In this document: one piece after another, positions 1 through 64,000 of the stretch
How positions within the stretch are numbered: position 1 is the first letter of the stretch
How the letters are laid out: every line of letters starts with the position of its first letter
Virus record (IMG/VR): IMGVR_UViG_3300050156_000143
Span: 160,001 to 224,000 of that record
DNA: 64,000 nucleotides
DNA from: a virus
Lineage: Duplodnaviria > Caudoviricetes
Reading direction: 5' to 3' (one strand)
Program-made: the position numbers and the translations under genes
Notes under the pieces: generated by a model
Databases searched by the model: none
Told to the model about the DNA's origin: nothing
What the model saw: the letters and a program-made list of their open reading frames with translations, nothing else

Positions 1-8
1 CGTGGAAC

Positions 9-419
9 ATGGATTCCACCCTGGCTCTCATTGTGTTACCCATGTTGCGGCAACTGAAAGCCAGTAAGCATGGGTCTGGTTTGGTGGACAGCGACGATGC
101 GCCAGATGAATTCAAGCCTATCACCGACGACGAAATGAAAGATGATGAAAACATTCACAAACGGTGGGATTATGTTTTGGGTGAAATGATTTGGGCGTTT
201 GAGCAGCTTCAGCCAGATTGCGACTGGGAAGATCAGTATTGCTCAGGCAACATTGATTGGAAATTTGTTGAATCTAATGTGGGAAATGGGTTGACCGAAA
301 TCCAAAAAGGTGACAATCACACTTTTGCCATCGACATGGATGGTCGAAAGAAACACCAAGACCGCATCACAAATGGGTTACGCCTGTTTGGGAAATATTA
401 TCAATCACTGTGGGACTAA
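9..419 (+). CDS. conserved phage hypothetical protein, 5'-partial
   Basis: Frame open from window start; RWDYVLGEMIWAFEQ...ITNGLRLFGKYYQSLWD resembles a recurrent large-phage protein. Confidence 0.75.
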   Translation: MDSTLALIVLPMLRQLKASKHGSGLVDSDDAPDEFKPITDDEMKDDENIHKRWDYVLGEMIWAFEQLQPDCDWEDQYCSGNIDWKFVESNVGNGLTEIQKGDNHTFAIDMDGRKKHQDRITNGLRLFGKYYQSLWD

Positions 420-420
420 G

Positions 421-615
421 ATGGGCGATGGTGGAAAAGGCGATTCTCCTCGCCCATTTAGTGTCAACGTTGAACAGTTTGTCTCGCACTGGGAGAGTAC
501 ATTTGGGAAACAACCGTCGAAGTTCACGGTGGTGGGAACGTGCGAACATTGTGGGGCAAAATTGTACGCAGACGGTTCCATCATCCACGAGAGCCATTGT
601 GTGAAGTCAGAGTGA
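421..615 (+). CDS. small phage hypothetical protein (MGDGGKGDSPRPFSV...)
   Basis: ATG 1 nt after the upstream TAA; in frame with ORF 310..615. Confidence 0.7.
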   Translation: MGDGGKGDSPRPFSVNVEQFVSHWESTFGKQPSKFTVVGTCEHCGAKLYADGSIIHESHCVKSE

Positions 616-651
616 TCTAGTCGGAATTTATTGAATTTGGTCTATTTGTAG

Positions 652-687
652 TACACTGCATTCACTGCAATGGCGCAGACAACTTTT
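652..687 (+). promoter_or_regulatory. conserved promoter/leader motif, copy 1
   Basis: TACACTGCATTCACTGCAatggCGCAGACAACTTTT, 34/36 identical to 3720..3755; begins with a TACACT -10-like hexamer, followed by GAGGAG SD and ATG 702. Confidence 0.65.
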
Positions 688-701
688 CGAGGAGCCAATT
701 T

Positions 702-959
702 ATGGTCAGCGATTCGGGCACAGTGACGTATGGAGACATCACCATTAGTTTTCGCACAAATGCTGATCGAACTCATATCCAAGTGAGTGATAATCTGGAA
801 CCCAGCACATTGCGGCTCGACAAATCAATTCCCAATCTGGCATTTTTTCGTGCGATGGCTGTGTTTTTCTGGGAAAACTCCGGCAACAATATGACGGCAC
901 AGGAATACGAGCAACTGTGTACGGAAGCTGGGTGTGACGAATTCCGTTGGCTCCCGTAA
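702..959 (+). CDS. hypothetical protein
   Basis: ORF with good SD. Confidence 0.75.
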   Translation: MVSDSGTVTYGDITISFRTNADRTHIQVSDNLEPSTLRLDKSIPNLAFFRAMAVFFWENSGNNMTAQEYEQLCTEAGCDEFRWLP

Positions 960-986
960 TACATTCAATCAGTTGAAAATTATCCC

Positions 987-1355
987 ATGCCAGCCATGTT
1001 CACCGGATGGAAAACACTTCAGCTCGACAACCTCAAAGTGCCAGTGTCGGCATTCTACCAACCTTCACTGAAGGGATTGAACCCAGTGGTTTACACCACG
1101 ATTGGTTCCACTGAAGTTGAGATTGATTACGGTGAAGCCAGCATTTTTGGCCATATTTCGCCAACTCCCGAGGACATCGTGACAATCAAGTCATTTGGGG
1201 TGGGTGATTTGACAATGCAAAAATACAATGGAATGCTGGCCGTTTTGGCAAAAAGTACAGGTCACCTGATTGCTCGGGTGGTGTTCGATGATGGCGACAG
1301 TGTGGTGAGACTGACTGTCCATGATGGACTCATCAAACAAATTGAGCTAACATAA
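987..1355 (+). CDS. hypothetical protein
   Basis: 122 aa ORF ending just before a terminator. Confidence 0.7.
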   Translation: MPAMFTGWKTLQLDNLKVPVSAFYQPSLKGLNPVVYTTIGSTEVEIDYGEASIFGHISPTPEDIVTIKSFGVGDLTMQKYNGMLAVLAKSTGHLIARVVFDDGDSVVRLTVHDGLIKQIELT

Positions 1356-1368
1356 CCAAAGAGAACAC

Positions 1369-1395
1369 AAAAACCCGGCCTAGGCCGGGTTTTTT
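1369..1395. terminator. bidirectional intrinsic terminator (CCTAGG hairpin family)
   Basis: Perfect palindrome AAAAACCCGGCCTAGGCCGGGTTTTT between convergent genes. Confidence 0.85.
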
Positions 1396-2282
1396 CATGC
1401 TAGGAGAGCAATGGCTTCCACATACACCAATTTCCAATACTTTTGGAACGCCTCTCTTTCACGATGGTTCAAACGGTTGAATGAAAATTTGCCAAACTTT
1501 GATCTGAAATTGATATTGAAAAATTTGAGAATCTGGGACTCAATCGCATCATAAAGTTCTTTGCCACGTTGCACGTCTTCTGCTACCGCAATCGCTATCT
1601 CATGTGCATAGGCCGATATCTCCATTGGGGCGGCATAATATGCCAACTTTGTCTTCCTAGTTTCTTCCTCGGTTCTAGCTGGGGTTAACCCATGAAAGTA
1701 TCCTGGGAAAACTTTGGTGTCATATTGCAGTCCAGGATTGTTCATATTTTGATAAGCGTGAACCAACTCGTGGATAAACACTTTGGAAAGCTCTGTTATC
1801 TCCAATGCCATGTCTAGATGGCGCAATCGTGAAATGGCAATTTGATACGCCACGAGTTCGGTTTCTACCGACAGATCATCGTTTAGTGCATTGATGTGGT
1901 TCGCTGTGGACTTCACCGTTTTATCCAAAATGTCGAACAGATAGGTCTCTGATATTTTTATTTTGCGACCAATGTATAGCGACACATTCCCCTCTTTGAA
2001 TTCAACCCCTTTTGCAAAATCACCACATATTTGCTCGAACCGGTTGGTCAATTTCGTAGACAAGGTTTTATCCAAGGTGCCCTCCATTAGCATTTTAAAG
2101 TGATCAAACAGCGTGTAGTTGGGGTATTTTCCATTAGCGATGTGCTGCAAATCTGGGGAATTTTCTTGAAATTTGGCCAATACTTGCGCCACACTTTGCT
2201 GGTATCCGTCGATGACGTCTTCCACAGTCGTCTTGAAATATTTCCCAACTGATATTGACTCAGTAATAGTGTTAATGTGCAT
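1395..2282 (-). CDS. putative HExxH zinc metallopeptidase, late gene
   Basis: FIHELVHAYQ plus downstream E (PMEISAYAHE); start moved to MHINTITE because TAAATA-N4-ATG lies at 2287..2292 (-). Confidence 0.65.
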   Translation of the reverse strand: MHINTITESISVGKYFKTTVEDVIDGYQQSVAQVLAKFQENSPDLQHIANGKYPNYTLFDHFKMLMEGTLDKTLSTKLTNRFEQICGDFAKGVEFKEGNVSLYIGRKIKISETYLFDILDKTVKSTANHINALNDDLSVETELVAYQIAISRLRHLDMALEITELSKVFIHELVHAYQNMNNPGLQYDTKVFPGYFHGLTPARTEEETRKTKLAYYAAPMEISAYAHEIAIAVAEDVQRGKELYDAIESQILKFFNINFRSKFGKFSFNRLNHREREAFQKYWKLVYVEAIALLA

Positions 2283-2329
2283 CCCATATTTAATTTGCAC
2301 AGTGTAGTAAATCGTGGCACAATCGTGGG

Positions 2330-2548
2330 ATGAATTATTCCCATAGTGAACGCCACAGTATTTTCAGAAAGTTGATCGATCCTCGAACCCACGAGATTTG
2401 GTACTGTGATAACATCAGACGCATCAAGACGGTGGAGGAAGTAGACTTCATTTGGGTCTACAAACCAGACAAGCCCCACCGAACAAACTTGATGCGAAAA
2501 GGTTACTTTTTTGAAAAACTTACCGAGGACTTGAAAAATGGATATTGA
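2330..2548 (+). CDS. hypothetical protein
   Basis: 72 aa ORF overlapping the next gene. Confidence 0.65.
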   Translation: MNYSHSERHSIFRKLIDPRTHEIWYCDNIRRIKTVEEVDFIWVYKPDKPHRTNLMRKGYFFEKLTEDLKNGY

Positions 2549-2906
2549 ACAAATTGTTCCAGATATTGTTTTTGTGCGAGTATTTAAACACATTTATACT
2601 GAAGATGGCGAAACCGGGATTGAATATGTTGCTGGCTTCGACTTGTGGCAGTTCCCAGACCACATCGATCAAGCATCTGATGTAATGGAACACCCTGATA
2701 CCAAACATATGTTCATCGTGTCGGGAATTGTGACCGATACTGCATATGAAACTGCTTGTCAAGCCGCGCACGCAGGATACATGATGTATAGTGCTGTTCA
2801 TGATGAGGTATCAGTGATCGACGAAAATGACGAAACCGTTGAATCATATTCAATGTCAGATTTACTCGATGATGAAGAAATACCGGCAGAAAGAACGTTG
2901 CACTAA
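2538..2906 (+). CDS. acidic hypothetical protein
   Basis: 122 aa ORF. Confidence 0.7.
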   Translation: MDIEQIVPDIVFVRVFKHIYTEDGETGIEYVAGFDLWQFPDHIDQASDVMEHPDTKHMFIVSGIVTDTAYETACQAAHAGYMMYSAVHDEVSVIDENDETVESYSMSDLLDDEEIPAERTLH

Positions 2907-2910
2907 CGTC

Positions 2911-2946
2911 AAAACGGTGGTGGGTAAAAAAACGGTGGTGGATAAA
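2911..2946 (+). repeat. 18-nt near-perfect tandem duplication upstream of a late promoter
   Basis: AAAACGGTGGTGGGTAAA / AAAACGGTGGTGGATAAA; second copy runs into TAAATA. Confidence 0.7.
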
Positions 2947-2952
2947 TAATTG

Positions 2953-3669
2953 ATGACAAAAATTCCGAAATCTGATATGTTACGCGACGCTAATCGGTTG
3001 TATTACCATGTATCACCTTTGCCAAAATTTACAGGAAATCGGCAAGACAGCATTTCGGAAGTTAATCTCATTTTGGATGAATTGCAAACCAGACAGTCAG
3101 AAAGTGATTTACCCATACCCGAGTATCGTACATTGGTGAGGTTGATTGCTCGGTATGAACGCATGCTCCAAGCCTTGGAATCTGGTGGCAGAGCATTTGG
3201 CAACAATGCGGGCATTGGTTCCACATCGTTTTATGCAACTTCTCAGCCAGAGTTTTGGCAATCTGTTCAGGAAGATGAACTCGGCGTTGACTACAGTAGA
3301 GGTGGAATATATGCGATCATCTTGAAACGCCCGAGGACTGAACGAATGGTGCCAGCAGGTATGGGAACATTGGCACCAGAAGTTTCGGTATCACTGTCCA
3401 ATGTGCAGACAATCTTGGGGCCGTTTAAGACGACAACTCAAGCGGATACGGCGATCAACCACAATAAAATTACACGTGGTAGTGCGGTTCCAGTCACGCC
3501 CGGACACAATACATCCGGTAAGAAAGTCATCACCGACCCAGACGAAAGAATGAAATATGCAACCTGGGGCCAATTGTTCGCAATGATTGATGGAATAGAG
3601 CACCGTGTTCCGCGTGGGGCATTGGATGATGATTTTGACCCGGTGATCCAAACCCACATCAAAACGTAG
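2953..3669 (+). CDS. hypothetical late protein
   Basis: TAAATA (2943..2948)-N4-ATG; about 238 aa ORF. Confidence 0.7.
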   Translation: MTKIPKSDMLRDANRLYYHVSPLPKFTGNRQDSISEVNLILDELQTRQSESDLPIPEYRTLVRLIARYERMLQALESGGRAFGNNAGIGSTSFYATSQPEFWQSVQEDELGVDYSRGGIYAIILKRPRTERMVPAGMGTLAPEVSVSLSNVQTILGPFKTTTQADTAINHNKITRGSAVPVTPGHNTSGKKVITDPDERMKYATWGQLFAMIDGIEHRVPRGALDDDFDPVIQTHIKT

Positions 3670-3719
3670 AAAGACCAACTTGGTGATGTGGGTATTGGCA
3701 TGTTGAACAAAACTGCTGC

Positions 3720-3755
3720 TACACTGCATTCACTGCACTGACGCAGACAACTTTT
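3720..3755 (+). promoter_or_regulatory. conserved promoter/leader motif, copy 2 (upstream of captured BREX cassette)
   Basis: Preceded by TG (extended -10 TGCTACACT), followed by AGGA SD and ATG 3767. Confidence 0.65.
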
Positions 3756-3766
3756 TAGGAAACAGC

Positions 3767-3925
3767 ATGAAATACGTTTATGTAGCCACCAAGGGCGGCG
3801 AGGTGTTTTACTTTTTGAGTGACTCGCTCGACCCTGCCACCCACCAACTTTGGCTGCGTAATCCTCAAACCCTGTATGGCGTGGAGAGTTCGATCTTCGC
3901 GCCGGGCGTGAAAGAGGGGGCGTGA
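3767..3925 (+). pseudogene. chimeric ORF: phage N-terminus fused to the C-terminal tail of BREX WYL regulator BrxR
   Basis: MKYVYVATKGGEVFYFLSD + SLDPATHQLWLRNPQTLYGVESSIFAPGVKEGA; second half resembles recalled BrxR C-termini; stop overlaps the brxA GTG. Confidence 0.65.
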
Positions 3926-4518
3926 TCGTGAGCCTCTATAACGCTGAAATCACTGCTGGCTCTTTGTTAGTGCCCGAGAGCCGCCGCATTGCGCGGCTGC
4001 TACTCACCCACCCAACGGCTGAGCAGTGGGACGAGGCCATGAAGCAGCAAAACCTGTTGCAAAAGTCGCCCGCCACTGCACAACGACAAGCACGCCTGAT
4101 TCGCAACCGGCTGGCAACGCTAGACGATGAGGGTCTACAGCTTGTCTCCGAAGGCGACGGCGAGATTACGGGGCAGGTATTGCTCGCTGCGGCTGCCCAG
4201 CACAGTCAATTGCTGAGTGACTTCATGCGCGATGTGTATGCGGCTGACCTGCGTCGCCTTGAGCGCACCTTAAGCCATCGGCAGTGGGAAGCCTTCCTCA
4301 CCGAATGCGAGCACCGTGACGCCAGCGTCGGCACCTGGGCCGATACGACCTGCAAAAAGCTCTTTCAGGTCATCGTCCGAATGCTGGTTGAAGCCAAGTT
4401 CCTCGATAGCTCACGGCGCATGGCACTCACGCCGCCCATGCTTCACCCTAAGGTTCGCGCCTACCTGATACGGCTGGGTGCTGAAAAAACGCTCGCCCGC
4501 ATGGAAACCACCGCATGA
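3922..4518 (+). CDS. brxA: BREX protein BrxA (DUF1819)
   Basis: YNAEITAGSLLVPESRRIARLL...QNLLQKSPATAQRQARLIRNRL...W...T.KKL.QVI.RMLVEA.FL; full-length 198 aa; GC-rich vs flanks. Confidence 0.92.
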   Translation: MIVSLYNAEITAGSLLVPESRRIARLLLTHPTAEQWDEAMKQQNLLQKSPATAQRQARLIRNRLATLDDEGLQLVSEGDGEITGQVLLAAAAQHSQLLSDFMRDVYAADLRRLERTLSHRQWEAFLTECEHRDASVGTWADTTCKKLFQVIVRMLVEAKFLDSSRRMALTPPMLHPKVRAYLIRLGAEKTLARMETTA

Positions 4519-4781
4519 AAACGTCTTTTGAAGAACGCCTGAATCAGGTTCTGCCTCGGTTGGCATCGCCGGACGTGCTGGACAACCTGGGCGCTGGTGG
4601 CGAGATTGGTTTTTGGATCTTCGACTACCCGACTCCATCCGAGTTGGCGATGTTATGCGATCTGGAAACGTTCCAACCATCTGAGGGAGACCCGGATCAT
4701 TACACATTTGACGACAATGTGGACTTGACGGTGGCTGGATTTAATTTCAGTTCACCCGACGAGTTTGAATCGGATTTCTGA
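4515..4781 (+). pseudogene. brxB: truncated BrxB (DUF1788) N-terminus fused to an acidic phage-like tail
   Basis: FEERLNQVLPRLASPDVLDNLGAGGEIGFWIFDYP matches the BrxB start; similarity and high GC stop near 4630; ATGA overlap with brxA. Confidence 0.8.
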
Positions 4782-4826
4782 TCCCCCCACCGTTAATTAA
4801 ATATTCACTTCACGATAGGAATCACA

Positions 4827-4976
4827 ATGTTCAAAACGATTTTCACCATTATTTTCGCCACTTTTGCCATCACCGGTATCACCAAACCCGTGTCAGACGG
4901 GGAATGCGGCAAGAATGGAGCACCTTGTATGCAGCATGAGCCAAAATGTACTCCAGAAAGTTGTTCGTCAAAATGA
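4827..4976 (+). CDS. small secreted Cys-rich peptide (49 aa)
   Basis: MFKTIFTIIFATFAITGITKPVSDGECGKNGAPCMQHEPKCTPESCSSK; AGGA SD; TAAATA at 4798; terminator follows; below ORF-track cutoff. Confidence 0.6.
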   Translation: MFKTIFTIIFATFAITGITKPVSDGECGKNGAPCMQHEPKCTPESCSSK

Positions 4977-4989
4977 TGCAATACAGTTG

Positions 4990-5015
4990 AAAAAAGCGGC
5001 CTAGGCCGCTTTTTT
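4990..5015. terminator. intrinsic terminator (CCTAGG family)
   Basis: AAAAAAGCGGCCTAGGCCGCTTTTTT. Confidence 0.85.
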
Positions 5016-5034
5016 CTTGTCTTATAAATACCAA

Positions 5035-5715
5035 ATGCGATTACATGAAATAGTTGATACTGCGTATAAGGTGACAAAAACAAATGGACAACACGATTTG
5101 CCAAAGATGATCGACAACCTTATGGCAAACGCCAACACGGAGCAAGCTGGAGTGTATGCACAAGGCTCACAAACCTCTGATCCATTCGTGTATCAAAAGA
5201 AGAATTTCTTGCCTTCTGAGTTAAAAAATGATGGGTATTTCAACTATATTAGAGCAATTAACCCCCACATAAAGAGTAACCCGTTTTTTCCACGAGTTTA
5301 CATGGTGGAACTCGATGTTGATGCCGATGGGCTGAAAGTTCCCCGATATGAAATGGAAAAGTTACTTAAACCGTCGCACGTCGGTCAAGAGGCCGTCATG
5401 GGTTTAGCTCAAAATCTAATTCACGGGTTTTCACTACGAGACAATAGTTTAGAAAACATGTGGGGGTACTTGGTGAAACTATTGGCACGATACGTCTGTG
5501 GCGACACTTCAATTGCCGAATATTTCACCTCAACGAAGCTGAAGCAGGCATTGGATTTAATTAAGCAGACTTTGGCAAGCAATAAAAACTTTAAGTGTGA
5601 TATTCACACCAACAATTGCATGGTTCGCATGACCAAATTTGGCCCACAACTTGTGATCACCGATCCGATTGAGGATCGCGTTAGTCGCATATCCAGTAGA
5701 CCCACGATTCATTGA
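5035..5715 (+). CDS. protein-kinase-like fold protein, late gene
   Basis: FFPRVY, YEMEKL, catalytic-loop-like DIHTNN and LVITDP; TATAAATA (5023..5030)-N4-ATG; starts MRLHEI. Confidence 0.65.
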   Translation: MRLHEIVDTAYKVTKTNGQHDLPKMIDNLMANANTEQAGVYAQGSQTSDPFVYQKKNFLPSELKNDGYFNYIRAINPHIKSNPFFPRVYMVELDVDADGLKVPRYEMEKLLKPSHVGQEAVMGLAQNLIHGFSLRDNSLENMWGYLVKLLARYVCGDTSIAEYFTSTKLKQALDLIKQTLASNKNFKCDIHTNNCMVRMTKFGPQLVITDPIEDRVSRISSRPTIH

Positions 5716-5798
5716 CCACATGTTTTAGTCAGGTACAAGGCACATTTCTCCACTGGGTGCTATGATTGCGTCATCGTAACCCAACCGAATAAACCACC

Positions 5799-6197
5799 AT
5801 GATCAACATGAAGCACGCCACCTTGACCGCCATTCTTGGGATCGCAGCGGTGACCGCGCCGTTTGTGCAATACGTGCCGAGCACTCACCTAGCATCCAAG
5901 ACGGTTAACGGTGAATTTGTGTTCTTCCCTCCTAACACCATTTCCATCAGTACGGAACACCTGAATTATTACGAGTTGACTGACATCGACGCGGTGACGT
6001 TTACCAAAAACAAACGAACATACGTGCTATCTATTCGGTGTGAAACGTGTGACCTGTCCGCACATGACATTGAGTTGCTCGCAACGGTGTTGCGCCAGCC
6101 TGATGTGTCTTACGAAAAACTGATGGCGTTGAACAGCAAATTGGACTCTTCGATCTTGACGGAACAAGTGCCCGACAATGGCCCTGCATTGTTGTAA
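5799..6197 (+). CDS. exported hypothetical protein
   Basis: Signal-peptide-like N-terminus; extended -10 TGCTATGAT at 5758. Confidence 0.65.
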   Translation: MINMKHATLTAILGIAAVTAPFVQYVPSTHLASKTVNGEFVFFPPNTISISTEHLNYYELTDIDAVTFTKNKRTYVLSIRCETCDLSAHDIELLATVLRQPDVSYEKLMALNSKLDSSILTEQVPDNGPALL

Positions 6198-6819
6198 AAC
6201 ACTACCGAAAACATTGTATGTTGCGTTTAGTGGAGGAGTTGATTCAGTGGTGTTGGCCACATTGGCTCTCAAACTCAAGCGCAACGTGCGGCTAGCGTTT
6301 TTTCATCATGGAAACGCTTACGCAGACGTTGAATACCAGTTTGCACAACAATTTGCTACCCAGCGTGGTCTCCATCTTGAGGTGGCGGGTATGCCAACCG
6401 TGGTGCGCAATCGTGAACACGAATGGCGCCACGCTAGATATGAGTTTTTTCAATCGTTGCCCCATCCTGTTGCCACTGGGCATCATTTGGATGATGCAGT
6501 GGAATGGTATCTGATGACTTGCCTCAAGGGAGAAGGACACTATATGTTGTATCAAAACAACAACGTGTTCAGGCCCATGTTGCTACAACGTAAAGAAACG
6601 ATTCAGCATTATGCTGAAGAAAATGGTCTAACGTGGATCGACGATCCATCCAACCATGATGTAGACTTTGCCACTCGCAACCGAGTAAGACACCTTTTGC
6701 TACCACAGTGCCTGGAAATCAATCCAGGTCTGCATGAAACCGTGCGCCGCCACATTCGCAACAAAATTCACCCACCGAAGGACTCCACATGTTTGAACTC
6801 ATCGTGCTTGCAACCTTGA
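6178..6819 (+). CDS. tilS: tRNA(Ile)-lysidine synthetase TilS/MesJ, catalytic domain only
   Basis: PP-loop VAFSGGVDS, ATGHHLDD, RPML, WIDDPSN, RNRVR. Confidence 0.9.
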   Translation: MALHCCKTLPKTLYVAFSGGVDSVVLATLALKLKRNVRLAFFHHGNAYADVEYQFAQQFATQRGLHLEVAGMPTVVRNREHEWRHARYEFFQSLPHPVATGHHLDDAVEWYLMTCLKGEGHYMLYQNNNVFRPMLLQRKETIQHYAEENGLTWIDDPSNHDVDFATRNRVRHLLLPQCLEINPGLHETVRRHIRNKIHPPKDSTCLNSSCLQP

Positions 6820-6968
6820 TCCGCCCGGTCGATAACACACCTCCACGTGAAGTCAGGATGACGCACTTAGCCACTTCTGCTGAAAACTGTGAAAAGGTGA
6901 AGCAACAATTGATTTCCAAGTTGGGCAATCGTTACCAAATCAATTCCGCAATTTGCAAGAAAGTGTGA
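6789..6968 (+). CDS. small exported hypothetical protein (59 aa)
   Basis: MFELIVLATLIRP...AICKKV; fills gap between tilS and next gene. Confidence 0.5.
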   Translation: MFELIVLATLIRPVDNTPPREVRMTHLATSAENCEKVKQQLISKLGNRYQINSAICKKV

Positions 6969-6972
6969 CCAC

Positions 6973-7359
6973 ATGAAAGCGATTCATTATGCTTGGGCCT
7001 GGTTGATTAACAACGGTCTCACGGGCGCAAAGTTTGACTACTACATGGGGGAACCAACTCGAAAATCCAACAGCGAAGCCACGTTTCGTAGACTACAAGC
7101 ACAGAGTAAGTCTGATATTTCCAAAATTGGCGTGGATTGGGATAAAACTTCTCATCCATTTTTGGAGTCGTTCTCTGAGTTTACCGATACCAATTCCCCA
7201 CCAGCCACCAAATACGGCATTTCTGGTGCAATCCGGTTGAAAAACGGTGAGGTGCAACATTGGATCGCATCGGCGCCTGACCCGATGGAACTATTTTCTC
7301 ACGTGGCTGACAATGAACATCTAACAACCGTGGCCAAAACCTTGTTCGGCGAAATTTGA
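6973..7359 (+). CDS. hypothetical protein
   Basis: 128 aa ORF. Confidence 0.7.
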   Translation: MKAIHYAWAWLINNGLTGAKFDYYMGEPTRKSNSEATFRRLQAQSKSDISKIGVDWDKTSHPFLESFSEFTDTNSPPATKYGISGAIRLKNGEVQHWIASAPDPMELFSHVADNEHLTTVAKTLFGEI

Positions 7360-7425
7360 ATTCACGTTGTGCGGACGATGGTTGTAATTTGCACAACAAT
7401 TTGAACACAACCATGAAGGAACATT

Positions 7426-7845
7426 ATGACCGAAAAAACTTTGATTCTTGCTGGAGTTGATGTATATCACATCCAAGCTCTGCGCGAACAAATTGCGCAA
7501 GAAGCCAACAAATTTGTCTCCAACGGCATCGACACCGTGAAGGCGACTATGGGCATCATCAAGCCCATGTTGGAAGACACCGACGACGCCGATCCCAATG
7601 TGGACTCCGAACTGGAAACGCAATGCACTGAACTGCTTCAACTGCTGAAAGATATCGAACTGGTGAGTGATTGCTCGGGGATGTCATATTATTTGCCCTG
7701 GGATGGCGAGTACGATGAAACCCCGTTTAGCTGCACGTTTGATGACAACGCTCCGGGCAATCTGTCAACCCTGTTCTCAGAACTGTATAACCAGTTGGAA
7801 GGCATGGAGTCGCAAAGTAAAGCCTGGAATGACAGCACCTGCTAA
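7426..7845 (+). CDS. conserved phage hypothetical protein
   Basis: GAGGA SD; ends in W..S.C typical of small jumbo-phage proteins. Confidence 0.75.
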   Translation: MTEKTLILAGVDVYHIQALREQIAQEANKFVSNGIDTVKATMGIIKPMLEDTDDADPNVDSELETQCTELLQLLKDIELVSDCSGMSYYLPWDGEYDETPFSCTFDDNAPGNLSTLFSELYNQLEGMESQSKAWNDSTC

Positions 7846-7891
7846 TGGGTAAGTTATAAGGGCCATGCTGGCCCTTATTTTGGGAGTAAGT

Positions 7892-8824
7892 ATGATCCTC
7901 ATTGGTTCTGCCGCATTTGCGCAGTTTGATTTGTCTGTTGTTTCCACTGACATTGATCTAGTCGGGTCTTATCAAGAGATTTACAAACTGAAAGCCAAGT
8001 TGCGTCCAAAGTTGTTTTACCCGACTTCAAACGGTGATAAGATTTTCATGCGTTTGAAAACAGGTGAGATTTATGACTTGGAAATAGCTTGGCCCAACGG
8101 CATGGGTGAAAAGTTGGTCAAGTTCATTCAACAATATCCCCACTCTTGCACAAAAATTGAATTGCACGGGTTTCAGGTCGATGTTCCTGGGATCAATTTG
8201 CAATTGTTGCTCAAGATGTCCCACCGGTATAAGAAAAATTCCGCCCACTTTTTGAAGACCATGCGGCATATTCACCGTCTTCGCAATTTGGGGGCAATTA
8301 TTCCACCAGAATGGCAGGACTACTATCACAACAGAATGGCAGACACTTATTCGTATCACCATCCAAATCTATCGGTGTCCAAGACCGATTTTTTCAATGT
8401 GGATTACACGGGTGTTCCACAGGTTTACGACCATGACAGTATTCATGAAGTTGTCGCCATTGATGGGAAACCTGCCTACCTGCATTACAAGATTCCTGGA
8501 CAAGAGGTGCAGTGTTCCAAAGACCTGTTCTATTCAGTTCCAGCATCCACTAGAATCAATGGAGTAGTGGAGGAAGCAATGGTTCTAGCGCTAGAGAGAT
8601 CGATAGTCCCCTATCCCGGCGCCATGACTGATGACCAGGCGTTCACCAAGGCGTTGGAAAAGGTTTGCACTTCCATCACATCCGGGTGGTTCCGTGAATT
8701 TGCGTGGGAGCATTATGATGCGGCATTGAGCAAATTCCACCTTTTGCAAACCGACTCGCCATTATCTGAAAAGTTTAACCAAGCTGTGATTAACGGCACA
8801 GTCAAAATGAAGGAAACTATATGA
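7892..8824 (+). CDS. pol-beta-superfamily nucleotidyltransferase-like protein
   Basis: N-terminal LIGSAA-x9-TDIDLVG matches hG[GS]...DhD; GGGAG SD favours ATG 7892; ATGA-coupled to thg1. Confidence 0.6.
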   Translation: MILIGSAAFAQFDLSVVSTDIDLVGSYQEIYKLKAKLRPKLFYPTSNGDKIFMRLKTGEIYDLEIAWPNGMGEKLVKFIQQYPHSCTKIELHGFQVDVPGINLQLLLKMSHRYKKNSAHFLKTMRHIHRLRNLGAIIPPEWQDYYHNRMADTYSYHHPNLSVSKTDFFNVDYTGVPQVYDHDSIHEVVAIDGKPAYLHYKIPGQEVQCSKDLFYSVPASTRINGVVEEAMVLALERSIVPYPGAMTDDQAFTKALEKVCTSITSGWFREFAWEHYDAALSKFHLLQTDSPLSEKFNQAVINGTVKMKETI

Positions 8825-9627
8825 AAGATGCTCTTGGCGACCGTATGAAAATGTACGAACAACGTGAGGCGCACCGGTTGTGCCCGTTGCTGCCCGTGAT
8901 TGCCAGAGTGGATGGACGGTCATTTCACAGCTTCACCAAAGGCATGAAACGCCCGTTTGACAAAGAATTCACCAATGCGATGATTGCGACTACCATCGGA
9001 CTGGTGAAGGAAACTGGCGCATGTATTGGCTACACCCAAAGTGACGAAATCACTTTGATTTGGCATTCAACTGACATCCGTAGTCAGATATGGTTTGATT
9101 GCCGTGTGCAAAAGATGGTCAGTCAACTTGGCGCACAAGCTACTCTTATGTTTTACCGAGAGTGTTTGGCCAATTTCCCCCAGTTTGCAGGCAGGATGCC
9201 AACCTTTGATGCGCGAGTGTGGTCTGTGCCGAATCAAACTGAGGCATGCAACGTTTTGTTGTGGCGCGAATGGGATGCAACAAAAAACAGCTTGACGATG
9301 GCTGCGAGTGAACATTTCAGCCACAAAGACCTGATGAATAAAAACAGCAAAGCCAAACATGACATGTTGCACAGCGTCGGGGTAAACTGGAATGATTACC
9401 CCGTGGCGTTTAAACGTGGCACATATGTTCAACGCATGGTGAAAGAACTTGCATACACCGCGTCGGAATTGTGTGCATTACCGCCAAAACATAAGGCGCG
9501 TAGTGATCCAACCATGAAGGTTATGCGGTCAGTGGTGGAAGCAATTGATATGCCGATTTTTAGCAAAGTGCTCAATAAAGATGCTGTTGTTTTTCTCGGT
9601 GCCAGCCCAATAACAGACGGAGCTTAA
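8821..9627 (+). CDS. thg1: tRNA(His) guanylyltransferase Thg1-like (3'-5' polymerase)
   Basis: LGDRMKMYE, ARVDGRSFHSFT, YTQSDEITL, FDARV, WREWDATKNS. Confidence 0.93.
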   Translation: MKDALGDRMKMYEQREAHRLCPLLPVIARVDGRSFHSFTKGMKRPFDKEFTNAMIATTIGLVKETGACIGYTQSDEITLIWHSTDIRSQIWFDCRVQKMVSQLGAQATLMFYRECLANFPQFAGRMPTFDARVWSVPNQTEACNVLLWREWDATKNSLTMAASEHFSHKDLMNKNSKAKHDMLHSVGVNWNDYPVAFKRGTYVQRMVKELAYTASELCALPPKHKARSDPTMKVMRSVVEAIDMPIFSKVLNKDAVVFLGASPITDGA

Positions 9628-9628
9628 C

Positions 9629-9967
9629 ATGATGAAAAGATACACCGATTTTGTGCTGACTGAAAATCATCTGAAACTCATTTCCAAATTTTATGTAGAT
9701 TGGGATGACGGTGGATATGACGGTGCTCCGACCATTAACGAAAAGCGCCCGTATGGCAACAGCGACGTTGTGACTGATATTGCAGAAATTCTCGGAGTGC
9801 AGATTGACGAGTCCGATGAAAGCTACGACGAACACAGTGCAAGTCTCTTGAAATTGCACCGTGAAACCGCAACTGCCCTACAAATTTGCTTGTGGACACG
9901 GTCGTTTGTCCCTGGCACGTACCGTTCAAGCGACATCTGCTTGCGAGCGTGGGAAAAAGTTGACTAA
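9629..9967 (+). CDS. conserved phage hypothetical protein
   Basis: PTINEKRPYGNSDVVTDIAEILG. Confidence 0.75.
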   Translation: MMKRYTDFVLTENHLKLISKFYVDWDDGGYDGAPTINEKRPYGNSDVVTDIAEILGVQIDESDESYDEHSASLLKLHRETATALQICLWTRSFVPGTYRSSDICLRAWEKVD

Positions 9968-9994
9968 AACAGTCTGAAATCAACCTTGGTGTGA

Positions 9995-10267
9995 TTGTGG
10001 TGCTACACTGTGTTCACCGCGTTAGAGCAGACAACCAAACGGAAACAACGCACGACCACCTTCCAATTCTATAGCATTAATATCACTAACCTGATCGCCG
10101 CCGATGGCGCACGGGTTATCAAGACGGTGTGTCCTTGGCAATTGACCACCGTCCCTGCTAACATTGACGATTGCGAACAACTTGCTATTCAATATCTGGA
10201 TGACAATTACGAGTACGATGTTAGTCAGGCGTGGGCAGAGACGATCTCGGGCGAAGACCACATTTGA
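9995..10267 (+). CDS. hypothetical protein (start uncertain)
   Basis: ORF fills the gap; extended -10 TGCTACACT at 10001 suggests a later start. Confidence 0.45.
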   Translation: MWCYTVFTALEQTTKRKQRTTTFQFYSINITNLIAADGARVIKTVCPWQLTTVPANIDDCEQLAIQYLDDNYEYDVSQAWAETISGEDHI

Positions 10268-10280
10268 CATTGGGGGTATT

Positions 10281-10523
10281 ATGTCTAAACCAGTTAAACC
10301 AGTTGCCACTCCGGTGGGATTAGAGTGGAAGCCGTGCCACCAGTGCAAGCATTTTGTCAACTATGACAAACAATTTGGCAGCAAAATGGTAACAGTTGGG
10401 AAACAATGTCTCGGAGACCCATCTGGAAAACGGTGGGATCCAATCGTCGCATCAAAAGATGGGCGCTGTGGCAGCAACCGAGTTTGGTGGGTGAAATCAA
10501 AAACAACCAGTAAAAGGAAATAA
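10281..10523 (+). CDS. small Cys-containing hypothetical protein
   Basis: GGGGG SD; CHQC...C...C. Confidence 0.65.
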   Translation: MSKPVKPVATPVGLEWKPCHQCKHFVNYDKQFGSKMVTVGKQCLGDPSGKRWDPIVASKDGRCGSNRVWWVKSKTTSKRK

Positions 10524-10529
10524 TCAATC

Positions 10530-11096
10530 TTGACCAAAACGCGAGTAATTAATTTATATGGTGGCCCAGGAACTGGAAAATCCACAACTGCGGCCCAGCT
10601 TTTTTCCACCTTGAAACTCATGGGTGTAAATTGCGAATACGTGCAAGAATACGCCAAAGATTTAGCGTGGGAGCACAATGGAAATCACGGTTTTGTGCCG
10701 TTGGCGCTGCGAGCGAGCGAAAACGTATTTGCCCAGCAGCACTACCGGATGCGTCGATGTGTGGGTCACGTTGATCTCATTGTCACCGATAGTCCTTTGT
10801 TGCTGGGTTTGGCTTACATTGACGACAAATTTGAGTTACCATCCTTACGTAACGTGATCAAAGAAGCGTATAGTTTATACGACAATTTCGATGTGTTCTT
10901 GAACCGCGTAAAGCCGTATAATCCACATGGTAGGTTTCAAGATGAACAAGATGCAAAACATCTTGATGGCAAAATAAAAACAATTTTGACGGGGCATAAT
11001 GCGTGTCACCATGTGGTTGACGCCGATAAACACGCTGCTGATAGAATTGTAGAAATTTTGAATACACGATGGTTTGGCACCGGCAAATCACAGTAA
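10530..11096 (+). CDS. P-loop NTPase, NadR/Ttd14-like AAA (nucleotide kinase fold)
   Basis: RVINLYGGPGTGKST, EYAKDL, IVTDSPLLL, R.QDE. Confidence 0.8.
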   Translation: MTKTRVINLYGGPGTGKSTTAAQLFSTLKLMGVNCEYVQEYAKDLAWEHNGNHGFVPLALRASENVFAQQHYRMRRCVGHVDLIVTDSPLLLGLAYIDDKFELPSLRNVIKEAYSLYDNFDVFLNRVKPYNPHGRFQDEQDAKHLDGKIKTILTGHNACHHVVDADKHAADRIVEILNTRWFGTGKSQ

Positions 11097-11106
11097 ATAA
11101 TAACTT

Positions 11107-11183
11107 CGGAGTATAGCGCAGTTTGGTAGCGCATCTGCTTTGGGAGCAGAGGGTCGTAAGTTCGAGTCTTACTATTCCGACCA
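11107..11183 (+). tRNA. tRNA-Pro(TGG)
   Basis: TCTGC-TTTGGGA-GCAGA anticodon arm, TTCGAGT T-loop, CCA; TAAATA at 11094. Confidence 0.95.
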
Positions 11184-11191
11184 GTTTGATA

Positions 11192-11267
11192 TGGAACATA
11201 GCTCAGTCGGTAGAGCAACGGACTTTTAATCCGTGGGTCATGGGTTCGATCCCCATTGTTCCAACCA
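11192..11267 (+). tRNA. tRNA-Lys(TTT)
   Basis: ACGGA-CTTTTAA-TCCGT, TTCGA, CCA. Confidence 0.95.
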
Positions 11268-11274
11268 AGGTTTT

Positions 11275-11363
11275 GCGCGAGTGGTGGAATTGGTGGACAC
11301 ACTTGGTTTAAGCCCAAATGCTCTTGATTGAGCGTAAGAGTTCGAGTCTCTTCTCGCGCACCA
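11275..11363 (+). tRNA. tRNA-Leu(TAA)
   Basis: TTGG-TTTAAGC-CCAA, long variable arm, CCA. Confidence 0.9.
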
Positions 11364-11371
11364 AAATATAG

Positions 11372-11450
11372 GCTGAATTAGCTCAGTTGTTGGCAGAGCG
11401 CCAGTGCTGTAAACTGGAGGTCATCTGTTCGAGTCAGATATTCAGCACCA
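11372..11450 (+). tRNA. atypical tRNA-Thr(TGT) with G32/C33
   Basis: GCTGAAT/ATTCAGC acceptor; CCAGT-GCTGTAA-ACTGG; G1-C72, C2-G71 fit Thr. Confidence 0.75.
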
Positions 11451-11457
11451 ACATTCT

Positions 11458-11545
11458 GGAAACATGGGGGAGTGGTTTAACCCAACAGTCTTGAAAACTG
11501 TCAAAGAGCAATCTTTCGTGAGTTCAAATCTCACTGTTTCCGCCA
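11458..11545 (+). tRNA. tRNA-Ser(TGA)
   Basis: ACAGT-CTTGAAA-ACTGT, long variable arm, G73, CCA. Confidence 0.93.
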
Positions 11546-11558
11546 CTTTTTTACAACG

Positions 11559-12320
11559 ATGGAGTTTATGATGGAAAACGTGTTTTTACTCGCTTTCACC
11601 CCGGTGATTGCTATGAGTTGGATATATCTTGCTGGACTAACGGCAGTGTTGTTACTAAATGCGTGGGCGTATGATTCCGATAATTATGGGATTACTTTTA
11701 TTACTGGACTGCTACTCATGGCAGGTGTCTTTTACCCCGTTGTCACCCAGGGCAATCTCACCTTCATGACCGGTGTTTGGGCATTCTGTGTGTTCTTGGG
11801 GAAATGGATGGTAGTTGGGTGTGCGGTTTCATTGGTGAAACTGTTGGTGGAATTGTCTACTCAACGAGATCAATTAGTGGCAGCGTGGGAAAAGTTTGTG
11901 CTCATCATGGCCCGAGACTATGTGAGTCTATCTGACCCCAACGGTGAATGTACGGTTGGTGATGTTTATCGCAACGTTGAACTCGCAAAATCCGAACAAG
12001 CTGGTCGTGCGACTTTTGATCCAATCACCATTCGCACTTCGTTGTTGCGCATATTCGACCTGAACTACGTGCAATCATCGGTCAAGTTTTTCACCCTGGT
12101 GGCACTAAACGATTCCGCAGCTCCACTGGTGAAAATGAATCGTGGAGAAATCGGAGAGCGTTTCAGTCTGTGGGCCACTTTGTGGCCGTCAGTTGTGATT
12201 GATCTTGTGTTTGGCAAATTGCTCTCAAAATTGTTCAACATGTTATCCACCGTGGTATCCAAGATTTCCCAATGGTATAGCTCGTGGTTGTTCAAGGGAG
12301 TATTCAATGTTAAAGACTGA
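11559..12320 (+). CDS. multi-pass membrane protein
   Basis: Three to four hydrophobic N-terminal segments and one C-terminal. Confidence 0.75.
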   Translation: MEFMMENVFLLAFTPVIAMSWIYLAGLTAVLLLNAWAYDSDNYGITFITGLLLMAGVFYPVVTQGNLTFMTGVWAFCVFLGKWMVVGCAVSLVKLLVELSTQRDQLVAAWEKFVLIMARDYVSLSDPNGECTVGDVYRNVELAKSEQAGRATFDPITIRTSLLRIFDLNYVQSSVKFFTLVALNDSAAPLVKMNRGEIGERFSLWATLWPSVVIDLVFGKLLSKLFNMLSTVVSKISQWYSSWLFKGVFNVKD

Positions 12321-12960
12321 TCTGGTAGCATATAACGAGATTGTGGCGAAACTATCACCATATCTTCAGAAGTATGCAACGATCGAGGGCAACACTGATC
12401 CGTTGGTAATCACAAGTGGGTGCGTACTATTAACTTCCTTCATCGAATGGTTGGACAATCCTGAACAATGGGCTGGCGCATGGACAACCGCCGACAGCTC
12501 ATATGTTTGGTGTCAGGTCTCCAATTATGAACGATGCTGGGATTTGAAATCGATCGCGGAAACCATTGCCGAATATGAGCGATATGCACGGTATTCGATT
12601 CACAACATTCCCATCCACTTTTTGGACATGGTGCAAAAAACCGTTAAACATCATGGGTTAGAATCTGGGGTATCCAGTGTGACCGCTGGTGAACTGAATT
12701 CGATCATGAAACTGATGGGGAAATTTGATTTAGAAAATTGGGAGGACAACAGACGTGCAACATTAGCCGCAATGATGTCCGATCTGCATGGTTATCCAAC
12801 AGTGGAAAATCCCGTTAAGATATACTTGGCAGGCACCGACGATTGTTCATGGACATTATGTGTTGAAACTGTTGAGATCGCGGATAAAATCGTGACTGAC
12901 CTGATTCAATGCGCCACTTGGGCAAAATTGCACGAATATGGATTTGTTTTTACAAATTGA
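12307..12960 (+). CDS. hypothetical protein
   Basis: AGGGAG SD before ATG 12307; YLAGTDDCSW motif near C-terminus. Confidence 0.7.
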   Translation: MLKTDLVAYNEIVAKLSPYLQKYATIEGNTDPLVITSGCVLLTSFIEWLDNPEQWAGAWTTADSSYVWCQVSNYERCWDLKSIAETIAEYERYARYSIHNIPIHFLDMVQKTVKHHGLESGVSSVTAGELNSIMKLMGKFDLENWEDNRRATLAAMMSDLHGYPTVENPVKIYLAGTDDCSWTLCVETVEIADKIVTDLIQCATWAKLHEYGFVFTN

Positions 12961-12980
12961 GCGCTAACTGGGGAGGTAGC

Positions 12981-13337
12981 ATGGCTGATTACACGAAGTT
13001 CAGATTGCGAGTCACTTTGCGCCACGATGCTCCCCAGGATGTCATTACGACGATCGCCTACGCTGTTAAACACGGTAAGTTCAAGTTTGATAAATCTGGG
13101 CATCCATTGTTCGCGCATCCTGCTTGTGACAGTTTGTTACGTTGCAGTAGGATATTTGTTCCCAAATCTGGTGTGTTGCACTTGGCTCACCAAGACGGAA
13201 TCAAAGATGCACGTCTGCTTCAGTTGCTGATAAAATGGCTATCACCACATCTTTATGAAGTCCCAGGAACATTGATTGGGGTATGTCAGAACCAAGTTGA
13301 CATGAGACACACAGCCTCGTTCGTGCTTGGACAGTAA
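12981..13337 (+). CDS. hypothetical protein
   Basis: GGAGG SD before ATG 12981. Confidence 0.75.
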   Translation: MADYTKFRLRVTLRHDAPQDVITTIAYAVKHGKFKFDKSGHPLFAHPACDSLLRCSRIFVPKSGVLHLAHQDGIKDARLLQLLIKWLSPHLYEVPGTLIGVCQNQVDMRHTASFVLGQ

Positions 13338-13373
13338 ATTTTCAGAAATTTCGTAGCAAAATGGCCAACGTGG

Positions 13374-13382
13374 TGCTACAAT
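13374..13382 (+). promoter_or_regulatory. extended -10 promoter for the second tRNA cluster
   Basis: TGCTACAAT 11 nt upstream of tRNA(CAT); related TGCTAYANT at 3717, 5758, 10001, 16445, 48619. Confidence 0.6.
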
Positions 13383-13393
13383 AAGTTTTTACG

Positions 13394-13473
13394 GGGTGGC
13401 AAGCCAACATGGTTGCGGCGGCGAATTCATAATTCGTGTTCATTACCCGGTTCGAGTCCGGGGCCACTCACCA
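13394..13473 (+). tRNA. tRNA with CAT anticodon (Met or lysidine-modified Ile2)
   Basis: GGGTGGC/GCCACTC acceptor, GCGAA-TTCATAA-TTCGT, 8-nt variable region, CCA. Confidence 0.85.
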
Positions 13474-13481
13474 GAATATAT

Positions 13482-13560
13482 GCGGGTAGACAAGTGCAAA
13501 GGGCGCACAACTGATTTCCAATCAGTAGATCGCAGGGTTCGATTCCCTCTACCCGCTCCA
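13482..13560 (+). tRNA. tRNA-Gly(TCC)
   Basis: ACTGA-TTTCCAA-TCAGT, U73, CCA. Confidence 0.92.
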
Positions 13561-13566
13561 TGATTT

Positions 13567-13661
13567 CTGCCCTTAGTTCAATGGATAGAACAACTGCCTT
13601 CTAAGCAGCATTAGATCAAACTATGGTCAAGGTGTCGGTTCGAGTCCGGCAGGGCAGGCCA
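13567..13661 (+). tRNA. tRNA-Arg(TCT) with long (24 nt) variable region
   Basis: CTGCCCT/AGGGCAG acceptor, CTGC-CTTCTAA-GCAG, extra hairpin GATCA-AACTA-TGGTC, CCA. Confidence 0.85.
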
Positions 13662-13667
13662 ATAATG

Positions 13668-13706
13668 AATACCACAGCGGCAGCAATGTTCCTGTGGTAT
13701 TTTTTT
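13668..13706 (+). terminator. terminator after tRNA cluster 2
   Basis: AATACCACAG...CTGTGGTATT followed by a T-run. Confidence 0.75.
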
Positions 13707-13723
13707 ACTCACAGGAGATCAAT

Positions 13724-13927
13724 GTGAAGCTCACGTTGCCAGGAAACATTCACAACCATTTGGTGATCAACAAGTTGTTGACTGTCTATTCTGAGAATTT
13801 CATGGAACCGCCGTGGCTCCAGTATTACCCGCCGACGATGGACAATGATGGCAAAGAAACAATCAAGTTGACTTTCACTCATGATTCAGATTTGGTTTAC
13901 TTCAGCCTAATTTACAATGGCCAGTAG
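13724..13927 (+). CDS. small hypothetical protein (C-terminal D-x-F-x-L family)
   Basis: CAGGAG SD before GTG; ends LTFTHDSDLVYFSLIYNGQ. Confidence 0.65.
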   Translation: MKLTLPGNIHNHLVINKLLTVYSENFMEPPWLQYYPPTMDNDGKETIKLTFTHDSDLVYFSLIYNGQ

Positions 13928-13933
13928 AACGTT

Positions 13934-13958
13934 AAAAAGCCCTCCTAGGAGGGCTTTT
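13934..13958. terminator. intrinsic terminator (CCTAGG family)
   Basis: AAAAAGCCCTCCTAGGAGGGCTTTT. Confidence 0.8.
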
Positions 13959-14261
13959 CTGTGTCAAAATAGTCCAGGTTCCACAGAGTCTGGATCAAAG
14001 TTATTCTCACTGTTTGCTCTAAGTTTCGCCAACTCCTTGCAAGTCAACGTGAAATGACTCGGGAGGGGCAACGGTGGGGGAGGCTTTGGTTTACTCCACG
14101 GATACGGCCCATGTGGGTTCCATTCCTGTTTGATGCGTGTTTTCTTAGCACGTGGTTTCACAATGTTTCCCCAAGGTGGGTTGCTCAATTGCTATGATAA
14201 TAGCATACATATTCCTCAATATTTTAATCCATAGTTCAGGCTATGGTCTTTCCCACACATC

Positions 14262-14558
14262 ATGATCCATCAGTTACCAAGAGACCATCACGTAGACTTT
14301 GAACTTTCACCGTGGGAAACCACTGTGATAAACATCACTTCACAACAGTTGGAACGTGTGGCGAACTTTAGGAGAAAGTCAATGACCAAACTTCCAGATC
14401 AGATCAGGAAATGCTCGGTTGAAGTGGTTCAGTCATGGTATTCAGAATCGTTTCCAATTTGGTTCGACCATGCAATCCCAGCTTTTAGATACCGAATTGC
14501 CACCGAATCCGATATTGACCAAAATTGTGAAACGGCTATCAGTATGATGTTTAGTTAA
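14262..14558 (+). CDS. hypothetical protein
   Basis: 98 aa ORF. Confidence 0.6.
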   Translation: MIHQLPRDHHVDFELSPWETTVINITSQQLERVANFRRKSMTKLPDQIRKCSVEVVQSWYSESFPIWFDHAIPAFRYRIATESDIDQNCETAISMMFS

Positions 14559-14565
14559 ATACCGG

Positions 14566-15315
14566 ATGAAAGCTCGTGAGTTTATGAATGAAATGGCAGT
14601 TCCATCCGACGATTTGCGGATGAAAACTTTCTACCACGGAACCACCACTATGGAAGTCGCAGAATCCATCTGGGTCAAAGGATTGGATTCTAAGAACACC
14701 GATGTGAAATATGGCAAGAGCAACGCACATTTGCGCCCTGCGACCGGTAGAGTTTATGTTACACCCGATTTAGCATATGCAGGGATGTATGCCATAGGCG
14801 GTGATGTTTATGGATCGAAATCCCCCAGAATGACAGGGCGGACGGCTGGATACATATTAGAATTCACCGGGGATCAACTCGGGGACGTGTTGCCGGACGA
14901 GGATATGGTGGGGAACATTATCGGGGTGTACCTATCCAAATCAGGATACGGCAAACAACGCTGGCCAGAAGTGTTCACTGATGAAATTGTGTCCAAATGG
15001 GCACACTATGTTGTGACAAAGTTTTCCCCGAATACAGTTAGAAAGTTGATGGGTGGTGAGTATTCGTGGTACGCCAAGGTTGGTAAACACGTTATGGAAC
15101 GCTTACCACAAAATGATGCTATAAGATTTATCAATCTTGGCAAACACATAGCCAACGCTGGCATTATGATGCCATGCAAAATGTACCAAATTTCATTATC
15201 CGACATCCCAAACATCACACGTGATGGGAGCAACTTGCGTCAATACCTGAAATTAATCAAACGCCGAGTCACAAAACCAAAACATTTTGGAATCCAACAT
15301 CAACTACCATTGTAG
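14566..15315 (+). CDS. ADP-ribosyltransferase-fold protein, late gene
   Basis: FYHGT...SI..KGL...RVYVTPD..YA..YA; TAAATA (14556)-N4-ATG; starts MKAREF. Confidence 0.65.
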   Translation: MKAREFMNEMAVPSDDLRMKTFYHGTTTMEVAESIWVKGLDSKNTDVKYGKSNAHLRPATGRVYVTPDLAYAGMYAIGGDVYGSKSPRMTGRTAGYILEFTGDQLGDVLPDEDMVGNIIGVYLSKSGYGKQRWPEVFTDEIVSKWAHYVVTKFSPNTVRKLMGGEYSWYAKVGKHVMERLPQNDAIRFINLGKHIANAGIMMPCKMYQISLSDIPNITRDGSNLRQYLKLIKRRVTKPKHFGIQHQLPL

Positions 15316-15529
15316 ACATCTCGTGAAAAACCATGAATGGACAACGTTGCCAATCTTGCAACGCAGGGTGTTTGGCATATGCGGGGCCACTGATGTGGAT
15401 GTAAAACAGTTGTGTGTTTCATACGGACTAGATTATCACTGGTCGGATATCACAGGGGTTCATCTGATGAGCTACCCATTGCCCCATCGCCCAGACATTG
15501 AATTGGCAGTAACCTTGATATTTAACTGA
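15287..15529 (+). CDS. hypothetical protein (start uncertain)
   Basis: ORF abutting next ATG. Confidence 0.5.
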   Translation: MESNINYHCRHLVKNHEWTTLPILQRRVFGICGATDVDVKQLCVSYGLDYHWSDITGVHLMSYPLPHRPDIELAVTLIFN

Positions 15530-15530
15530 C

Positions 15531-15707
15531 ATGAAATTTTATCAACACGTGATTAACTCGGTCAGGCGAGGTGAATGGCACATTGGTATAGAATCTCGGA
15601 AAACCTGGCCACATAAGCCGTATTTTGAGTTCACCCATTGTTATTACGATGGATACCACTGGTGTCTGCATCTTTGGTGGTTTTATATCGGCAAATCGTA
15701 CTATTAA
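15531..15707 (+). CDS. small aromatic-rich protein (58 aa)
   Basis: MKFYQHV...KPYFEFTHCYYDGYHWCLHLWWFYIGKSYY; tiles exactly between neighbours. Confidence 0.55.
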   Translation: MKFYQHVINSVRRGEWHIGIESRKTWPHKPYFEFTHCYYDGYHWCLHLWWFYIGKSYY

Positions 15708-15708
15708 A

Positions 15709-16443
15709 ATGTATTCCAACATTCTAGACAAAATTCCGCCGTATATAGCGGCCATTGTTCCTCACCATGTACGCAATCTTGCCGCCAATTTGTCAAAACT
15801 TGGGGAATTTTGTGGGCTAAGTTTTGGCGAGCCACTCATCACACGAGTGACTACCCAAAACGGTGACTATTATACCCAGATTGAAGATCACGTTTCCCCA
15901 ACCAATCCAGTTAAATTTTGGTACGATGATGAAACGGATTATTTTCCTCAATTTGCCAAACACATCACGGAACGGATTTTGAGGCAAGTATCGGATCATG
16001 AAAAATACCCAGCTAAAGAATACTTAGGCATATATGGGCATATTATCCGTGGTGTTAACAGAATTGGGATGTCCACTAGAACACAGCATGCTTCCCATAT
16101 TATGACAAACCGGGCTGGACTATTCGTGTTGTCTCACCATCCTGATTTGAGTACATTGGAGTATCGAGGCGTGGATGAATGCACGCCAAACGACATCGTG
16201 ACTTCCAATTTTGGATCACAATCTCCTCTGTGTGGCGTTAAAGTGATCTTTAACCAATATATGCAAAATGAATACCCGGTGTTTGTTATGATGCTAAATC
16301 GTTCACCCACGTGGGCGGCGACCCTGAATATACACAAACCTCTGGATCAAATTGACGGAAAGTGGTACACGGAATATTCACTAGACTTTCCGGCATTTTG
16401 TAGAAGATACGCTCTCAATATGCTAACCATGACCGAGTGCTGA
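15709..16443 (+). CDS. hypothetical protein
   Basis: ATG 1 nt after the upstream TAA; in frame with ORF 15625. Confidence 0.7.
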   Translation: MYSNILDKIPPYIAAIVPHHVRNLAANLSKLGEFCGLSFGEPLITRVTTQNGDYYTQIEDHVSPTNPVKFWYDDETDYFPQFAKHITERILRQVSDHEKYPAKEYLGIYGHIIRGVNRIGMSTRTQHASHIMTNRAGLFVLSHHPDLSTLEYRGVDECTPNDIVTSNFGSQSPLCGVKVIFNQYMQNEYPVFVMMLNRSPTWAATLNIHKPLDQIDGKWYTEYSLDFPAFCRRYALNMLTMTEC

Positions 16444-16459
16444 CTGCTATAATCAGTGA

Positions 16460-17314
16460 ATGAATCACGAAAAACTCACTGATTACCTAGCAGAAGATAA
16501 GTCCACAGTTAAGACAATTGTGGGACACGATGCTGGACACGTTGTCTCCACCCGCTCTGATGTTGAGACTATTTCGTTGGCCTGTGTGCGGGAATTAATC
16601 TCTCTTCGTCGAATGATGGGGGTTCAGCCAATAACACCAACACAAGATGAAGTCTACATTCGTTCCACCCGTGCATTTTACAGTTGTGCCCCTAATATGC
16701 ACACGCACACCCTTCATCGTGAACTGTCGGATTCGCCGACGCGGGAAGTAAAACGCCTGGCATCATCACTGAAATTGACTTCGGTCACTATGCCAGCAGC
16801 AATTGCCAAGACTATTACATCCCCGGTGATTGACACTGTGTTAGAAACGATGGATCAACTCAGTAACGAACATCACATCCAGTTGGAAACGGTTCGCTCT
16901 ACCAGTCTAAGCCGATATCGTTCAGTGATCGAAGAACTTGCACACAAAGTTGACGCAAACTTCATATTGACTGACAAAGTGGGGCTATCGGTGCTCACAG
17001 ATTCCTTCAGATTTAATCCCATTGGTGGCACTCGCAAAACCCGAATTCAGCCACGTGGAAACATCAACATGGGGCCAACTGGGACATTTGCAGTTTATGT
17101 TGACACTGCTAGTGAAAATTGCGCCAATGTGCAATTCATTTTTGGCAACAAGGGGTCAGATGATTATGATGTTGGCATCGTATTCGCACCGCAAAATCTA
17201 TTCACCTTCGGATCGGATGATCTGTACTCCACTACTACCACCCGCTTCGGCATTTTGAGTAACAATGATGGTGGATATTTTAGCAAATTGTCTATTGGCA
17301 ACATTGAAACTTAA
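16460..17314 (+). CDS. degenerate T4 gp23-like major capsid homologue (1)
   Basis: MMGVQPIT..., GTFAVYVD...FIFGNKGSDDYDVGIVFAP...TTRFGI parallel gp23 motifs; TGCTATAAT at 16445. Confidence 0.65.
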   Translation: MNHEKLTDYLAEDKSTVKTIVGHDAGHVVSTRSDVETISLACVRELISLRRMMGVQPITPTQDEVYIRSTRAFYSCAPNMHTHTLHRELSDSPTREVKRLASSLKLTSVTMPAAIAKTITSPVIDTVLETMDQLSNEHHIQLETVRSTSLSRYRSVIEELAHKVDANFILTDKVGLSVLTDSFRFNPIGGTRKTRIQPRGNINMGPTGTFAVYVDTASENCANVQFIFGNKGSDDYDVGIVFAPQNLFTFGSDDLYSTTTTRFGILSNNDGGYFSKLSIGNIET

Positions 17315-17331
17315 CTTTAAGGAACATTTTT

Positions 17332-18021
17332 ATGGTAACGTTGGAAACACAATTAACAGCATTGTATGCAGTCCAAAACAGTGATCACGTAATGCTTTGC
17401 ACCACATACGGCACTCCTCCAGTAGGTCAGTATTCGCGGATGATTTCGCTTGAAATTGTGGTCAATCCGCCAACCGAGTGGGTTCCCGTTAGCGCAACCA
17501 CCACATTCGAGCTGTTCACTGATGCTGCAAAACTTGGTGATAAGAATACACACATCTGTCCACCAGTCCCGTTCGATACACCAGACGAAATAAACGGTTT
17601 GCGTGGCATGATTTCCCCTGACTGGACTACTGAGAATTGGTTCAAATGTCACGTGAATGTAGCGGCCAACAAAATTGCCGCAAAAAGTCGTCGTGGGGCA
17701 GGAAATGCCATGTTTGCGAACGCGCACACGTTGCGGATGTTTGGAATCATCGCGATCGATGACGGCGTGGGTTTAAAAGATGTTGGTCATCTTGATCCAA
17801 GCAACCGGGTATCATGTTACGTTGTGCCACAAGGTTGGTTAAAAGATGGTGAAGTATTGGTTGCTTACCGTGGCAACAACGTCGGCGATAACGCACTATT
17901 TCTGTATACCCGGACAGAAAATGGGATAGATGAATTTTGCGTTGTCAAAAATGAGTCATCTTCTCACACCGCGACCGCCGCTGATTATTTTGCAAAGCTG
18001 ATATTACCCATCGCCCAATGA
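17332..18021 (+). CDS. degenerate gp23-like capsid homologue (2)
   Basis: SRMISLEIV, AANKIAAKSRRGAGN, EVLVAYRGNNVGD. Confidence 0.65.
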   Translation: MVTLETQLTALYAVQNSDHVMLCTTYGTPPVGQYSRMISLEIVVNPPTEWVPVSATTTFELFTDAAKLGDKNTHICPPVPFDTPDEINGLRGMISPDWTTENWFKCHVNVAANKIAAKSRRGAGNAMFANAHTLRMFGIIAIDDGVGLKDVGHLDPSNRVSCYVVPQGWLKDGEVLVAYRGNNVGDNALFLYTRTENGIDEFCVVKNESSSHTATAADYFAKLILPIAQ

Positions 18022-18032
18022 GTGGTAACAAT

Positions 18033-18716
18033 ATGACAACTTTAGAAACCCAGTTAACCGGGTTATATGGTGTTGGAAATGTTTCCAAAGTAGCGCGTTG
18101 TTTACATGAATATCCGGTAGAGTTGCCCCGTTCTCCATTTTCTCCTGAAAAGGATTGGGAACCGTGTGTGATAACTAGGCAAAAGTGGGTCATGACCAGC
18201 TTGCGTGAGCCGAGTCCAACTGATTGGAAAGCTGTGACCCACGATACACCGCGTCAGTTGTTTGATAATATCGCCAATGCTGTCGAAGTGAATGTGTATG
18301 ATTGTCGAGAAGCCCCGTGGAGGCGTTTTAGTCAGCGCCTTTTACTGGAACTTTTCTTCGGCATGAAGTGGAACCCTGGTGCAACCGTGTATGCAAATGT
18401 GAAAACAATGTGCTCCATCGGGGTATCCAATGATGGCATCCCAGATACTCAAACCGTGTCTCACCTAGGGTATTCTCAGTTGTCGTACCATCATGTTGAC
18501 AAACAGTCTTGTTACTGTGTTCCAGACGATTGGTTAACAGATGGCGAAATTTTGATGACACGTAACCACCGACATGTTACCCATTACGAGAAATTCTTAT
18601 ACACCAGAATGCAAAACAATTTGGAGGAATATTGTGTGATCGAAAAGCCGCCAAATGTCTATCATCGGCCCAGACCTGATGTCCCACAGTTAATCAAACT
18701 ATTGATGCCAATTTGA
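18033..18716 (+). CDS. diverged paralogue of 17332 (gp23-like, 3)
   Basis: MTTLETQLTGLY vs MVTLETQLTALY; CYCVPDDWLTDGEIL vs CYVVPQGWLKDGEVL; FLYTR shared. Confidence 0.7.
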   Translation: MTTLETQLTGLYGVGNVSKVARCLHEYPVELPRSPFSPEKDWEPCVITRQKWVMTSLREPSPTDWKAVTHDTPRQLFDNIANAVEVNVYDCREAPWRRFSQRLLLELFFGMKWNPGATVYANVKTMCSIGVSNDGIPDTQTVSHLGYSQLSYHHVDKQSCYCVPDDWLTDGEILMTRNHRHVTHYEKFLYTRMQNNLEEYCVIEKPPNVYHRPRPDVPQLIKLLMPI

Positions 18717-18722
18717 ATACCA

Positions 18723-19073
18723 ATGTCAATGAACCTTTGCCTATATGGTGAGAGAACCATAGCATATAAAGACGGCAACCGGAAACGGCGGACGTCAAAG
18801 CAGCAAATTGAGTTTGAATGCTGGCAGACACCGACTGAGGTGAGCTATGCAATCAAATCAAGCCCAGACCCATTGGTCGCATATTCCAACTGGGTGAAAG
18901 AAAATGATTCACCCTATGAGGAGTATGATTACGCTGACGGAAATTGGTCACTCGATGAAGAACCATGCGGTAAAATCCTAGTAAGCCCGGCTGAACAGCA
19001 TCTGACTAAATTGTCTGAATGGTTGTGTTTAGCGCAAGAAGAAGGTTACGCCATCACTTGGTCGGTGCAATAA
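18723..19073 (+). CDS. hypothetical protein
   Basis: WQTPTEVSYAI motif; terminator follows. Confidence 0.7.
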   Translation: MSMNLCLYGERTIAYKDGNRKRRTSKQQIEFECWQTPTEVSYAIKSSPDPLVAYSNWVKENDSPYEEYDYADGNWSLDEEPCGKILVSPAEQHLTKLSEWLCLAQEEGYAITWSVQ

Positions 19074-19076
19074 ACC

Positions 19077-19104
19077 AAAAACCCACTGGTTAGGTGGGTT
19101 TTTT
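19077..19104 (+). terminator. intrinsic terminator
   Basis: AAAAACCCAC-TGGTTAG-GTGGGTTTTTT. Confidence 0.75.
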
Positions 19105-19168
19105 CATGGCGTCTTGTTTTGTGAGGATTCAAAGTGCATAATCCACACATCGCAAACAGGAGCGCACA

Positions 19169-19474
19169 ATGTCTGGACAAGGTTTCACGACCATCACGGT
19201 CAAGTTGACGAAAAACGTGATGAATCCACGTGGCCATCTAAACGGGCTAATTGGCAGTGAATCGTACTATTTGGCACACAAGGGCGAGGAAGTTCGATTC
19301 ACTTATAAACTCGGTCAAGATAACACGGATAGTGATCTAAAACGTGTGGTCGATCTGATCATGTGCAAAAACAAATTTCCGATCGCTTATCGCACACGCC
19401 GTGAAGCCTGGACTCAAGACTTCGTCATCGTTTCCAAAGAAGATTGGTTCGACGATGAATACAACGGTGATTGA
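19169..19474 (+). CDS. hypothetical protein
   Basis: CAGGAG SD. Confidence 0.7.
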   Translation: MSGQGFTTITVKLTKNVMNPRGHLNGLIGSESYYLAHKGEEVRFTYKLGQDNTDSDLKRVVDLIMCKNKFPIAYRTRREAWTQDFVIVSKEDWFDDEYNGD

Positions 19475-19514
19475 CACGTTGGCTTTCAACATTTAACACA
19501 AAGGATATTTCATT

Positions 19515-20774
19515 ATGGAACAAGATTACAACTTCATCGATGGCGTTCACGTTGGTATCAAAGCCTGGACTAAGGGTGTGCAAATGGAAGATGCTGCACG
19601 CCAACAATTGCTCAACATTTCATCACTGCCTTTTATCCATAGTCACATCGCGGTGATGCCCGATGTGCATTACGGTCTTGGTGCAACAATTGGCAGTGTG
19701 ATTGCCACAAAGGGCGCCATCGTTCCCGCTGCCGTGGGCGTTGATCTTGGCTGCGGTATGTTCGCACAACGCACGTCATTGGTCGCATCAGATTTGCCCG
19801 ACAACTTGCATGCCCTTCGCAGCAACATCGAGTCCAAGATTCCCCACGGTCGCACTAACAATGGCGGTCAAGGTGATCGCGGAGCGTGGCACAACGTTCC
19901 AGATGACGTTTACAAACGCTTGACTCCCAGTTTAACCGCATTGTCGGCCATCACTGAAAAACACCCCAAACTACAACGTGCGGCGCAACGTGCAGCAAAC
20001 CATTGTGGAACACTTGGTACTGGCAACCATTTTGTGGAAGTTTGCCTGGATGAGGAACAGCGTGTGTGGATCATGCTGCACTCGGGTTCACGTGGGATTG
20101 GCAACGCAATTGGCACTTATTTCATCGAACATGCTAAGAAAGATATGCAACGCTGGTTTATCAACTTGCCCGACCAAGATTTGGCATATATTCCGCAGGG
20201 TTCCGAGTTGTTTGACGACTACTGTCTGGCGTTAAAGTGGGCGCAAGATTATGCTCACATCAATCGCCAAGTCATGATGGATGCAGCGATGCGTGCTTTG
20301 ATTGAATCGGTGCCAAAACCGTTTACGTGCGACTGTGAATCGGTGCCAAAACCGTTTACGTGCGACTGTGAATCGGTCAATTGCCATCACAATTATGTGA
20401 ACTGGGAACGCCATTATGGGGAAAACGTGATGGTCACTCGTAAGGGCGCAGTCTCGGCACAGAAGGGGCAGTTTGGCATCATCCCCGGTAGCATGGGCGC
20501 AAAATCGTTCATTGTGAGTGGCAAAGGTAATCCAGAATCGTTTTGCTCATGTTCGCACGGAGCTGGGCGATCAATGTCTCGAACCGCAGCCAAAAAGAAA
20601 TTCACACTCAAAGACCACGAAATTGCCACCAATGGGGTTGAATGTCGAAAAGACGCGGACGTGATCGATGAAACCCCAATGGCGTACAAAGATATCGACG
20701 ATGTGATGAAGGCCCAAGAAAGCCTGGTGGACATCGTTCACACTTTGAAACAAATCGTGTGCGTGAAGGGGTGA
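19515..20774 (+). CDS. rtcB: RNA ligase RtcB
   Basis: MPDVHYG.GATIG, GVDLGCGM, GTGNHFVE, HSGSRG, CHHNY, PGSMG, SCSHGAGR, DE.P.AYKDI. Confidence 0.96.
   Translation: MEQDYNFIDGVHVGIKAWTKGVQMEDAARQQLLNISSLPFIHSHIAVMPDVHYGLGATIGSVIATKGAIVPAAVGVDLGCGMFAQRTSLVASDLPDNLHALRSNIESKIPHGRTNNGGQGDRGAWHNVPDDVYKRLTPSLTALSAITEKHPKLQRAAQRAANHCGTLGTGNHFVEVCLDEEQRVWIMLHSGSRGIGNAIGTYFIEHAKKDMQRWFINLPDQDLAYIPQGSELFDDYCLALKWAQDYAHINRQVMMDAAMRALIESVPKPFTCDCESVPKPFTCDCESVNCHHNYVNWERHYGENVMVTRKGAVSAQKGQFGIIPGSMGAKSFIVSGKGNPESFCSCSHGAGRSMSRTAAKKKFTLKDHEIATNGVECRKDADVIDETPMAYKDIDDVMKAQESLVDIVHTLKQIVCVKG
20303..20377 (+). repeat. exact 33-nt in-frame tandem duplication within rtcB
   Basis: TGAATCGGTGCCAAAACCGTTTACGTGCGACTG x2 + TGAATCGGT (ESVPKPFTCDC x2). 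Confidence 0.95.
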
Positions 20775-20778
20775 CACA

Positions 20779-21036
20779 ATGGACGAAACCGACTTAGCCA
20801 ATTTGTTACTCAACGATGTCCCAATAGAAATTGGCGAACGGGTGCAAATCATCAGCGGGGAATATTCTGGCAGAGTCGGAACGGTGTATGACGTGAATTC
20901 CGTGCGTGGCACTCAAACACTGGTCAAGGCACATCTAGATCAACCAGTGGACGGGCCATATTTATACGGCATGCTGCATATACACATTAGGCGCAAACAT
21001 GTAATTCGACACTGGGGGCAACATGGGAGAAATTGA
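20779..21036 (+). CDS. SH3/KOW-like small paralogue 1
   Basis: MDETDLANLLL...IEIGERVQI...IRHWG. Confidence 0.8.
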   Translation: MDETDLANLLLNDVPIEIGERVQIISGEYSGRVGTVYDVNSVRGTQTLVKAHLDQPVDGPYLYGMLHIHIRRKHVIRHWGQHGRN

Positions 21037-21271
21037 GCTAGCAAATTTACTCATGGGTGGAATTACCGTGGGTGATCGAGTTAGAGTTATTGACGCAGGG
21101 AAATCGGGAGGGTACTACAATGACGGTGAAACGGGAACGGTTCTAAGGGATGACACTATGAAAGATGACACAATATATGTGCAGTTCGATGCACACTGCG
21201 TTGCTCCCAACCGAAACGCTAACAATACTGCCTGGGTAAATGCAATGGCAGTCGAGAGAATCTGGGAGTAA
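21023..21271 (+). CDS. SH3/KOW-like small paralogue 2
   Basis: EIELANLLMGGITVGDRVRV...GETGTV...ERIWE. Confidence 0.8.
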   Translation: MGEIELANLLMGGITVGDRVRVIDAGKSGGYYNDGETGTVLRDDTMKDDTIYVQFDAHCVAPNRNANNTAWVNAMAVERIWE

Positions 21272-21274
21272 AAC

Positions 21275-21541
21275 ATGAACGAAAACGATGTTGCAAATTT
21301 GTTGTTACAAGACTTGCAATTTGAAGTGGGAGAACGGGTTGTCATACGAGATAATCCAATTGGGCAAGCTGCTGGAGTATGGTACGAAGGTGGAGAAACG
21401 GGGGTTATCCGTAACACTAGTATTCGCCATCCATGTGTTAAGTTTGATTTACCCAATCCCAAGTTGAAACGATTCGTCAATCACAATGGAGAACATTATT
21501 GTCACGTTGACATACGCGATCTTCGTCGTCATTGGGAGTAA
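21275..21541 (+). CDS. SH3/KOW-like small paralogue 3
   Basis: ENDVANLLLQDLQFEVGERVVI...GETGVI...RRHWE. Confidence 0.8.
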   Translation: MNENDVANLLLQDLQFEVGERVVIRDNPIGQAAGVWYEGGETGVIRNTSIRHPCVKFDLPNPKLKRFVNHNGEHYCHVDIRDLRRHWE

Positions 21542-21544
21542 ACG

Positions 21545-21832
21545 ATGGATGAAACGTTTTTGGCAAAGTTATTGATAGGTGAATTCCAAGTTGGCGACAG
21601 AGTACAAGTCAAGTTTGGAACAAACGTTTTTGGGTATCGTGATGGCGCAACTGGCCGAATTGTCCTCATGAATCCAAATCACCCACAACGGATTTGTGCC
21701 GTTTCTTTCGACGATCCTCAAGCCATCGCAGCATCGCCAGCTAAATTAACATATAAAGAATTCGAGAATTGCCGCTGGTGCCCTGAACACCATCTAACTT
21801 ATTATTGGGAATCCGATGACACAACCTTCTGA
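21545..21832 (+). CDS. SH3/KOW-like small paralogue 4
   Basis: DETFLAKLLIGEFQVGDRVQV...GATGRI...TYYWE. Confidence 0.8.
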   Translation: MDETFLAKLLIGEFQVGDRVQVKFGTNVFGYRDGATGRIVLMNPNHPQRICAVSFDDPQAIAASPAKLTYKEFENCRWCPEHHLTYYWESDDTTF

Positions 21833-22073
21833 ACACGATGTTGCCAAAATGTTACTACACGGTACTCCATTTTCTGTTGGAGATCGGGTGGAAGTGACAT
21901 TCACATGCGACTATTACGCTAGTGGAGAACGGGGCACCATTGTGCTCGCCACAGACAGCGACGCTTACATAACGTTTGACCCACAATACGTGAACAAACA
22001 TCGATACCCATTCAATGGTCGTCCAAACTGCGCGAATGCAATTACCCAGTTTCTAACACATTGTTGGGATTAA
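21816..22073 (+). CDS. SH3/KOW-like small paralogue 5
   Basis: EHDVAKMLLHGTPFSVGDRVEV...GERGTI...THCWD. Confidence 0.8.
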   Translation: MTQPSEHDVAKMLLHGTPFSVGDRVEVTFTCDYYASGERGTIVLATDSDAYITFDPQYVNKHRYPFNGRPNCANAITQFLTHCWD

Positions 22074-22074
22074 G

Positions 22075-22287
22075 ATGGACGGAAACGTTTTAGCCAGCAT
22101 TCTCTTAACCGGGGTTCCGTATCAGGTTGGGGACAAGGTTCAAATAACCCACGAACATTGCCGCACTGGCGTTATTCATGAACTTCATAAACTAAACTCT
22201 GGTGATTCGTATGCCGTAGTTCAATTAGATGACTGCACAAGACGATACGTCCATGTCAGAATCTTAAACCATTATTTTGGAGAATAA
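22075..22287 (+). CDS. SH3/KOW-like small paralogue 6
   Basis: NVLASILLTGVPYQVGDKVQI...NHYFGE. Confidence 0.8.
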   Translation: MDGNVLASILLTGVPYQVGDKVQITHEHCRTGVIHELHKLNSGDSYAVVQLDDCTRRYVHVRILNHYFGE

Positions 22288-22288
22288 A

Positions 22289-22705
22289 ATGAGTCAAACT
22301 GTTAAAAACCTTGTAATTCACGGTGTTGAATGGCGAATTGGGGATGAATTCTATTTCGTGCATCCCTACGAAATAGGACACAACCGGAAAGTGGTTGGGA
22401 TTGATGATAATGGCCTGGTACACGATTGCCACAATGGGAACAAACGGATTTGTGATCCTGCCAAAACACGTAATGGGGCAGTCTTCTACATCAATGTCGG
22501 TCACCAAGCTAGACTGACGGCAAAATTCCGCAAACCTGGTTTGTTGGTAAAAATGTCCGATGCGGAATTTATTCGGCGAAAACACGAGGTGGACAAAGCC
22601 ATGATTGCTTGCAAAATCGGGGGTTTCATCACGAATGCAACTATTATCTACACACTGGCAAAAATCAATATCAGAAAACATCGAATTGGCCTGGGACGAC
22701 TGTGA
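22289..22705 (+). CDS. hypothetical protein
   Basis: GGAG SD before ATG 22289. Confidence 0.7.
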   Translation: MSQTVKNLVIHGVEWRIGDEFYFVHPYEIGHNRKVVGIDDNGLVHDCHNGNKRICDPAKTRNGAVFYINVGHQARLTAKFRKPGLLVKMSDAEFIRRKHEVDKAMIACKIGGFITNATIIYTLAKINIRKHRIGLGRL

Positions 22706-23133
22706 AGGATCAGGCCGAAGTTACCCTCAACCAGTACGATCAACTTGTCTTTTACCGTGATTTACACCCTAGCCCTCCCATGAAAACACTATCTGATTTC
22801 CCGGTATTGGAAATTTTGGACAGGGTGGTTTTCAAAAATGGCGAACAAGGCATCTATCTCGGGGAAATGCGTGCAGGGAGTAAACGAGAACTATGCGCTG
22901 CGTTTATCGTCAATGATGGTCGCCACCCAAAATACATTCAGCCATCGGCAGTTCACCAATACGTTTCACACGTGTTCTCCCATGATGTTGAACATACTGT
23001 CAAAAATGGTATCAATTTTGCAACAAATTGCATGTACCGTGGAAAACTAAAATGGGAAGCACCATCGCTACGGTTAAAAGAAATTGACGAGCAGATTGCA
23101 AAATTGATGGAAGAACGTAGCAAGCTACTGTGA
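22702..23133 (+). CDS. hypothetical protein
   Basis: GTGA overlap; C-terminal coiled coil. Confidence 0.7.
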   Translation: MKDQAEVTLNQYDQLVFYRDLHPSPPMKTLSDFPVLEILDRVVFKNGEQGIYLGEMRAGSKRELCAAFIVNDGRHPKYIQPSAVHQYVSHVFSHDVEHTVKNGINFATNCMYRGKLKWEAPSLRLKEIDEQIAKLMEERSKLL

Positions 23134-23134
23134 C

Positions 23135-23159
23135 AAAAAGCGGCATAGGCCGCTTTTTT
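23135..23159. terminator. intrinsic terminator (CCTAGG family variant)
   Basis: AAAAAGCGGC-ATAG-GCCGCTTTTTT. Confidence 0.85.
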
Positions 23160-23230
23160 CATGATCCACCAAATTTATTTTCATTTTTTTCACCATTTTG
23201 TTGAAAAATGTGGTGAACTGTGGTTAAATA

Positions 23231-23845
23231 CCTGCTGTGAGGGAGTTCCTACCTTGTCCCTCACAATGACCGGGGCATGACTCACCCTTACCGTGTATTC
23301 TCTCTGATCCGTGCGGAAAGCCAATTCATTTTGGTGGGGAAGCTGGATGACAAAATTAGTAGGACGATAGAGGTACAGGCCATATCAAAATGGCTTATTT
23401 AAGCTAGCAAAATTAGGAATAAAACCCATGTCACGAAAGTGATGATGGCAGTGTGAACAAGTTGGGGTATATCAAATCATATACCACCCTGGTGGATTCC
23501 AGGTTCAACAATGCGGATGAACGAGCACTGTGCAACTGATAATTGCAAACATCGGGAATAAAGGAGATGCTGGCCATCGGGTTCGGATACTGCATTAAAT
23601 TGCGACTTCGTAATGTGAATAGATAGACCCCCATAAGAACGTCTGTGCTATCTCACACCCTGCGAAGGTATCCGAACCCAATGAATATCACGTTTGCGCG
23701 TGAGTCTCACTCATGTCCAAATTTAATTGAGTTAAAAATTTTAAGTTAAATTATTCTTTGTAAAATGATTTATAAGGAAGGCGAGCGCAGCGAAGCAAGC
23801 GAGTATTCCTTATAAATCACAGCGACTGTCAAGTCGGCTGTCTTC
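23231..23845 (+). ncRNA. putative large structured non-coding RNA or cis-element
   Basis: Begins right after TAAATA (23225); many hairpins and long-range inverted repeats; no credible + ORF. Confidence 0.45.
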
Positions 23846-24470
23846 TTATTTGATTACCTTTCTCTCAAACGTGTTTATTCAATGTGATGAATAAAACCGA
23901 AAAGGCCACAATTGTGTCCAAATTTTTTTTATTTTTCTGGTTTAAGGTGGGTTGGAAACCTTGACGGAAAAGGTGTAGGGGGAAATTTCCAAAAACGAGT
24001 GATAGATGTATTTCCCAAAATTTTTCCCGGTGAAATTAAAGGCAAAAAACACCTATGAAATTTATAGGTTATCGGTCAAGCGAACAAGTCGCTCGCCCAG
24101 TTTTTGGCAAATCGCCCTCGATCGCTACGCTCACGAGTTCGCTTCACCAAAAACAAATCAGGAAATAAAGTTTTTCAAGAAACCGGGAAAAATCATAGCG
24201 AAAACAATGTCCTTCATCAGTTCAAAAATTCACCCAACGACCTGGAAATCGGCTCATGAATTTGCACAATGATGACAAAAATTTTTTGAAAAAATACAGA
24301 CACCCGCATGTAAAGTTTTGTAAAACCGGTTGACAAAAGTTGAAAACACTATGGGGCGCGGGACGGCGCCGCGCCAGAAAATTTTTCTCATGGAAAACAG
24401 TGATCGGGGTTCCGTTTTTGTGTGAAAATCTGATTTTCATGGGCCAACTGTGCCCAGCCCGGTTTTATCT
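23846..24470. other. non-coding region with A/T homopolymer tracts, candidate origin or terminus region
   Basis: Dense A/T runs; CGCTACGCTC motif at about 24124; ORFs here look spurious. Confidence 0.35.
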
Positions 24471-24484
24471 ACTTTTGGAGAATT

Positions 24485-24709
24485 GTGATGGATGAATTTG
24501 AATGTGCGAATTTGTTACTAAGTGGGCAATCATTTAAGATATCTGATAGTGTCCAACTAACTGCGGACACATATCCGCCCGTTCCGAATGGTGCAAATGG
24601 GGTGATCATAGCGAGAAACATCCGTAACACTCAGTATTACGTGCAATTCTCTTGTTTGCATTCTTGCGCACTGGTGGAATCCGCCCATTTGTCGTATTGT
24701 TGGGTGTAA
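24485..24709 (+). CDS. SH3/KOW-like small paralogue 7
   Basis: DEFECANLLLSGQSFKISDSVQL...GANGVI...SYCWV; GGAG SD. Confidence 0.8.
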   Translation: MMDEFECANLLLSGQSFKISDSVQLTADTYPPVPNGANGVIIARNIRNTQYYVQFSCLHSCALVESAHLSYCWV

Positions 24710-24711
24710 TA

Positions 24712-24918
24712 ATGATCGAACGTACATGTCATGGTGGTAAACACTTTTTTGCAAAGTTGGCGGACATAAAGCGTGGCTGGGCCAACAGTTGTAGTAAATC
24801 TTGTGCTGCACATACTAGGGAAAACCGATTGGGTCGCAATGGATATCGTGGGGTCAACGTGGCAAAATTCTTTAATGCCCACCTTTGCAGTAACAAAGAT
24901 TTGGATCGTAACAAATGA
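24712..24918 (+). CDS. small Zn-ribbon-like phage protein
   Basis: RTCHGGKHF.A..ADIKRGWA..CSKSCAA. Confidence 0.6.
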   Translation: MIERTCHGGKHFFAKLADIKRGWANSCSKSCAAHTRENRLGRNGYRGVNVAKFFNAHLCSNKDLDRNK

Positions 24919-25151
24919 GTGATGAAATTGACGAAAATGCGCTGGCCTCTATATTGGCAGGTGATTTCCAAGTTGGGGATCGGGTTGCCCCCAGGGTCAA
25001 GTCGCGGCGGTGGATTGGGATGGTCGATAGTGTTGTTAATGGCCGCTATGGCTCGTTCGTGATTGTTAGGGTACGAGGATACACTGGGTGTATTCGGTGT
25101 GTGCCGACCGATCTCGAACATTATTTCGGAGAAACCGATGAATCACGATGA
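24915..25151 (+). CDS. SH3/KOW-like small paralogue 8
   Basis: DENALASILAGDFQVGDRV...EHYFGE. Confidence 0.8.
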   Translation: MSDEIDENALASILAGDFQVGDRVAPRVKSRRWIGMVDSVVNGRYGSFVIVRVRGYTGCIRCVPTDLEHYFGETDESR

Positions 25152-25395
25152 TATTGTGAGTATTCTGCGAGGTGGGTTTGCCGTTGGGGATATCGTGATT
25201 GCCATTCGCATCATGCGTTCACGCAACAAAGTGATCGTGAACCCTGGTGATGTTGGCGTGGTGGATCGCGTACTGGATAATGGGTGTTGCGTGGTATTGT
25301 TCACTATGGAACTAAACTATCCGGGGTTTGAACCTTATGTGACTACGATTTACGCACCGATAGACCGCTATCTTCGCTACTATTACAAGGATTAA
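25138..25395 (+). CDS. SH3/KOW-like small paralogue 9
   Basis: DDIVSILRGGFAVGDIV...GDVGVV...RYYYKD. Confidence 0.75.
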   Translation: MNHDDIVSILRGGFAVGDIVIAIRIMRSRNKVIVNPGDVGVVDRVLDNGCCVVLFTMELNYPGFEPYVTTIYAPIDRYLRYYYKD

Positions 25396-25396
25396 T

Positions 25397-25645
25397 ATGG
25401 ACGAGATCGAATGTGCCAATTTGCTTAGGGGTGATTTTCAAGTGGGTGACAAAGTGCGACTTGCCGATCATTATGTCAATCAATTTCCGCACACCAAAGA
25501 AGAAGCGGGCCACCTGGCATGGCATGGTAAGGTGATTGCCACATCTTGTGTTCCAGTATCCCGTTGTCTATCCCATTGTCTGGTGCTTTATGGTGACACC
25601 ACGGAGTGGTAACCTGTAAGTAATCTGACATATTGCTGGGACTGA
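25397..25645 (+). pseudogene. SH3/KOW-like paralogue 10 with premature TAA at 25610
   Basis: DEIECANLLRGDFQVGDKVRL...TEW*PVSNLTYCWD*; the read-through part restores the family YCW tail. Confidence 0.65.
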
Positions 25646-25743
25646 CAGTGCCCCCACGATGTCCTCACATTGTTGTCAACTTTTATCGCACGATGCCGAC
25701 CGTTGTGGTTATACTGGCACCACTTTAACCAAAGGAGAGTTCT

Positions 25744-26730
25744 GTGAAACGAGTTTTTGTTGCTTTTTTGATGACGCTGGCGATGACGCTAGCTCACGCC
25801 TTGCCGAGTCCGCGTGATGTGGAATTTCAGTTGCAAAGCGGCAACTACGCCGCTGCAAGGGCAATGGTGGTGGAAGTGTTGCAAGCCAAACCCGACAGTG
25901 CTCAGGCTCATCTGTTGAAGGCTGCTATTTTGGTGGATAGTGATCGCAACATGTCGGCTGCACGTTCCGAGCTAGAATTGGTGAAAACGTTGGATCAAAA
26001 TGGCAAGACCGTGAATTCACCGTTGATGAACCGGTTGCAGTCAACCGTGAATGCGTTTTACGCTGAACGACAAATCGCTCAGTCGAAGTTGCAATCTGTT
26101 CCTCAACCCGTACCCCAAGTTGTTCAACCACCCGTACAACATCAGGTGGCTCTTGCAAACGAATCTTCGGGTATTGGATTCTGGGTATTGATCCTCATCC
26201 TGGTACTGGCAGCAGGTTTCGCTCTGTACCGAATTCTCCGGCAACATGAATTGGAACGTGTGGTATCGGGTGGTCGAACCACTCGCAAAAATGATGAAGT
26301 GGACGATTATTTGGCCCGATCGAGCTATTCGGCCCCGTCTGCTTCATCGTATACGCCACCTGTACCCGCACCTGTACCCACGCCGTATGTTCGCACTGAA
26401 CGTCATGTGGTTCACCATGAGCATCACTATGACAATACTGGTGGCGCAATGAGTGCGGGCATTGGCGCAGCTATTGGTGCAGGTGTGGGCGTACTGGCAG
26501 CAGAAACATTGTTGCATTCTGATCGTCATTCTGCCCCCGCGCCTTATTCACCCCCGTATTCACCACCTGTTTCTACCTCTGTGGCGCCAACCTATAGCAG
26601 CGGTTCTTCATCGTGGGATGATGAGCGTTCGTCCAGGACTTATGACAGTGGGTCGAGTTCATGGGATAATGCGCCAAGCCCATCGTCAAGCTCAAGTTCT
26701 GACTCTGACTCTGGTTCTAGTGACTGGTGA
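25744..26730 (+). CDS. exported TPR-repeat membrane protein with Ser/Pro-rich tail
   Basis: Signal peptide, TPR-like ARAMVVEVLQAKPDSAQAHLL, TM segment, GAGIGAAIGAGVG, S/D-rich tail ending in W. Confidence 0.75.
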   Translation: MKRVFVAFLMTLAMTLAHALPSPRDVEFQLQSGNYAAARAMVVEVLQAKPDSAQAHLLKAAILVDSDRNMSAARSELELVKTLDQNGKTVNSPLMNRLQSTVNAFYAERQIAQSKLQSVPQPVPQVVQPPVQHQVALANESSGIGFWVLILILVLAAGFALYRILRQHELERVVSGGRTTRKNDEVDDYLARSSYSAPSASSYTPPVPAPVPTPYVRTERHVVHHEHHYDNTGGAMSAGIGAAIGAGVGVLAAETLLHSDRHSAPAPYSPPYSPPVSTSVAPTYSSGSSSWDDERSSRTYDSGSSSWDNAPSPSSSSSSDSDSGSSDW

Positions 26731-26741
26731 TTGAACAATAG

Positions 26742-26766
26742 AAAAAGCGGCCTAGGCCGCTTTTTT
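26742..26766. terminator. intrinsic terminator (CCTAGG family)
   Basis: AAAAAGCGGCCTAGGCCGCTTTTTT. Confidence 0.85.
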
Positions 26767-26790
26767 GGCAAACTAAGCAAAGATTGCATC

Positions 26791-27165
26791 ATGAATTTAA
26801 CCAAGATTGTTCGTCGGGTTCGTAAAGCGTCTGAAGCAGCGATGAACGCACGGTGGTTTTCACCTTATAACGCCATTTTGATCTCCACTTTGTCTCAAAC
26901 GGAGCATGCGGTCTACGTTGCAAACAAAATGGGGCTAGAATACTCCCCAATTGTAGTAACACATTTCAGTTTGGGTGAATTTACTCGTCGCCAAGTGGCC
27001 GATGCAACGGAAACTGATGTGTTTTGTGGCGATAACGCTTGTTGTTTACTGGTGGGCGATGATGAAATGAACCGTTGGCACAATTGGGGTGATACTCCTG
27101 ACAGTTATTTTGACTCTGAACAAGTTCGATGTGAAGTGCAATCCAGGTATGCCACAGTATCTTAA
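26791..27165 (+). CDS. hypothetical protein
   Basis: ORF downstream of terminator. Confidence 0.6.
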   Translation: MNLTKIVRRVRKASEAAMNARWFSPYNAILISTLSQTEHAVYVANKMGLEYSPIVVTHFSLGEFTRRQVADATETDVFCGDNACCLLVGDDEMNRWHNWGDTPDSYFDSEQVRCEVQSRYATVS

Positions 27166-27337
27166 ATATTGTCCGTTTTGTAAGCATGTTCCGCCAATAG
27201 ATTATGAAACTGTTCACCGTGTTGACATAATGGGGACAGTTTGGCGCGCAGGTTGTGATAACTGTGATGCGTCGATCTTGGCAGATTCTGAACTTGAAGC
27301 GATCGAGAAATGGAACACCCGTGTTAACGACGATTGA
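27149..27337 (+). CDS. Lar-family restriction alleviation-like Zn-finger protein
   Basis: CPFC...CDNC.A...EAIEKWNTRV. Confidence 0.7.
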   Translation: MPQYLKYCPFCKHVPPIDYETVHRVDIMGTVWRAGCDNCDASILADSELEAIEKWNTRVNDD

Positions 27338-27350
27338 CTCAAATTTGGTG

Positions 27351-27578
27351 ATGTGGTTGGATGTTCAAAGCACCATAAAACCAATTTCGGTTCCTCGTGC
27401 AAAGAAGGCGCAGAAAAAACTGCTGGCCATCGTGGGTTGGATGGATTTGCACCAGATTCCACACGAAACGTGGACATTGAACAACGGATTGGGTGATATT
27501 GCAGAGATTCGGTTTGCGCAATCAGCGTTCTCTGACAAGTTGGTGGAAGAATTTTGTAATCTATTTTGTGAGGAATGA
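27351..27578 (+). CDS. hypothetical protein (start uncertain)
   Basis: In frame with ORF 27255..27578. Confidence 0.55.
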   Translation: MWLDVQSTIKPISVPRAKKAQKKLLAIVGWMDLHQIPHETWTLNNGLGDIAEIRFAQSAFSDKLVEEFCNLFCEE

Positions 27579-27581
27579 TGA

Positions 27582-27815
27582 ATGAACCCGGTTCCAAGAT
27601 ATTGGTGGAAAATGGATACCAAGAATAATCAGATAGTGGTTCATTCTGACTACCCAGGTGGGCGCAATTTGGCCGCATTCGGGTTCGTGGAAGATGCGGA
27701 TGAAGGTATTGCTCAAGCTGAACGTCTAATTTCGGATTATCGTGCGGGTAGGGCAACTCCAACGTTTACCAGGTTTACCGGTGCTGGTGTGAGTGGTTAT
27801 AGGGGATACAAATGA
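27582..27815 (+). CDS. hypothetical protein
   Basis: GAGGA SD; ATGA coupling. Confidence 0.65.
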   Translation: MNPVPRYWWKMDTKNNQIVVHSDYPGGRNLAAFGFVEDADEGIAQAERLISDYRAGRATPTFTRFTGAGVSGYRGYK

Positions 27816-28021
27816 GATTTGGTGAGTTTTTGTATTGGTACACTGTTATGTGTGTGGTGGTTTGGGTAATGGGTTCGTGTTTGGTCAGTGTTTTTGCGGC
27901 GGATTATTTCTCGTTTGATGCCACCGTTTCAGCATTCATATTGCAACCGTTGGCTGGGATGATTGGGTTGGTTGTGTCAAAATGCACTTATCATGAAGTT
28001 TGGGAAAGGATTCGAGAATGA
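27812..28021 (+). CDS. small membrane protein
   Basis: Two hydrophobic helices. Confidence 0.65.
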   Translation: MRFGEFLYWYTVMCVVVWVMGSCLVSVFAADYFSFDATVSAFILQPLAGMIGLVVSKCTYHEVWERIRE

Positions 28022-28329
28022 CGCCAGAAGATGACCTGATATCGGTGTTGCGTGGCTTTCAGCGCGGTGATTTGGTTACGGTTGACCCAGCTTGTCTGGC
28101 CCCGGATTGGAAAGGAATGCGATCCATGCGAACGTGTTGCGATCGTGACGTGTGGTGGCGGCCACCAGGCACGGATTCAATTCGGGAATTTGCGGCCAAA
28201 CAATCTGCATTGGTGACGGAGAGTTCACTCGAACCACGGTGGCTTGTTTGCTTGCTACTAGACGGTAGTTCGGTTTGGCTGTTCTCAGATGAAATTATCC
28301 ATTTCTATCCAGGTAGTGATCTACGGTGA
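28018..28329 (+). CDS. SH3/KOW-like small paralogue 11
   Basis: EDDLISVLRGFQRGDLVTV...IIHFY. Confidence 0.65.
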   Translation: MTPEDDLISVLRGFQRGDLVTVDPACLAPDWKGMRSMRTCCDRDVWWRPPGTDSIREFAAKQSALVTESSLEPRWLVCLLLDGSSVWLFSDEIIHFYPGSDLR

Positions 28330-28715
28330 GGGACAAAATGCTTAAACAGGTTATTCTGGTGCGAAAAGATTTACACATGGGTGTTGGTAAAATTGCTGCA
28401 CAAGTTGCTCACGCGAGCATGGCGGCATTTTTGAAAGATAGTCAAACCATTGGTGATTCTCTGATAGTTCCCTTGACTGAGCACAATAAGGGCTGGATTG
28501 GAGGATCATTCACTAAAGTGTGTTTGGGTGTGAAGACTGAAGGTGAATTGCGGGCATTGCTGGAGTCAGCTAGATTGGTTGGGATTCCCCACGGCTTAAT
28601 CACTGACAATGGGCGAACAGTGTTTAATGGTGTCCCCACAGTGACATGTGGGGCTATCGGCCCTTATGATGCTACCGTGATCGACACCATAACAGGACAT
28701 TTGACACTACTATGA
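28326..28715 (+). CDS. pth2: peptidyl-tRNA hydrolase Pth2 (archaeal/eukaryotic type)
   Basis: KQVILVRKDL.MG.GKIAAQVAHAS, TKVCL, TDNGRT, T..AIGP. Confidence 0.92.
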   Translation: MRDKMLKQVILVRKDLHMGVGKIAAQVAHASMAAFLKDSQTIGDSLIVPLTEHNKGWIGGSFTKVCLGVKTEGELRALLESARLVGIPHGLITDNGRTVFNGVPTVTCGAIGPYDATVIDTITGHLTLL

Positions 28716-29149
28716 CTAGAGATTGGAAGGCGGAATGCGCTGATGTTACTGGGATTGGATACAGAATCGAATATTCTAGCCATGCTATGCTCTGTGGCAT
28801 CCCTTCTATTTTGGCACCAGTGCGTATTTGGCTCCAACAACGGTATCGAATTGACCAACGGACTGATTTCGAGTTTTTTATATGCCCAAACAGCATAGAC
28901 GGGAACGAATGGGCTGGTTTGTGGAAAATGCTGGATGCCCTATTGTGGGCTGGCGCTTCGATTGTGGGGTGGATCGGCCAATCTGATCGAGCACTGTTGT
29001 GTGCAAATTTTGAGTACGTGGAATCAATGATGGAAAATTATGAATCAATGGTGGTGGAACCATGTTTTCACACCATGCCCAACATTTTAGGGGCTATTGT
29101 GTCGTTTGACCAGGTGCGCGCACCTGCATTGCGACTGGTCACATCATGA
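28712..29149 (+). CDS. hypothetical protein
   Basis: ATGA-coupled ORF. Confidence 0.6.
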   Translation: MTRDWKAECADVTGIGYRIEYSSHAMLCGIPSILAPVRIWLQQRYRIDQRTDFEFFICPNSIDGNEWAGLWKMLDALLWAGASIVGWIGQSDRALLCANFEYVESMMENYESMVVEPCFHTMPNILGAIVSFDQVRAPALRLVTS

Positions 29150-29601
29150 CAGCCACGATGTTCAAAGATGTGTGTTCTATCAGACGACTTGGGGTGAGAA
29201 CTAGAGTGGTGGCGTCAGTGTGTGAAATCGGATTCGGGAAAGCAAATGACTATAATCGAGTGAAGGCGTTATATTCCAAATTTTCGTCGATACTCGACGG
29301 CTATCAGTCTGACCGTCAATGGCATTACAGCTATCGTTTCGCAGCAGAATTTCACCCAGACAAAACGGATCAGGCCAAATGGCTACATTCGGTTATTTGG
29401 GATAGCAGCAATACTGATACCGCGTATTTGTGGGTATCTCGCAACACAGTGATTGTTGCAGCACCGTCCGCAACGTTGGCAAACTTGTTGACACAATATA
29501 CGCCGTTGTCCTCGTGGTTTTACTTCAGAGTGAACGACTGTGTTGTTGGTAAATTCACGCTGTCTGACGATGATGCCACCCATTTGATGTTGATCAACTA
29601 A
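29146..29601 (+). CDS. hypothetical protein (C-terminal D-x-F/L-L family)
   Basis: ends FTLSDDDATHLMLIN. Confidence 0.65.
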   Translation: MTATMFKDVCSIRRLGVRTRVVASVCEIGFGKANDYNRVKALYSKFSSILDGYQSDRQWHYSYRFAAEFHPDKTDQAKWLHSVIWDSSNTDTAYLWVSRNTVIVAAPSATLANLLTQYTPLSSWFYFRVNDCVVGKFTLSDDDATHLMLIN

Positions 29602-29603
29602 CA

Positions 29604-30038
29604 ATGCTTAATATTCACGATGTTTGGGTAGATTTTTCACAATTGGCGCGTCAAGTGCGTATTCATCTAGACACAAGTGACATTGCATCGTTGCACGCGG
29701 TGGGTTCAGACGTTGAAACGGTTGCGCGTCTGATTGACGGTCATATGAACAAATGCGATATTACTGTTGGCCCCTATTGGACTAGCACACACGAACAAAA
29801 CATACAAATTGATTCACAAACTGGCAAAGAACTGTTTAACTTATGGTGTCGAAATGTGGATGGCAGTTTACACATAATTTGGATCAACTGCATGGAGTGC
29901 ATAACCAACGCGCAAACAATTTCGTCGGACAGTGTGGTACACCAATACCGAATAAACGCTACCCCAGAATGGGTTATAAGTCGGCTGAAGTTTTTGGATG
30001 ACGAATCCAAGACGGCTTTTATATTATTGAATGGGTGA
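29604..30038 (+). CDS. hypothetical protein (C-terminal D-x-F-L family)
   Basis: ends SRLKFLDDESKTAFILLNG. Confidence 0.7.
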   Translation: MLNIHDVWVDFSQLARQVRIHLDTSDIASLHAVGSDVETVARLIDGHMNKCDITVGPYWTSTHEQNIQIDSQTGKELFNLWCRNVDGSLHIIWINCMECITNAQTISSDSVVHQYRINATPEWVISRLKFLDDESKTAFILLNG

Positions 30039-30474
30039 TGTTATGACTATTGTGCCAATGATATGGATTGAAATTCAACAGCAATGGGATTCCAAATTAA
30101 CACACATCGAGTTGGAGTCATATACTCCCGAACCTTTGGGGTGGGTGGAATTGGACTTGCTTGAATTTACTGAGGCGAAACATGTAGTGGAAATACATCG
30201 ATCGATCGACGACCTCCCTGGTAGTCGCAACGATTGTTATATCGAAACAGAATGTGCCCAAACATGGTGGACATTCGTTACCACACCGGGTCAAATTAAA
30301 TGGCTGTCGGAATTTGAATGCTTACTGACGAATATCCATGTTGACCCAGATTCGGTGAATCACCCCAATGGGCAGACGATACACTCGTATTTGGTCTCTG
30401 ATAACAACATTTTGGTATCGAGAATACGGCTCGACGACGAAACTATGAAAACCGCATTGATTTTGGGACTGTGA
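30031..30474 (+). CDS. hypothetical protein, paralogue of 29604
   Basis: ends SRIRLDDETMKTALILGL. Confidence 0.7.
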   Translation: MGDVMTIVPMIWIEIQQQWDSKLTHIELESYTPEPLGWVELDLLEFTEAKHVVEIHRSIDDLPGSRNDCYIETECAQTWWTFVTTPGQIKWLSEFECLLTNIHVDPDSVNHPNGQTIHSYLVSDNNILVSRIRLDDETMKTALILGL

Positions 30475-30475
30475 A

Positions 30476-30973
30476 TTGACCGAATTGATTTGTACGTCCA
30501 TGTGGAAATACTCGATTGGCGCCACTGATGGGTCGAGTGAAGTGATGATTCACGCCGTGGTGGAGAACGAATGTGTCACTTTTCCACCGTATATTCATTC
30601 ACAACTCGCTATAACTGGTGCGTGTATGCCGTCAAGAGGTGGCGTTGTCCAATACGTTCTAGTGCTGCAAATTGGAGGGGGTCATTATGAACGTACAGTG
30701 GCCAACCCAACCGATATTTCATCGTTACTCACGTTATTGGGTGAAATGTTCATGCTTTCAGACAACGGGATCGATCCAGCCCATGTCGTGAAATCCACTC
30801 ACTTCGCTGAGAACAGTGTGTGGACACTCATGACTCACGGTGAAATTTGCGACTTTGAGGAAACCGTGGGCGCACAATGTTGCACACAATGGTTGACCAC
30901 TTTTCATGGGTATGTGCTAGTGGAAATTCCAATCATGCACTACAATCGGCGTCATGAACTACGTAACCAGTGA
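30476..30973 (+). CDS. hypothetical protein
   Basis: 165 aa ORF. Confidence 0.6.
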   Translation: MTELICTSMWKYSIGATDGSSEVMIHAVVENECVTFPPYIHSQLAITGACMPSRGGVVQYVLVLQIGGGHYERTVANPTDISSLLTLLGEMFMLSDNGIDPAHVVKSTHFAENSVWTLMTHGEICDFEETVGAQCCTQWLTTFHGYVLVEIPIMHYNRRHELRNQ

Positions 30974-31514
30974 CTGGCACTTGAACCACAAACGGATTCT
31001 CTCAGTGTGCCCCAAAACACGGGGCCAATTCGATGTGATTCCATACTCACTCCCCTATAATTTGTGGATCATGAATGAAACAATGGTTCATGAATTTAAC
31101 CAAACGGTGAATCCCACCGATACCACATATTTTTTGGGAGATATGGGATTTGGTGAATACAGATTGGTGAGTAGTCTTATTTCCAGATTGAATGGGAAGA
31201 AAGTTCTGGTCAAGGGAATCCACGATCATAGTCTTATCACGAAACCAACGTTTGGTGAACAGTTCACCAAAATTGTTGACTATCTTGAAGAAAAGATTGA
31301 CGGACAGAAATTCGTCATGATGCACTACCCGGTTTACGATTGGAATGGCCAACATCACGGAACCTGTCATCTTCATGGGCATCGCCACGGAACCGTACAT
31401 GGTATTCCTGGTAGAATCCTGGATGTTGGGTTTGATGCCACTGGCAAAATCGTTCTGCCCTTTGTTGACATCATCGAACGCCTACGATCTATCCAGCCTG
31501 GTAAACACCATTGA
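30954..31514 (+). CDS. calcineurin-like metallophosphoesterase
   Basis: SDWH, LGD, GIHD (GNHD variant), HYP, HLHGH.H, DVG. Confidence 0.9.
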   Translation: MNYVTSDWHLNHKRILSVCPKTRGQFDVIPYSLPYNLWIMNETMVHEFNQTVNPTDTTYFLGDMGFGEYRLVSSLISRLNGKKVLVKGIHDHSLITKPTFGEQFTKIVDYLEEKIDGQKFVMMHYPVYDWNGQHHGTCHLHGHRHGTVHGIPGRILDVGFDATGKIVLPFVDIIERLRSIQPGKHH

Positions 31515-31536
31515 CTCACTTTGAGAGGAACTTGAA

Positions 31537-31740
31537 ATGAACATGCGCAACGCTCGTCGCCAAACCAACGCCAAGATGGCGGTCGAATTGAATGCACGGA
31601 CTTGGATCGCAGAGTTGGTCGATCGGATCAACCATCGATATGATGGGGAAATTAAACCCGTGATTGCCTATGCCAAAAAATGTATTTGGGCAATCGAGTA
31701 CCTGAAACCAGACTTTTCTAAATTGGAGAATGACCAATGA
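31537..31740 (+). CDS. hypothetical protein
   Basis: GAGGA SD. Confidence 0.6.
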   Translation: MNMRNARRQTNAKMAVELNARTWIAELVDRINHRYDGEIKPVIAYAKKCIWAIEYLKPDFSKLENDQ

Positions 31741-31843
31741 GCATTCGTAAAATCGCACGATACACCAAACAACGTCAAGTCCTGAGTTCCATGCGATTTG
31801 CCGAATTTATGGCATACTTGGATAACATTAACGGGGAATTCTT

Positions 31844-32341
31844 GTGACAAACGTGATTAAACATTGTTGGTTAGACCTTGAAGATACCATCATCACCCCA
31901 GTGCTGTCAGGGTGGCATAACAGTGAGGCAATCAACGTTGACAAAATTCGGCGGTTCATAGCTAATAACAAATTCGATCGCATTAATTTGTTCAGCTTTG
32001 CCATCGATGACGACGACGATTTGGCTAAGTTCAACCAAATCATGAAGCCCCATCTTGAGGCAACGTTTGGATTCAAGTGGTCGGCCACACCGACAATGCA
32101 AGATATTGCGTCAATGTGTTGCTCAGAGATGAATCTGAAAAACACTAACGTTAACGAAGTGCGCGATCTCTGGTCAAAGCACCAGAGTTTTCGTCTATAC
32201 TGCAAACGGTGGTTCTCACGGTCATTTCGTCACGGGCATGACGTTCACGTCACCCTAGTGGATGACATGGTTTTTCGAGAGTCGTTCTCCTGGCCCACCA
32301 TGCGAATCCAGGGTGAAATTTACAACATAGAGGATATTTGA
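31844..32341 (+). CDS. HAD-like hypothetical protein
   Basis: WLDLEDTII (motif I variant) and TLVDD (motif IV-like). Confidence 0.5.
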   Translation: MTNVIKHCWLDLEDTIITPVLSGWHNSEAINVDKIRRFIANNKFDRINLFSFAIDDDDDLAKFNQIMKPHLEATFGFKWSATPTMQDIASMCCSEMNLKNTNVNEVRDLWSKHQSFRLYCKRWFSRSFRHGHDVHVTLVDDMVFRESFSWPTMRIQGEIYNIEDI

Positions 32342-32344
32342 AAC

Positions 32345-32686
32345 ATGATTTACGTGACTTCCTCGTATTCAAATTGCCAAGATAAGCACCAGTTGATGCG
32401 ACATCTTAACAAGGCAATTGCACATTTTGTCGCCACGCGGCCATTGCAGACATACGTCAGTCCGCTGTATATGCACTATGTCTGTATTGAAGACCCGAGT
32501 GTTGGCACCGATTACAAATTTTGGGAACAATGTTGCCGAGAAATTTTACGCAAATGCGACAGCATGATTGTGGTTAAGTTTCCTGGATGGGAAGCTAGCA
32601 CGGGTGTTAAAGCTGAAATTCAGGATGCCATTCAGAATGGAATTCAGATTGAATACTTTGATCCAACAGTTTTGGGGGCAATGTGA
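32345..32686 (+). CDS. DUF1937 / nucleoside deoxyribosyltransferase-like protein
   Basis: IYVTSSYS, SP...H, FW...C..IL.KCD...V...GW..S.GV.AEI..A. Confidence 0.8.
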   Translation: MIYVTSSYSNCQDKHQLMRHLNKAIAHFVATRPLQTYVSPLYMHYVCIEDPSVGTDYKFWEQCCREILRKCDSMIVVKFPGWEASTGVKAEIQDAIQNGIQIEYFDPTVLGAM

Positions 32687-32946
32687 ACATGAAATTGGCA
32701 GAAGTTTTGGATAAACTTGGGATAACATTCCCAATGCGGAAAATCCGCACGGGTAAAACACTTTATGCGCCTGATGGTTTCGCATCCCCGCCGTTATTTG
32801 TAGTCCTACATGATTACTCGTGGTTCGGTGATGGGGGTTTGCGCCAACTATGCACCGAGCTATACAATGATTCACTAACCGGCAAACTTGCGGCAAAATC
32901 TGCAATCAATGAGCTTATGGTTCTGACAACTTTTCTTTTAACATGA
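32683..32946 (+). CDS. hypothetical protein
   Basis: GTGA overlap. Confidence 0.55.
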   Translation: MNMKLAEVLDKLGITFPMRKIRTGKTLYAPDGFASPPLFVVLHDYSWFGDGGLRQLCTELYNDSLTGKLAAKSAINELMVLTTFLLT

Positions 32947-33635
32947 GGAACAAAATGGAAACACTTTCTCTACCACGGTTCTTGCAACTTTGCGATCATA
33001 ACATCGTTGAATGTCACAACGATCCAGATCACCCGTTTACTACCCTGACGTGTCAATTCTCCGACGCGGTATTTGTTACCGCTGATTTTGACAAGTTGAC
33101 AAAAGACTGCATGGTGGTCAATCTGTTCGACGGCGACGATGAATACCAATGGGTTGACTATCGACAACAGAATGTTCATCAACCTGACGAACATACTGGC
33201 GCAACAGTGTGCGACAACTTGTCAGACATGGTGGACAAAATTGAAACGCTGTTTTCTGGCAAGTGCTTGGATGGTAGTTCACTTCATCCCCTCGATCTCC
33301 CTCCACACATGCTATACTCATTGCTGATGGACGCACATCACCACGATGTGCCGTTTAATCAATACTTGTCACAGCAACTTCTCTCTCACATCACTCAACC
33401 GGAGCCTTTTACCATGAACAAACCCGAACTCATTTCTTCACTTTCTTCCAACACTTTAACCATCACTTTTGCTAAGAAGGATGGCAGTCAGCGTGTCATG
33501 AAGTGTACGCTTCAGGCTGATAAGCTGCCAGGCGAAGCTCTTCAGCCTACCAAAGACACTGTGATCACGGTGTACGATGTGACCGAGGAAGATTGGCGAT
33601 CAATTGACCTTACCCGGATTGTTTCCGTGGCCTAA
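32943..33635 (+). CDS. two-domain protein: conserved phage domain + WYL-like/SH3 (DUF2693-like) domain
   Basis: C-terminal MNKPELISSL...ITFAKKDGSQRVMKCTL...VYDV..DWRS..L. Confidence 0.7.
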   Translation: MRNKMETLSLPRFLQLCDHNIVECHNDPDHPFTTLTCQFSDAVFVTADFDKLTKDCMVVNLFDGDDEYQWVDYRQQNVHQPDEHTGATVCDNLSDMVDKIETLFSGKCLDGSSLHPLDLPPHMLYSLLMDAHHHDVPFNQYLSQQLLSHITQPEPFTMNKPELISSLSSNTLTITFAKKDGSQRVMKCTLQADKLPGEALQPTKDTVITVYDVTEEDWRSIDLTRIVSVA

Positions 33636-33653
33636 ACGGCCTGAATCAACATA

Positions 33654-33673
33654 ATAGCCCCTCGGGGCTGTTT
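33654..33673 (+). terminator. probable terminator
   Basis: ATAGCCCC-TC-GGGGCTGTTT. Confidence 0.55.
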
Positions 33674-33722
33674 CATTTTGTGAGCACGGTTTGCAACAAT
33701 GGGCAACACGTTTGTTTTGAAT

Positions 33723-33992
33723 ATGTTTAATCCACTCCACCGTGATTTATTTTTGATAGAAAACGAAATCTGACAGGAGTACACAGAGTTACTCGGTGCT
33801 CAACATTACTTGCGCAGGCATACACTATACTATAACTCGCTGGAATGCTGTGCCAGGCATTACACCATGTTAGAAACAGGTGCTTTATACGGGTATTCAA
33901 TTTGGATTGACCTTGAAATAGGATTATCCAGCGCCATCGTGACCATAACAGATGACGTAAAATTTTATGCAACATTACTTCGTTTAAGTTGA
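33723..33992 (+). pseudogene. small ORF interrupted by in-frame TGA at 33771
   Basis: MFNPLHRDLFLIENEI*QEYTELLGAQHYL...IVTITDDVKFYATLLRLS, all in one frame. Confidence 0.5.
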
Positions 33993-33995
33993 TCA

Positions 33996-34451
33996 ATGCG
34001 CAAACAAACAAAGATATTTGATCCATTGGCTCCCTGGTCAAGTGAATTACGGGATGCGTGGGATAATATGATCGATTGGTCTGCGATTCGTGTGCCAACA
34101 GAAAACTTTGATGAGCGCCTTGATTGGGCACAAAAAGAATCGGGTGGTGACTATGGGTTTTACTTTGAATATGACTTGCGGGATCAAGTGAAATGGCGCA
34201 CTCCAGGGCGTCTGGTGGTGGTTGATGAGAACAAACTCATCGAATATGTGCTGTCAATTGTGTGCTTCTGGGTAGAGGAAACTGATGGTATTCATCTTGG
34301 GGTGTTCCAAATGTTAGACTCAACATTTGATACAGTTGAGCAAACACGAGCGCACTGTGATACACACTTTGGTTATCATCTTGACCACCATGCTCAAATC
34401 GTGGTAACGGATATGACAATGTATGCCGCATTTTGTTTGCGCATTAGTTGA
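33996..34451 (+). CDS. hypothetical protein (C-terminal family)
   Basis: ends IVVTDMTMYAAFCLRIS. Confidence 0.65.
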   Translation: MRKQTKIFDPLAPWSSELRDAWDNMIDWSAIRVPTENFDERLDWAQKESGGDYGFYFEYDLRDQVKWRTPGRLVVVDENKLIEYVLSIVCFWVEETDGIHLGVFQMLDSTFDTVEQTRAHCDTHFGYHLDHHAQIVVTDMTMYAAFCLRIS

Positions 34452-34524
34452 CTGCCACAGTCAACTTTGGTGGGCCAACTCTAGGAAACAGTTATACTGC
34501 ACTCAATGATTCACGGGGCAAGAC

Positions 34525-35850
34525 ATGACTTTTTCAAATTGGATGTTGCTTAACGCGGTGCTACTCAGTCTGATTTCAGGGTGGTTCAGTGTGGACGGCA
34601 TGATGGCCATCTTTCCCGGCAATGAGTGGGCGATTGCCACCGCTGGGATGATTATGGAAATCAGCAAGTTGACCATGATTTCTTGGATCAAGTTGAATTT
34701 GAATGGTAAAAAGAGTCACCTCTTTGTTGCCATTGTGATTGCCACGGGGCTGGCCATTTTGACCTCATGCGGGGTTTATGGTTTTTTCGCAAAGCAACAC
34801 GCTAGCGCAGATTCCACAATGGGCGAAACCGGGGCCACCATTGACGAACTTAAATCCAATATTGCTATCAAAACCTCCCAGGTTGCTCGAAAAGTGGAGC
34901 AATTGGCAACATTAGACGCACAAGTGACTGCGTTCACGAATGCAAGTAAAAGTGGCTCCAAAGATGCCCTGTATGCTAGCAACCGTGCAACCAACGTTAG
35001 AAACGCACAGCAAGGCGAGAGAATTCAACTCAATACTGATATTGCCATGCTGGAAGCGGACATTGCCAGGTTGAATGCAACGTTGTCCACGGTGGCAAAG
35101 CATGATCGCAACCTTGCGGCTGACCTTGGGCCAGTGAAATATGCGGCATCCTTGATTTATGGGGCAAATCCAAATCATGCCCAAATCACCACCGTGACGA
35201 CTGGGTGGATTCTTATGATTGTGATGCTTTTTGACCCAACCGCGATCGTGATGTTGTTTTTCGCAACTAAGGCCAAAATCGAACAACCGGTGGAAACCAG
35301 CATTCCCGTGGCGGAAACCCCCAACGTAGAACCCACGATTGAGCCACAGATTGAACAACCTGTTTCTCAGCCTGAACCTCAAGATGTGGTGGAAGAACCG
35401 GTGAAGGAACGGCGCCCGCTTACGTTGAAATTCCACGTTGCTGATCCAGAATCTGAGATCATCACAGTGGGGCAAACAGTTGAGATTTACCGTGACGAGT
35501 CGATGTATTTCCACATTAACGGAAAACGGGTTCATCGTGACGTGGTGAGGTCATCAGTCCCTCAAATGTTTTTGTCTGATCTTGAGCGCACGCTGCCCGT
35601 CGAGACCTTTGGGGTCACTTTTCCCAAGAAAGCAGCCAAAGATGAATACTTCGTGCGCGTGGATGTGACACCTCATCGGCCTTATAAATTTGATGGAGTG
35701 GAGTGGAAACAAATGGGCAAAAACGCTAGTCGTCATGTGACGCCAGAGTATCTCTCATTTTTGGAACAACAGATTCAAGATGGGTTGTATGATGAAGCCA
35801 ACTTGACATCCGCTGAGAAATCCGTGATCGCCACAATGAAGCAAAAATGA
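34525..35850 (+). CDS. conserved large-phage membrane coiled-coil protein
   Basis: 3 N-terminal TMs, coiled coil, ADLGPVKY, TM LFDP.A, Pro/Glu linker. Confidence 0.8.
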   Translation: MTFSNWMLLNAVLLSLISGWFSVDGMMAIFPGNEWAIATAGMIMEISKLTMISWIKLNLNGKKSHLFVAIVIATGLAILTSCGVYGFFAKQHASADSTMGETGATIDELKSNIAIKTSQVARKVEQLATLDAQVTAFTNASKSGSKDALYASNRATNVRNAQQGERIQLNTDIAMLEADIARLNATLSTVAKHDRNLAADLGPVKYAASLIYGANPNHAQITTVTTGWILMIVMLFDPTAIVMLFFATKAKIEQPVETSIPVAETPNVEPTIEPQIEQPVSQPEPQDVVEEPVKERRPLTLKFHVADPESEIITVGQTVEIYRDESMYFHINGKRVHRDVVRSSVPQMFLSDLERTLPVETFGVTFPKKAAKDEYFVRVDVTPHRPYKFDGVEWKQMGKNASRHVTPEYLSFLEQQIQDGLYDEANLTSAEKSVIATMKQK

Positions 35851-36131
35851 ACACCAGAATGTTTATCACTATGCTTCCAGACAGTGCGTTGCGTGATGGA
35901 TATAGCGCTCTGAGCGAAACAATTGCTGATGATGTGTATCACCTATTTCAAGATGTGTATGAAGGCGATAACTGGGCAGTGATTGGTGCTATGCTTCATT
36001 ATGTGTCCTTGGAATTGCAACGCCAAACGGGACTTCGACGAAGGAAAAGACGACTTAATGGTCAACCTGTGAAATATTGGTGTGAAATTGTGGATCACGC
36101 TAGATTCACCGCTTGGGCGATGGGTTTATGA
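35847..36131 (+). CDS. hypothetical protein (C-terminal family)
   Basis: ends EIVDHARFTAWAMGL. Confidence 0.65.
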   Translation: MNTRMFITMLPDSALRDGYSALSETIADDVYHLFQDVYEGDNWAVIGAMLHYVSLELQRQTGLRRRKRRLNGQPVKYWCEIVDHARFTAWAMGL

Positions 36132-36442
36132 CGTTGAATTCAACAGTGATTCGCACGGTGATGATGCCGCTTGAACCCGTCATTGACGCTATGTCCACTG
36201 CTATTGCGCAAATATATGAAACTGTGATATATCCGACGTTTCCCCGGTCATATATTCGGAAACCACTGTCGCTATCTGAATCTTCCGGTATGGCGGGGGT
36301 GTACCAGCATTATGTGCTTTTGGAATTTGCCAAACTGTATGGAGTCAGACAGCCTGATTCTGGTTTTTACGCCGGGCCAGGTGTCATCAACCTTGACATC
36401 GTTGATGAAGAATTGTTCGCTGCGTTTCTGCTAGGGTGTTGA
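36128..36442 (+). CDS. hypothetical protein (C-terminal family)
   Basis: ends LDIVDEELFAAFLLGC. Confidence 0.65.
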   Translation: MTLNSTVIRTVMMPLEPVIDAMSTAIAQIYETVIYPTFPRSYIRKPLSLSESSGMAGVYQHYVLLEFAKLYGVRQPDSGFYAGPGVINLDIVDEELFAAFLLGC

Positions 36443-36467
36443 CAACGTTCTGAAAATTTGTGATAAT
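36439..36467 (+). promoter_or_regulatory. sigma70-type promoter for hsp20-clpS
   Basis: TTGACA-17 nt-GATAAT with TG extension. Confidence 0.8.
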
Positions 36468-36473
36468 TCCCCC

Positions 36474-36526
36474 ACGTTGACGGCTCACCCTGGGAGTCAA
36501 CGTTAACCTCGCTAATTTTACAGGAG
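36474..36526 (+). promoter_or_regulatory. ROSE-like RNA thermometer leader
   Basis: Hairpin ACGTTGA/TCAACGT, then CTCGCT pairing with the AGGAG SD with a bulged G. Confidence 0.5.
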
Positions 36527-36533
36527 AAATATT

Positions 36534-36974
36534 ATGCGACATTTTGAAATTCCGACATGGTTTGCACACATGAGTTCTGGCAACGTGGAACGATCCGCGA
36601 TCGATGCACTGTTTGCCGATCTGGAACGTGCAACCCGCACAGCAATCGATTCCCGCAAGTATCCGCCCACCAACATCATCAAAACGTTGGATGACGCCCG
36701 TGTCGTTGAAATGGCGGTGGCAGGTTTTGAAAAGGATGACTTGTCTGTTGTGACAGACCGAAAGCAACTGATTATCACTGGGAAACTTCCGAAACCATCG
36801 GATGTGGAATACATGACACGTGGCATCGCCCGTCGAAACTTTGAAACCACTGTGGAGCTACGTGATTATGAAGAAGTGCGCAACATCATCTTGAAAAATG
36901 GTATGCTACGCATTGAACTGGTGCTCAACGTGCCAGAACAAGCCAAACCAGTAACCCATAACATCGTTTCCTGA
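36534..36974 (+). CDS. small heat shock protein Hsp20 (IbpA-like)
   Basis: YPPTNIIK, EMAVAGF.K.DL, Y..RGIA.R.F, L.NGML.I.L. Confidence 0.93.
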   Translation: MRHFEIPTWFAHMSSGNVERSAIDALFADLERATRTAIDSRKYPPTNIIKTLDDARVVEMAVAGFEKDDLSVVTDRKQLIITGKLPKPSDVEYMTRGIARRNFETTVELRDYEEVRNIILKNGMLRIELVLNVPEQAKPVTHNIVS

Positions 36975-36988
36975 AAGGATTTCCCATC

Positions 36989-37285
36989 ATGGCTACTCAA
37001 AATGCCGTCAAGCCGAACAAACAACTGCAAGCACCCAAGTTTTGGAACGTGATTTTTCACGATGGTGTGAAGACGACTCATGAACATATCGTAAGTTGCC
37101 TAGAGGCATTTCTCCGGTATGAGTCTCATGCTGCCACTGATAAGGCCTATGAAGTTTCTGATGATGGTAATGCTGTGGTGGCCACATTGCCGTATGAGAT
37201 CGCAGAAGAAAAGGTGGCTGCTATCAACGGATGCTCTGACATGACGGGCAACGTGTTGAAGGTCACGATGGAAATGTCCACCTAA
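36989..37285 (+). CDS. clpS: ClpS-like adaptor with altered N-degron pocket
   Basis: P..W.VIFH....T.E.IV..L..F...A...A..V...G.AVV....EIAE.K. Confidence 0.8.
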   Translation: MATQNAVKPNKQLQAPKFWNVIFHDGVKTTHEHIVSCLEAFLRYESHAATDKAYEVSDDGNAVVATLPYEIAEEKVAAINGCSDMTGNVLKVTMEMST

Positions 37286-37941
37286 TCTATGAAGCAACAT
37301 TCGGCATAATAGACTGAGTGTTGCTTTGGATTACTAACCAACTCTACGCCACCACTCGTGGCGTTTTTCTTATGTGCGGTTCCACCGTATGCCCAAATTT
37401 TGACCTTACTGTGTTGATCTGATACTAGCACAGTGATGGGGGAAATTAGGGACAGGTTGCTGGGCACGGTGTCTAACAGTTCTTTGGCAGGTGGGGTGGA
37501 AGTGACTACCACGATAGATTCAACGTCACAGGCAGCGTTTAGTTCCTTGATGGTTTCATGTAAAAAAGCAACGTCTTCATACATGGCATCGATCTCAGTC
37601 GAATTTCCATACCATCCGTTCGCGCCAATGATAGCCACCTTGTCGGATATGGCATAATCATCGTGCAGATACACGATGTTGTCACGTGTTTCAGAAAATT
37701 GAGTGAAAACTTCTACTACTTGCGAGTTTGGTGTTCTAGAATTTTCCAAAGGGCCGTCGATGAAAAACACGCACTCATAATGTTCCCCAAGATGGTCTAA
37801 CACTTTCTTACACGTTTCCAAATCGTGGCTTATGTTTCCGGCCACCACGCACACATCACTTGTTGCTCGCAATTCCCAATCAAACGATTCATCGACTTGC
37901 AAATTTAAGTCGCTAATCAAATCAAATGTGTGCCCAGACAT
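37282..37941 (-). CDS. degenerate metallophosphoesterase-like protein, late gene
   Basis: FDLISDL, VVAGNI, FFIDGPLE, AIIGANGW; TAAATA on - at 37963. Confidence 0.65.
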   Translation of the reverse strand: MSGHTFDLISDLNLQVDESFDWELRATSDVCVVAGNISHDLETCKKVLDHLGEHYECVFFIDGPLENSRTPNSQVVEVFTQFSETRDNIVYLHDDYAISDKVAIIGANGWYGNSTEIDAMYEDVAFLHETIKELNAACDVESIVVVTSTPPAKELLDTVPSNLSLISPITVLVSDQHSKVKIWAYGGTAHKKNATSGGVELVSNPKQHSVYYAECCFID

Positions 37942-37973
37942 CTTATAACCCCTTTGTTCTGATATTTACCGCC

Positions 37974-38393
37974 ATGAATATTGCACAAATGAGCTTGAGC
38001 GACATGTTGACTCAACCTGATGCTCCACTTTGGAAACAAAAGAGGTGTCCGGTGCGCCCATCATTGCAAGAGTTGCACCACATTCATAGCAAGCTGAATG
38101 CCGCCTTGGGGCTGAAAGTGACCACGCCAAAACTCAGCATCAAGCGGATGAGGATGATTTATGGATTGTGTGTTGCGACCAATCCAGTAGAAATAATTTG
38201 TATACCAAATTGGCCAACATTGAGATTCCTTTTATCAATCATGGCTCATGAAATGTGCCATCAATATCAAGTAGAAAATAACCATCCAATGGATCACGAC
38301 GAATTTTTTTACAGTTTTTCACCCCGACTGCATTCACTTGGATTGCCACTGTGTGAAGTGTATGAGTTTCCGTTGCAGGTGATTAATGGCTAA
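37974..38393 (+). CDS. SprT-like zinc metalloprotease domain protein
   Basis: IMAHEMCHQYQ...H...F. Confidence 0.75.
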   Translation: MNIAQMSLSDMLTQPDAPLWKQKRCPVRPSLQELHHIHSKLNAALGLKVTTPKLSIKRMRMIYGLCVATNPVEIICIPNWPTLRFLLSIMAHEMCHQYQVENNHPMDHDEFFYSFSPRLHSLGLPLCEVYEFPLQVING

Positions 38394-39675
38394 TGGATTA
38401 ACAGGCAGAAAGCCTGGGGACATCTTTAAAAACCAAAATGGGGATATTATTCGATTTGATTCCTTAAAGTTTTACCCAGCGTCTGGCAATCTTAAACTCC
38501 AGGAGTTGAATTCATACCTTGATTCACACAATGTTTACTATGAGAATTCCCCGAGTTCATATTGTGGGGTCTCATTGGCGAAATTTGATGGCTCTGACCA
38601 ACTGAGTTGTCGGTTTTTCCGCAACGTGAATCAAGACCATAGAAGAAACTTTATCCCCAATATCGTTTATGGTGATTACAAACTTAGCTCAAAGCCAAGT
38701 GAAAAAACACGCTCCGGTATAACTCCACAAGACCTGATAGAAGGGTCTGAATTATCACCGGATGATGTTGTGAGACAGCTTGGTGAAAAATTGGGCCTAA
38801 ACCATGCTCTCACCACTATGACAAAAATGGTGGCAAACAATGATCCCTATCCTTATATTATCAAACCACCAAACAACATCGAGTTTGAACCATTTCGGGA
38901 TTATTTTTGTGAAGTGGTTCACCCCATTGCGTTAATGGTGGGGAATCATAGTGGCAATGGTGATGAAGCAGCCTCCAAGTTTTTGGGGACGGGGTTTTCA
39001 AATTGTAAAATTACTTACGGCAATTCCCAGAACACTCAATTTTCAGACAGCACATTGTCATTCCGGGGTAAAGTGGTTCACGTTTCGTCAAAATGTGGAA
39101 ACGGTGCGGCCACCTCTAGCGTCAGTAATTTACAATCGTATTTGGCGGGTGTGAAAGCCGATGCGCTATGGGTGGTGGAAGATATCGTTAATAATGGCCA
39201 GCACGATGCGCCCCTGATAATGGGGCAAAAGTTGGGGATTATTGATGAAAATGATGCCACCATCATCAAAAGTTATAGAAACCGGTTTCTGGTAGATTCT
39301 GAGAACATTTTAGATGGCCTGACTGGCAATCTTCTCGACTTGGCAAAAAACCGTGATTTTGTGGTTACTGAGGTCAGTATGTACAATCACTTGTTGGCAG
39401 CAGTGGCCAGAAAAGTGGCCGACACCGTGAACGCAGACGGAAAGTTTTCCATAGCGTGTGGTGAAATCTTGAACAACACGCCGTTGGTGCAAATGTACTC
39501 AAACGTAACGGTCAACGATGGGATGTGGATAGTAGACGGTTTTACTTCACTAATGCCCACTAGCGCAGTTTCTGATGTTAAACTCGTGGCCAAGAAGAGC
39601 TACTACAGCTCTGGGGTGAAGGGGAAGTACACCTTTCGCATCGTTCAAAAACCTCTCTCGGGGAAATCATCGTGA
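38386..39675 (+). CDS. conserved large-phage hypothetical protein (possible PD-(D/E)XK-like fold)
   Basis: GLTGRKPGDIFKN start; FSDS...VSSK.G.GA segment; fold call weak. Confidence 0.6.
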   Translation: MANGLTGRKPGDIFKNQNGDIIRFDSLKFYPASGNLKLQELNSYLDSHNVYYENSPSSYCGVSLAKFDGSDQLSCRFFRNVNQDHRRNFIPNIVYGDYKLSSKPSEKTRSGITPQDLIEGSELSPDDVVRQLGEKLGLNHALTTMTKMVANNDPYPYIIKPPNNIEFEPFRDYFCEVVHPIALMVGNHSGNGDEAASKFLGTGFSNCKITYGNSQNTQFSDSTLSFRGKVVHVSSKCGNGAATSSVSNLQSYLAGVKADALWVVEDIVNNGQHDAPLIMGQKLGIIDENDATIIKSYRNRFLVDSENILDGLTGNLLDLAKNRDFVVTEVSMYNHLLAAVARKVADTVNADGKFSIACGEILNNTPLVQMYSNVTVNDGMWIVDGFTSLMPTSAVSDVKLVAKKSYYSSGVKGKYTFRIVQKPLSGKSS

Positions 39676-39836
39676 AAATTGGCACCGGAATAGCGATCGT
39701 GGGGACATGGGTGTGTGCTATGACGACCCTGTGGTTCGTCGATGATGTGGGCGGCTTTTTCTGCCTGATTGCCGTGATCGTGGCTTACAAATTGACTGGT
39801 ATGTTTTTGGAACATGAGTTGCGTAATGGCGGTTGA
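39672..39836 (+). CDS. small membrane protein (54 aa)
   Basis: GTGA overlap; two hydrophobic stretches. Confidence 0.5.
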   Translation: MKIGTGIAIVGTWVCAMTTLWFVDDVGGFFCLIAVIVAYKLTGMFLEHELRNGG

Positions 39837-39863
39837 CTGTTCTACCCACCTTGGAGTTTCATC

Positions 39864-40187
39864 ATGACGACACTTTCTTTGCTACCTTGGTACACACCTT
39901 GGCATCCATCTGATAATCATGATCCATTGTTGCCACCGCCTGGCGTTGCTTTGACGGATAGGGTTGGCATCATTCGCCGCGATGGAGTTGAAGAACATGC
40001 AGTGGCAAATGATGTATGCTGGGATTGGGATAACCAATGGTGTGGTGGCCCTGACGACATCATCGCATTTTTTGTCAAAAATGCTGCCAGCTTGAATCTA
40101 CAATCTGAGTATTATGCTGCGGTCAAGCAGTCTTATTGCTGCCTACTAGGAGTTCATTGTGACGACCAAATTTGTTTATGCTGGTGA
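39864..40187 (+). CDS. hypothetical protein
   Basis: GGAG SD; W.W.....DDIIA. Confidence 0.6.
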   Translation: MTTLSLLPWYTPWHPSDNHDPLLPPPGVALTDRVGIIRRDGVEEHAVANDVCWDWDNQWCGGPDDIIAFFVKNAASLNLQSEYYAAVKQSYCCLLGVHCDDQICLCW

Positions 40188-40542
40188 TATGATAGAAGCC
40201 AATGGGAAATCTGTCAGAGAAAATAACCAAATGCTACAACATACGATCCCGTGTGGTGCAATCGTGCGAGAGGTCAATTCTGGCCTGGTTTGCTATGTGG
40301 CTACTCAGGATCGAGATTGCGATGGCACGCCAGTGTATGGTCTGACTATTAGACCAGAAATGGTCAATGCGACTGAACCACTTCATCCTGCTGGTGATGA
40401 TCCTTTTTTGAAAATGATGTATCAGATTGCGCGAGGCCAGTGGCAAATGGGGATCGACAGGGGATATGCCGAGGGAGATTTGGTTGTAGAACGAAACCCG
40501 ACGCCGCACGAGATTGCTAAATTTGGGGAATTCAACCAATGA
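40159..40542 (+). CDS. hypothetical protein
   Basis: AGGAG SD; DRDCDGTPVY motif. Confidence 0.7.
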   Translation: MTTKFVYAGDMIEANGKSVRENNQMLQHTIPCGAIVREVNSGLVCYVATQDRDCDGTPVYGLTIRPEMVNATEPLHPAGDDPFLKMMYQIARGQWQMGIDRGYAEGDLVVERNPTPHEIAKFGEFNQ

Positions 40543-40892
40543 CGACTAATTTAATCGACGCCTTCAATCAAGCCCAGCAGGCCGTCTACGACCATGTGGG
40601 ATATGTTGAAGGATATGTTGAAGAATGGTGCGTGATACCAATTGATGATCAAACCAATCGGTTCTGGAAAATTGTCGGAACGGAATCAGATGGTGTGGTC
40701 AGATTTGCCAGCACAGTTGCAATCTTGCAAGACGATGAAGCAGAGATGTACTATGAATATGTGATTTACACTCAACGGTTTTTGCCAAAATGGGTCTACC
40801 GTGGGGCAACTTATACCATGATCGTGTCTGACACCAGAACGGACGGCAACAAGGTGCTAGCCATTTTCTCAAACAACAGAGAAGTTAAGTAA
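40539..40892 (+). CDS. conserved phage hypothetical protein with 12-nt internal duplication
   Basis: HVGYVEGYVEEW; GGATATGTTGAA x2 at 40599..40622. Confidence 0.75.
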   Translation: MTTNLIDAFNQAQQAVYDHVGYVEGYVEEWCVIPIDDQTNRFWKIVGTESDGVVRFASTVAILQDDEAEMYYEYVIYTQRFLPKWVYRGATYTMIVSDTRTDGNKVLAIFSNNREVK

Positions 40893-40909
40893 CCAACAAA
40901 GGGGTTAAC

Positions 40910-41104
40910 GTGACACTCAAACTGACTCCACAAAAGACGGTGAACGGTGATGTTGAATATGTTTCCGGTGAATTCACTTTGCGCCGAGAGTTTGTGGAAG
41001 GGCACCGGATGTCCGTTGTTTGGGTGCTGCGTAAAAACCTGAAACGAATCGATTATTCAGCAGAATTGTCTGCTATTTTGGCCAGAAACGGTCTAACAAC
41101 TTGA
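40910..41104 (+). CDS. hypothetical protein
   Basis: AAGGGG SD. Confidence 0.55.
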   Translation: MTLKLTPQKTVNGDVEYVSGEFTLRREFVEGHRMSVVWVLRKNLKRIDYSAELSAILARNGLTT

Positions 41105-41518
41105 AAGGAAATGATGATGAAAACTGTTGAAAAAACTGACGAACAACTTGACGCGATGATTTACAGGGTGATGGCGGGCGTGGTGGTGTTTGGGGTGTCA
41201 GTAGTTATTTGGTTCCATCATTTTGGCTAAGTTGTTATGAAGCCCATCCCCCCATCAAGCGAATATTTGAAAGAAGAGAGTGGTCTTGGCGTATTGGTCT
41301 GCTTGTTGATTGCTTTCTTTCTCGGATTGATCGCCGTTGGCGCCATCATGTTAACAACCCCTGAACAGGCTGTGTGCCCTGCGCGCAATTCGGCATCGCC
41401 ACCTTGGTTGTGAACATTGACCTGACAGAGAGGTTGTTACACAAATGGCACCTCTTTTGTTTACACTTGTGTCACAATGTTCGTATCGACCACACCCAAT
41501 CCGACCATTGCGCCCCAT

Positions 41519-42721
41519 ATGATCAAAACAAGCAAGCACGCGATCAAATTTGCAAATCCCGGTAAACAACTAAAGTTACAGGAATTCTTGCGTGTTTATA
41601 ATTTGGCACTCCAATTTTACATTGATTATTTCTGGGAAACGCGGATACAGTGGGGAAAGACGGTTATGGACATCAAGCGCAACAAACTAGATGTTCCACC
41701 GTTTATTAGTACCGCATTATTACCAAAACCGTATCCTGACCTTAGTGCTAGGGTAATCGGGATCATTGCGTCCGAAGCATTGGGCGTCATTAAGACACAA
41801 ACAGAACGCCGCAAAAAACAGCTTTATGTGTTGGCCACTAAAATGCGAGTTGGCGACGCCCAATCAATCAAACGGTTACAGTCCAGAATAGATTCGGCGA
41901 CGTTGATGAAACCAGACCGATCTGGCTGTGCGACTGCGACTCTGAATATCAACTGCTGTGAATTTGTGAAAACTGACACCCATTTTGATGGGTTTTTGAA
42001 GTTGAAGAGTATTGGCAAATCTTTTGGGACAATTTGTATCCCGGTTGTATTTACCAAGCACACCAATTCGTTGATTTCTAAAAACTACCGTCAAATGACG
42101 ACTTGGCGAGTATCGTCTGATTTTGTCGTGAGCACATGTTTATCTCTGTCAGACGGGCAGTCCACACAAAAATGTCCACACGGGCATGATTTGGCATCGA
42201 TTTTGGATAAAATGGCCCGCAAGAGGCGCGGCAGCTTGGCAGCCAAGCGGTGCCAGGATCATCGCAAGAATTACATCAACTACTCAATAAACCGACTTAA
42301 TTTACATAATGTATCAGAGCTGCGTTTGGAGAAATTGCGTCAAATGCGGGCTGGACACCGAACCAGTACGGCGTTAACTCACTGGACTTACACCCAAATA
42401 AATGCACAGATAACTAGCCGTTGCGCAGAGCTGGGTGTCCCAGTTATTGAACAATCGGCGACTTATCGTAGTCAACGGTGCAGTAGTTGTGGGTGGACAC
42501 AAAAATCCAACCGGAAGAGAAAGGAGTTTGTGTGTAAATCGTGTGGTCAAATACACGACGCAGATACAAATGGCGCTCTTAACCATGAAGCTGACATATA
42601 TCGGCTCCCGTTTGGTTTCTACAAATTTAAGCACAATATCAGAGGATTCTTTTGGACAGCTTCTGGCGTTTGCGACGAATTTGGTCGGGCACTTACAGTT
42701 CCCGACGTGCAAAATGAGTGA
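41519..42721 (+). mobile_element. tnpB: IS200/IS605-family TnpB, no tnpA nearby, RuvC-I motif apparently missing
   Basis: RuvC-II LRLEKL, SATYRSQRCSSCG...CKSCG..HDADTNGALN; no G(I/A)D(L/Q)G before LSLSDG. Confidence 0.85.
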
Positions 42722-42859
42722 GTCACGTAGCAACGAGGCGAACTTGAACTGTAGCTGTAGCATGTGCAATCTGATAATTCCCATGTAATCACATTGGGTT
42801 TACACGTTCATCGTGGTGCGTGATACGATAGGGACACATCACCAAATGGAGCTAAGATC

Positions 42860-43048
42860 ATGGAAATCATTGTTAAAAAAGTTAAGCTGTCTGTTTGGAT
42901 GATCAAACAATTTCAGCATGCAACTTTTGAACAACTGGAGACCGCCAAGGTATTGGGGTTTGTGTGCAACATCGTTAAGGGTGAGTATAAGGCCATGCTG
43001 TTGGAGCAAAATGGTCAGTATTTTCGTATAGAAATGCGATCCATTTAG
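42860..43048 (+). CDS. hypothetical protein
   Basis: GGAG SD. Confidence 0.6.
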   Translation: MEIIVKKVKLSVWMIKQFQHATFEQLETAKVLGFVCNIVKGEYKAMLLEQNGQYFRIEMRSI

Positions 43049-43183
43049 CTTGCATTCCAGGACAACTACCAAAACGTTGTCCTCGACTACGCCAGCAATC
43101 GAGTGGTTACAGGCATATAATAGTGCCCGTGAAAAGTGTGTGGAACAATTGTTTGTTTAATTTTAGAAAGTGTGGATAACATC

Positions 43184-43384
43184 ATGGAAAATACTATTTC
43201 GTTTATTTTTTGCGCGGCGATTGCAATGGAATGTGTTGTGGCTACGATTCAGCACAATAGCTCATCAAATACGCCAAAATTTGAACTATCGCCGACTTGC
43301 CTGCGTCGGGTGCAGTTGGCATCATATTTGTTGCTTGCTAAGTGGATTTTGACTTCAATTTTGGGTGTAATCGGTGCATTGTGA
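43184..43384 (+). CDS. small membrane protein
   Basis: Two hydrophobic segments. Confidence 0.5.
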   Translation: MENTISFIFCAAIAMECVVATIQHNSSSNTPKFELSPTCLRRVQLASYLLLAKWILTSILGVIGAL

Positions 43385-43386
43385 GT

Positions 43387-43824
43387 ATGCCGCTAATAGC
43401 AAATGACACAAAACATCCGTTTCGTTTGGTTCGAGTGTGGGTCGAGGAGATATTATCATGTTCAAAGTGCCCTTCGTTTATCGTAAGTGGCAATAGCGCG
43501 ATATGCGACGATGCCATGTTCGCCAAAATCACGGGCAGTAACACATTGAGCGAGAGCTTTGGTTCTAGCATTGACCTAAATTGTCCATTTAGAACGGATG
43601 TGAAAGAACAATTTTGCCAAAGTGAGTTCACTCGTTTACTCAACTTGATTTCCAATATTGAACTAACACCAGCCCAACAGCTTGACGTGAAATATTCCAA
43701 GTTTGGCAAGACCAATGACTGTACGGGTTTTTGGCAATGGGACAACGAAACCTTGCTCAACACATTCGATGACATCAAAAAACTAGAACGCTTTTATCAA
43801 CATCTAACCACGAAAGACTCCTAA
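43387..43824 (+). CDS. Cys-rich hypothetical protein, paralogue A
   Basis: EILSCSKCP...C...CP...LTPAQQL...FWQWD. Confidence 0.7.
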   Translation: MPLIANDTKHPFRLVRVWVEEILSCSKCPSFIVSGNSAICDDAMFAKITGSNTLSESFGSSIDLNCPFRTDVKEQFCQSEFTRLLNLISNIELTPAQQLDVKYSKFGKTNDCTGFWQWDNETLLNTFDDIKKLERFYQHLTTKDS

Positions 43825-43825
43825 C

Positions 43826-44260
43826 ATGGCTTTCAAATTTGACCACAAGGTCGAGATCACTTCTTGTATGCGGTGCCCCAATCATTCAAACAGCACTCAA
43901 GAACACGATTGCGCCTTCACCTCTGCCCCATATCCATCTACTGACTATTGCAACCACGGTCTTTACCGCACCATGTATGGCACACGGATTCTCCATGAAA
44001 CCAACCTGTATTCAACGATTAGCGAAAAGTGCCCAGAACGCCCTGAAGTAATCGAGTACCACAATAAGCGCCAATTTATCAACACTGACCTGATTAAATT
44101 GACACCAACCATTCAGCAGCTCTCCAATGTCAAAATTGCAGCGTATGGTGAGCTGGATAGTAAAACCAAAGAGTGGCAATGGGATACAGCAAAGTTGATG
44201 CGCCATTTTAATTACTACGAGTTAGTCGATTTTTATAATTACGTATGTCGAAATGAATGA
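43826..44260 (+). CDS. Cys-rich hypothetical protein, paralogue B
   Basis: EITSCMRCP...C...CP...LTPTIQQL...EWQWD. Confidence 0.7.
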   Translation: MAFKFDHKVEITSCMRCPNHSNSTQEHDCAFTSAPYPSTDYCNHGLYRTMYGTRILHETNLYSTISEKCPERPEVIEYHNKRQFINTDLIKLTPTIQQLSNVKIAAYGELDSKTKEWQWDTAKLMRHFNYYELVDFYNYVCRNE

Positions 44261-44501
44261 ACACAAACGCCCCACTTCAAAGACCCCACAACTGGTTAGC
44301 ATTCGTGTCAACCCTCCAAAAAACGGTGATAAACTACTTGCTCTGAGCAAAGGTGGTAGACTGTTAGAGACAGTGTGGGGCCAAAATAGTCACCACACTT
44401 TCATCGCCACCATGCCTTACCCTGATTTGTCAGATGATCTGAAACACGAACTGTATCTGGCTTATCTCTCACCCCCCACTGTTACTCCACATATTTCCTG
44501 A
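44253..44501 (+). CDS. hypothetical protein
   Basis: 82 aa ORF. Confidence 0.6.
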   Translation: MNEHKRPTSKTPQLVSIRVNPPKNGDKLLALSKGGRLLETVWGQNSHHTFIATMPYPDLSDDLKHELYLAYLSPPTVTPHIS

Positions 44502-44512
44502 AAGGAACGACC

Positions 44513-45100
44513 ATGCTGATTCCAACCGTTATCGAGCAATCTGGCAATTCTGAACGCGGTTTTGACATCTTTAGTCGCATGTTGCGCGACCGGGTAGTGT
44601 TTTGCAACGGGCAAGTAACACAAGAGCTTGCAAACGTTGTGGTGGCACAATTGCTCTACCTTGAGAGCGAAAGTTCAACCAAAGACGTTACGTTGGTTGT
44701 TGCTGGCCCAGGTGGCAGTATTGATGCTGGCATGCAAATTGTTGACACCATGAATTTCATTTCGTGTGATGTTTCGACCCATGCGATGGGTATGGTGGCG
44801 TCAATGAGTTCGTTTATCGCGGCGAGTGGTGCCAAAGGTAAGCGCTATATCATGCCTAATACGCGCCACATGATTCATCAGCCACTTGGCGGCGCAGAAG
44901 GTCAAGCCACCGATATCGCCATCACTGCGAAAGAAATTTTGCGCATTAAGGAAAACATGAACCGACTATACGCGCAATATACCAACCAACCTTATGACAC
45001 AATTTGTCAAGATACCGAGCGAGACTTTTATATGTCGGCCCAACAATCCGTGGAGTACGGCCTGGCTGACCAAATTATCAGCAAACGGGGCCAACAATGA
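44513..45100 (+). CDS. clpP: ATP-dependent Clp protease proteolytic subunit
   Basis: LIPTVIE, DIFSR.LRDR, ASM (Ser), MIHQP (His), ERD (Asp), EYGL.D. Confidence 0.96.
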   Translation: MLIPTVIEQSGNSERGFDIFSRMLRDRVVFCNGQVTQELANVVVAQLLYLESESSTKDVTLVVAGPGGSIDAGMQIVDTMNFISCDVSTHAMGMVASMSSFIAASGAKGKRYIMPNTRHMIHQPLGGAEGQATDIAITAKEILRIKENMNRLYAQYTNQPYDTICQDTERDFYMSAQQSVEYGLADQIISKRGQQ

Positions 45101-45225
45101 AAACCATGATCGCAATTGTGTGTATCACGTTGTCAGCATGTGCAACCCATCGCGCTGATGATGTTTCGGTACAGTGCAACAAATTTCACACGCAGTATGA
45201 CTGCTATCGCGCCATTAACAAATGA
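45097..45225 (+). CDS. small lipoprotein (42 aa)
   Basis: MKTMIAIVCITLSAC lipobox; ATGA overlaps at both ends. Confidence 0.6.
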   Translation: MKTMIAIVCITLSACATHRADDVSVQCNKFHTQYDCYRAINK

Positions 45226-45947
45226 AAACCATGCTCAAAACTACCAAAGACGTTGAACAAGAGATTGGTAAAGTTAAACTTGCTTTGACCAAAACTCTGC
45301 AAACGGAAAAACTACCTGACTTCAAAATTGAGGTCAAAATGGCGGCAGACGTAAGCGGCAGTTTTGCTGATGAGTATGCCAACAAATTGGTTGATCCGTT
45401 TTTTGACGCTGCTATTAGCATCGCTCAAGTTGTTGACCCCGACAAATTGGTTCAAATTGTTGCGTTTAGTAGCGAGGCATTTGATACCGGCGATTATGGC
45501 GTAGATGATGCGAAGGACGTGAAAACAGAATTTTTGCGACGGGTTCCCGCCAGTATGTTATGGCGTGGCACAAACTATGGGCGTGCGTTAGAGGCCTTCA
45601 ACGTTGATGCCCCAAAGTCCACAGGTTTGTTCAGCGGGTTGTTTGGTGCCAAGAAAACTGTCGTCAATTCGCCGACGATTTTGCTGTTCTTGACTGACGG
45701 CGAAGATGGTGGAAACGAGGCAACTTTTTTGCGCAATTTGTCTCTCATGGTGGCCAGCAATTACTTCATTGTGCTAATCGGTGCCAACAATGATTCCCGC
45801 CAAGATTTCGCCACCTTGGTCAAAGCTGATGAACAAATTGAGGGCGTATCGTTTCACAAATTGTCAGATTTGAAGTCACTGTCCACCGACAAACTGTACC
45901 AACAGATTTTTAACCAGGAGTTCACTAAATGGTTCACCAAGAACTGA
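45222..45947 (+). CDS. vWA-domain protein (Ter-associated)
   Basis: MIDAS DVSGS, GTNY, LFLTDGED. Confidence 0.85.
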   Translation: MKTMLKTTKDVEQEIGKVKLALTKTLQTEKLPDFKIEVKMAADVSGSFADEYANKLVDPFFDAAISIAQVVDPDKLVQIVAFSSEAFDTGDYGVDDAKDVKTEFLRRVPASMLWRGTNYGRALEAFNVDAPKSTGLFSGLFGAKKTVVNSPTILLFLTDGEDGGNEATFLRNLSLMVASNYFIVLIGANNDSRQDFATLVKADEQIEGVSFHKLSDLKSLSTDKLYQQIFNQEFTKWFTKN

Positions 45948-46150
45948 AATCAATTGCGGACTATATTGCTGAACAAATTCTGGCCAATGGTGGCGAAGAA
46001 GGTGTCCACTGGCGTAATGCCCTAGTGAAAATCATGGCGGACAAATTGGGGATATCGACTGAACATGTTGACCAAACCTTAGACGACCAGATTGACGGAG
46101 CGTTGGCTATCAATCTTGGGTTGATGGAGGAAAATACTGATGGAATGTGA
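45929..46150 (+). CDS. hypothetical protein
   Basis: 73 aa ORF. Confidence 0.5.
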   Translation: MVHQELKSIADYIAEQILANGGEEGVHWRNALVKIMADKLGISTEHVDQTLDDQIDGALAINLGLMEENTDGM

Positions 46151-46358
46151 CCGCATTGAAGTGGAATCGATGGCAGCTTTTTCTCAGTATAACTGTGGAT
46201 CGTATCCTGGTTTATGGAGTGGACGACTGGTAAAAACCACGATCAATGGCGTTCGATATTTAGTAACTATGCCAATATATTGCAAGGGAGTAAATGTCCC
46301 AGTGACCGTTACGTGTAACGATGGTGTCTATGTTGTTGTGAATAAGGAATCACTATGA
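46140..46358 (+). CDS. hypothetical protein
   Basis: GGAGG SD. Confidence 0.6.
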   Translation: MECDRIEVESMAAFSQYNCGSYPGLWSGRLVKTTINGVRYLVTMPIYCKGVNVPVTVTCNDGVYVVVNKESL

Positions 46359-47368
46359 AAAGCAATTTGGATTATTTTAAGGGCAGCATCGCATTTGCCG
46401 TGCTCACCCTAATTTTGGTGGCGTCATACGGCGCATCTATTAGTTTGGCAGCAGCCGTGAGCTTCACGGTGTCTGCCATGATTTTGGCCATTTTGGAGAC
46501 CACAGTGTCTCTAGATAACGCCATTTTGAACGCCACGGTGTTGAAACACATGAGCGCATTTTGGCGAAAAATGTTCCTCACCGTGGGCATATTCATCGCG
46601 GTATTTGCTGTGCGAATGGTGTTGCCCATCATGATTGTCAAATTCACTGGCAATGTGACTTTCATGGATGCGATCACAATTCCATTCAATGATCCGGCGC
46701 GATATGCGCAAATCATGCACGATGCTCACATTTCTATTCTTGGGTTTGGTGCGACATTTTTGTTGATGGTAGTGGCGACTTATTTCTTCAACATTGACAA
46801 ATCCCACCACTGGATTCACCACGTTGAATCGAAGTTGACACAACTCCCAGTTACGCCAGTGGTGTTGATGGTAGTGGTGGTGATTGGGTATTTTGTCGAG
46901 TTGGACAAACTTGGTGCATATTTTATCAGTTCAGCAATTGGTTACGGTGTATACCAAACTATGCACCTTATCAAGGCATGGCTGGGGGGCAAAGACTTGT
47001 CCACCGCTGTTGCAAAAAATGGCCTAATCGGGTTCGCATACCTTGAACTGTTAGACGCTAGTTTCAGCCTTGACGGCGTGGTGGCAGCGTTTGCAATCAC
47101 CAATATGTTCATCATCATTGCAGCGGGCCTTGGAATTGGGGCTATGTTTGTGCGATCAATGACTGTGTATTTGGTGGACAAAGAAACGCTGGAACAGTAT
47201 GAATTCCTGGAGCATGCGGCATATTGGGCCATTGCGGCGTTGGTTGTGATCATGTATCTGGGTATTTTGCACATCGAAGTGGGCGAAATTGTTGCAGGGT
47301 TAACCTCCGCAGCAATTATCGCTGCTGGGGTGTGGTCATCTATTCGCAAAAACCGTATTTCAAACTGA
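46355..47368 (+). CDS. terC: TerC-family (DUF475) integral membrane protein
   Basis: LE..VSLDNAI.NA..LK.MS.FW, YLELLDASFSLDGV..AFAIT, GLGIGAMFVRSMT. Confidence 0.92.
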   Translation: MKSNLDYFKGSIAFAVLTLILVASYGASISLAAAVSFTVSAMILAILETTVSLDNAILNATVLKHMSAFWRKMFLTVGIFIAVFAVRMVLPIMIVKFTGNVTFMDAITIPFNDPARYAQIMHDAHISILGFGATFLLMVVATYFFNIDKSHHWIHHVESKLTQLPVTPVVLMVVVVIGYFVELDKLGAYFISSAIGYGVYQTMHLIKAWLGGKDLSTAVAKNGLIGFAYLELLDASFSLDGVVAAFAITNMFIIIAAGLGIGAMFVRSMTVYLVDKETLEQYEFLEHAAYWAIAALVVIMYLGILHIEVGEIVAGLTSAAIIAAGVWSSIRKNRISN

Positions 47369-47378
47369 AAGGAATATC

Positions 47379-47978
47379 ATGTTAAAAATCACAAAAGATC
47401 AAAAACTACCATTGGTGAAAGGTGGCGCTAAATTGACCAAAATTCGGTTGGAACTATCTTGGAGTCCACCGACTATCAATACGACCGGATACGCCTATGA
47501 TTTTGATATCAGCGCCTTATTGACCGACTCCTCAAAAACTGGGAATTGCGACATGGGCGTGAGCATTGGCAATCAATGGATATGTTACTGGGGACAACAA
47601 AATACCCCATACGCAAACCATATCAAGGGCGATAACCGCAATGGTGTTGGTGTTGGTGCTGATGAAATTGTGGAAATCGATTTCGCACAAATTCCGCAAA
47701 ATGCTGACCGAGTGCCATGTGTTATCACTATTGACAAAGCGATTGCTCAAAACCAATGCTTCGATCATTGTGGTGATGCGACCGCTGTGGTGTTTGATTC
47801 AGCGTCGAATACCCCAATTGCCACCATTGTGTTGAGCAAGTTGGACAAAGGTTCCACCAGCGCCTTGTTGGGGTGTTTCAAACGAGACAGCGGTGGCTGG
47901 ACATTTGAGAACGCATCGACTGGATTTGTGGATAAGGAATTGGTTGACTTTTTTATGTTGTTTGGATGTGAACTATGA
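47379..47978 (+). CDS. terD: TerD-family stress protein
   Basis: L.W, DFDISA, GDNRNG.G.G.DE.V.IDF. Confidence 0.88.
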   Translation: MLKITKDQKLPLVKGGAKLTKIRLELSWSPPTINTTGYAYDFDISALLTDSSKTGNCDMGVSIGNQWICYWGQQNTPYANHIKGDNRNGVGVGADEIVEIDFAQIPQNADRVPCVITIDKAIAQNQCFDHCGDATAVVFDSASNTPIATIVLSKLDKGSTSALLGCFKRDSGGWTFENASTGFVDKELVDFFMLFGCEL

Positions 47979-48532
47979 ACTTGTATCTAGACTGTGAATT
48001 CAACGAGTTCAAGGGTGAACTCATATCGATGGCGCTAGTGTCAAATTCTGGACATGAATGGTACGAAGTGTTGGAATGCAACCGTCCGAAACCTTGGGTC
48101 AAACAGCATGTCATTCCAGTGCTGAATAAGGATGCAGTCACGATTGACAAATTTCAACAAAGTTTGCGGAACTTTCTGGGTCAATTTTCTACCATTCATG
48201 TGGTCGCAGACTGGCCAGAAGATATTGCTCATTTTTGCAACGCCTTGATTACTGGCCCTGGTGAACGAATGAATACCCCGCCGTTAACTATGGAAGTCAA
48301 GCGGGTAGATTGTGCCAGCAAAATCCCTCATAATGCGCTAAGTGATGCTCGTGGCATCCGTGATGAGTTATGTAAGCCAACCGAATTGACCAAACAATAT
48401 GACACCGGAAACGGTTGGCCAGTCAGAGTTGTGGCCGATTTGTCGGGATACACCTTGCATTTTGCTGACCACACATCATCGACAAAAGAGCATAATGCAA
48501 CGATGGACGAGAGGGGGTTGCTGAAATTATGA
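47975..48532 (+). CDS. 3'-5' exoribonuclease (DEDDh, Rv2179c/DUF5051-like)
   Basis: YLDCEF, LISMALV, ADWPEDI, PHNALSDA. Confidence 0.85.
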   Translation: MNLYLDCEFNEFKGELISMALVSNSGHEWYEVLECNRPKPWVKQHVIPVLNKDAVTIDKFQQSLRNFLGQFSTIHVVADWPEDIAHFCNALITGPGERMNTPPLTMEVKRVDCASKIPHNALSDARGIRDELCKPTELTKQYDTGNGWPVRVVADLSGYTLHFADHTSSTKEHNATMDERGLLKL

Positions 48533-48653
48533 GCATCTTTCCGGGTGCTGTGGAGTTCAAGCGCAAAAAGCGTTAACCCCACTCGTTGGTCAGGAATTGA
48601 CAATGACTTCTGACGGTGTGCTATGATGAACACCATCAACACGTAAATACATC

Positions 48654-48839
48654 ATGAAAACTTCAGAAGTCACCCAACCCTCTCTCAAAATTTTGGCCGA
48701 AACCTTTGATCAAACTCAGTCTGGATTCTTGACGGAAGACCTGATCAATGTCACTCAAGTGGTGAAATGGTCTGCACCAATGTCTAGCGACGATTTGGAT
48801 TGCTTTTTGCAACAATGTGGGGTCAATCTTGAAGGTTGA
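48654..48839 (+). CDS. small acidic protein, candidate antitoxin, late gene
   Basis: TAAATA (48644)-N4-ATG; MKTSEV; overlaps the toxin start. Confidence 0.6.
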   Translation: MKTSEVTQPSLKILAETFDQTQSGFLTEDLINVTQVVKWSAPMSSDDLDCFLQQCGVNLEG

Positions 48840-49170
48840 ATTCCAAGTTTGTGACCTGTTTGTAAAAACGCTGAAAGCAAACCCGCAAGTTGTAAAAACG
48901 TTTATGCAATTCAAGGCGGCAAAAGCAACAAATCCTACCGCAGCATTTGGATCAAGTGATTACCCTTTCAGGCATTCTTTTCTGAAGGGGTATATTCACG
49001 CCAAATTGACATTCGATGTGTCTATCATATACAGCATTTCCGGCGGTGATTCAAAGGTGATAAAACTTTATGGGATTTTTAGCCACGATGATTCTGGAAC
49101 GGGTCAACCGCCTAATCTCAATCGTCAACAATCCCTTGGTAAAAAACTTGGAAATCAGCAGTTCACATGA
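48817..49170 (+). CDS. RelE/YafQ-like mRNA interferase (start may be TTG 48829)
   Basis: DYPF...LKGYIHAKL..D..IIY......L.GIFSHDD. Confidence 0.7.
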   Translation: MGSILKVEFQVCDLFVKTLKANPQVVKTFMQFKAAKATNPTAAFGSSDYPFRHSFLKGYIHAKLTFDVSIIYSISGGDSKVIKLYGIFSHDDSGTGQPPNLNRQQSLGKKLGNQQFT

Positions 49171-49721
49171 TGCAATATGCAGCCCTACGCAATTTACGAA
49201 AAACCAATATGGTGAACGATGGCACTCGAACGCTGTCTGAATCGATTGTTGTGTGGGAAGTCGGCGTGGCTTTTGATGATTTTGTGAAAGCCACCAAGGA
49301 TGAACATTTCGTATTGATCGGTGGGTTGGCGTTGAGCTTTTACGTTAAACCGAGAACGACCACCGATGTTGATGTCTTGTTTTTATCGGACGGTGATATT
49401 CCAGCGTCATTGGATAAATTTAACCACCACAGTGGTGCGTTTGAGCATAAGATGACTGGTGTTGAGGTTGAAGTTCTATCTCCAACGGCAATCAATCTGC
49501 CTCAACACATTGCAGAACACATTTTTGCAACTGCGCGAAAAGTTGACGGAGTTAAAATTGCCTCACCTGCTGGCCTAGTGGTGTCAAAACTCGGGCGCTT
49601 CAATCGGCAAGATCAAGCAGACATTGAATCACTGTTGAAATATGAGAAGTTCAACATTGACGAATATCATGTGCCCCCATTGTGGGAAGAACGGTTTCGG
49701 TCAATTGAGGCAACATTATGA
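49167..49721 (+). CDS. nucleotidyltransferase (DUF6036/AbiEii-like)
   Basis: VLIGGLAL.FY..PR.T.DVD, L..SKL...R.QD..DI..LL. Confidence 0.8.
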   Translation: MMQYAALRNLRKTNMVNDGTRTLSESIVVWEVGVAFDDFVKATKDEHFVLIGGLALSFYVKPRTTTDVDVLFLSDGDIPASLDKFNHHSGAFEHKMTGVEVEVLSPTAINLPQHIAEHIFATARKVDGVKIASPAGLVVSKLGRFNRQDQADIESLLKYEKFNIDEYHVPPLWEERFRSIEATL

Positions 49722-50146
49722 GCAATTTGATGGAATCTGCCAGGTCATTGATGTTACTGGCTCACAAGGGCCAACGGGATCGGGGCGGAAAACCGTATCA
49801 CCTTCATCCCGAACATGTTGCGAATAGCTTATGCACTGATGATGAAGAATTGTTTTGTATCGCATTACTGCACGATGCCAAAGAAGATGGTGGGATCACT
49901 GATGAAATGATGTCAGCTCACGGTATGACTCCCCGTGTGGTGGCCGGGGTAAACGCATTGACTAAAATCCCCGGACAGTCGTTGGAAGAATATAAAACCA
50001 CTGTGATGAGTAATGCCGATGCGACCATAGTTAAACGCGCCGACTTGACGCACAACATGGATTTGACCAGACTGAAAAAAATTACCCAAAAAGATATTGA
50101 CAGAAATGTGCAGTATCAAAGTTTCTTAAACCAGCTCAACCAATAG
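49718..50146 (+). CDS. small HD-domain hydrolase (SpoT/Mesh1-like)
   Basis: AHKGQ.D.GG.PY..HP..V, ALLHD..ED, LTK, VK.AD..HN. Confidence 0.88.
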   Translation: MSNLMESARSLMLLAHKGQRDRGGKPYHLHPEHVANSLCTDDEELFCIALLHDAKEDGGITDEMMSAHGMTPRVVAGVNALTKIPGQSLEEYKTTVMSNADATIVKRADLTHNMDLTRLKKITQKDIDRNVQYQSFLNQLNQ

Positions 50147-50156
50147 GAGAGCAATT

Positions 50157-50921
50157 GTGGACTATGCTGATCGCTTAAAATCACTCGATCTTAAATACAA
50201 AATTGGTATCGGGGTCGCCCTCATCGTGCTGGCACCAGCACTTATCCTGTTATTGAAGTCGTTGATTGCCACCATCGCCATTGGTGCAGTGTGTCTAGCA
50301 ACGATCAATTTTGCACCAGTTTTCTCGCAGAAACTGGCAAATTGGAAGTTGGCGGCAACCATTGATGAAGCGCGTAAACGTCCAATCATCGATGCGACCA
50401 GCGTGTTGGATAAAAAGCAACGCGAATTCGATGAATCGGTCATCAAGGTAAAAGCCGCAACGGGCGCACGTGATACTTTTATCGAAAAATGTCGTGAATT
50501 CTCCAAACAATACCCCCACCGGGCAGATGAGTTTCACAAACGTGCGGAACAATTTGCAATTCGGGTGGAGAAGCTGAAAGTTAAATTGGCTGAGTTCAAA
50601 GTCACCATTGACAATGGTCGCAAGGTGGTGCAGGAAATGAGCGCCTATTATGAAATGACCAAGGCACTGGATGCAGCGAATGCCGCTATCAATATGGGTG
50701 AAATGAACTCAAGCGACCAGATTCGTCTGGATACTGCTTGGAACAGTGTGTTGCAACAAATGAATAGCTCGTTTGCTGATTTGGAGATTGCGGAGGCTCT
50801 GGCAAAAGACCCGGAAGCACCACTTCCAGCTCAACCTACGTCACCAAAGATGCCGCAACTTGAACAGCCACAGGTGAACCCTGCTGCCGGACTGTTTGCC
50901 AAAATGAAACAATCTCGGTAA
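50157..50921 (+). CDS. membrane-anchored coiled-coil protein (PspA-like, tentative)
   Basis: Two N-terminal TMs then long helical heptads. Confidence 0.65.
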   Translation: MDYADRLKSLDLKYKIGIGVALIVLAPALILLLKSLIATIAIGAVCLATINFAPVFSQKLANWKLAATIDEARKRPIIDATSVLDKKQREFDESVIKVKAATGARDTFIEKCREFSKQYPHRADEFHKRAEQFAIRVEKLKVKLAEFKVTIDNGRKVVQEMSAYYEMTKALDAANAAINMGEMNSSDQIRLDTAWNSVLQQMNSSFADLEIAEALAKDPEAPLPAQPTSPKMPQLEQPQVNPAAGLFAKMKQSR

Positions 50922-50947
50922 AACAGTCGGGTATAGCTTGAGCGTCG

Positions 50948-51277
50948 ATGTTTGAGCTATACTTGTCTCAACTTTTGGAGAGCACCTTGTTTCAGCACCG
51001 TTTTGCCCATGATGATGTTCCTGCGATGCGTTTCATGCGTTTGGTGGAAAGAGTGTGTCATAAACATGATTTGAGCGTGTTGGAACTGATAAACGCACAT
51101 TCTCAGGAAACTTGTTACGACACGCTGATTCGATTTTGTGACCAACAATCGCTCACCCGTTTCAAAACAATGGCCCAAACCGATTTGTCACCCGTGAGTG
51201 ACATTGACGTGATGAAAACCATCGAACTGGTGTTCGCCCAAGAGATCGGTGAATTTGGTCGGCCACAATCTCTTTGA
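50948..51277 (+). CDS. hypothetical protein
   Basis: 109 aa ORF. Confidence 0.6.
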   Translation: MFELYLSQLLESTLFQHRFAHDDVPAMRFMRLVERVCHKHDLSVLELINAHSQETCYDTLIRFCDQQSLTRFKTMAQTDLSPVSDIDVMKTIELVFAQEIGEFGRPQSL

Positions 51278-51290
51278 ATTTCACTGATTA

Positions 51291-51719
51291 CTAGGCAGCC
51301 GATTGACCAGTGCTGCCAATTCGTTTGATTGCACCGTCGATTGTTGCCATGCTGTCATCAAAATCGTCGTCGTTGTCTTTGATACGATCTAGAGCGGTGT
51401 TGATGGATGAGATGCCGTCGTCAAACCCATCAGCAACATTATCTGCCATCAATTGTTTTTCAATGCGTTTGAGCGCACCACGAACTTTGTTCATGTTGAC
51501 CATAGTAGCTGACCGCCATTTTTTTCGGTCTGCTGGGTCTTTGAATTTGTTCACAATGGCAAGTGCTTTCTTGCAGTGAGTCATGCGTTTGATTGCGTCA
51601 TCGATGTCGGAAATCTGGGAGGCATCAACAACTTCCTGGAGTTGTTCAAGACCATGAGAGTAACTCTCATCGAGACGGCGCACATTGGCAAGTTTTAAGA
51701 GTTGAGTAAGTTCATCCAT
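51291..51719 (-). CDS. helical late protein
   Basis: TAAATA (51724, -)-N4-ATG; internal repeat FDDGISSINTALDRIK / FDDSMATIDGAIKRIG. Confidence 0.75.
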   Translation of the reverse strand: MDELTQLLKLANVRRLDESYSHGLEQLQEVVDASQISDIDDAIKRMTHCKKALAIVNKFKDPADRKKWRSATMVNMNKVRGALKRIEKQLMADNVADGFDDGISSINTALDRIKDNDDDFDDSMATIDGAIKRIGSTGQSAA

Positions 51720-51855
51720 TTGTTATTTAGGATAGGAGCGAATATATGTTATATCGGGTAGTTTTCAGTGTGCTTATCATGGTGACAATTGGTGCCACCG
51801 TAGCATTCCAACAGGGTGTTGACCTCGTGGGTATCGTCAAAACTGTAATTTCACA

Positions 51856-52194
51856 ATGAGGAAAACGTCAATGGACACGATTGAAACGATTGGCCGTCAA
51901 GATGCCGTGGGTTATTTTTTACTGGTGGCTGTCAGTGCCCAGCAACACAGTGACGGAAAAACCATCGACCGGATTGGGCAAGCACCGTATTCAGCACAAT
52001 TGCTGGTGAACGGGGTGGAAGTCCCATTCGTCGAAACGGTCGTTGAAATTTTCAAACGAATGAATGCCAATATTGACGACAAAGTGGACGCACGGATTGC
52101 TGAGTTTGTCGCCTCAAAATTCGGCAAACTGCAAACGGCAATTGACGAAGCCACCAATCTGATCACCAACGCAGCTAACACACTGAAGGAATGA
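51856..52194 (+). CDS. hypothetical protein
   Basis: 112 aa ORF coupled to next gene. Confidence 0.65.
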   Translation: MRKTSMDTIETIGRQDAVGYFLLVAVSAQQHSDGKTIDRIGQAPYSAQLLVNGVEVPFVETVVEIFKRMNANIDDKVDARIAEFVASKFGKLQTAIDEATNLITNAANTLKE

Positions 52195-53936
52195 ATATGT
52201 CTGATTTTACCAAGTATGTGGCCACGATTCAGGCCCGTGTTGAATCCATTTTGGGACAAGGTACTCCAATTTTCACTACCGATGTTCAAAACTTGTGGGA
52301 AATTTACCTAGACGGTTTTGCCACCCTAGAACAACGGCAATACCACAACTGCAATTGCTGCAAGTCGTTTATCCGCAAGTACGGGCACCTCGCGTATGTT
52401 GATAATGGACAATTGGTGCCGTTATTTTGGGATGAAGCAGAAGCAATCGATCGCTACAAGGCAACCGTCAGCGGCATGGTCAGCGTATTGAAGAACGCTA
52501 GCATCACGGGTGTGTTTGTATCGTCGGATAAACAATGGGGTCGCGTGTTTGAAGGCGGGTGGGATCATTTTGGATTCACTCAGCCAATCCCATATGTGGA
52601 ATCCCCGACCAAAGCCGCTCATCAAGCGATCGCTGAGTTTTCTGAAAACCACAAGATGGTGATGCACGCGCATGCCACCATTAACCAAAATGACGTCAAA
52701 ACTGCGATCACATTGCTGGAAAGCGGGTCATTGGACTATGGTGACAAATATGCCAAGTCGCTGAAGTGGTTTTATTCCACTTACCGCGCATCAAATAATA
52801 ATTTGTGGCAACTGGTGGCCAGCGCCAAACCAGGCTATTACAATCCTGCCAACGGTATGACGGGTGCATTGTTGGAAATGATTGCTGCCAAAACGGATAT
52901 TACCAAATTGACCGCATCATGGAATGACATGGTTTCCCCCATGCGTTACATGCGTGCGACCGTTGACCCCAGTGATGGAAACTTGGCGCAAGCTGAACAA
53001 ATCATTGCCAAACATGGGCTGGTGAAATCTTTGGCTCGGCGTTATGCCACATTGGATGACATCCAAACGTTCTGGAAATCAAATGATACAAAGAAGGTGG
53101 TCTCTGGCCCCGTATTTGGTCATTTGACCCCCAAGGTGAAAAAACAAGTGATCCCAGATTTGAATCTACCTGCGTCTACCATGACTTGGGAAAATCGCAA
53201 CGACCTTGATTTGCATATGATTACCCCACGTGGGGAACACATTTATTTTGCCGATATGAAATCCCGGTGTGGTGGATGGTTGGATATTGACATGAACCGT
53301 TCCGGGGAAACTGTTACCCCGGTGGAAAACATTCGCTGGGACAAGGGTGCTGCACCGTCTGGCACATATCGAGTCCACATTAATAATTATCGGTTCCATG
53401 AACCATCGCGCCAACCTACCCCGTTCAAGGTGGAGATTGAAGCTGATGGAAAAATTTATCAGTTTGGCGGGACATGTCATGGTCAGGGGACGAGCGGCAA
53501 CGTACAAATCGCCACAATTGTTTGGCAACCTGGGCGAACAATTGTCACCGGTAGTACAAATGTCACCTCGACCGTGAGTGGCGGAAATTGGGGCGTGCGC
53601 CCTGGTCAGTGGGTGAAAGTGAATGCGTTGGCGAAATCTCCAAACTCGTGGGACTCCGATGAGGTTCGCTCAAATCATCACATCATGTTCATTTTACAAG
53701 GGTGCAAAGATGCGGCAAATGGTGTTGGGCGAAGTTTTTTTACCGAGATGCTCAAATCTGAGTTGCACCCGATTCGTTCAACCTTGGAAGCATTTGCCAA
53801 GAACGCTGTGATCGAAGACGCCGAGTCCAACAGCGCATGCGGACTAGGGTTTACTCCACAAGTTGACTGGAATTTGCGTCTAAAAGTCATGACCCGAGAC
53901 TCGGTGCGGGAAATTCTGATCGACCGTTTCGACTAA
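52191..53936 (+). CDS. large protein with YfaP/DUF2135-like domain
   Basis: Q.HNCNCCKSFI N-domain; NDLDLH..P.GE.I.F...GGWLDIDMN...PVENI.W. Confidence 0.7.
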   Translation: MNMSDFTKYVATIQARVESILGQGTPIFTTDVQNLWEIYLDGFATLEQRQYHNCNCCKSFIRKYGHLAYVDNGQLVPLFWDEAEAIDRYKATVSGMVSVLKNASITGVFVSSDKQWGRVFEGGWDHFGFTQPIPYVESPTKAAHQAIAEFSENHKMVMHAHATINQNDVKTAITLLESGSLDYGDKYAKSLKWFYSTYRASNNNLWQLVASAKPGYYNPANGMTGALLEMIAAKTDITKLTASWNDMVSPMRYMRATVDPSDGNLAQAEQIIAKHGLVKSLARRYATLDDIQTFWKSNDTKKVVSGPVFGHLTPKVKKQVIPDLNLPASTMTWENRNDLDLHMITPRGEHIYFADMKSRCGGWLDIDMNRSGETVTPVENIRWDKGAAPSGTYRVHINNYRFHEPSRQPTPFKVEIEADGKIYQFGGTCHGQGTSGNVQIATIVWQPGRTIVTGSTNVTSTVSGGNWGVRPGQWVKVNALAKSPNSWDSDEVRSNHHIMFILQGCKDAANGVGRSFFTEMLKSELHPIRSTLEAFAKNAVIEDAESNSACGLGFTPQVDWNLRLKVMTRDSVREILIDRFD

Positions 53937-54022
53937 ATCCTGACCAAAATGGTGGGCAATGGTACATGCCAATGTTTTCTGCTATAGTTCACCACATCGC
54001 AACACACCTTGAAGGACATTTT

Positions 54023-54208
54023 ATGGAATACGTCTACATCGCATGGGGCATTGGCGCATGGTTCACCTTGGGGGCGCTATTAGAGATGTTCCCCACTGCG
54101 CCATTCCTTGGAAAAATCCTGGTCGCGCTGATTGTTTGGCCATTTGCACTGGGAAAGATTGTGGGTTACATTGGTTCGCACGTTACTGGGAAAATTGATC
54201 TGAAATGA
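54023..54208 (+). CDS. small membrane protein
   Basis: GAAGGA SD; ALIVWP. Confidence 0.65.
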   Translation: MEYVYIAWGIGAWFTLGALLEMFPTAPFLGKILVALIVWPFALGKIVGYIGSHVTGKIDLK

Positions 54209-54230
54209 TGGTCAACGGTGTTTCACCACG

Positions 54231-54251
54231 GGGGGCTTCGGCCCCTTTTTT
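54231..54251 (+). terminator. intrinsic terminator
   Basis: GGGG-GCTTCGGC-CCCTTTTTT with cUUCGg loop. Confidence 0.8.
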
Positions 54252-54382
54252 CATTGTGGACAGCAAAATAATCCCCACAGTTGCCGTCAGGTTTTACACA
54301 CGGGTTGCGTTAGACATTCGTTTCGGTTAAAGTTCACTACATGGACGGCGCACAATGTGCCAACAACCAAGAGGACACAATC

Positions 54383-54766
54383 ATGACTACTATTGACCAT
54401 CTGATCCAAATTGCCACCACAAAACTGAAAAACGCTACCGAAAAAATCACAAAAACGGGCGAGCAATTTTCCGCCGATCCGTTTGAAGCATTGTTGTGGG
54501 GCGATGGTGTGGTGAAAGCTGCCGCTGACCAATTGGTGTGGAAGCGTTTTCTGAATGCTGCTAAAAACACCCATCACGATCCCCAGACATTTTGCGTGGA
54601 ATATGTCTCCAACTTGATGCGGACAACCATGCTCGCTGTGATGGATGGGAACAATAGCTCCAGCCCGATGGCGAACATCATGCGGTCTGCCGAAAGTGCT
54701 GCACGAGTTAGTTTGATCGACGAATTGGTGAGTCGTGGGCTTGTTGACCACGTTTTGCTTCGCTGA
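54383..54766 (+). CDS. hypothetical protein, paralogue of 54774
   Basis: VW...FCVEYVSNL.RT. Confidence 0.7.
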   Translation: MTTIDHLIQIATTKLKNATEKITKTGEQFSADPFEALLWGDGVVKAAADQLVWKRFLNAAKNTHHDPQTFCVEYVSNLMRTTMLAVMDGNNSSSPMANIMRSAESAARVSLIDELVSRGLVDHVLLR

Positions 54767-54773
54767 AGATCAA

Positions 54774-55139
54774 ATGAAACGCAAGTGCAAATTTAATCCC
54801 AAAATGGTGGCAAAAAATGCGTTGAAACGGATTCAAGCCACCATTTTTCGATGCGAAACCTCGATGTCCGAATGCCCGAATGAGGCGATGGAGTGGCAAG
54901 ATGAATTGGCATACGCAATTGCTGAAAAGAAAGTGTGGTCTGACGTCTCAGACGCCATGACATCTGCGAATGATTTTACCAGCAAATTTTGCATAAAGTA
55001 TGTTGCCAACCTTGAACGCACGGTGAACGCCAGGGTGGAATTCAATGGTGGGGTGGCAGACAATTTGGATATGGCTGCCTCACGAATGATTGATCGCATC
55101 AATTTAACCATGAACCGCAAACGTCGGAGAACACAATGA
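54774..55139 (+). CDS. hypothetical protein, paralogue of 54383
   Basis: VW...FCIKYVANL.RT. Confidence 0.65.
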   Translation: MKRKCKFNPKMVAKNALKRIQATIFRCETSMSECPNEAMEWQDELAYAIAEKKVWSDVSDAMTSANDFTSKFCIKYVANLERTVNARVEFNGGVADNLDMAASRMIDRINLTMNRKRRRTQ

Positions 55140-55432
55140 GCAAAACTGTGGTAGATTCTGGTGCGTTAATGATGGCGATCAACGTTCTTCGCCGGAATGG
55201 AAAATCCGAAGTGGCGGACGAATTGTTGAGCACCGCAGTCAGAACCAATGGCGGGTGGATTGATGTTGAGCTGGCCCCAAAAGACGGGAGTGCGATCGAT
55301 TTATTGGCCGAAACGTTTCGGCTACCGGATTGCGGGTGGGATGGCGACAAGTGGGTCTGTGAATGGTACACAGATGGAATTATCCCGCCGGAGTTATACG
55401 CACGTATCACACATTTCAGACATATTGAATAA
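55136..55432 (+). CDS. hypothetical protein
   Basis: ATGA overlap. Confidence 0.65.
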   Translation: MSKTVVDSGALMMAINVLRRNGKSEVADELLSTAVRTNGGWIDVELAPKDGSAIDLLAETFRLPDCGWDGDKWVCEWYTDGIIPPELYARITHFRHIE

Positions 55433-55462
55433 CTTGGAGATCATTGTGTTTAATATTTCAGG

Positions 55463-55798
55463 ATGGGCAGAATGACTGACTTCACCGTGCAAAACATGTC
55501 CGCCAGGTATCAACGCCGGGTGCAAAAAATGGAATACCCAAATTCCAGTTTACAGTGGGAGTGCATGAACGCAATCACGGATGCTGTGGATAACCGATGT
55601 GCCCGTACACTGTTCATAAAACGTTACTACACAACATTGGAATTATCTGAACTGCACAAAATGCGCAAACTGTTGAAAGACCGTGGGTTTCATTGTGTTG
55701 AACACCCTAATGTCCACGCTGATCGCACACTGTGGGACATTTTGCGTAGACGGACGCCGATGATCTATCAACTTGAGATAAGCGGATGGGCATCGTGA
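55463..55798 (+). CDS. hypothetical protein ending EISGWA
   Basis: Shares C-terminal motif with the next gene. Confidence 0.65.
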   Translation: MGRMTDFTVQNMSARYQRRVQKMEYPNSSLQWECMNAITDAVDNRCARTLFIKRYYTTLELSELHKMRKLLKDRGFHCVEHPNVHADRTLWDILRRRTPMIYQLEISGWAS

Positions 55799-56055
55799 AA
55801 TACTCTCTGAGCGACGCTATCTTAGACTTCCATCCAATTTTGGCCAAGTCCTGGCGGGACACTTTAGTCAACATCCAGACCGCAGTACACACTGGTTTGG
55901 ATGTTTGTGTGCTAACATTCCCACCAGAGTTCGACGCTCGTCTACTCAACGACATCCGACACCGACTGATCGCCGATTGCTACATTGTGACTGCCCCGTC
56001 AAAACACAATGGCAACTGGGCGATTGAAGTGAGTGGGTGGGCAATTTTATCGTAA
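55786..56055 (+). CDS. hypothetical protein ending EVSGWA
   Basis: Shares C-terminal motif with the previous gene. Confidence 0.65.
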   Translation: MGIVKYSLSDAILDFHPILAKSWRDTLVNIQTAVHTGLDVCVLTFPPEFDARLLNDIRHRLIADCYIVTAPSKHNGNWAIEVSGWAILS

Positions 56056-56075
56056 CCTTAGTAAAAGGACAAACC

Positions 56076-58271
56076 GTGGAAAACAAAGAATTGAAACTGG
56101 TCATTGACTATGCGACGAAAACTGCAAAAGAAAATAAAGCAGAATATTGCACCAGCGAGCACTTTTTGCTCGCATTGTGTGCTTTTGATCCGTTTCTGAA
56201 AAAGGCGCTCGAATTTGGTGCGGATGTATCCAACATGGTGACGGAAATCTCTGAGCACCTGAAATGCCTCCCCACGGTTGAAAAGCGTAGTGAGGCCGGT
56301 ATCGCCACTGCTGGTTTCACACGGGTGGCGCAACGCGCCTATGTGCAAGCAAACGCTCAAACCCGTGAAGTGGGCGTGGCTGACATGTTTATCGCCATCG
56401 TGGGCGAAAAGGATTCTCACGCTGCCTATTTCTGCAACAAATATGGGCTGACGCACGCAGAATTCTACCCGTTCTTGACTGGTGTATCGACTACAAGTTC
56501 CCCTGCCGATGTCGCAAAGGCATCCAAAGTGTTGGAGCAATATTGCGAGAATTTGACCGCAAAGGCAGCTACTGGGGGTATTGAGCCAGTGATTGGCCGA
56601 GAAACCGAGATTGACACGATTTTCCATGTGTTGGCTAAGAAATACAAACCCAATGTGTTGTTGGTGGGCGACCCTGGCGTGGGCAAAACGAAGATCGCTG
56701 AGGGGATTGCACTCAAGATTCATGAAAAAACGGTGCCGACTTTCATTGAAAATCGTGAAGTTTGGACACTGGACATCGGTTCATTGCTCGCTGGCACCAA
56801 ATACCGGGGTGAGTTTGAAGAAAAGGTGAAAGAGATTCTGACGGCATTGCAGGATAAGGGCAATGTCATTTTGTTCATCGATGAGGCGCACTCCATGCGT
56901 GGGGCGGGTAGTTCGTCCGGTGGCGGCCCTGATATGTCCAACATGTTCAAACCTGCTTTGGCCAGCGGCAAGATCATGGTGATCGCCAGCACTACCTGGG
57001 ATGAGTTCTATCAGTCGTTTGAGAAAGACCATGCACTGATGCGCCGTTTCGAGCGGGTGTCGGTGGATGAACCTGGCCGAGAATCTGCTATCAAAATTGT
57101 TTCCGGCGTCGCGCCCCGTTTGGAAGAGTTTCACGGCGTTGTGATTCCCGATGAAGTGGTGGTGTCGGCAGTGGACAACGCAATTCGGTATTTGCCAACT
57201 ACAAAAAACCCGGATAAGTCCATCGGATTGCTTGACGCAGTTTGCACCCGATACCGCGTAGCTGGCGAAAAGGGTACTGTCACTGTGCAAGACGTGATCG
57301 CTCAAATTGAGAAACAAACTGGTATCGCTGCTGATAAGTTGAGCGGCGACAATGTGGAGCGAATGGCCAATCTGGAAAACAACTTGAAGGGCAAACTGTT
57401 TGGACAGGATGCCGCCATCGGGAAAATTGTTGACCGAGTTTGCCTGGCATTCAGTGGCATGGGTTCCCAGAAAAAGCCTATGGCCAGCTTTTTGTTTACC
57501 GGGCCAAGCGGTTGTGGCAAAACTGAATTGTGCAAGCAACTGAGCGAAATGTTGGCAATGCCGCTCATCCGATACGACATGAGCGAGTTCAGCGAGCGCC
57601 ACACTCTGAGTGCGCTGATTGGATCACCTCCTGGGTATGTTGGTTATGGTGAAGGTGCAGCCGGGAATGGCAGGTTGATCACGGATGTTCGCAAACGGCC
57701 ATATTCCATCTTGCTGTTTGATGAGTTCGAGAAAGGCCACCCAGACATTTACAACATTTTTCTGCAAATGTTGGACGAGGGAACTGTCACCTCATCCGCA
57801 GGAATGAAAGTTGATGTCAGCAATTGCATCATCGTGATGACCACCAACCTGGGCGCGGCGGACAACGAGCGTGCAGTTATCGGGTTTGCAAATCAGGCAC
57901 GTAACGCTGAAGACAAGGCGCTGAAAGACTTCATGCGCCCAGAGTTGCGAAATCGATTAGATGAAATTGTGAAGTTTAATAAACTTTCCCCAGAATCGGT
58001 TAAAGAAGTAGTTCGCAAGTTTCTGGGCATCTTGCAGAAACAAGTGGTGGACACGGGCATCACTTTGTCATACACGGACAATGTGGTTGACATGATTGCG
58101 GAAAAGGGGTTTGACCCAGTGTTAGGAGCACGTCCGATTAGTCGCAAAATTGATGAACTCGTGCGGGTGCCGTTGAGCCGCAAGGTGATGTTTGAACGGT
58201 TGCGAAACGCTGAAGTGCATGTTTCTGTCAGTGACGGTAAATTTGAGTTCAACGTGACGCAAAAGGTGTAA
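56076..58271 (+). CDS. clpA: ATP-dependent Clp protease ATP-binding subunit ClpA
   Basis: Clp N-domain (EHFLLAL), GDPGVGKT, FIDEAH, GPSGCGKT, DMSEF.E.H, IGF loop, no M-domain; AAGGA SD before GTG. Confidence 0.93.
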   Translation: MENKELKLVIDYATKTAKENKAEYCTSEHFLLALCAFDPFLKKALEFGADVSNMVTEISEHLKCLPTVEKRSEAGIATAGFTRVAQRAYVQANAQTREVGVADMFIAIVGEKDSHAAYFCNKYGLTHAEFYPFLTGVSTTSSPADVAKASKVLEQYCENLTAKAATGGIEPVIGRETEIDTIFHVLAKKYKPNVLLVGDPGVGKTKIAEGIALKIHEKTVPTFIENREVWTLDIGSLLAGTKYRGEFEEKVKEILTALQDKGNVILFIDEAHSMRGAGSSSGGGPDMSNMFKPALASGKIMVIASTTWDEFYQSFEKDHALMRRFERVSVDEPGRESAIKIVSGVAPRLEEFHGVVIPDEVVVSAVDNAIRYLPTTKNPDKSIGLLDAVCTRYRVAGEKGTVTVQDVIAQIEKQTGIAADKLSGDNVERMANLENNLKGKLFGQDAAIGKIVDRVCLAFSGMGSQKKPMASFLFTGPSGCGKTELCKQLSEMLAMPLIRYDMSEFSERHTLSALIGSPPGYVGYGEGAAGNGRLITDVRKRPYSILLFDEFEKGHPDIYNIFLQMLDEGTVTSSAGMKVDVSNCIIVMTTNLGAADNERAVIGFANQARNAEDKALKDFMRPELRNRLDEIVKFNKLSPESVKEVVRKFLGILQKQVVDTGITLSYTDNVVDMIAEKGFDPVLGARPISRKIDELVRVPLSRKVMFERLRNAEVHVSVSDGKFEFNVTQKV

Positions 58272-58276
58272 TCAAC

Positions 58277-58906
58277 ATGAGGGGCAAATCGCCCCTCCAC
58301 TTTTATATGGACATTGTAAAAAAACAGACCCTGTATTACGGGAAATACCAATACCGTGTTGATCTGGGGGCAATCAACGGATCAAAATCAGTACGTATTT
58401 CTAAATTCCGAAAATTGTATAACGAATATACCAAAGATTTGTGCGTTTGGTACGACAGTCACAAAAATGTTGCAAGAACCATGACGTTCAGGGATTACGC
58501 ACTATCACATGACACGGTGATATTATTTGTGCAAAATGATGCCACATTGAACGACCTACTAACAATATGCAATCGCCACAGTCAAACTCCTACGTCAATC
58601 ACAAAATGTGAACAATCCGGTGTCCCCAATGTGATTTATCATGTTGCCCCCACGTTCGCACACCGGATTTATCTCATTTTACCCAAGAGCGATGATGATA
58701 CGTACTATGAATTGCTGAAGTGGGCGAGTATGATGGGGGCCAATATTCGATGTGATCACCAGGATTGTTGGCGTGGGCACACCGGACGGACAGTTCGCAC
58801 TATGAAATGGATCGACGTAAAAACAGATGAGGATAAGACTGCGTTTTTGCTAACATTCGGCAGTAATGTGAGCGAATCGGTGGAAATACGAAAGAGGCCG
58901 TGGTGA
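58277..58906 (+). CDS. hypothetical protein (C-terminal D-x-F-L-L family)
   Basis: WIDVKTDEDKTAFLLTFG. Confidence 0.7.
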   Translation: MRGKSPLHFYMDIVKKQTLYYGKYQYRVDLGAINGSKSVRISKFRKLYNEYTKDLCVWYDSHKNVARTMTFRDYALSHDTVILFVQNDATLNDLLTICNRHSQTPTSITKCEQSGVPNVIYHVAPTFAHRIYLILPKSDDDTYYELLKWASMMGANIRCDHQDCWRGHTGRTVRTMKWIDVKTDEDKTAFLLTFGSNVSESVEIRKRPW

Positions 58907-58939
58907 GCTAAATATCGCAAAGGATATCGATCACCCCCT

Positions 58940-59530
58940 ATGAAAATCTCAGAATTATTGTCAGAAGCTCGCAATCCAAAATGGACGTATACTCCCACCA
59001 AAGTCCAAGGAGTGTTGGATCGTGTGACTATCAAGTTGAACGAATCTGAATCTCCACAATTGACCAAATTGGCGCACCGGATTGCTCAACTACGGGAAAC
59101 CACCGAGCGCATGGAGCTTTTGGAACGAGAGTTGACTGCCACAGTCAAGGATGAGATGCGCGAAGTTTTTGATGCAGAAGATATTGCACTTACTCGGGTA
59201 GTGGAAACTGCAAAGTTCGTTTTGACTCTGAGTAAAGAAGAAACTGCTGCAATGAAGTCCCCAACATCAAAAACCAATTATGAATCGGTAGTAAAAGATT
59301 TGGTCAAAATGATGCCAGAGTTGCAAGAAAAGTTGGACGAACTGATTAAACTGCATACCAAGATCGAACAACCCAAGGATACGGTGGCAAAATTGTCGGT
59401 CAAGCCGGTTAAACTTGACGAGAACATTGGAGTAACTCTGATGCGGCTGATTTCCCAAACATATAAGAAAATTGTGTCATGGGCGCAAACTTATGACAAT
59501 AGGTTAGAAGCATTGAAAGCACGCATTTAA
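58940..59530 (+). CDS. coiled-coil late protein
   Basis: TAAATA at 58909; starts MKISELLSE. Confidence 0.8.
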   Translation: MKISELLSEARNPKWTYTPTKVQGVLDRVTIKLNESESPQLTKLAHRIAQLRETTERMELLERELTATVKDEMREVFDAEDIALTRVVETAKFVLTLSKEETAAMKSPTSKTNYESVVKDLVKMMPELQEKLDELIKLHTKIEQPKDTVAKLSVKPVKLDENIGVTLMRLISQTYKKIVSWAQTYDNRLEALKARI

Positions 59531-59549
59531 CCTTATTTTCTCCAACCTG

Positions 59550-59575
59550 AAAAAAGTGGCCTAGGCCACTTTTTT
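59550..59575. terminator. intrinsic terminator (CCTAGG family)
   Basis: AAAAAAGTGGCCTAGGCCACTTTTTT. Confidence 0.85.
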
Positions 59576-59591
59576 GCATTAGAATCCCATC

Positions 59592-59909
59592 ATGATATTC
59601 AAACTAGCATCGCCAATAGAAACTACCTGGGACAATCTGCCCGATTTGCTTGAACATTCAGTCAAAGACATGGTTCCACCACTTTGGGACACAATAGTTC
59701 AAAACGGGTGGGAAAATAGAGTAAAAATACACGACGTGTCGATGGCTCCGTCGGTGCAATTTTACACTCTCCCGCATCCCACTATTAGTGCGGCATTCAT
59801 GATGCAGACCAAGTCGGTGTATATCAAGCGTGTTGTTTCCATCAAAGTCGATGGTGTTACCGAAAATGATCCAGCGGCAATTCATTTTTTACTAACGTAT
59901 TGCACATAA
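59592..59909 (+). CDS. hypothetical protein (C-terminal family)
   Basis: ends DPAAIHFLLTYCT. Confidence 0.65.
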   Translation: MIFKLASPIETTWDNLPDLLEHSVKDMVPPLWDTIVQNGWENRVKIHDVSMAPSVQFYTLPHPTISAAFMMQTKSVYIKRVVSIKVDGVTENDPAAIHFLLTYCT

Positions 59910-60175
59910 TGATCGCCAAACTGAATAAACCATGTTCTGGGCTGTTTCATCGGGAATTGTTCAATCACGAGATCGAAATATTGTTGTCGAAAATATATCA
60001 AGAATTGGTGAAATATGATCTGGTAAATCACGTGCGTGCGTCCCATCCGTGGCTATTTTATGTTTCACATATTCCACATAAAACTCTGTATTATGAAACA
60101 ACTGAAATCGACATTGACGACTCGGTTTTGCATTTGCCTAATACCATTGCATTCTTACTGCTTCATTGCTCATGA
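59909..60175 (+). CDS. hypothetical protein, paralogue of 59592
   Basis: ends PNTIAFLLLHCS. Confidence 0.65.
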   Translation: MIAKLNKPCSGLFHRELFNHEIEILLSKIYQELVKYDLVNHVRASHPWLFYVSHIPHKTLYYETTEIDIDDSVLHLPNTIAFLLLHCS

Positions 60176-60768
60176 AAAATAGTGGCGACATCGACATTGA
60201 TGTGGGAAATAGAGACCAATTACTTGCATTAATCGACCATAATCCAGCCAAAATTTGCACACAAGATGGGGACAGGCGGCATGGATCGGGAATATACGTT
60301 ACCGACATTCCATATGATTTTGTGAATGAAATTGCGACCATCGATTACCAAAGTGCGGAAACACGCGGTTACTTCAAGTTGGATATATTGAACGTGTCTC
60401 TATACTCAGAAATAACAAACACGGATGAGCTAGAATCGCTGATGGTTCCACCAAAATGGGAGTCACTGGGTTCACGAGAATTTGTCGAACAGTTGACACA
60501 TCTTGGTCAACACTATGATCTCTTACAAGAACTCCCCCCGATAACTTCCATAGTGGAACTGGCAATGGCTCTAGCCATCATTCGCCCCGCTAAACGCCAT
60601 CTTGCTGGAAAACCTTGGGAAATCGTGAAAAAAACGATTTGGCAAACTACTCCAGGTCAATATGCCTTCAAAAAGGCGCATGCGATAGCTTACGCTCATT
60701 TGGTAGTAGTCAATATGAATATGGCGTCAAGGAATTTTGCGAACCATTATGACCCCTTTTCTCTTTGA
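60172..60768 (+). CDS. minimal DNA polymerase III alpha (DnaE)-like protein
   Basis: DIDID, HGSG, GYFKLDIL, AIIRP, YAFKKAHAIAY in about 200 aa. Confidence 0.8.
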   Translation: MKNSGDIDIDVGNRDQLLALIDHNPAKICTQDGDRRHGSGIYVTDIPYDFVNEIATIDYQSAETRGYFKLDILNVSLYSEITNTDELESLMVPPKWESLGSREFVEQLTHLGQHYDLLQELPPITSIVELAMALAIIRPAKRHLAGKPWEIVKKTIWQTTPGQYAFKKAHAIAYAHLVVVNMNMASRNFANHYDPFSL

Positions 60769-61104
60769 TTTTTTTACACCAAGAGCATGGATGCTGCATA
60801 TCGGCCCGTGAAGTATGGTCAGATTTTTGGTGACAAACGTTTTCAAAAATGGCTTGAATTCGTGCCATTCATGGCGTAAAAACAAGTGAATTGGCACAAT
60901 TCGGTTACTTCCCCACCACCACGCATCACCAAGTTCTAGAAACCGTTTCCTGGCGTCTGAGTTGGTAATGGCCGAATAATCATAAAGTGACGTGACGGAT
61001 GTATCCTGGTTTTGTACAATTCCCACATAATCAACACCAGCGTATGTGCAAATTGTGATAAAGGGGTAATGTTCAGCTAGTGTTGTTAAGTAGTTTTCTT
61101 GCAT
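60727..61104 (-). CDS. conserved large-phage hypothetical protein
   Basis: YVGIVQN.D, WWWGSNR..PI..FL; TAAATA on - at 61114. Confidence 0.8.
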   Translation of the reverse strand: MQENYLTTLAEHYPFITICTYAGVDYVGIVQNQDTSVTSLYDYSAITNSDARKRFLELGDAWWWGSNRIVPIHLFLRHEWHEFKPFLKTFVTKNLTILHGPICSIHALGVKKSKRKGVIMVRKIP

Positions 61105-61145
61105 TTGTGCGGTTATTTAGGTGGCATCTGTCGGTTAAATACCTT

Positions 61146-61865
61146 ATGTATGCAACAACCGTCTATATTTACAAACCTCGTCAGCAGGTGATTGTATATT
61201 CTGGTAACAGTCCTAGGAAATTTCAGCAAATGTACGCAAATAATCTCAAACTGCATCGCGGCGTTGATAACAAAATTCAATTCCGATTTCTGAACCAAGA
61301 GCAAAAACCTATTGATGTGTCAGATAGAGAAATCACTTGTCGAATATTGGATTCAACCAATTCTCAGGTCATATTGCAAAAAACGTTGTCAGGATTCTTG
61401 CCAGTCACGGGCATCATGGAGTTGGAGGTGTTGTCCTCCGATTTGGTTGATATAAAACCACAGAATTGCTTTTATTCACTTAGTTTCGCCGATGGCGACG
61501 GTGTGTACCCAGTATTTGTGGATACGTTGGGTGGATCAAAAGGTAAGATTGAGATAATGGATGACATATTGCCCACACATGTTGAATCCAACCTTGTTGG
61601 CATACCGTCTACCTCGGGTGCGATTTATTATTCCAGTGAATTTTCACCAGACAAATTTTCTACTACGATTCAAGTCGTTTTGACTGGATATTCTGGCTAC
61701 ATTGTCGTAGAAGGGTCAGTTAATTCGACCACATGGTACACAGTCACGCAGGTCTCGTTGGTTGCCAGTGATGGTGCTATAATTTCAATCGATGGGTTCC
61801 ACCCCAAAGTCAGAGTCAAATTTCAACCCACACAAGGCGAACCTACCCGCATTCTGTATCGATGA
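61146..61865 (+). CDS. late, probably structural protein
   Basis: TAAATA (61136)-N4-ATG; KLHRGVDNKIQF.F.NQEQKP; beta-rich. Confidence 0.75.
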   Translation: MYATTVYIYKPRQQVIVYSGNSPRKFQQMYANNLKLHRGVDNKIQFRFLNQEQKPIDVSDREITCRILDSTNSQVILQKTLSGFLPVTGIMELEVLSSDLVDIKPQNCFYSLSFADGDGVYPVFVDTLGGSKGKIEIMDDILPTHVESNLVGIPSTSGAIYYSSEFSPDKFSTTIQVVLTGYSGYIVVEGSVNSTTWYTVTQVSLVASDGAIISIDGFHPKVRVKFQPTQGEPTRILYR

Positions 61866-61898
61866 ATGTTGGGGCGTCTTGGATTCTAAAATCACAAG

Positions 61899-62873
61899 AT
61901 GTACAACATTCTCACCATTATTCCAGGGCAAGTAAAAACAACTAAAAGTGGGTGGCATTCGTTTAATGCAGTTTGCTGCCACAATCGTGGACACCGGGTT
62001 GACACGAGATTTCGAGGCGGGCTGAAAATTGATGGAAACAATTGGCTCTACCATTGCTTCAATTGTCAATACACATGTTCTTTTGAATATGGTAGGTTCA
62101 TAGATGACAAAACGTCTGAAATGCTCAAATGGTGTGGAATGGAGCAATCGGATATCAATCGATGGTCTTTCGATAGTCGCAGTCATCGGCACATTTTGGA
62201 TTTAATCCCAAAAGCGGTAGTTGAAGATGAGATCACGTTCCCACCAATATCACTACCAAATAACTCAGAGTTCATTGATAAAGCAAATCCCAAGCATGCC
62301 AGATACATTGAATATCTAGAATCAAGAAAGATTGATCCGTTAAAGTACCCATTTTGTGTAACGCCTTATGAGAAAGGTAGAAACAACAATAGAATCATTG
62401 TGCCCTACACGTACAAAAATGAAATAGTTGGACACACTTCCAGGTTCATGGACAACAGACTACCCAAATATCTAAATGACCAATCTCCTGGGTATGTTTT
62501 TGGATACGATTTACAACATCCTGAGTGGCAAGTTTGTATATTGATGGAGGGCATTTTTGATGCTCTGAGCATAGATGGTTGTGCCACAATGCACGAGACC
62601 ATTTCCCCATCACAGGCCAAACTGTTAGCCACACTCAAACGTAAAATCATCGTGGTTCCAGATTATGACAAATCTGGTTTGTCCATGATCTCCAAGGCGC
62701 AAGAATATGGCTATTCAATAAGTTTACCAAATTGGGGAGAAGGTGTAAAAGACGTGAACGACGCTGTTGTGAGGTACGGTAAATTGCCAACTGTTTTGGC
62801 AATTTTGGAAGCCGCTACCACTAGTAAAATTTTAATAGAAATGAAAAGGCAACGCATTGCTGCAAGAATTTAA
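61899..62873 (+). CDS. phage DNA primase (gp61/DnaG-like)
   Basis: Zn finger CCH...YHCFNC, RIIVP, Toprim MEGIFDA and PDYD, KDVND. Confidence 0.9.
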   Translation: MYNILTIIPGQVKTTKSGWHSFNAVCCHNRGHRVDTRFRGGLKIDGNNWLYHCFNCQYTCSFEYGRFIDDKTSEMLKWCGMEQSDINRWSFDSRSHRHILDLIPKAVVEDEITFPPISLPNNSEFIDKANPKHARYIEYLESRKIDPLKYPFCVTPYEKGRNNNRIIVPYTYKNEIVGHTSRFMDNRLPKYLNDQSPGYVFGYDLQHPEWQVCILMEGIFDALSIDGCATMHETISPSQAKLLATLKRKIIVVPDYDKSGLSMISKAQEYGYSISLPNWGEGVKDVNDAVVRYGKLPTVLAILEAATTSKILIEMKRQRIAARI

Positions 62874-64000
62874 CCATGAAGTCCAAGAAATATTCTTGCG
62901 GCTTATGGTCACAAACCCGGAATTGTATACTAGAACATTAAACATCTATAACCCGGAGAATTTTGATAAAAAATTCAGAGCTGCTGCACGGCTCATTCGA
63001 GAACACGCTGACAAATACCGGGCATTGCCATCGTCGCTTCAAATTAAGGCCACCTGTGGCGTATCAATTGATCCGGTTGAAGATTACCAAGACGCGGATG
63101 GGCAATGGTTCTTAGACAACTTTGAAGCGTTCACCAAACGCCAAGAACTTGAACGGGCCATTTTGGAATCAGCCAAACTGCTAGAAAAGGGGGAGTTTGG
63201 GACAGTAGAAACCCTTATTAAAAAAGCGGTGCAAATATCTTTGCAGAAGGATATGGGCACTGATTATTTTGCCGATCCTCGTGCTCGGCTTTTGGCATTG
63301 AAATCCACCAACGCACAGTTATCAACCGGGTGGGTAGTTTTAGATGACTTGCTCAATGGTGGGTTTAACCGTGGGGAACTACAGTTATTCACGGGTGGGT
63401 CAGGTGCGGGTAAGAGTTTGTTTATGCAAAATCTTGCAGTCAATTATGTTACCACGGGGTATAACGTAATTTATATCACCTTGGAACTAAACGAAGGACT
63501 ATGTGCAGCACGTATAGATTCCATGATGGCAGACGTTGGCTCAAAAGAGTTGTATCAACGTTTGGATGATGTGGTTTCACGGGTTGCAGAAATTGGAAAA
63601 ACTGCTGGGTCATTTCAACTAAAATACGTACCAGCACAAAGTACCATCAACGATATTCGTGCATATTGCAAAGAGTGGCAGATTCAATCAAAGAAAAAGA
63701 TAGATGTTATCTGTCTTGATTATTTGGACTTGTTGATGCCCTATGGGGCAAAAGTCAGTGCAAGTGATTTGTTTGTTAAAGACAAATATGTGGCAGAAGA
63801 GGCTCGCAATCTTGCAAAAGAATTGAACGTCATTATGATTACTGCCAGCCAATTGAATCGCAGCGCAGTAGAGGAAACCGAATTTGACCACAGTCATATC
63901 TCGGGTGGCATCTCCAAAATCATGACAGCCGACAACATGTTTGGCATTTTTACATCCAGGTCAATGAAAGAGCGTGGCAAATATCAATTGCAGATGATGA
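62857..64000 (+). CDS. replicative DNA helicase (gp41/DnaB-like), 3'-partial
   Basis: Frame from TTG 62857 stays open to the window end: STGW..LD..L.GG, GGSGAGKS, ITLEL, CLDYLDL, TASQLNR, GG.SKI.TAD. Confidence 0.92.
   Translation, partial: MLQEFNHEVQEIFLRLMVTNPELYTRTLNIYNPENFDKKFRAAARLIREHADKYRALPSSLQIKATCGVSIDPVEDYQDADGQWFLDNFEAFTKRQELERAILESAKLLEKGEFGTVETLIKKAVQISLQKDMGTDYFADPRARLLALKSTNAQLSTGWVVLDDLLNGGFNRGELQLFTGGSGAGKSLFMQNLAVNYVTTGYNVIYITLELNEGLCAARIDSMMADVGSKELYQRLDDVVSRVAEIGKTAGSFQLKYVPAQSTINDIRAYCKEWQIQSKKKIDVICLDYLDLLMPYGAKVSASDLFVKDKYVAEEARNLAKELNVIMITASQLNRSAVEETEFDHSHISGGISKIMTADNMFGIFTSRSMKERGKYQLQMM

Follow-up and report, generated by a model that had tools for sequence, protein, structure and literature searches.

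The locus described here, in which a natural phage carries brxA alone, essentially unchanged and on phage signals, raises the question of whether an excess of cognate BrxA turns BREX off. The way in which BREX arrests phages is incompletely understood, least of all the part played by BrxA: the protein is essential in some BREX systems and dispensable in others, and it holds BrxC off DNA in vitro. The carrier is a 277-kb jumbo phage of the lytic type from leaf litter. Its record comprises 277,516 bp with direct terminal repeats and has a GC content of 44.9%, and the stretch analysed, referred to below as the window, consists of 64,000 nucleotides (bases 160,001–224,000 of the record). An initial annotation of the window had described a host-like GC island at about 3822–4630 that holds an intact brxA between truncated neighbours fused to phage sequence, and had suggested either an anti-BREX decoy or dominant-negative factor or a recent capture. 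We compared this region with cellular BREX loci, with related phage contigs and with contigs from other public runs, and the coordinates of the resulting features are collected in Table 1.

Table 1 Features of the BREX insert and its surroundings, with positions in the window except where the genome is named.
Feature	Position	Strand	Basis
32-nt conserved phage leader, promoter-like motif	3720..3751	+	repeats, L029 identity
Copies of the 32-nt motif	window 652-683, 3720-3751; genome 58065, 75657, 124298, 149635, 226837, 246837		genome search
Chimeric 52-aa ORF: 19 phage codons and last 33 brxR codons, in frame	3767..3925	+	L029, L002 comparison
Left junction, 4-nt microhomology ACTC	3822..3825	+	L029 homology ends at 3825; cellular brxR homology starts at 3822
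BREX-derived insert, about 801-810 nt	3822..4631	+	homology, GC peak, donor-type contigs
brxA, complete: 198 aa (GTG at 3922) or 196 aa (GTG at 3928)	3922/3928..4518	+	Pfam, PADLOC, PDB
Chimeric 88-aa ORF: BrxB 1-39 and 49 C-terminal residues of phage acidic protein, in frame	4515..4781	+	PADLOC, P0121
Right junction, 5-nt microhomology ACCCG	4627..4631	+	L025 homology from 4627; donor-type sequence to 4631
49-aa hydrophobic, Cys-rich ORF, last gene of the unit; phage sequence, outside the capture	4827..4976	+	conserved in L025, L022
Intrinsic terminator; palindromic 12-bp stem flanked by runs of T and A	4989..5016	+	terminator search
Copies of the terminator hairpin	window 4989-5016, 23133-23160, 26740-26767, 59549-59576; five more outside the window		genome search

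The base composition set the region apart from the rest of the genome. In windows of 200 nt, the GC content was 57–60% over 3800–4600, compared with ~45% in the flanks, and the 600-nt window at 3901 was the GC maximum of the genome (0.602, against a mean of 0.449 and a standard deviation of 0.027, or ~+5.7 sd). The sole other window above +3 sd in the entire genome sits in a large native ORF. With blastn, similarity to cellular BREX loci spanned 3822–4652 at 79–81% identity (81% for the Rubrivivax MAG L002), and the matched loci had the gene order BrxR(WYL)-BrxA-BrxB-BrxC-PglX. The insert contains brxA in full, preceded by the last 33 codons of brxR and followed by the first 39 of brxB, close to the ~33 and ~38 codons read initially for the two truncated genes. 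The overlaps that had been noted at that stage, GTGA between the brxR stub and brxA and ATGA between brxA and the brxB stub, are both kept. In L002, a DpdA-like gene (7-deazapurine DNA modification; L002:3455-4975) was found directly upstream of brxR, which places BREX there within a defence island.

The description of brxA as complete was borne out by Pfam, PADLOC and PDB searches. Its product matched the Pfam family PF08849 (DUF1819) over positions 3–182 of the 184 in the profile (E = 2e-55; 187.8 bits, with a cut-off of 23), as well as the PADLOC BrxA profile (3.7e-92) and the PDB structures 3bhw (4.8e-35) and 7zge (1.4e-24). All 46 alignment columns that are invariant in 16 cellular BrxA proteins are unchanged in the phage copy, which shares 85–87% of its amino acids with BrxA of complete Burkholderiales BREX operons. 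The C-terminal 33 residues of the upstream 52-aa ORF, which had been attributed to a BrxR-like WYL regulator, were identical at 28 positions to the C-terminus of the WYL/BrxR protein encoded upstream of brxA in L002; the corresponding upstream gene in L020 has WHD_BrxR, WYL and BrxR_CTD domains. The stop of the 52-aa ORF overlaps the start of brxA within the GTGA. This BrxR stub is without the winged-helix, WYL and C-terminal domains, and a Pfam search with it gave no match. The head of the downstream 88-aa ORF corresponds to BrxB residues 1–39/40 (PADLOC BrxB, 4.5e-11, profile positions 1–53 of 193); it is without the BrxB core domain PF08747 (residues about 69–190) and the residues of that protein that contact PglZ and BrxC, and it likewise gave no match in Pfam. 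The 88-aa fusion as a whole has a pI of ~4. Searches of PHROGs and NCBIfam with the three ORFs gave no match.

In the rest of the phage genome, no match to the BrxB core, PglZ or the fourth domain of BrxC was obtained at E <= 1; these three were the components covered by the search. Given the absence of the BrxB core, PglZ and BrxC, the phage appears unable to run BREX by itself, and it does not have the set of brxB, brxC, pglX, pglZ and brxL alongside brxA that marks a type I BREX system.

Given that the record is a metagenome assembly and that donor-type DNA occurs in related samples, the locus could be a chimera assembled from phage and bacterial reads, as had been pointed out with the initial annotation. 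We placed contigs from four public runs (X1–X4) on positions 2500–6000, with L022, L023 and L024 obtained by exact protein look-up. A Logan contig (L023) of run X1, possibly the source sample, came from a different assembler and covered 3726–5016 with 0 differences; it spanned both junctions at even depth, and the repeated leader and terminator were the sole points at which it broke. Run X2 represents another sample, and there a Logan contig of 902 nt (L024) covered 4115–5016 with one difference, and a JGI contig of 2,066 nt from the same sample (L022) corresponded to window positions 3856–5922 at 98.4% identity; L024 and L022 both carry the right junction, and the latter contains the insert with four substitutions and one 1-nt deletion relative to the window. 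A further 28 substitutions in L022 are clustered in the downstream gene. A chimera would require two false joins 0.8 kb apart within a 277-kb contig, and the right junction together with flanks of 98.4% identity is shared by a second sample and a third assembly. Independent contigs across the junctions and the existence of a second strain thus make an assembly chimera very unlikely, and we assign it a probability close to nil. The left junction was bridged in X1 only. Contigs of the second sample that lie left of the insert carried alleles of the type found in an insert-free relative (L029, described below) and ended exactly at 3826; either the insert is linked to two left-flank haplotypes there, or two phages coexist.

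Insert-free relatives were found for both flanks. A search with the acidic tail of the 88-aa ORF matched one protein, the 81-aa P0121 on JGI contig L025, at 92% identity. L025 itself matches the window, also at 92% identity, over a span that begins exactly at 4627 and reaches 5730; left of 4627 it has no BREX DNA, the 5' half of the 81-aa gene being intact there. With the upstream gene as query, P0122 was found on JGI contig L029, which is 93.8% identical to the window over 2821–3825; the homology ends at 3825. L029 contains the identical 32-nt leader and then the same first 19 codons (95% identical N-terminus), which there open an intact ORF of at least 89 aa. The genes on L029 (930–1196) and L025 (116–361) are collinear homologues with 29% identity (E = 7e-4), and the insert position is the same in the alignments of both, directly after a common YFL. 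Since L029 and L025 carry the gene whole and without the insert, these comparisons indicate that the BREX piece interrupts a small, very acidic, hypervariable phage gene. The AT-rich N-terminus in front of the brxR stub and the acidic tail behind the brxB stub, which had been listed as two separate fusion partners, are the start and the end of this one gene. Microhomologies of 4–5 nt at the two ends of the insert point to illegitimate recombination.

Of the two stumps in the window, the left belongs to the L029 type and the right to the L025 type. A single allele split by the insert, as the shared YFL motif alone would suggest, was considered and rejected, in that the flanks are closest to two alleles that are only 29% identical. 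The 81-aa protein has 20 acidic and 3 basic residues and a pI of ~4, and a search of a protein atlas matched it to no known family. The gene is hypervariable among phages whose flanks are 92–94% identical, and it looks like a hypervariable slot of the type that is often tied to host interaction. A pI of ~4 for the 81-aa form recalls DNA-mimic anti-restriction proteins. A 30-mer of the uninterrupted allele was absent from IMG/VR, a scan of JGI metagenomes with the upstream gene gave no match, and neither megablast of the region against GenBank phages nor blastn against E. coli genomes returned any.

With regard to the donor, the closest assembled cellular loci are in Burkholderiales MAGs (85–87% identity for amino acids and 81% for nucleotides), and a tree placed the phage BrxA among the copies of these MAGs, on a long branch. 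Closer sequences were present in runs X3 and X4, in which short, low-depth contigs cover ~1 kb of the insert with 0–1 differences each; X4 and parts of X3 cover the BREX part alone, from which we draw no conclusion on phage flanks. One X3 contig is identical to the insert over 4445–4631 and then continues into PEYEMQMRSW as in cellular BrxB (26–28 of 30 nt identical to brxB). Run X3 also carries the uninterrupted allele of the L025 type. The donor lineage thus occurs in related samples, with DNA that is essentially identical to the insert over the covered parts. A scan of JGI metagenomes with a donor-specific 30-mer gave no match. The identity of the donor-type DNA to the insert implies that the capture is very recent.

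The two phage strains differ in brxA at one non-synonymous and two synonymous positions. At T9S, at the synonymous changes in R19 and G69 and at a 1-nt indel in a run of G, the second strain has the cellular or donor-type state. This G-run (3911–3916) precedes the start of brxA, and the one-base difference in its length shifts both the stop of the BrxR-stub ORF and the spacing between the SD-like run and the brxA start. Neither stub shows trimming or streamlining. A donor sequence, insert-free relatives and microhomology at both ends, the marks by which captured host DNA is recognized, were all found at this locus. We consider it highly probable that the locus is the product of a recent, microhomology-mediated capture that left an intact brxA behind phage signals, and the earlier suggestion of such a capture is upheld.

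The phage leader in front of the insert, which had been seen to recur at position 652, is present in eight genome copies with 0–4 mismatches, six of them additional to these two. The 32-nt motif begins with TACACT (TACACTGCATTCACTGCA) and is preceded by TGC at 3720. Each copy lies 14–21 nt upstream of an ATG that opens an ORF of 52–188 aa, with an SD-like purine run before the ATG. The ORFs behind the motif copies are unrelated in sequence. In L029 the leader is identical while the adjoining intergenic bases differ. TACACT is often preceded by TG, and a TTGACA-like hexamer lies 18–20 nt upstream; on the strength of these three elements, the motif is probably a promoter together with a conserved 5' leader. 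A sigma-70 consensus scan called no promoter at the leader, for which the spacers would be 18–20 nt. The conservation of the motif reaches far past what a -10 box requires. It may act as promoter and regulatory 5' leader that serves a group of genes, probably early ones.

From the leader to position 4989, the + strand showed no terminator-like site. The terminator hairpin at that position occurs in nine copies in the genome. Its stem has GCGGCC/GGCCGC between A and T runs, and de Bruijn contigs break there; with A and T runs on its flanks the hairpin could work in both directions. Judged from this arrangement of signals, transcription would run from the leader through brxA. A search for RNA runs that contain the stretch gave no match, which bears in neither direction on expression. 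The 49-aa ORF at the end of the unit has a hydrophobic N-terminus and a Cys-rich tail, and in L025 it extends to 66 aa through the terminator.

Selection on brxA, for which dN/dS had been proposed as a measure, could not be read from that value. The pairwise dN/dS of brxA against cellular genes was indeed low (~0.09), the same as among cellular pairs, and pN/pS of the brxR and brxB stubs was equally low (0.05–0.16). Given that the dead stubs are as low as brxA, a low dN/dS tells nothing of selection in the phage, and we discarded it as a sign thereof. Most simply, the donor lineage had already diverged from the assembled relatives by the time of the capture. When amelioration was assessed, the private differences of the phage copy comprised 29 GC-to-AT and 8 AT-to-GC changes, and the cellular relatives have the same per-site bias. 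We found no lone brxA in other phages in PHROGs, IMG/VR or the GenBank phage records examined, by searches whose reach is limited for distant BrxA clades. BrxA has no PHROG family, scans of IMG/VR with BrxA and both flanking genes as single proteins gave no match, and an IMG/VR scan with a profile built from 17 BrxA proteins gave no further BrxA of this clade. The matches among GenBank phage records that were examined (H3 and H6) are whole BREX loci on bacterial or unverified contigs.

An event so recent requires no selection for its persistence, and the insert may be a passenger, neutral or slightly deleterious: host DNA caught by accident during infection that would have reached high frequency by hitch-hiking, with any BrxA made having no effect on infection. 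We hold this to be possible though somewhat doubtful. A 277-kb genome with a dispensable, hypervariable small gene can absorb such a piece; the donor-type DNA is identical over the covered parts; junctions with microhomology are what illegitimate recombination typically leaves; both stubs, though useless, have been kept; and neither a selection signal nor recurrence in other phages was found. By our rough estimate, ~1/10 of random 0.8-kb bacterial pieces would hold a whole gene, and both fusions would be in frame by chance in ~1/9 of cases. Chance alone fits less readily with the gene that was captured whole: it belongs to a defence system, runs in the sense direction behind a phage leader and is, by its overlap, probably translationally coupled. 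The insert is furthermore present in two strains and two samples, and it is the sole strong compositional outlier genome-wide, which indicates that the phage is not a routine collector of host scraps.

That early-expressed BrxA disturbs the BREX system of the host is, in our estimation, a nearly balanced question that leans slightly to the negative. Several features of the locus speak for selection on brxA. Between the breakpoints exactly one gene is whole, and it encodes a defence component; relative to the leader it is in sense orientation, and no terminator intervenes before 4989; the upstream ORF ends on the brxA start, with the family-invariant residues all kept; and the phage, in which no BrxB core, PglZ or BrxC was found, appears unable to run BREX by itself. 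Purified BrxA pulls down BrxC and lowers its DNA binding, also with BrxB:PglZ and PglX (PMC13326643), which lends the earlier decoy or dominant-negative idea a mechanistic basis, and in view of this inhibition an early flood of host-type BrxA could prevent BrxC from binding DNA. BrxC is likewise the target of OrbA, the sole BREX-specific inhibitor known from a phage (PMC11580459). Counting against interference with BREX, BrxA is a positive component of the system in Salmonella and Acinetobacter, in which it is needed for methylation and defence, and it is dispensable in E. coli (PMC12839542). The lack of a discernible selection signal, the lone brxA without recurrence in other phages and the untrimmed stubs also count against it. 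In the literature consulted we found no report of inhibition in vivo by excess BrxA.

As a specific form of such interference we propose, tentatively and with the balance somewhat against it, that unmodified BrxA stolen from the host and overproduced early from a phage promoter is a stoichiometric BREX poison that acts via BrxC. As set out above, the jumbo phage took up ~0.8 kb of a type I BREX operon of the Burkholderiales type through illegitimate recombination at microhomologies; the donor is taken to be a host of the phage. The piece landed in the acidic hypervariable gene behind a phage leader, and brxA alone survived whole; both stubs would be by-products of the breakpoints. The unit of leader, chimeric ORF, brxA, chimeric ORF, small ORF and terminator would then be transcribed from the phage element, and BrxA would be translated by coupling to the upstream chimeric ORF. 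Excess BrxA, identical or nearly identical to that of the host, would bind host BrxC and keep it off DNA or out of productive BrxB:BrxC:PglZ:PglX assemblies, so that BREX would be held idle during replication of the phage genome.

BrxA might also serve the phage in another way, as a DNA-binding, HTH-type regulator or by pushing the host BREX to methylate phage DNA. The protein is a small protein that binds DNA and is made up of HTH-like modules, for which a regulatory role has been suggested (PMC12839542), and it is required for methylation in some systems. The phage copy is, however, identical or nearly identical to that of the donor, which speaks against adaptation to a new role, and a supporting context is absent; we give this reading a small chance. 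A slimmer chance still attaches to activity of the chimeric peptides, whereby the fusion of BrxB(1-39) to the acidic tail or the fusion to the BrxR tail would act as a decoy for PglZ, BrxC or BrxR. Both share their reading frame with phage coding sequence and would yield translated products, and the tail retains most of the acidic phage protein. The BrxB stub, however, ends before R46/R49, N135 and W137, which hold PglZ (PMC12205998), and before R82 and R182, which contact BrxC (PMC13326643); the equivalent arginine is found at about residue 47 in this clade. The BrxR stub amounts to 33 aa of a three-domain dimeric regulator, and its frame past the G-run at 3911–3916 differs between the strains as a result of the 1-nt indel.

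Returning to BrxA as a BREX poison, we compared the locus with known systems. The phage copy has in common with cellular type I BrxA (DUF1819; E. fergusonii 7ZGE, PDB 3BHW) the full-length family match and the native overlaps, and it differs in being accompanied by phage signals and dead brxR and brxB stubs, with no other BREX genes (BrxB core, PglZ, BrxC) found. The DNA binding and BrxC interaction ascribed to BrxA come from the literature on the Acinetobacter and E. fergusonii proteins. OrbA of vibriophage ICP1 shares with our proposal the BrxC target, the outcome of BREX being off and the specificity for one BREX lineage, but is a phage protein without homologues beyond ICP1 (PMC11580459), whereas the protein here is an unmodified copy of a BREX subunit with a predicted activity. 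T7 Ocr and T3 SAM lyase (PMC7261183, bioRxiv 10.1101/2023.02.27.530186) are early phage products that disable BREX, as proposed for BrxA, although by unlike mechanisms, with Ocr being a DNA mimic that binds PglX and the T3 enzyme depleting SAM. The interrupted acidic gene (pI ~4) recalls DNA mimics such as Ocr superficially, with no homology detected.

The logic of a defence component or its imitation being over-supplied, such that the system becomes unproductive, is shared with the ICP1 antitoxin mimic that acts against DarTG (bioRxiv 10.1101/2023.12.14.571748). The locus also resembles ordinary acquisition of host genes, such as morons and auxiliary genes, by illegitimate recombination: its junctions carry microhomology, its composition is foreign, and it lies in an accessory region beside genes of the tRNA-repair type. 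A further instance of phage counter-defence by copies of host immune parts is provided by RNA anti-CRISPRs, which consist of CRISPR repeats. Both the antitoxin mimic and the RNA anti-CRISPRs are adapted, recurrent and active genes, whereas the locus described here is a raw, very recent capture with a predicted activity. Compared with ordinary host-gene capture, the record is unusually complete, in that donor-type DNA, insert-free relatives and the insert-bearing phage have all been sampled. What is new here are the insert-free relatives, the junction microhomology, the donor-identical DNA, the absence of the other BREX genes searched and the lone brxA.

If BrxA does turn BREX off, direct theft of a regulatory subunit would be a new route to anti-defence genes, and the protein would be a tool with which to dissect BREX assembly. 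Since related leaf-litter samples contain the donor, the uninterrupted alleles and the phage with the insert side by side, the emergence of an anti-defence gene from a defence subunit could in that case be followed in nature. If it does not, the locus is still a well-documented snapshot of host-DNA pickup by a phage, with donor, target and product all sampled.

The sampled part of the window also encodes several accessory genes, namely an RtcB ligase, a Thg1-like enzyme, a PP-loop ATPase, an ATP-dependent protease and a transposase-like ORF. The PP-loop ATPase (TilS/QueC-like; 6178–6819), the Thg1-like tRNA-His guanylyltransferase (8821–9627) and the RtcB ligase (19515–20774) form one accessory region with the BREX insert, and the three together resemble a set for tRNA repair or modification, with which anticodon nucleases could be countered. 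A 414-aa ORF at 41477–42721 hits the phage transposase families phrog_12300 and phrog_506 (E = 1e-17 to 1e-19) and may be a mobile element within the jumbo phage. The gene that follows the terminator (5017–5715) has weak PHROG matches (E = 0.0007–0.003), including one to a T7 gp0.7-like kinase / host-transcription inhibitor, and a patch of it at 5331–5583 diverges by 11% between the two phage strains.

Follow-up and report, generated by a model that had tools for sequence, protein, structure and literature searches.

The eleven small genes on the plus strand between positions 20779 and 28329 belong to a lineage-specific family of about 42 small SH3/KOW-type barrel proteins, encoded by an uncultivated phage lineage from leaf litter. 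The source genome is a complete 277-kb T4-type jumbo myophage, and the 42 copies of the family take up 3.7% of it. Taken as a whole, our proposal is that a lineage-specific set of SH3/KOW barrels has been multiplied by duplication, is kept by purifying selection and could provide cytoplasmic binders for host takeover or counter-defence, and we give this reading a probability of about 0.5. Jumbo phages carry hundreds of genes without assigned function, and with some 42 copies of a single fold, retained by selection and differing mainly in two loops, this family ranks among the largest expansions of paralogues observed in phages.

The window copies and the wider family

The eleven open reading frames reported in the first-pass annotation were all found, on the plus strand of the window (the whole stretch of 64,000 nucleotides that was analysed). 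They share the motifs named there: a helix at the N-terminus, two strands with the patterns GD.V and G..G.V, and an aromatic motif at the C-terminus. L10, G17 and D18 are conserved in at least 90% of 41 domains. Their kinship is far above chance, since an HMM trained solely on these eleven copies recovered about 30 unseen members among the 4,138 ORFs of the genome (E 4e-14 to 1e-3); an independent tool gave 42 family matches. The members of the eleven-gene family are genuine and its size needs correction, eleven being about a quarter of the total. The proteins of the family are 59-105 aa long and mostly acidic (pI below 7 in 38 of the 41 domains).

Copies 1 to 6 form an array that is retained one-to-one and in the same gene order in a sibling phage, 87% identical. 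Copy 1 (20779..21036, 85 aa) starts 4 nt past the stop codon of RtcB and is the most KOW-like member; its sibling orthologue is 93% identical, with a dN/dS of 0.25. Copy 2 (21023..21271, 82 aa, HMM E 9e-26) overlaps it by 14 nt (76% identity to the orthologue, dN/dS 0.28). Copy 3 (21275..21541, 88 aa), identified as an ORF with an HMM match, shows 69% identity and a dN/dS of 0.30, with the greatest divergence in the C-terminal half, and the stretch 21409-21546 did not align in one metagenome contig. Copy 4 (21545..21832, 95 aa) was the representative chosen for modelling, and its orthologue P0151 is 79% identical (dN/dS 0.34). Copies 5 (21816..22073, 85 aa, overlapping copy 4 by 17 nt) and 6 (22075..22287, 70 aa, with the shortest loops of this array), both ORFs with HMM matches, show 85% and 88% identity and dN/dS values of 0.47 and 0.16, respectively.

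The four genes annotated at 24485-25645 are also present, but they are not an uninterrupted set of intact copies: an unrelated basic ORF of 66 aa (24718-24918) separates copies 7 and 8, and copy 10 stops at 25612. Copy 7 (24488..24709), which has an HMM match, is 73 aa long when read from its ATG at 24488, with an alternative GTG start at 24485; it is the first gene past a gene-free stretch of 1.3 kb, has a GGAG 8 nt upstream and forms a pair with copy 10 in the tree (support 97/76). Copy 8 (24915..25151, 78 aa, HMM E 6e-16) is covered by related metagenome contigs, and copy 9 (25138..25395, 85 aa, HMM E 4e-20), overlapping copy 8 by 14 nt, had no homologue beyond its own genome in a collection of 5.8 billion sequences. 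Three-frame translation of copy 10 (25397..25645) gave an open frame of 71 aa (25397-25612) ended by a premature in-frame TAA (25610-25612), behind which the C-terminal motif typical of the family (here L-T-Y-C-W-D) continues up to a TGA (25643-25645). The profile match runs through the stops, and this is a nonsense-truncated or decaying copy. Copy 11 (28018..28329, 103 aa; ORF and HMM match), the most divergent in the window, belongs to a 'LRGF.xGD ... W.FSDEI.H.Y' subfamily and carries an insert of about 40 residues in the strand 1-2 loop. The Pth2 gene lies directly downstream of it, its orthologue P0156 is 83% identical, and synteny is kept in three metagenomes.

Intergenic spacing at the gene junctions ranges from -17 to +3 nt, and the junctions make up the direct-repeat family D3. 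At 21525..21547 (plus strand), for example, the codons TGG GAG TAA that end one copy precede the ATG of the following copy by 6-10 nt and are its Shine-Dalgarno site. The same arrangement recurs on this strand at 21010-21025, 21260-21277, 21800-21818, 22060-22077, 25125-25140 and 25382-25399. To judge from its sequence, this layout points to translational coupling. Because the final codons double as the ribosome-binding site of the paralogue that follows, their nucleotide sequence is held constant, and part of the C-terminal constancy is thus a constraint on DNA.

The transcription unit of RtcB and copies 1-6 ends at a bidirectional intrinsic terminator (23135..23159), and that of copies 7-10 and a TPR protein at its twin (26742-26765); the genome contains this palindrome at 8 sites. 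The neighbours of the window arrays are RtcB, a Lar-like protein and Pth2 (PTH2), with tRNA genes nearby. It had also been noted that the array brackets a large non-coding region. The copies do flank it, but the region is a separate locus unrelated to the family; it is repeated, in inverted orientation (97.5%), 106 kb away.

Predicted fold and putative binding surface

The AlphaFold2 model of copy 4 (pLDDT 85.7, pTM 0.73) has a helix at residues 3-11 followed by strands at 19-22, 36-43, 50-55, 76-80 and 84-86. The model of copy 11 (pLDDT 68.7) presents a helix and five strands in the same order, and in both the DSSP order has a helical turn linking strand 4 to strand 5. Hence, the elements of a small barrel are found, namely five strands, loops of the RT-, n-Src- and distal-like types, and a short 3-10 turn preceding the last strand. 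Compared with the PDB, the copy 4 model matched 216 chains at Z of at least 5, whose top rows were all SH3, KOW, Tudor or CAP-Gly, and the best values (Z 8.3-7.5) all corresponded to SH3/KOW/Tudor-type barrels; a PDB profile search matched the KOW domains of Spt5, NusG and L24, as well as YdhK. According to these models, the members are five-stranded SH3/KOW-type barrels capped by an N-terminal amphipathic helix. The common SH3/KOW-like scaffold suggested earlier is therefore borne out by the AlphaFold check, with a shared fold predicted for copies 4 and 11. The helix had been taken as a common docking element, but it is more simply explained as part of the fold, since it is continuous with strand 1, contributes a near-invariant leucine to the core and has fair confidence in the models.

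The description of fixed ends around a variable middle agrees with the mean pairwise identity, which is 40% over the N-terminal 24 positions, 13% in the middle and 23% at the C-terminus. The constant parts, comprising the helix, strands 1 (F.VGD.V) and 2 (G..G.V), and strand 5 with its H-Y-Y/W aromatic motif, would form the folding core. Variation is concentrated in two loops, the strand 1-2 (RT-like) loop, of 1-37 residues (median 12), and the strand 3-4 (distal-like) loop, of 0-23 residues, and these would be the variable parts of the barrel. SH3, KOW and Tudor domains make their partner contacts through those loop surfaces.

We propose that the proteins could bind different proteins of the host or of competitors stoichiometrically in the cytoplasm, as inhibitors, decoys or adaptors, acting in host takeover or counter-defence and co-expressed with RtcB, the Lar-like protein and Pth2. 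We infer this putative binding-repertoire or anti-defence function from the placement of the loops, the acidity and these neighbours, and the binder step from analogy with SH3-fold domains and a weak guilt by association. If the copies do bind different host proteins, they would be host-takeover or counter-defence factors of a new class and a compact natural scaffold for protein binders.

An alternative is that the proteins are KOW mimics which, as free domains, vie with the KOW domains of NusG-type proteins for binding to Rho, ribosomal protein S10 or RNA polymerase, or bind RNA, and so reprogramme host expression. The structural matches to Spt5 and NusG KOW domains (Z 8.1-7.1) and the PDB profile matches fit this idea, as do the RNA- and translation-related neighbours RtcB, Pth2 and the tRNA genes. 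Copy 1 also matched Pfam KOW (PF00467) at E 7.5e-4, and one further member of the 41 did so at E of 0.01 or below. Nevertheless, both matches are sub-threshold (19.7 bits at best, for copy 1, with a gathering cut-off of 22.3), and the contiguous signature of about 27 residues over strands 1-2 is present in copy 1 only, being split in most copies by as many as 37 inserted loop residues. In addition, acidity argues against RNA binding, 42 copies with differing loops are hard to square with one conserved target, and Tudor, CAP-Gly, PsaE and Xrn1-SH3 are structural matches at least as good as KOW. We consider this explanation unlikely.

The copies might also form a candidate library of modular adaptors, in which the constant helix and C-terminal face dock on a common hub while the variable loops capture differing host proteins. 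The hub could be, for instance, a host protease, RNA polymerase or a phage factor, and the targets host defence or housekeeping proteins. If true, this would be an innate, germline-encoded binder repertoire with which one jumbo phage neutralises many targets or hosts, and we regard it as quite improbable.

Selection, distribution and origin

Over the six orthologue pairs of copies 1-6, dN/dS ranged from 0.16 to 0.47 (bootstrap upper bounds 0.26-0.56), with 0.10 for RtcB; these are gene- or segment-level values computed from two sequences per pair. The tested copies are genuine genes held by purifying selection. Pooled by segment, dN/dS was 0.17 at the N-end, 0.42 in the middle and 0.30 at the C-end. 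The middles are under relaxed purifying selection without detectable positive selection, and 'hypervariable', as they had been called, is too strong a word.

None of 15 related phage genomes or contigs contains the family. No match was obtained in RAY, PA5oct, Phosso, pEa_SNUABM_19 or Vibrio phage 2.275.O, nor any family match in 10 IMG/VR relatives (many of them fragments, one a complete genome of 525 kb), where the sole hit was marginal (E 0.006, inside an ORF of 6,407 aa). Among the best 150 matches from 1.84 billion representatives, the full-length single-domain ones were self or sibling only. With 42 copies here and none in the relatives examined, this is a lineage-specific expansion, and the copy-number comparison confirms that these are not single-copy housekeeping proteins, the family being confined to one phage lineage.

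Individual copies may be dispensable, because copy 10 is truncated and a pair elsewhere in the genome has been fused through a stop-codon change into the sole two-domain protein of the family, which in the sibling is still two separate genes. The whole family could thus be a largely dispensable by-product of recombination-prone tandem arrays, made of cheap copies with little individual function. The truncation, the apparently accidental fusion, the relaxed middles and the failure to find homologues outside the lineage would all fit. However, dN/dS is well below 1 in every tested copy, the paralogues are intact despite ancient divergence, the sibling has retained every copy of the six-gene array, both window arrays are covered in four independent metagenomes, and 3.7% of the genome is given to the family. 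This possibility is accordingly rated as unlikely; if the copies were dispensable, they would illustrate the inflation of jumbo-phage genomes by tandem arrays whose translation signals are coupled.

Besides the possible dispensability of individual copies, two observations weigh against the binder proposal. The loops, with dN/dS below 1, give no sign of the arms-race signature often seen in anti-defence binders, and some arrays elsewhere adjoin structural genes, so that a 'host-takeover region' does not describe all copies. One such array precedes the tail-sheath gene by 2 kb, on the same strand. This location, together with the strikingly constant first 12 or so residues of all copies, would suit virion cargo, that is, proteins packaged and injected with the DNA like the T4 internal proteins, with the N-terminal helix as a capsid- or particle-targeting signal. 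This seems very unlikely, given that the helix is modelled as an integral barrel cap, the family alignment has no conserved protease-type cleavage motif behind it, the acidity differs from that of DNA-associated internal proteins, and the window arrays share operons with RtcB, the Lar-like protein and Pth2, not with head genes.

In the tree, terminal branches have a median length of 1.1 substitutions per site, and the window copies interleave with those of other arrays. The family probably arose by old tandem duplication, dispersal and divergence, after which each copy would have been kept by purifying selection. Duplication and divergence had been suggested from the lack of a reverse transcriptase or template repeat, and this still stands because neither was found: no RVT_1 in the complete genome, in a search whose positive-control genomes gave matches, and no template-like nucleotide repeat, the paralogues sharing just about 30 nt at 66-75% identity. 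A diversity-generating retroelement or similar programmed hypermutation, which the constant ends and variable middles might recall, is effectively refuted by these two results, by large loop indels and by natural variants in metagenome contigs that differ by ordinary transitions in all four directions and are not adenine-specific.

Comparison with known systems

No member scored above threshold in Pfam, PHROGs or PADLOC; in PADLOC-DB, one of the 41 members gave a marginal match (HamC DUF3223, E 0.0064). The family is currently invisible to annotation and merits its own Pfam or PHROGs profile.

KOW, Mind-bomb SH3 and Xrn1 SH3 domains are fold-level neighbours only. The KOW domains of NusG, Spt5 and ribosomal L24/L26 share the five-stranded barrel (Z 8.1, rmsd 2.3 and 57 aligned residues for Spt5 KOW6-7; Z 7.1 for NusG) and the GD.V.V ... 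G..G.V pattern, clearest in copy 1, whereas the phage proteins interrupt this signature with a variable loop, add an N-terminal helix and a C-terminal aromatic motif, and are stand-alone, acidic and massively multiplied. SH3_15 (PF18346, Mind-bomb/HERC2) and SH3_12 (PF18129, Xrn1) are carried by the best-matched long multi-repeat proteins, and the barrels are similar (Mib1 Z 7.0, Xrn1 Z 7.6). However, each had one sub-threshold match among the 41 members (E 0.0023 for SH3_15, whose assignment takes 24 bits and tandem repeats in one polypeptide), the barrel core alone matches (profile positions ~14-73), without helix or C-terminal motif, and the repeats there lie in one long polypeptide, while here each domain has a separate gene.

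Among structural analogues that align over the full length, the best is YorP of the Bacillus prophage SPbeta (PDB 2HEQ; Z 7.5, 74 aligned residues, model residues 2-95). Together with DUF4314, DUF4926 and phrog_2827/7571/7955, it represents SH3-like phage proteins that stand alone, measure about 80 aa and have no assigned function, and the BFVD matches are likewise small uncharacterised SH3-like phage proteins. These YorP-type proteins differ in their sequence (~19% identity), are single-copy and lack the N-helix and C-motif signature; the PHROG matches were weak (E 1e-3 to 1e-2, few members).

Finally, Bacillus phage G encodes about 35 copies of a zinc-ribbon domain, called unprecedented and proposed to be specific binders in a study that does not describe the present family (Iyer et al. 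2021, PMC7824862). Both cases present tens of copies of a small domain within one jumbo-phage lineage, although the phage group differs, the domain is a zinc ribbon there and an SH3-like barrel here, and the present family is acidic and not DNA-binding in character.

Extent and fold of the SH3-like family

The assembly of the source record (277,516 bp, IMG/VR) is complete, as its two ends share a 127-bp overlap with 100% identity. Among the products of this genome are a T4-type family-B DNA polymerase, a tail sheath of 1,204 aa, proteins of the baseplate wedge and hub, and an SbcC-like nuclease. Its large terminase shares 52% identity with that of Pseudomonas phage PA5oct (Arenbergviridae), and its RtcB shares 64% with RtcB of the Erwinia Ea35-70/RAY group. 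Next to the baseplate genes, beyond the limits of the window, the minus strand carries one open frame of 4,734 aa (genome 91147-105348). DNA near-identical to the source phage is present in leaf-litter and freshwater metagenomes, and a sibling phage, 87% identical, is found as short contigs in JGI metagenomes.

The eleven small genes on the + strand reported by the first-pass annotation are present in the ORF listing (copies 1-11, numbered 5' to 3'). Copies 1-6 are six back-to-back genes (20779-22287), beginning 4 nt past the end of the RtcB RNA-ligase gene, and copy 11 (28018-28329) is immediately 5' of the Pth2 peptidyl-tRNA hydrolase gene. The array of copies 7-10 (24488-25645) is interrupted between copies 7 and 8 by an unrelated ORF (24718-24918) encoding a basic, Cys/His-containing protein of 66 aa, which is preceded by a family-type junction sequence and is not assigned to the family by the profile. 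BLASTP identity between pairs of the eleven is just 25-40% and is best across the first ~25 residues. Nevertheless, when the 4,138 six-frame ORFs of the genome were searched with a profile made from the eleven alone, about 30 members not seen before came up (E 4e-14 to 1e-3), and an independent six-frame search gave 42 matches. Hence, this is a genuine family, about four times as large as the first reading could show. Its arrays are found at 0.1-5 kb, 19 kb, 27 kb, 47-56 kb (minus strand), 122 kb, 180.8-188.3 kb (copies 1-11), and 253.7-255.7 kb of the genome, and together they take up 3.7% of it.

Two members have unusual open frames. Copy 10 presents an in-frame TAA eleven codons ahead of the ancestral stop, with the family motif still preserved beyond it, and is probably decaying. 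Separately, a two-domain family protein at genome 122231-122716 (stretch L005, 732-1217) corresponds in the sibling to two adjacent genes of 79 and 83 aa; the stop codon between the domains reads Tyr here, and the first domain has no ATG start.

The AlphaFold2 model of copy 4, built on the alignment of 41 family domains, is confident (pLDDT 85.7, pTM 0.73) and presents a helix at residues 3-11 followed by five strands, with a short helical turn ahead of the last one. Copy 11, the most divergent of the eleven, is predicted with moderate confidence (pLDDT 68.7) to have its helix and strands in this same order; the ~40 residues inserted between its first two strands are modelled poorly. A run with two copies of copy 4 scored 0.08 for self-association (mark, 0.42), which counts neither for nor against it. 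SH3-type barrels lead an exhaustive structural comparison, and none stands out above the others: the Hpy99I N-domain (Z 8.3), Spt5 KOW6-7 (Z 8.1), Xrn1 SH3 (Z 7.6), and the SPbeta prophage protein YorP (Z 7.5), aligned along the entire length, followed at lower Z by Tudor, CAP-Gly, NusG, PsaE, and Mib1 domains. Foldseek searches of PDB, BFVD, and Atlas agree with this ranking, though no match in PDB or BFVD reached E <= 0.001; the feature neighbours in Atlas are unnamed clusters at 0.91, within the noise range stated by the tool itself.

At the sequence level, a profile search of PDB sequences matched Spt5 KOW domains and YdhK. No member passed the curated Pfam cut-off, and the sub-threshold matches were to KOW (2/41 members), SH3_15 (1/41), and SH3_12 (1/41); neither PHROGs nor PADLOC claimed any member. 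In a search of 1.84 billion representatives, the top of the list consists of long, many-repeat proteins of the SH3_15 or SH3_12 type, which align at the barrel core only; among the best 150 matches, short proteins matching the full profile, with the helix and the C-terminal motif, come only from this genome or the sibling phage. The fold is known, the protein family is undescribed, and its lineage-specific expansion is unusually large.

Constant ends, variable middles, and selection

Mean pairwise identity among the 41 domains is 40% over the N-terminal 24 profile positions, 13% in the middle, and 23% in the C-terminal part. The loop joining strands 1 and 2 has 1-37 residues, and the one joining strands 3 and 4 has 0-23. 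In SH3-fold domains generally, loops at these places are the RT-like and distal-like loops, which give the binding surface its shape. Of the 41 domains, 38 are acidic (pI 4.1-6.6), which argues against general nucleic-acid binding. The resemblance to Spt5 KOW domains would fit KOW mimics directed at the transcription-translation machinery, but with such acidity, and with KOW not standing out among the SH3-type barrels, this explanation seems unlikely.

The constant N-terminal helix was first read as a common docking element. It holds Leu10, which is almost invariant, and leads directly into the GD.V strand, so it is more simply read as capping the hydrophobic core than as a separate docking element. 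Regarding the C-terminal end, neighbouring family genes are spaced by -17 to +3 nt and the last codons (TGG GAG, TGG GAT, or GGA GAA) lie 6-10 nt ahead of the next ATG, forming its Shine-Dalgarno site. Part of the constancy of this end is a constraint at the nucleotide level.

Comparison with the sibling gives an estimate of selection. One of its contigs (L011) is 87% identical across 2,949 nt to window 20462-23430 and keeps the six genes in unchanged order; dN/dS per orthologue pair in this array is 0.16-0.47, and 0.10 for the RtcB C-terminus. When 13 orthologue pairs, drawn from three loci, are taken together, dN/dS is 0.17 for the N-end (95% bootstrap 0.10-0.26), 0.42 for the middle (0.32-0.56), and 0.30 for the C-end (0.16-0.55). 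The middles are still under net purifying selection despite changing about 2.5 times faster, and a few positively selected sites are possible given that two sequences are compared. The truncation of copy 10 would fit largely dispensable by-products of the arrays, but with dN/dS at these values this explanation is unlikely.

The arrays are also stable in nature. Contigs from four independent runs span the whole of 19.5-29.5 kb, with both arrays, and show no rearrangement where one gene meets the next; the array of copies 7-10 is covered at 80-99% identity. Three further metagenomes keep the gene order around copy 11 (Lar-like, 77 aa, 69 aa, family member, Pth2). For the copies of the window, no exchange between close relatives at the conserved junctions was observed. 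The one odd join among the contigs, 21409 to 21546, starts within copy 3, away from any junction, and probably reflects the highly diverged back half of this gene. In a collection of 5.8 billion, copy 9 has no homologue beyond its own genome.

Genomic neighbourhood and proposed function

A bidirectional terminator, present at 23135 and again at 26742, delimits the transcription units. This is a perfect palindrome, A5-GCGGCCTAGGCCGC-T5, with about eight sites (window 23135-23159, 26742-26765, and 4996-5009; genome 1348, 28295, 38322, 67583, and 245645). A scan for sigma-70-type promoters gave about as many sites as chance predicts (19 against 17.9), and the T4 late-promoter word TATAAATA is rarer than expected (5 against ~18). 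Over-represented words trace to the common terminator and to an unrelated repeat of ~32 nt, with core GCAGTGAATGCAGTGTA and GTTGTCTGCGTCAGT ahead of it. The latter has about nine genome sites, most of which lie on the minus strand, as do window 663 and 3731; about seven are elsewhere in the genome. It is not found close to the SH3 arrays and may be a promoter or regulatory site.

The array neighbours are RtcB, a Lar-like protein, Pth2, a TPR membrane protein, and seven tRNA genes upstream. The Lar-like gene (27089-27337, 82 aa), kept in sibling contigs, matches Pfam Lar_restr_allev (E 7.8e-7, 29.7 bits against a cut-off of 28.6) and is a candidate restriction-alleviation gene. The arrays of the window sit in an accessory, host-interaction neighbourhood. 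Elsewhere in the genome one family array adjoins the tail-sheath gene, as virion cargo targeted by the N-terminal helix might, but with that helix modelled as a core cap this is unlikely. The family is best read as a repertoire of small acidic proteins that would bind other proteins in host takeover or counter-defence.

Two nearby genes show sequence changes of their own. RtcB carries an exact 33-bp tandem duplication (20303-20368), giving an in-frame 11-residue repeat, which is missing in a related freshwater population (contig join 20302 to 20336). At 22289-23133, where this phage has two overlapping ORFs in different frames (138 aa; 117-174 aa), the sibling has just one ORF, of 249 aa, with a C-terminus that itself moves into a third frame; contigs from two runs join 22516 to 22720. 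In at least one of the two phages, this gene is either split or riddled with indels.

The gene-free stretch flanked by the arrays (1.3 kb, 23160-24487) is unrelated to the SH3-like family. Of this stretch, 354 bp (23995-24345) are found again in inverted orientation at genome 76885-77238 with 97.5% identity, and a further 69 bp (window 23447-23515) match genome 77637-77705 at 77%. The flanks are far more diverged than the 354-bp repeat, which points to a functional element or to gene conversion in the recent past. Rfam gave nothing credible within 18-30 kb.

Origin and distribution of the family

In the maximum-likelihood tree, terminal branches are long (median 1.1 substitutions per site) and window copies are interleaved with those of other arrays, the sole pairing being copies 7 and 10. 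The duplications are thus old, and the copies have become dispersed. The genome contains no reverse transcriptase or template-like repeat, and the natural variants are ordinary transitions; this bears out the proposal of duplication and divergence as the mechanism and excludes a diversity-generating retroelement.

The family was not found in RAY, PA5oct, Phosso, pEa_SNUABM_19, or Vibrio phage 2.275.O. Ten IMG/VR relatives (~60% terminase identity, many of the records fragments, one a complete 525-kb genome) gave zero family matches, the only hit being marginal (E 0.006) within a 6,407-aa ORF; the identical search yields 42 matches in the phage's own genome. Megablast of a 10-kb stretch and tblastn of copy 4 had no match among 50,697 phage records, a set from which the source record itself may have been removed, and a scan of metagenome contigs with the neighbouring TPR protein revealed no relative. 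The nearest precedent in kind for this expansion is Bacillus phage G, with about 35 zinc-ribbon copies, an expansion termed unprecedented (Iyer et al. 2021, PMC7824862).

Follow-up and report, generated by a model that had tools for sequence, protein, structure and literature searches.

An orphan IS607-family TnpB of a 277.5-kb phage lacks its RuvC-I strand and is probably a freshly inactivated remnant

The tnpB locus and its family

The window, the whole stretch of 64,000 nucleotides that was analyzed, covers bases 160001-224000 of a 277,516-bp (277.5-kb) phage record with direct terminal repeats and a GC content of 44.9%. On its plus strand lies an IS607-family tnpB gene (41519..42721) of 400 uninterrupted codons; its start at 41519 agrees with that of the nearest relatives, and an in-frame upstream ATG at 41477 would give an alternative product of 414 aa. 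The product was identified as TnpB by a Pfam match (PF07282, E=1e-14), an NCBIfam guided_TnpB match below the cut-off and matches to the TnpB/Cas12f zinc-ribbon families. The WED/REC, RuvC, and zinc finger parts of a TnpB were recognized from Pfam and NCBIfam matches and from models of an intact relative and of the deleted protein. A homologue search yielded 232 proteins, the nearest of which (P0002) is 67% identical to the phage TnpB. This is the only tnpB copy in the whole record, and no IS607-type tnpA was found beside it or elsewhere in the phage genome, using a query that finds tnpA at about half of related loci. The first-pass annotation, which had described an uninterrupted orphan TnpB reading frame with no adjacent tnpA, was borne out on both counts, the absence of tnpA extending to the whole genome.

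Where related loci do carry tnpA, it lies upstream and encodes a serine recombinase scoring above the NF033518 IS607 transposase cut-off. Element ends were defined from multi-copy relatives as GTGTTA on the left (present in L009, L012, L016, L017, L018, and L020) and (T)AACTGT on the right, with the flanks diverging right after the right end. The phage copy retains the right end AACTGT (42747..42752, plus strand), at the distance of 58 nt from the loop anchor that most relatives share, and the terminal GT of this end is the family core dinucleotide. The exact left end GTGTTA was not found within 1.1 kb upstream, where one-mismatch look-alikes occur at 41434 and 41469. The region directly upstream (41405..41518, plus strand) contains no tnpA and no exact left end, has a C-rich leader as in the nearest relatives, and yielded no sigma-70 consensus promoter for tnpB. 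A long imperfect hairpin (41405-41490, -29 kcal/mol, z -2.5) lies between a 58-aa upstream ORF and tnpB; its inner stem is followed by a T-run, and it is possibly a terminator. By sequence, the phage copy is a descendant of the IS607 family that is non-autonomous and no longer a complete element.

The closest known systems are CboIStron of C. botulinum (10.1101/2023.11.20.567912) and the ISFba1 TnpB (PMC11061315, PDB 8IAZ), both IS607 elements with TnpB and an omega-RNA. As in IS607 elements generally, the relatives have a serine-recombinase TnpA, GT at both ends, an omega-RNA that ends at the right end, and a flank that serves as the guide, and the intact relative is modeled with the fold of TnpB/Cas12f. 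Unlike these elements, the phage copy is without tnpA, a recognizable left end, and RuvC-I. The core dinucleotide of the subfamily is GT (others AT or CT), not GG; ISFba1 is only distantly related (17% identity in the structural match); and the subfamily TnpBs score below the NCBIfam TnpB cut-offs. In IS607 elements, the final bases of the TAM are matched by the last two of the scaffold (10.1101/2023.11.20.567912), so that a TAM ending in GT is probable for the phage copy. The ISDra2 TnpB (IS200/IS605; PDB 8H1J, 8EXA) differs in belonging to another transposon family, with an HUH Y1 TnpA and a TTGAT TAM, and is about 15% identical.

The family comprises 614 clusters at 50% identity (E<1e-30) and is mainly phage-borne (L005-L133), with only 4 matches in GTDB genomes. 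Large phage contigs often carry intact TnpBs of the family, and copies broken by a frameshift or stop were found at 3 of 77 loci. Large phages were already known to carry TnpBs (PMC12607003), and the GenBank phages searched contained only distant ones, at 24-35% identity. As a remnant, the phage TnpB is ordinary.

The nearest relatives (L002:1772-1850, L003, L004:1049-1100, L010:4900-6330, and L011) are intact, tnpA-less TnpBs at one fixed locus of a 37.7%-GC phage group, where a sigma-70-like promoter (TTGACA..TATAGT) stands ahead of tnpB. In L002 and L003, a 45-nt insert begins exactly where the right end stops and takes the place of the guide that L004, L010, and L011 use, and guide swapping at this fixed locus is possible. 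Several copies of one family element in a sample were seen in L015-L021 (Ga0228699/Ga0228698); part of them are autonomous, and in others the left end lies only 89-90 nt before tnpB, a pattern that indicates recent mobility of non-autonomous copies. In the window itself, host-like stress and proteostasis genes lie near tnpB (36534-37285 and 44513-47978), including ClpP, vWA/TerF-like, TerC, and TerD genes by Pfam and, judged by eye, Hsp20-like and ClpS-like ORFs. The best match of the phage ClpP is only 57%. A tRNA cluster of seven to eight genes occupies 11107-13661.

The 22-residue deletion and its predicted consequences

Pairwise alignment with P0002 left a single 22-residue gap in the phage TnpB, and DNA alignment with relatives placed a clean 66-nt gap at 42136/42137. 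The lost segment, which in P0002 reads W-E-L-D-P-V-K-T-K-G-D-R-V-L-G-A-D-Q-G-L-N-T, takes in the end of the last WED strand, the WED-RuvC linker, and RuvC strand 1, on which the catalytic Asp lies. In the alignment, the Asp of the lost G-A-D-Q-G is kept in 113 of 113 other full-length relatives. An in-frame deletion of the RuvC-I segment had been proposed by comparison with homologues, as a missing stretch of about 20 aa that ends in G(A/I)D(Q/L)G and precedes xxLxLSDG. Alignment with the nearest TnpBs confirms and delimits it: the absent residues end just past G-A-D-Q-G, and the catalytic Asp is gone.

At the deletion junction (42134..42138, plus strand), DNA alignments show that one copy of a 5-nt repeat, ACATG, is left; relatives have AC-n-TG at both ends of the lost stretch, in codons T-W at its start and T-C after it. 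A loss bounded by repeats in this way would be the signature of slippage or a microhomology deletion. Because both repeats sit in the same codon phase, the reading frame was kept, and therefore selection for an open frame is not needed to account for it.

The 90% protein cluster of the phage TnpB has one member. Of 288 homologues that span the site, just one more lacks the Asp, namely a contig-edge FtsA chimera (P0055), and the same deletion was found in none of these or of the 113 other full-length sequences aligned; a search for shorter proteins gave no close fragments. As judged from these comparisons, the deletion is private to a single genome. P0055 itself (L004:12-1049) consists of an FtsA-like N-terminal fragment and the C-terminal half of a close TnpB relative, joined just after RuvC-I at a contig edge, and is probably a misassembly.

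Searches of IMG/VR with guide and flank patterns returned chance matches or none, and no undeleted allele or empty site of the locus was found. The flank proteins led to close strains (L044-L049) that are 94-99.9% identical on both sides of the element, and none of these strains has a contig spanning it. Since neither an undeleted allele nor an empty site turned up, the date of the deletion was inferred. Two contigs from a 99.5-99.9% identical strain, assembled by two pipelines (L048:1 and L049:1), both begin at window position 42769, exactly 16 nt past the element right end, and differ in their other ends. This common start could be a read end or a branch from a variable guide or an empty allele.

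The remaining catalytic and structural residues are in place on the plus strand, as the first-pass annotation had stated: alignment shows the RuvC-II Glu (E271, 42329..42331) and the RuvC-III Asp (D349, 42563..42565) to be retained, and Pfam and alignment show the same for the zinc finger cysteines C321, C324, C339, and C342 (42479..42544). E271 and D349 are invariant in all 114 aligned sequences, the phage TnpB included. The D-E-D triad has lost its first Asp only. Position 223 of the family profile aligns to ISDra2 residue 189; judged from the ends of the aligned stretch, the deleted Asp would correspond to ISDra2 D191, the RuvC-I catalytic residue. The phage TnpB is predicted to be nuclease-dead from its sequence.

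A second lesion was found in the RuvC helical hairpin (42234..42248, plus strand), where the phage TnpB carries K240L and F242A. The F242 column is aromatic (F or Y) in 113 of 113 relatives. Together, the altered bases make up a perfect inverted repeat of 6 bp around a 3-nt loop, and the lesion possibly arose from a template-switch event.

AlphaFold models, which were built with the family alignment and cannot measure stability, were compared for the two proteins. In intact P0002 (pTM 0.79), the WED domain ends with a strand at 202-208, and residues 218-224 and 230-232 form RuvC strands. The model of the deleted protein (pTM 0.55) still has a last WED strand (202-207), lacks RuvC strands 1 and 2, and has pLDDT below 50 at 207-213 and of 80-97 in the C-terminal half. 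The WED domain is whole in this model because V-V-S-T-C stands in for the last WED strand. Compared with TnpB/Cas12f structures, the intact relative reaches a TM-score of about 0.5 and the deleted protein one of about 0.3; in this prediction both halves are kept locally and the lobe arrangement is lost. Since RuvC strands 1 and 2 are missing from the model, the deletion removes an inter-lobe linker and a core strand, which goes beyond the loss of a side chain. The two-lobe fold is predicted to be disrupted.

The omega-RNA module and its guide

An omega-RNA at the 3' end of the gene had been suspected, and so far as its sequence goes the module appears intact, from the stem at 42684-42706 to the right end at 42752. 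The stem and loop (42684..42706, plus strand) are formed by six Watson-Crick pairs between 42684-89 and 42701-06. The loop (42695-42700) pairs with the element 3' end in a pseudoknot and overlaps the T-V-P codons at the C terminus, which are conserved in the family and are the omega-RNA loop. Between stem and right end lies a tail hairpin of 38 nt (42709..42746, plus strand; -8.5 kcal/mol); the tail hairpins of the family are variable in sequence and mostly 21-51 nt long. By sequence comparison, stem, pseudoknot, and tail hairpin are all complete in the phage copy. In one relative (L008:6244-6279), the right end overlaps the stop codon and the tail hairpin is down to 11 nt, with stem and pseudoknot kept.

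The dinucleotides of the loop and of the right end change together across the family: AC occurs with GT at 25 loci, AT with AT at 18, and AG with CT at 9. Across 30 sequences including the phage copy and 11 pairs, 330 of 330 cells were paired, with 50 double changes, compared with 38-62% in slid controls; the structure had been derived from the same 30 sequences in which the pairs were counted. No Rfam family was found over the omega-RNA, either at gathering thresholds or at E<=10. RNAalifold on a MAFFT alignment recovered the 3' stem only, with no conserved structure in the 5' scaffold, and the RNA region, when folded as a single sequence, did no better than shuffles (z -0.9 and -1.3).

The predicted guide is the right flank at 42753..42772 (plus strand), which follows the right end directly; a tandem CTGTAG permits a second register from 42759. 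The idea that this guide acts on phage genes gained no support, as no target was found in the phage genome in either register: no GT-flanked match extended beyond the 7-nt seed, and counts were at or below chance. A search of IMG/VR returned one 18-nt match, inside an unrelated gene and without GT, and twenty 16-nt matches, which is by estimate about the chance number; none reached 20 nt. An origin of the guide as a displaced copy of a neighboring gene start gained no support, there being no second guide match with <=5 mismatches in the phage genome. A small hairpin at 42780-42798, 27 nt past the right end, has just three T behind it and could delimit the transcript of the guide.

Timing of the loss and its interpretation

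The GC3 of tnpB is 0.47. The median for the phage is 0.45, and the nearest relatives have values of 0.32-0.34. Because this value is like that of the phage and not like that of the relatives, a long residence is suggested. The terminal branch is long, at about 1.9 synonymous changes per codon. On the phage branch, dN/dS was 0.04 versus 0.11 (GY94/F3x4 script), a value read only as showing no visible relaxation, because dS on that branch is too high, owing to synonymous saturation and a GC shift. A private deletion with neutral dN/dS had been named as evidence against the first-pass reading; the deletion is private, but the ratio is not neutral. A low ratio is compatible with very recent loss or with continued function.

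Changes at conserved sites number 3 of 114, which is typical for the family. Simulation indicated that so few changes become unlikely beyond about 0.03 neutral substitutions per site, which bounds the neutral time since the loss at no more than about that value. Conserved columns carry 6 radical changes, F242A among them, slightly more than the median of 4. Two readings follow: a very recent deletion, or continued constraint on the rest of the protein. E271 and D349 survive on this long branch although they are now useless, which favors recency and argues against an old domestication. The sequence comparisons suggest a long residence under purifying selection followed by a very recent loss.

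We consider the locus most probably a freshly inactivated remnant of an IS607-family insertion sequence. The absence of a stop or frameshift, the intact folding of the omega-RNA, and the low branch dN/dS run counter to this reading, as they are equally expected if the protein is still a binder, and so do the whole WED domain and the confident C-terminal half of the model. The first-pass annotation had left open a TldR-like repressor or a decaying insertion sequence; the latter fits better, and the former fails on the absence of a clade, on the number of residues lost, and on the retained right end. TldRs form clades with conserved RuvC changes (the screen required at least two of the DED residues), have neither tnpA nor identifiable ends, and show fixed partner genes and promoter targets (10.1101/2023.11.30.569447); the solved TldR keeps a bilobed fold with its RNA bound by RuvC and WED (PMC13622181). 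The phage TnpB resembles them in being TnpB-derived, predicted to be nuclease-dead, tnpA-less, next to a guide-RNA module, and phage-borne like fliCP-TldR. A young domestication of this kind, a nuclease-dead RNA-guided binder repressing a host or competitor gene, would accord with the open frame, the WED and REC parts intact in the model, the fully paired stem and pseudoknot, the lack of excess change at conserved sites, the low dN/dS, and the loss of tnpA and left end; known TldRs also tolerate RuvC decay, and some are phage-borne (10.1101/2023.11.30.569447). It is nonetheless unlikely, because the deletion occurs in one genome with no dead clade, one DED residue and not two is lost, E, D, the zinc finger, and the right end are kept, the predicted lobe arrangement is lost, and neither a conserved partner gene nor a guide target beyond chance in the phage or IMG/VR was found. 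The flanking ORFs of tnpB are orphans that differ from the flanks of the nearest relatives, with no second deleted locus for comparison. TldRs also arise by conserved substitutions or C-terminal truncations in clades, whereas the phage TnpB has one private internal deletion. On present evidence, the phage TnpB is not a TldR. We regard it as similarly doubtful that a jumbo phage of lytic type has been caught at the first step of domestication, in which the deletion left a nuclease-dead protein that loads the omega-RNA and represses a host gene. If true, a TldR would here have arisen in a new way, by internal strand deletion and not by point decay, and it would be the first from the GT-core IS607 subfamily.

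The remaining alternatives are less probable still. A dead protein with a useful RNA, used in trans by the intact family TnpB of a co-infecting phage or acting as a decoy for it, would accord with a 3' module that is fully paired and follows the family covariation, and with the frequency of intact family TnpBs on large phage contigs; we consider it quite improbable, as the phage genome has no second tnpB, there is no promoter consensus upstream, and the module overlaps the ORF and would be intact from recency alone. It is very improbable that the gap arose in assembly or is confined to a minority of a population whose gene is intact. The deletion is present in SRR35796982, and close strains are represented in SRR35797014 and in JGI 3300050162 and 3300050154. 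Over 7842 nt that include the junction, a Logan assembly shows 100% identity, and although it possibly derives from the same sample or reads as the record of the window, two pipelines agree base for base across the 5-nt repeat. A repeat of this length is far below assembly k-mer sizes, and searches for near-length or shorter proteins found no undeleted near-identical one. A nuclease kept active by D202 or D212 in place of the lost Asp is extremely improbable: in TnpB and Fanzor proteins a catalytic residue can move to another position, but D202 lies in a WED turn, D212 belongs to a separate S-D motif that relatives have alongside the catalytic Asp, and the whole strand bearing the site is missing in the model.

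For the remnant that we favor, the following course is proposed. Purifying selection would long have maintained an intact orphan TnpB in the phage lineage, where it would probably have acted as a selfish homing nuclease, guided by RNA to cut element-free alleles (GT plus guide) in mixed infections. The WED-RuvC linker would then have been lost in one slippage or microhomology event, together with the central RuvC strand and its catalytic Asp. The resulting protein would no longer cut DNA and most likely could not hold its two lobes together for stable RNA and DNA binding. The rest of the gene would look intact only because little time has passed. The loss may reflect drift, or may have been favored if cutting had become costly.

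The locus cautions that domestication is not shown by an open frame, an intact guide RNA, and a low dN/dS if the deletion is a private one flanked by in-phase repeats. As a natural deletion of RuvC strand 1, it lends itself to testing how large a part of RuvC is required for a TnpB to hold on to its RNA. The surrounding family is possibly worth more than the phage copy: it is large and mostly phage-borne, has a short omega-RNA outside Rfam, and includes orphan copies fixed at one phage locus.

Follow-up and report, generated by a model that had tools for sequence, protein, structure and literature searches.

The region studied here belongs to an uncultured jumbo phage of 277.5 kb found in leaf litter, and all the positions given refer to the window, that is, to the whole stretch of 64,000 nucleotides that was analyzed. 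The four overlapping genes proposed in the first-pass annotation were all found, with the overlaps described there, and all four ORFs were confirmed on the + strand. O1 (48654-48839) encodes an acidic protein of 61 aa belonging to a new family, which is the predicted inhibitor or partner of the O2 product. O2 (48829-49170) encodes a protein of 113 aa with the RelE/YafQ/YoeB fold, which is a predicted mRNA endonuclease and also belongs to a new family. O3 (49167-49721) encodes an orphan MenT1-like nucleotidyltransferase of 184 aa (DUF6036/AbiEii), and O4 (49718-50146) an Aph1-like small alarmone hydrolase of 142 aa carrying an HD domain, which is predicted to hydrolyze (p)ppApp. O1 and O2 overlap by 11 nt, while O2 and O3, like O3 and O4, overlap at an ATGA (4 nt). 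The TTG start of O2, which gives the protein of 113 aa, agrees with the N-termini of the homologs; the alternative is a GTG at 48817, giving 117 aa.

Two co-oriented genes follow on the + strand. The first (50157-50921; 254 aa, membrane and coiled coil) starts 10 nt past O4 and is preceded by an AGGAG ribosome-binding site, and the second (50948-51277) encodes a protein of 109 aa. The sole match obtained with these genes (50157-51277) was phrog_27316, to which no function is assigned. No terminator was predicted on the + strand between 47900 and 51400. The O1-O4 genes are predicted to be co-transcribed, probably in a single transcription unit also including the two downstream genes. Neither these two genes nor the sigma70-like promoter described below figured in the first-pass annotation.

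The O1-O2 pair

RelE-type toxins are textbook components of bacterial toxin-antitoxin systems. No match was obtained with O2 at E<=1 in Pfam, PHROGs, NCBIfam, or PADLOC, and this includes the Pfam RelE, YafQ, YoeB, and ParE families. The RelE/YafQ fold which had been attributed to it was borne out by the family profile and the structure model. The profile matches HP0892, a YafQ-type toxin, at 1e-4 and YafQ at 0.16-0.4, and the top Foldseek matches of the AF2 model (pLDDT 96.2) in the PDB are YoeB, RelE3, YafQ, and RelBE (3e-5 to 1e-3, target TM 0.64-0.76). The top 30 PDB matches all belong to the RelE superfamily, the only exception being the RelE-like domain of Cami1, and the model shows the alpha/beta fold characteristic of this superfamily, in which two N-terminal helices pack on an antiparallel sheet. 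The O2 family comprises at least 273 representative clusters (E<=1e-3; 50% identity), and the residues K32, D44, H57, D63, Y68, H86, and G90 were found to be near-invariant in 151 of its representatives. Of the catalytic set of YafQ (H50, H63, D67, and H87), two residues, D67 and H87, have their equivalents in O2 D63 (kept in 142/152 sequences) and H86 (kept in 150/151), respectively. YafQ H63 aligns with O2 position 59, where 98 of the 152 sequences have His, 29 have Gly, and 13, including the present O2, have Lys; the counterpart of YafQ H50 is position 45, which is variable (Tyr45 here). The near-invariant H57 is an additional feature of the family, as is a conserved C-terminal extension of 25 residues (GTGQPPN...NQxF), which has no counterpart in YafQ. 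Since the position equivalent to H50 is variable and position 59 is Gly in 29/152 sequences, the chemistry of O2 may differ from that of YafQ. Based on the profile and the model, O2 is predicted to be an mRNA endonuclease of the RelE/YafQ superfamily and, by analogy with known members, its probable target is the mRNA in the A site of the ribosome.

At this resolution, a RelE fold cannot be told apart from a ParE fold, and ParE complexes occur lower in the fold list. It might therefore be argued that O2 is not an RNase but either a ParE-like protein with another target, such as gyrase, or a catalytically inert binder, O1 being its partner in some non-nucleolytic role. The presence of ParE-annotated clusters among the language-model neighbors of O2, the lack of any Pfam RelE/YafQ match, and the C-terminal extension are all in keeping with this reading. 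The best matches in terms of both sequence and fold are nevertheless the RNases YafQ, YoeB, and RelE, and the near-invariant His57, Asp63, and His86 occur at the acid-base positions of YafQ, the residues of which are, to our knowledge, not kept in ParE proteins. We therefore regard a non-nucleolytic O2 as quite improbable. As regards other phage nucleases, RegB of T4, a T4-type phage endoribonuclease, reportedly has a RelE/YoeB-like fold, as established by its structure, and inactivates mRNAs; RegB is not known to have an inhibitor partner. No RegB-like relatives of O2 were found either in the viral fold library or in PHROGs. The top match of O2 in the viral fold library was a protein of 116 aa showing 39% identity, which is probably the homolog from phage RsoM2USA.

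No match was obtained with O1 in Pfam, PHROGs, NCBIfam, or PADLOC. Its homologs are 48-65 aa long and have a pI of ~4.2. In the related O2 loci, which were retrieved using a sub-alignment of nine sequences, a small acidic ORF lies directly 5' of the O2 homolog or overlaps it in 28 of the 31 loci fetched, and at no fewer than 18 loci it is recognizably homologous to O1. Apart from O1 and O2, no gene is common to all the loci compared. The cultured Ralstonia phage RsoM2USA carries the pair in the form of genes 115 (O1) and 114 (O2). In several clusters, which are mutually <=50% identical, O1 and O2 are fused into a single ORF, and one of the fusions is present in identical form on 11 contigs. 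Such fused forms speak against a simple labile-antitoxin logic; as domain fusions, they provide independent support for the binding of O1 to O2.

The model of the O1-O2 complex scored 0.63 versus 0.01 in the case of the best control, although it may have passed through likeness, since RelE-antitoxin complexes have already been solved. Of 80 solved complexes, 58 reached the mark of 0.63, as did 2 of 110 mismatched pairs; these counts are only approximate here because our own alignments were used. At least 73% of the contacts were common to the various runs, and the pLDDT of the partner was at least 68. The contacts include H57 and H86 of O2, while ~22 N-terminal residues of O1 lie outside the predicted interface. 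The modeling supports the binding of O1 to O2, and the earlier proposal of the acidic 61-aa protein as a candidate antitoxin, and so as the partner of the RelE-like protein, is supported by the adjacency of the genes, the fusions, and the complex model. No DNA-binding domain was detected with Pfam in 18 members of the O1 family; most type II antitoxins have such a domain. The language-model neighbors of O1 (0.91-0.93, with few shared features) pointed to an EF-hand, which was not confirmed by Pfam in these 18 members and is retained as a lead only.

Comparisons with known systems place the pair closest to DinJ-YafQ and HP0893-HP0892, which gave the best profile matches and have the fold in common with O2 (target TM 0.65-0.74). 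The present pair has in common with them an upstream partner gene overlapping that of the toxin and a partner which is predicted to wrap the toxin and cover its active site. It differs from them in that O2 belongs to no Pfam family, does not keep YafQ H50, and has its conserved C-terminal segment in the form of an extra helix, and in that O1 has no recognizable DNA-binding domain and fused single-chain forms exist. In addition, O1-O2 is carried by lytic-type jumbo phages and has a putative early and a putative late promoter. A small partner of another kind is PaaA2 from a cryptic prophage of E. coli O157, an acidic protein of ~60 residues without a DNA-binding domain, which only neutralizes its toxin. 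PaaA2-ParE2 resembles O1-O2 in its RelE/ParE-fold toxin and its association with phages, and ParE2 complexes are among the fold matches of O2. ParE2, however, is not an RNase, as O2 is predicted to be; PaaR2 constitutes a third, regulator gene, and PaaA2 shows no sequence similarity to O1. The fusions are comparable to the CapRel-type fused toxin-antitoxins in that two domains occur in one chain, but they differ in the fold of the toxin and in the order of the domains.

Scanning with one O2 peptide pattern yielded 30 viral loci versus one small contig from a metagenome-assembled genome. This contig, of 3 kb, was the only match in the genomes of 185,579 bacterial and archaeal species, which is weak evidence for absence from cells because the pattern is narrow. 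Among 50,697 phage records, no match was obtained with the region in blastn searches; in tblastn searches, O2 matched RsoM2USA only and O3 had no match. Judging from these sequence searches, the family occurs almost exclusively in large phages. O1-O2 is a previously undescribed toxin-antitoxin-like pair that travels together across these phages.

Putative promoters of the O1-O2 cassette

O1 is preceded by a sigma70-like sequence (48597..48627, + strand) consisting of a TTGACA at 48597, a 19-nt spacer, and an extended -10 element (TGcTATGAT) ending at 48627, which we infer to function as a promoter. It was missed by the promoter scanner because the latter accepts only spacers of 16-18 nt. Among 21 other phages, at least 12 carry TTGAC(A/T)-N17-TAnAAT at the same relative place 5' of the O1 homolog. 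A late-type TAAATA motif (48644..48649, + strand) is located 4 nt 5' of the O1 ATG in a leaderless arrangement. Among the 85 TAAATA sites in the genome, 28 show the TAAATA-N4-ATG spacing, versus 0-4 at each of the other spacings in the range of 0-14 nt, and the TAAATA-N4-ATG arrangement was found 5' of the portal and virion structural genes. Since this arrangement is enriched and precedes these genes, the putative leaderless late promoter previously proposed before O1 is plausible, and the spacing statistics within the genome bear out that proposal. The site matches the T4-type late consensus TATAAATA at 6/8 positions (CGTAAATA); the exact TATAAATA was not enriched within the window. In at least nine other phages, (A)TAAATA lies 4-6 nt 5' of the ATG of the O1 homolog, and the homologous cassettes of other phages bear ATAAATA or TATAAATA. 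The cassette would thus bring with it promoters of its own, an early one of the sigma70 type used by the host and a late one, the T4-late-type motif, giving a leaderless O1 message, so that the O1:O2 ratio could shift during infection.

This layout might be taken to mean that O1-O2 is not a defensive toxin-antitoxin pair but an offensive timed effector, in which the RNase would be free early and silenced late, or in which the complex made late would be packed in virions and injected. In the sigma70 transcript, O1 is not preceded by a Shine-Dalgarno sequence, whereas O2 is served by a GGGG site of its own; the dual promoter layout is conserved across phages, the late-type leaderless arrangement is common to virion genes, and the near confinement of the family to large phages (30 viral loci versus one small contig) would fit an offensive role. 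Approximately one third of the cassettes, however, have an ordinary GGAG site 5' of O1, so that both transcripts would translate O1 in these phages, and the O1-O2 fusions cannot alter the O1:O2 ratio at all. We consider an effector of this kind unlikely. Slightly less likely again is the more specific idea that O1-O2 is a self-contained timing device for the control of translation in large T4-type phages, the RNase being switched by the choice of promoter. The early host-type transcript would make little O1, leaving the RNase free and shutting off host mRNA, whereas the late leaderless transcript would make O1 efficiently, so that the RNase would be silenced and the late messages, many of which are leaderless, would be spared; the complex made late might also enter the virions and serve in the following infection. 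If this were true, a toxin-antitoxin-like pair would serve a lytic virus as an offensive, temporally programmed weapon.

The neighboring nucleotidyltransferase and alarmone hydrolase

O3 matches Pfam DUF6036 (5.8e-11, 42.9 bits versus a cut-off of 23.6) and AbiEii (5e-7, 30.3 bits versus a cut-off of 22.5). Its family profile matches MenT1 (8an4) at 3e-6, and MenT1 and MenAT1 are the best fold matches of its AF2 model (pLDDT 93.8). The catalytic residues T39, D41, K137, and D152 of MenT1, the roles of which have been described (PMC11375011), are all kept in O3, where they align with T65, D67, K141, and D152. In the 36 sequences of the O3 family, G52, G53, T65, K141, and D152 are invariant, and D67, D69, and E102 are present in at least 90%, which covers the GG, T-x-D-x-D, third acidic residue, and K...D motifs of the catalytic core. 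The initial assignment of O3 to the DUF6036/AbiEii, MenT-like proteins is therefore confirmed by Pfam, the profile, the fold, and the catalytic residues, and the probable activity of O3 is the addition of nucleotides to the 3' ends of tRNA. MenT1-MenA1 of M. tuberculosis (DUF1814/AbiEii) is the best match of O3 in terms of both profile and fold (196 versus 184 aa), but the TM is only ~0.5, O3 belongs to DUF6036 rather than DUF1814, it is encoded by large phages, and it has no MenA-like or other conserved neighbor. No conserved antitoxin (MenA/AbiEi) was found next to O3 or its homologs, the neighbors of five homologs being unlike each other and unlike anything in the present genome.

In the case of O4, the Pfam HD_4 score of 26.6 bits is below the cut-off of 27.2, and phrog_990 is matched at 4e-43. 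The best solved relative is Aph1 (7smg; 2.4e-20, residues 2-133), a phage-borne small alarmone hydrolase specific to (p)ppApp (PMC10083569), while the Rel/SpoT structures were matched at only ~1e-6. O4 resembles Aph1 in its compact size, its HD motifs, and the absence of the extra helices of SpoT/Rel. H52 and D53 of O4 correspond in the alignment to the HD pair in the ALLHD segment of Aph1. Four of the six residues of the Aph1 signature are kept, namely D21, D115, R118, and Y133 (Aph1 D24, D116, R119, and Y134), including both specificity residues (D24 and R119); the other two, R96 and K133, are replaced by Thr95 and Gln132, respectively. The guanine-stacking Arg of Rel is replaced by Asp, as in Aph1. 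O4 is thus closest, at the sequence level, to the (p)ppApp-specific Aph1 type rather than to SpoT. The SpoT-type HD fold described in the first-pass annotation stands, but the nearest type is Aph1 and not SpoT/Mesh1; since O4 is so much nearer to Aph1 (2.4e-20) than to SpoT/Rel (~1e-6), the silencing of the stringent response which was suggested in the same annotation is not the best reading.

Unlike Aph1, O4 has no adjacent (p)ppApp synthetase toxin, and there is none elsewhere in the genome. O4 was also considered as an immunity protein against a toxin encoded by the same phage, but this was rejected, because no RelA_SpoT synthetase domain was found in the phage genome. A counter-defense role has already been predicted for the HD alarmone phosphodiesterases of jumbo phages (PMC7824862).

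The four genes were originally viewed as one integrated module, in which O2 and O3, targeting translation, and O4, targeting alarmones, would act together, O1 being the regulator. The tight overlaps and the lack of an internal promoter or terminator speak for such a module, as does the fact that all three enzyme families come from toxin-antitoxin or defense biology. All four genes are also contiguous in two sister strains (~96% identical) from other samples, and in one more distant relative (L002) an O3 homolog lies ~0.8 kb upstream of the O1-O2 pair. Across the other loci, the arrangement is not maintained. At 31 other loci with O2 homologs, an O3 homolog was found nearby only once, in a different gene order, and an O4 homolog never (0/31); neither O3 nor O4 occurs within 5 kb of O1-O2 at any of 30 viral loci. 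Conversely, five O3 loci are devoid of O1, O2, and O4, O3 standing alone in other large phages, and none of the 35 O4 loci has O1, O2, or O3 nearby. In L002 as well, the genes are arranged in another order, with no HD gene adjoining them; a 188-aa gene lying 3' of the O3 homolog was examined as a possible HD/O4 gene and rejected, being unrelated either to O4 or to the exonuclease-like gene upstream. In phage accessory regions, moreover, genes overlap as a rule. Since synteny is absent across the O2, O3, and O4 loci, the single four-component module fails the synteny check that had been named along with it as a possible refutation, and such a module appears quite improbable. Because of the proximity in L002 and the contiguity in the sister strains, some functional link may nonetheless exist between O3 and O1-O2. 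On balance, it is probable that the cluster consists of three independent accessory modules lying side by side, of which O1-O2 forms a toxin-antitoxin-like cassette, rather than of one four-part system.

Proposed roles and significance

If the cluster does consist of three independent modules, the first, O1-O2, would be a phage-specific toxin-antitoxin-like cassette. According to the complex model, the C-terminal two-thirds of O1 would wrap O2, adding a strand to its sheet and covering the His57/His86 site, and O2 would presumably become active only on the removal of O1 or when in excess over it. The job of this cassette may be that of a translation-level conflict, either host shut-off or the exclusion of a competing phage. 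The second module would be O3, acting on tRNA as an orphan MenT1-like enzyme. The third, O4, probably destroys the (p)ppApp made by toxic alarmone synthetases of the host; as an enzyme of the Aph1 type, it points to counter-defense against these synthetases rather than to the control of the stringent response. The region also illustrates that "translation" genes may adjoin and overlap each other in the accessory region of a phage without necessarily forming a system.

The O2 family constitutes a large, unannotated branch of the RelE superfamily (at least 273 clusters at 50% identity), which is almost confined to big phages and has a new small acidic partner (at 28/31 loci) to which it is sometimes fused, along with putative early and late promoters of its own. 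Since RsoM2USA, which carries the pair as genes 115 and 114, is a cultured phage, the pair is directly testable. Its presence raises the question as to why a lytic virus should carry a restrained translation nuclease, and the answer bears on host shut-off, on the exclusion of one phage by another, and on how phages borrow the parts of toxin-antitoxin systems.

Gene layout and conservation of the O1-O4 region

The four plus-strand ORFs reported in the first-pass annotation were found at exactly those positions in the sequence: O1 (48654-48839), O2 (48829-49170), O3 (49167-49721), and O4 (49718-50146). O1 and O2 overlap by 11 nt, while the O2/O3 and O3/O4 overlaps each consist of ATGA. O2 starts with TTG (an alternative GTG start lies at 48817), and the resulting N-terminus, MKVEFQVC, agrees with those of its homologues. 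No terminator was predicted on the plus strand between 47900 and 51400, and O4 is followed by two further co-oriented genes reaching 51277, where a convergent gene starts. The virus record (277,516 bp, window at bases 160001-224000) carries direct terminal repeats, and DNA near-identical to this phage is present in several leaf-litter metagenomes.

The region is preceded by genes for a 337-aa multi-pass membrane protein (46355-47368) and, directly upstream, a TerD-domain protein (47379-47978; Pfam TerD, 7.8e-25). The 185-aa gene located directly upstream of O1 (47975-48532) matches phrog_2259, a family annotated as "RNase H" (2.7e-31). On a 499-kb phage contig (L070), a homologue of this exonuclease-like gene (43% identity) precedes the O3 homologue by about 0.9 kb, and a weaker one is present on another phage contig (L002), in a gene with a faint match to Rv2179c-like exoribonucleases; these cases may point to a loose linkage between a putative RNA-end nuclease and the O3 nucleotidyltransferase. 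The sister strain in metagenome run X3 carries approximately 460 additional bases between the TerD-domain and exonuclease-like genes (window 47978), and runs X2 and X4 contain an extra 10 nt behind 48512 that would alter the last few codons of the latter gene.

The first-pass annotation had suggested that O1-O4 form a single four-gene module. When clustering was applied to all ORFs lying no more than about 4 kb from O2 at 22 loci, only O1 and O2 were found to be universally shared. O3 occurs near the O1-O2 pair only on L002, in the order O3, a 188-aa gene, O1, O2, with no HD gene. None of O1, O2, and O4 was detected beside O3 homologues at five other loci, the neighbours of which are unrelated to one another, and O1, O2, and O3 were absent from all 35 viral loci carrying O4 homologues, most of which are prophages of sequenced isolates. 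All four genes are contiguous in the sister strains, but since these are still about 96% identical, this contiguity says little. Synteny thus holds for the O1-O2 pair and fails for the four-gene module, and the idea of a four-part system is unsupported. On balance, we think it likely that three independent accessory modules adjoin here and are probably co-transcribed, namely an O1-O2 toxin-antitoxin-like cassette, an orphan MenT1-like enzyme (O3), and an Aph1-like hydrolase (O4). The folds originally proposed for the ORFs proved to be good guesses.

Predicted promoter signals upstream of O1

A TAAATA motif is located on the plus strand at 48644, 4 nt ahead of the ATG of O1. Of the 85 TAAATA sites in the genome, 28 show this N4 spacing to an ATG (12 on the plus and 16 on the minus strand), while other spacings (0-14) occur 0-4 times each; those in the window lie at 2943, 5025, 14556, 48644, and 61136 on the plus strand and at 2292 and 51729 on the minus strand. 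Because of this enrichment, and because long ORFs begin at nearly all these ATGs, including those of the portal (phrog_213, 7e-96) and three virion structural proteins, the proposed leaderless late promoter can be regarded as a real, recurrent signal of the genome. The genes behind it seem to constitute a leaderless class among the late genes of a T4-type jumbo phage, and we infer from the motif that O1 would be transcribed late, as a leaderless message. The portal and virion genes and this late-promoter-like motif would also suit a T4-like phage.

A sigma70-like promoter (TTGACA, a long spacer of 19 nt, TGcTATGAT), missing from the first-pass annotation, is predicted on the plus strand 20 nt further upstream of TAAATA. 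Many other phages share this two-promoter layout ahead of their O1 homologues. Of 21 loci, at least 12 carry TTGAC(A/T)-N17-TAnAAT, behind which comes ATAAATA or TATAAATA; this second motif either precedes the ATG by 4-6 nt (at least nine loci) or stands ahead of a GGAG ribosome-binding site. Exact TATAAATA showed no enrichment in the window.

Several leaderless ORFs open with the near-identical peptides MRLHE, MRLRE, or MKLRE (positions 37481, 165025 [window 5025], 135002, 130163, and 123703 of the whole genome), and O1 homologues start similarly with MK(I/T)xE(V/I). These starts may reflect a paralogous family or a common N-terminal signal; their (L/I)-x-E pattern seems to resemble the T4 prohead protease site.

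O3 and O4 as predicted, probably separate enzymes

O3 matches DUF6036 and AbiEii in Pfam, and its family profile detects MenT1 of M. tuberculosis (3e-6); the best fold matches of its model (pLDDT 93.8) are MenT1/MenAT1, at a TM of only about 0.5. Invariant or nearly invariant residues are G52, G53, T65-x-D67-x-D69, E102, K141, and D152, among which T65, D67, K141, and D152 align with MenT1 T39, D41, K137, and D152. In MenT1, the antitoxin induces auto-phosphorylation at T39, nucleotide binding requires D41 and K137, and tRNA modification is abolished by D41A, K137A, and D152A alike (PMC11375011). Since these catalytic residues are kept, O3 looks like an active enzyme, apparently devoid of a conserved antitoxin. 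It would, by analogy, add nucleotides to tRNA 3' ends, and might do so either to attack a target or in the repair of RNA ends. Its homologues form 65 clusters (31-57% identity) on contigs of up to 500 kb, and for two of them an RNA ligase or a CCA-adding enzyme is encoded nearby. On L002, paralogous genes with no assigned function flank the O3 homologue on both sides (L002:1-267 and L002:844-1410; 59% identity over 69 aa). One low-depth contig (3.5x) from X4, a freshwater metagenome, omits 169 nt within O3 (49261-49431), the shorter side of the joint being only 26 nt; this may be a deletion variant or another organism's DNA.

The best solved relative of O4 is the (p)ppApp-specific hydrolase Aph1 (7smg, 2.4e-20), versus only about 1e-6 for the hydrolase domains of Rel and SpoT. 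Four of the six residues distinguishing Aph1-like enzymes are kept (D24, D116, R119, and Y134), R96 and K133 being missing; D24 and R119, both present in O4, are the two residues whose mutation lets Aph1 act on ppGpp (PMC10083569). Since the phage genome contains no RelA_SpoT synthetase domain, a role of O4 as an immunity protein for the phage's own toxin was ruled out. A counter-defence role has already been proposed for the HD alarmone phosphodiesterases of jumbo phages (PMC7824862).

The O1-O2 cassette

O2 has no match in Pfam, PHROGs, NCBIfam, or PADLOC, and an exhaustive HMMER search yielded 273 representative clusters at E<=1e-3 (165 at E<=1e-10). With a 35-sequence profile, HP0892, a YafQ-type toxin of H. 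pylori, is detected at 1e-4 and the YafQ of E. coli at 0.16-0.4, and the closest PDB folds to the AlphaFold model (pLDDT 96.2) are the YoeB, RelE3, YafQ, and RelBE toxins (3e-5 to 1e-3; target TM 0.64-0.76). Among 151 representatives, the near-invariant residues are K32 (150/151), D44 (150/150), H57 (140/152), D63 (142/152), Y68 (152/152), H86 (150/151), and G90 (151/151). YafQ D67 and H87 correspond to D63 and H86, YafQ H63 to position 59 (His in most members, Lys in this phage), and YafQ H50 to a variable position. YafQ lacks any equivalent of the conserved C-terminal extension of the family, GTGQPPN..Q....NQxF (helix 97-108). On all this evidence, O2 represents a new family inside the RelE superfamily, belonging to no named family; it is probably an RNase.

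An acidic ORF (pI approximately 4.2; 48-65 aa in nearly all cases) ends a few bases from, or overlaps, the O2 homologue at 28 of the 31 loci fetched, and 18 of these ORFs form a single family with the motifs MKIxEV, TGFLTEDL, and WSxPMTxxEL. The same pair corresponds to genes 115 and 114, both annotated as hypothetical, of the cultured Ralstonia jumbo phage RsoM2USA. Since longer O2-family proteins also match the O1 profile at their N-termini, single-chain O1-O2 fusions exist. They occur in several clusters sharing at most 50% identity, and one is letter-for-letter identical on 11 contigs, and is therefore not an assembly error.

Complex prediction with both family alignments gave 0.63 for O1-O2, while the highest-scoring of three controls gave 0.01; part of this score may reflect likeness to similar toxin-antitoxin complexes already solved. 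Among solved complexes, 58 of 80 scored this high, as did 2 of 110 mismatched pairs; because the O1-O2 prediction used our own alignments, these counts apply to it only roughly. At least 73% of the contacts agreed between runs, with a partner pLDDT of at least 68, and the modelled interface would place O1 residues 23-60 on strand 1, the helices, and residues 57 and 84-87 of O2. Adjacency and fusion lend independent support to the putative O1-O2 link.

No DNA-binding domain was detected by Pfam in 18 members of the O1 family. The nearest language-model neighbours of O1 (48654-48836) are EF-hand proteins (0.91-0.93, few features in common), and a conserved stretch in its homologues, D-x-N-x-D-T-G-F-L-T-E-D, bears a loose resemblance to a calcium-binding loop; no confirmation of this character came from Pfam.

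The genuinely new item is the O1-O2 cassette, a largely phage-restricted and sometimes fused RelE-superfamily pair with predicted promoters of its own. It may serve in host shut-off, in competitor exclusion, or as a timed or packaged effector.
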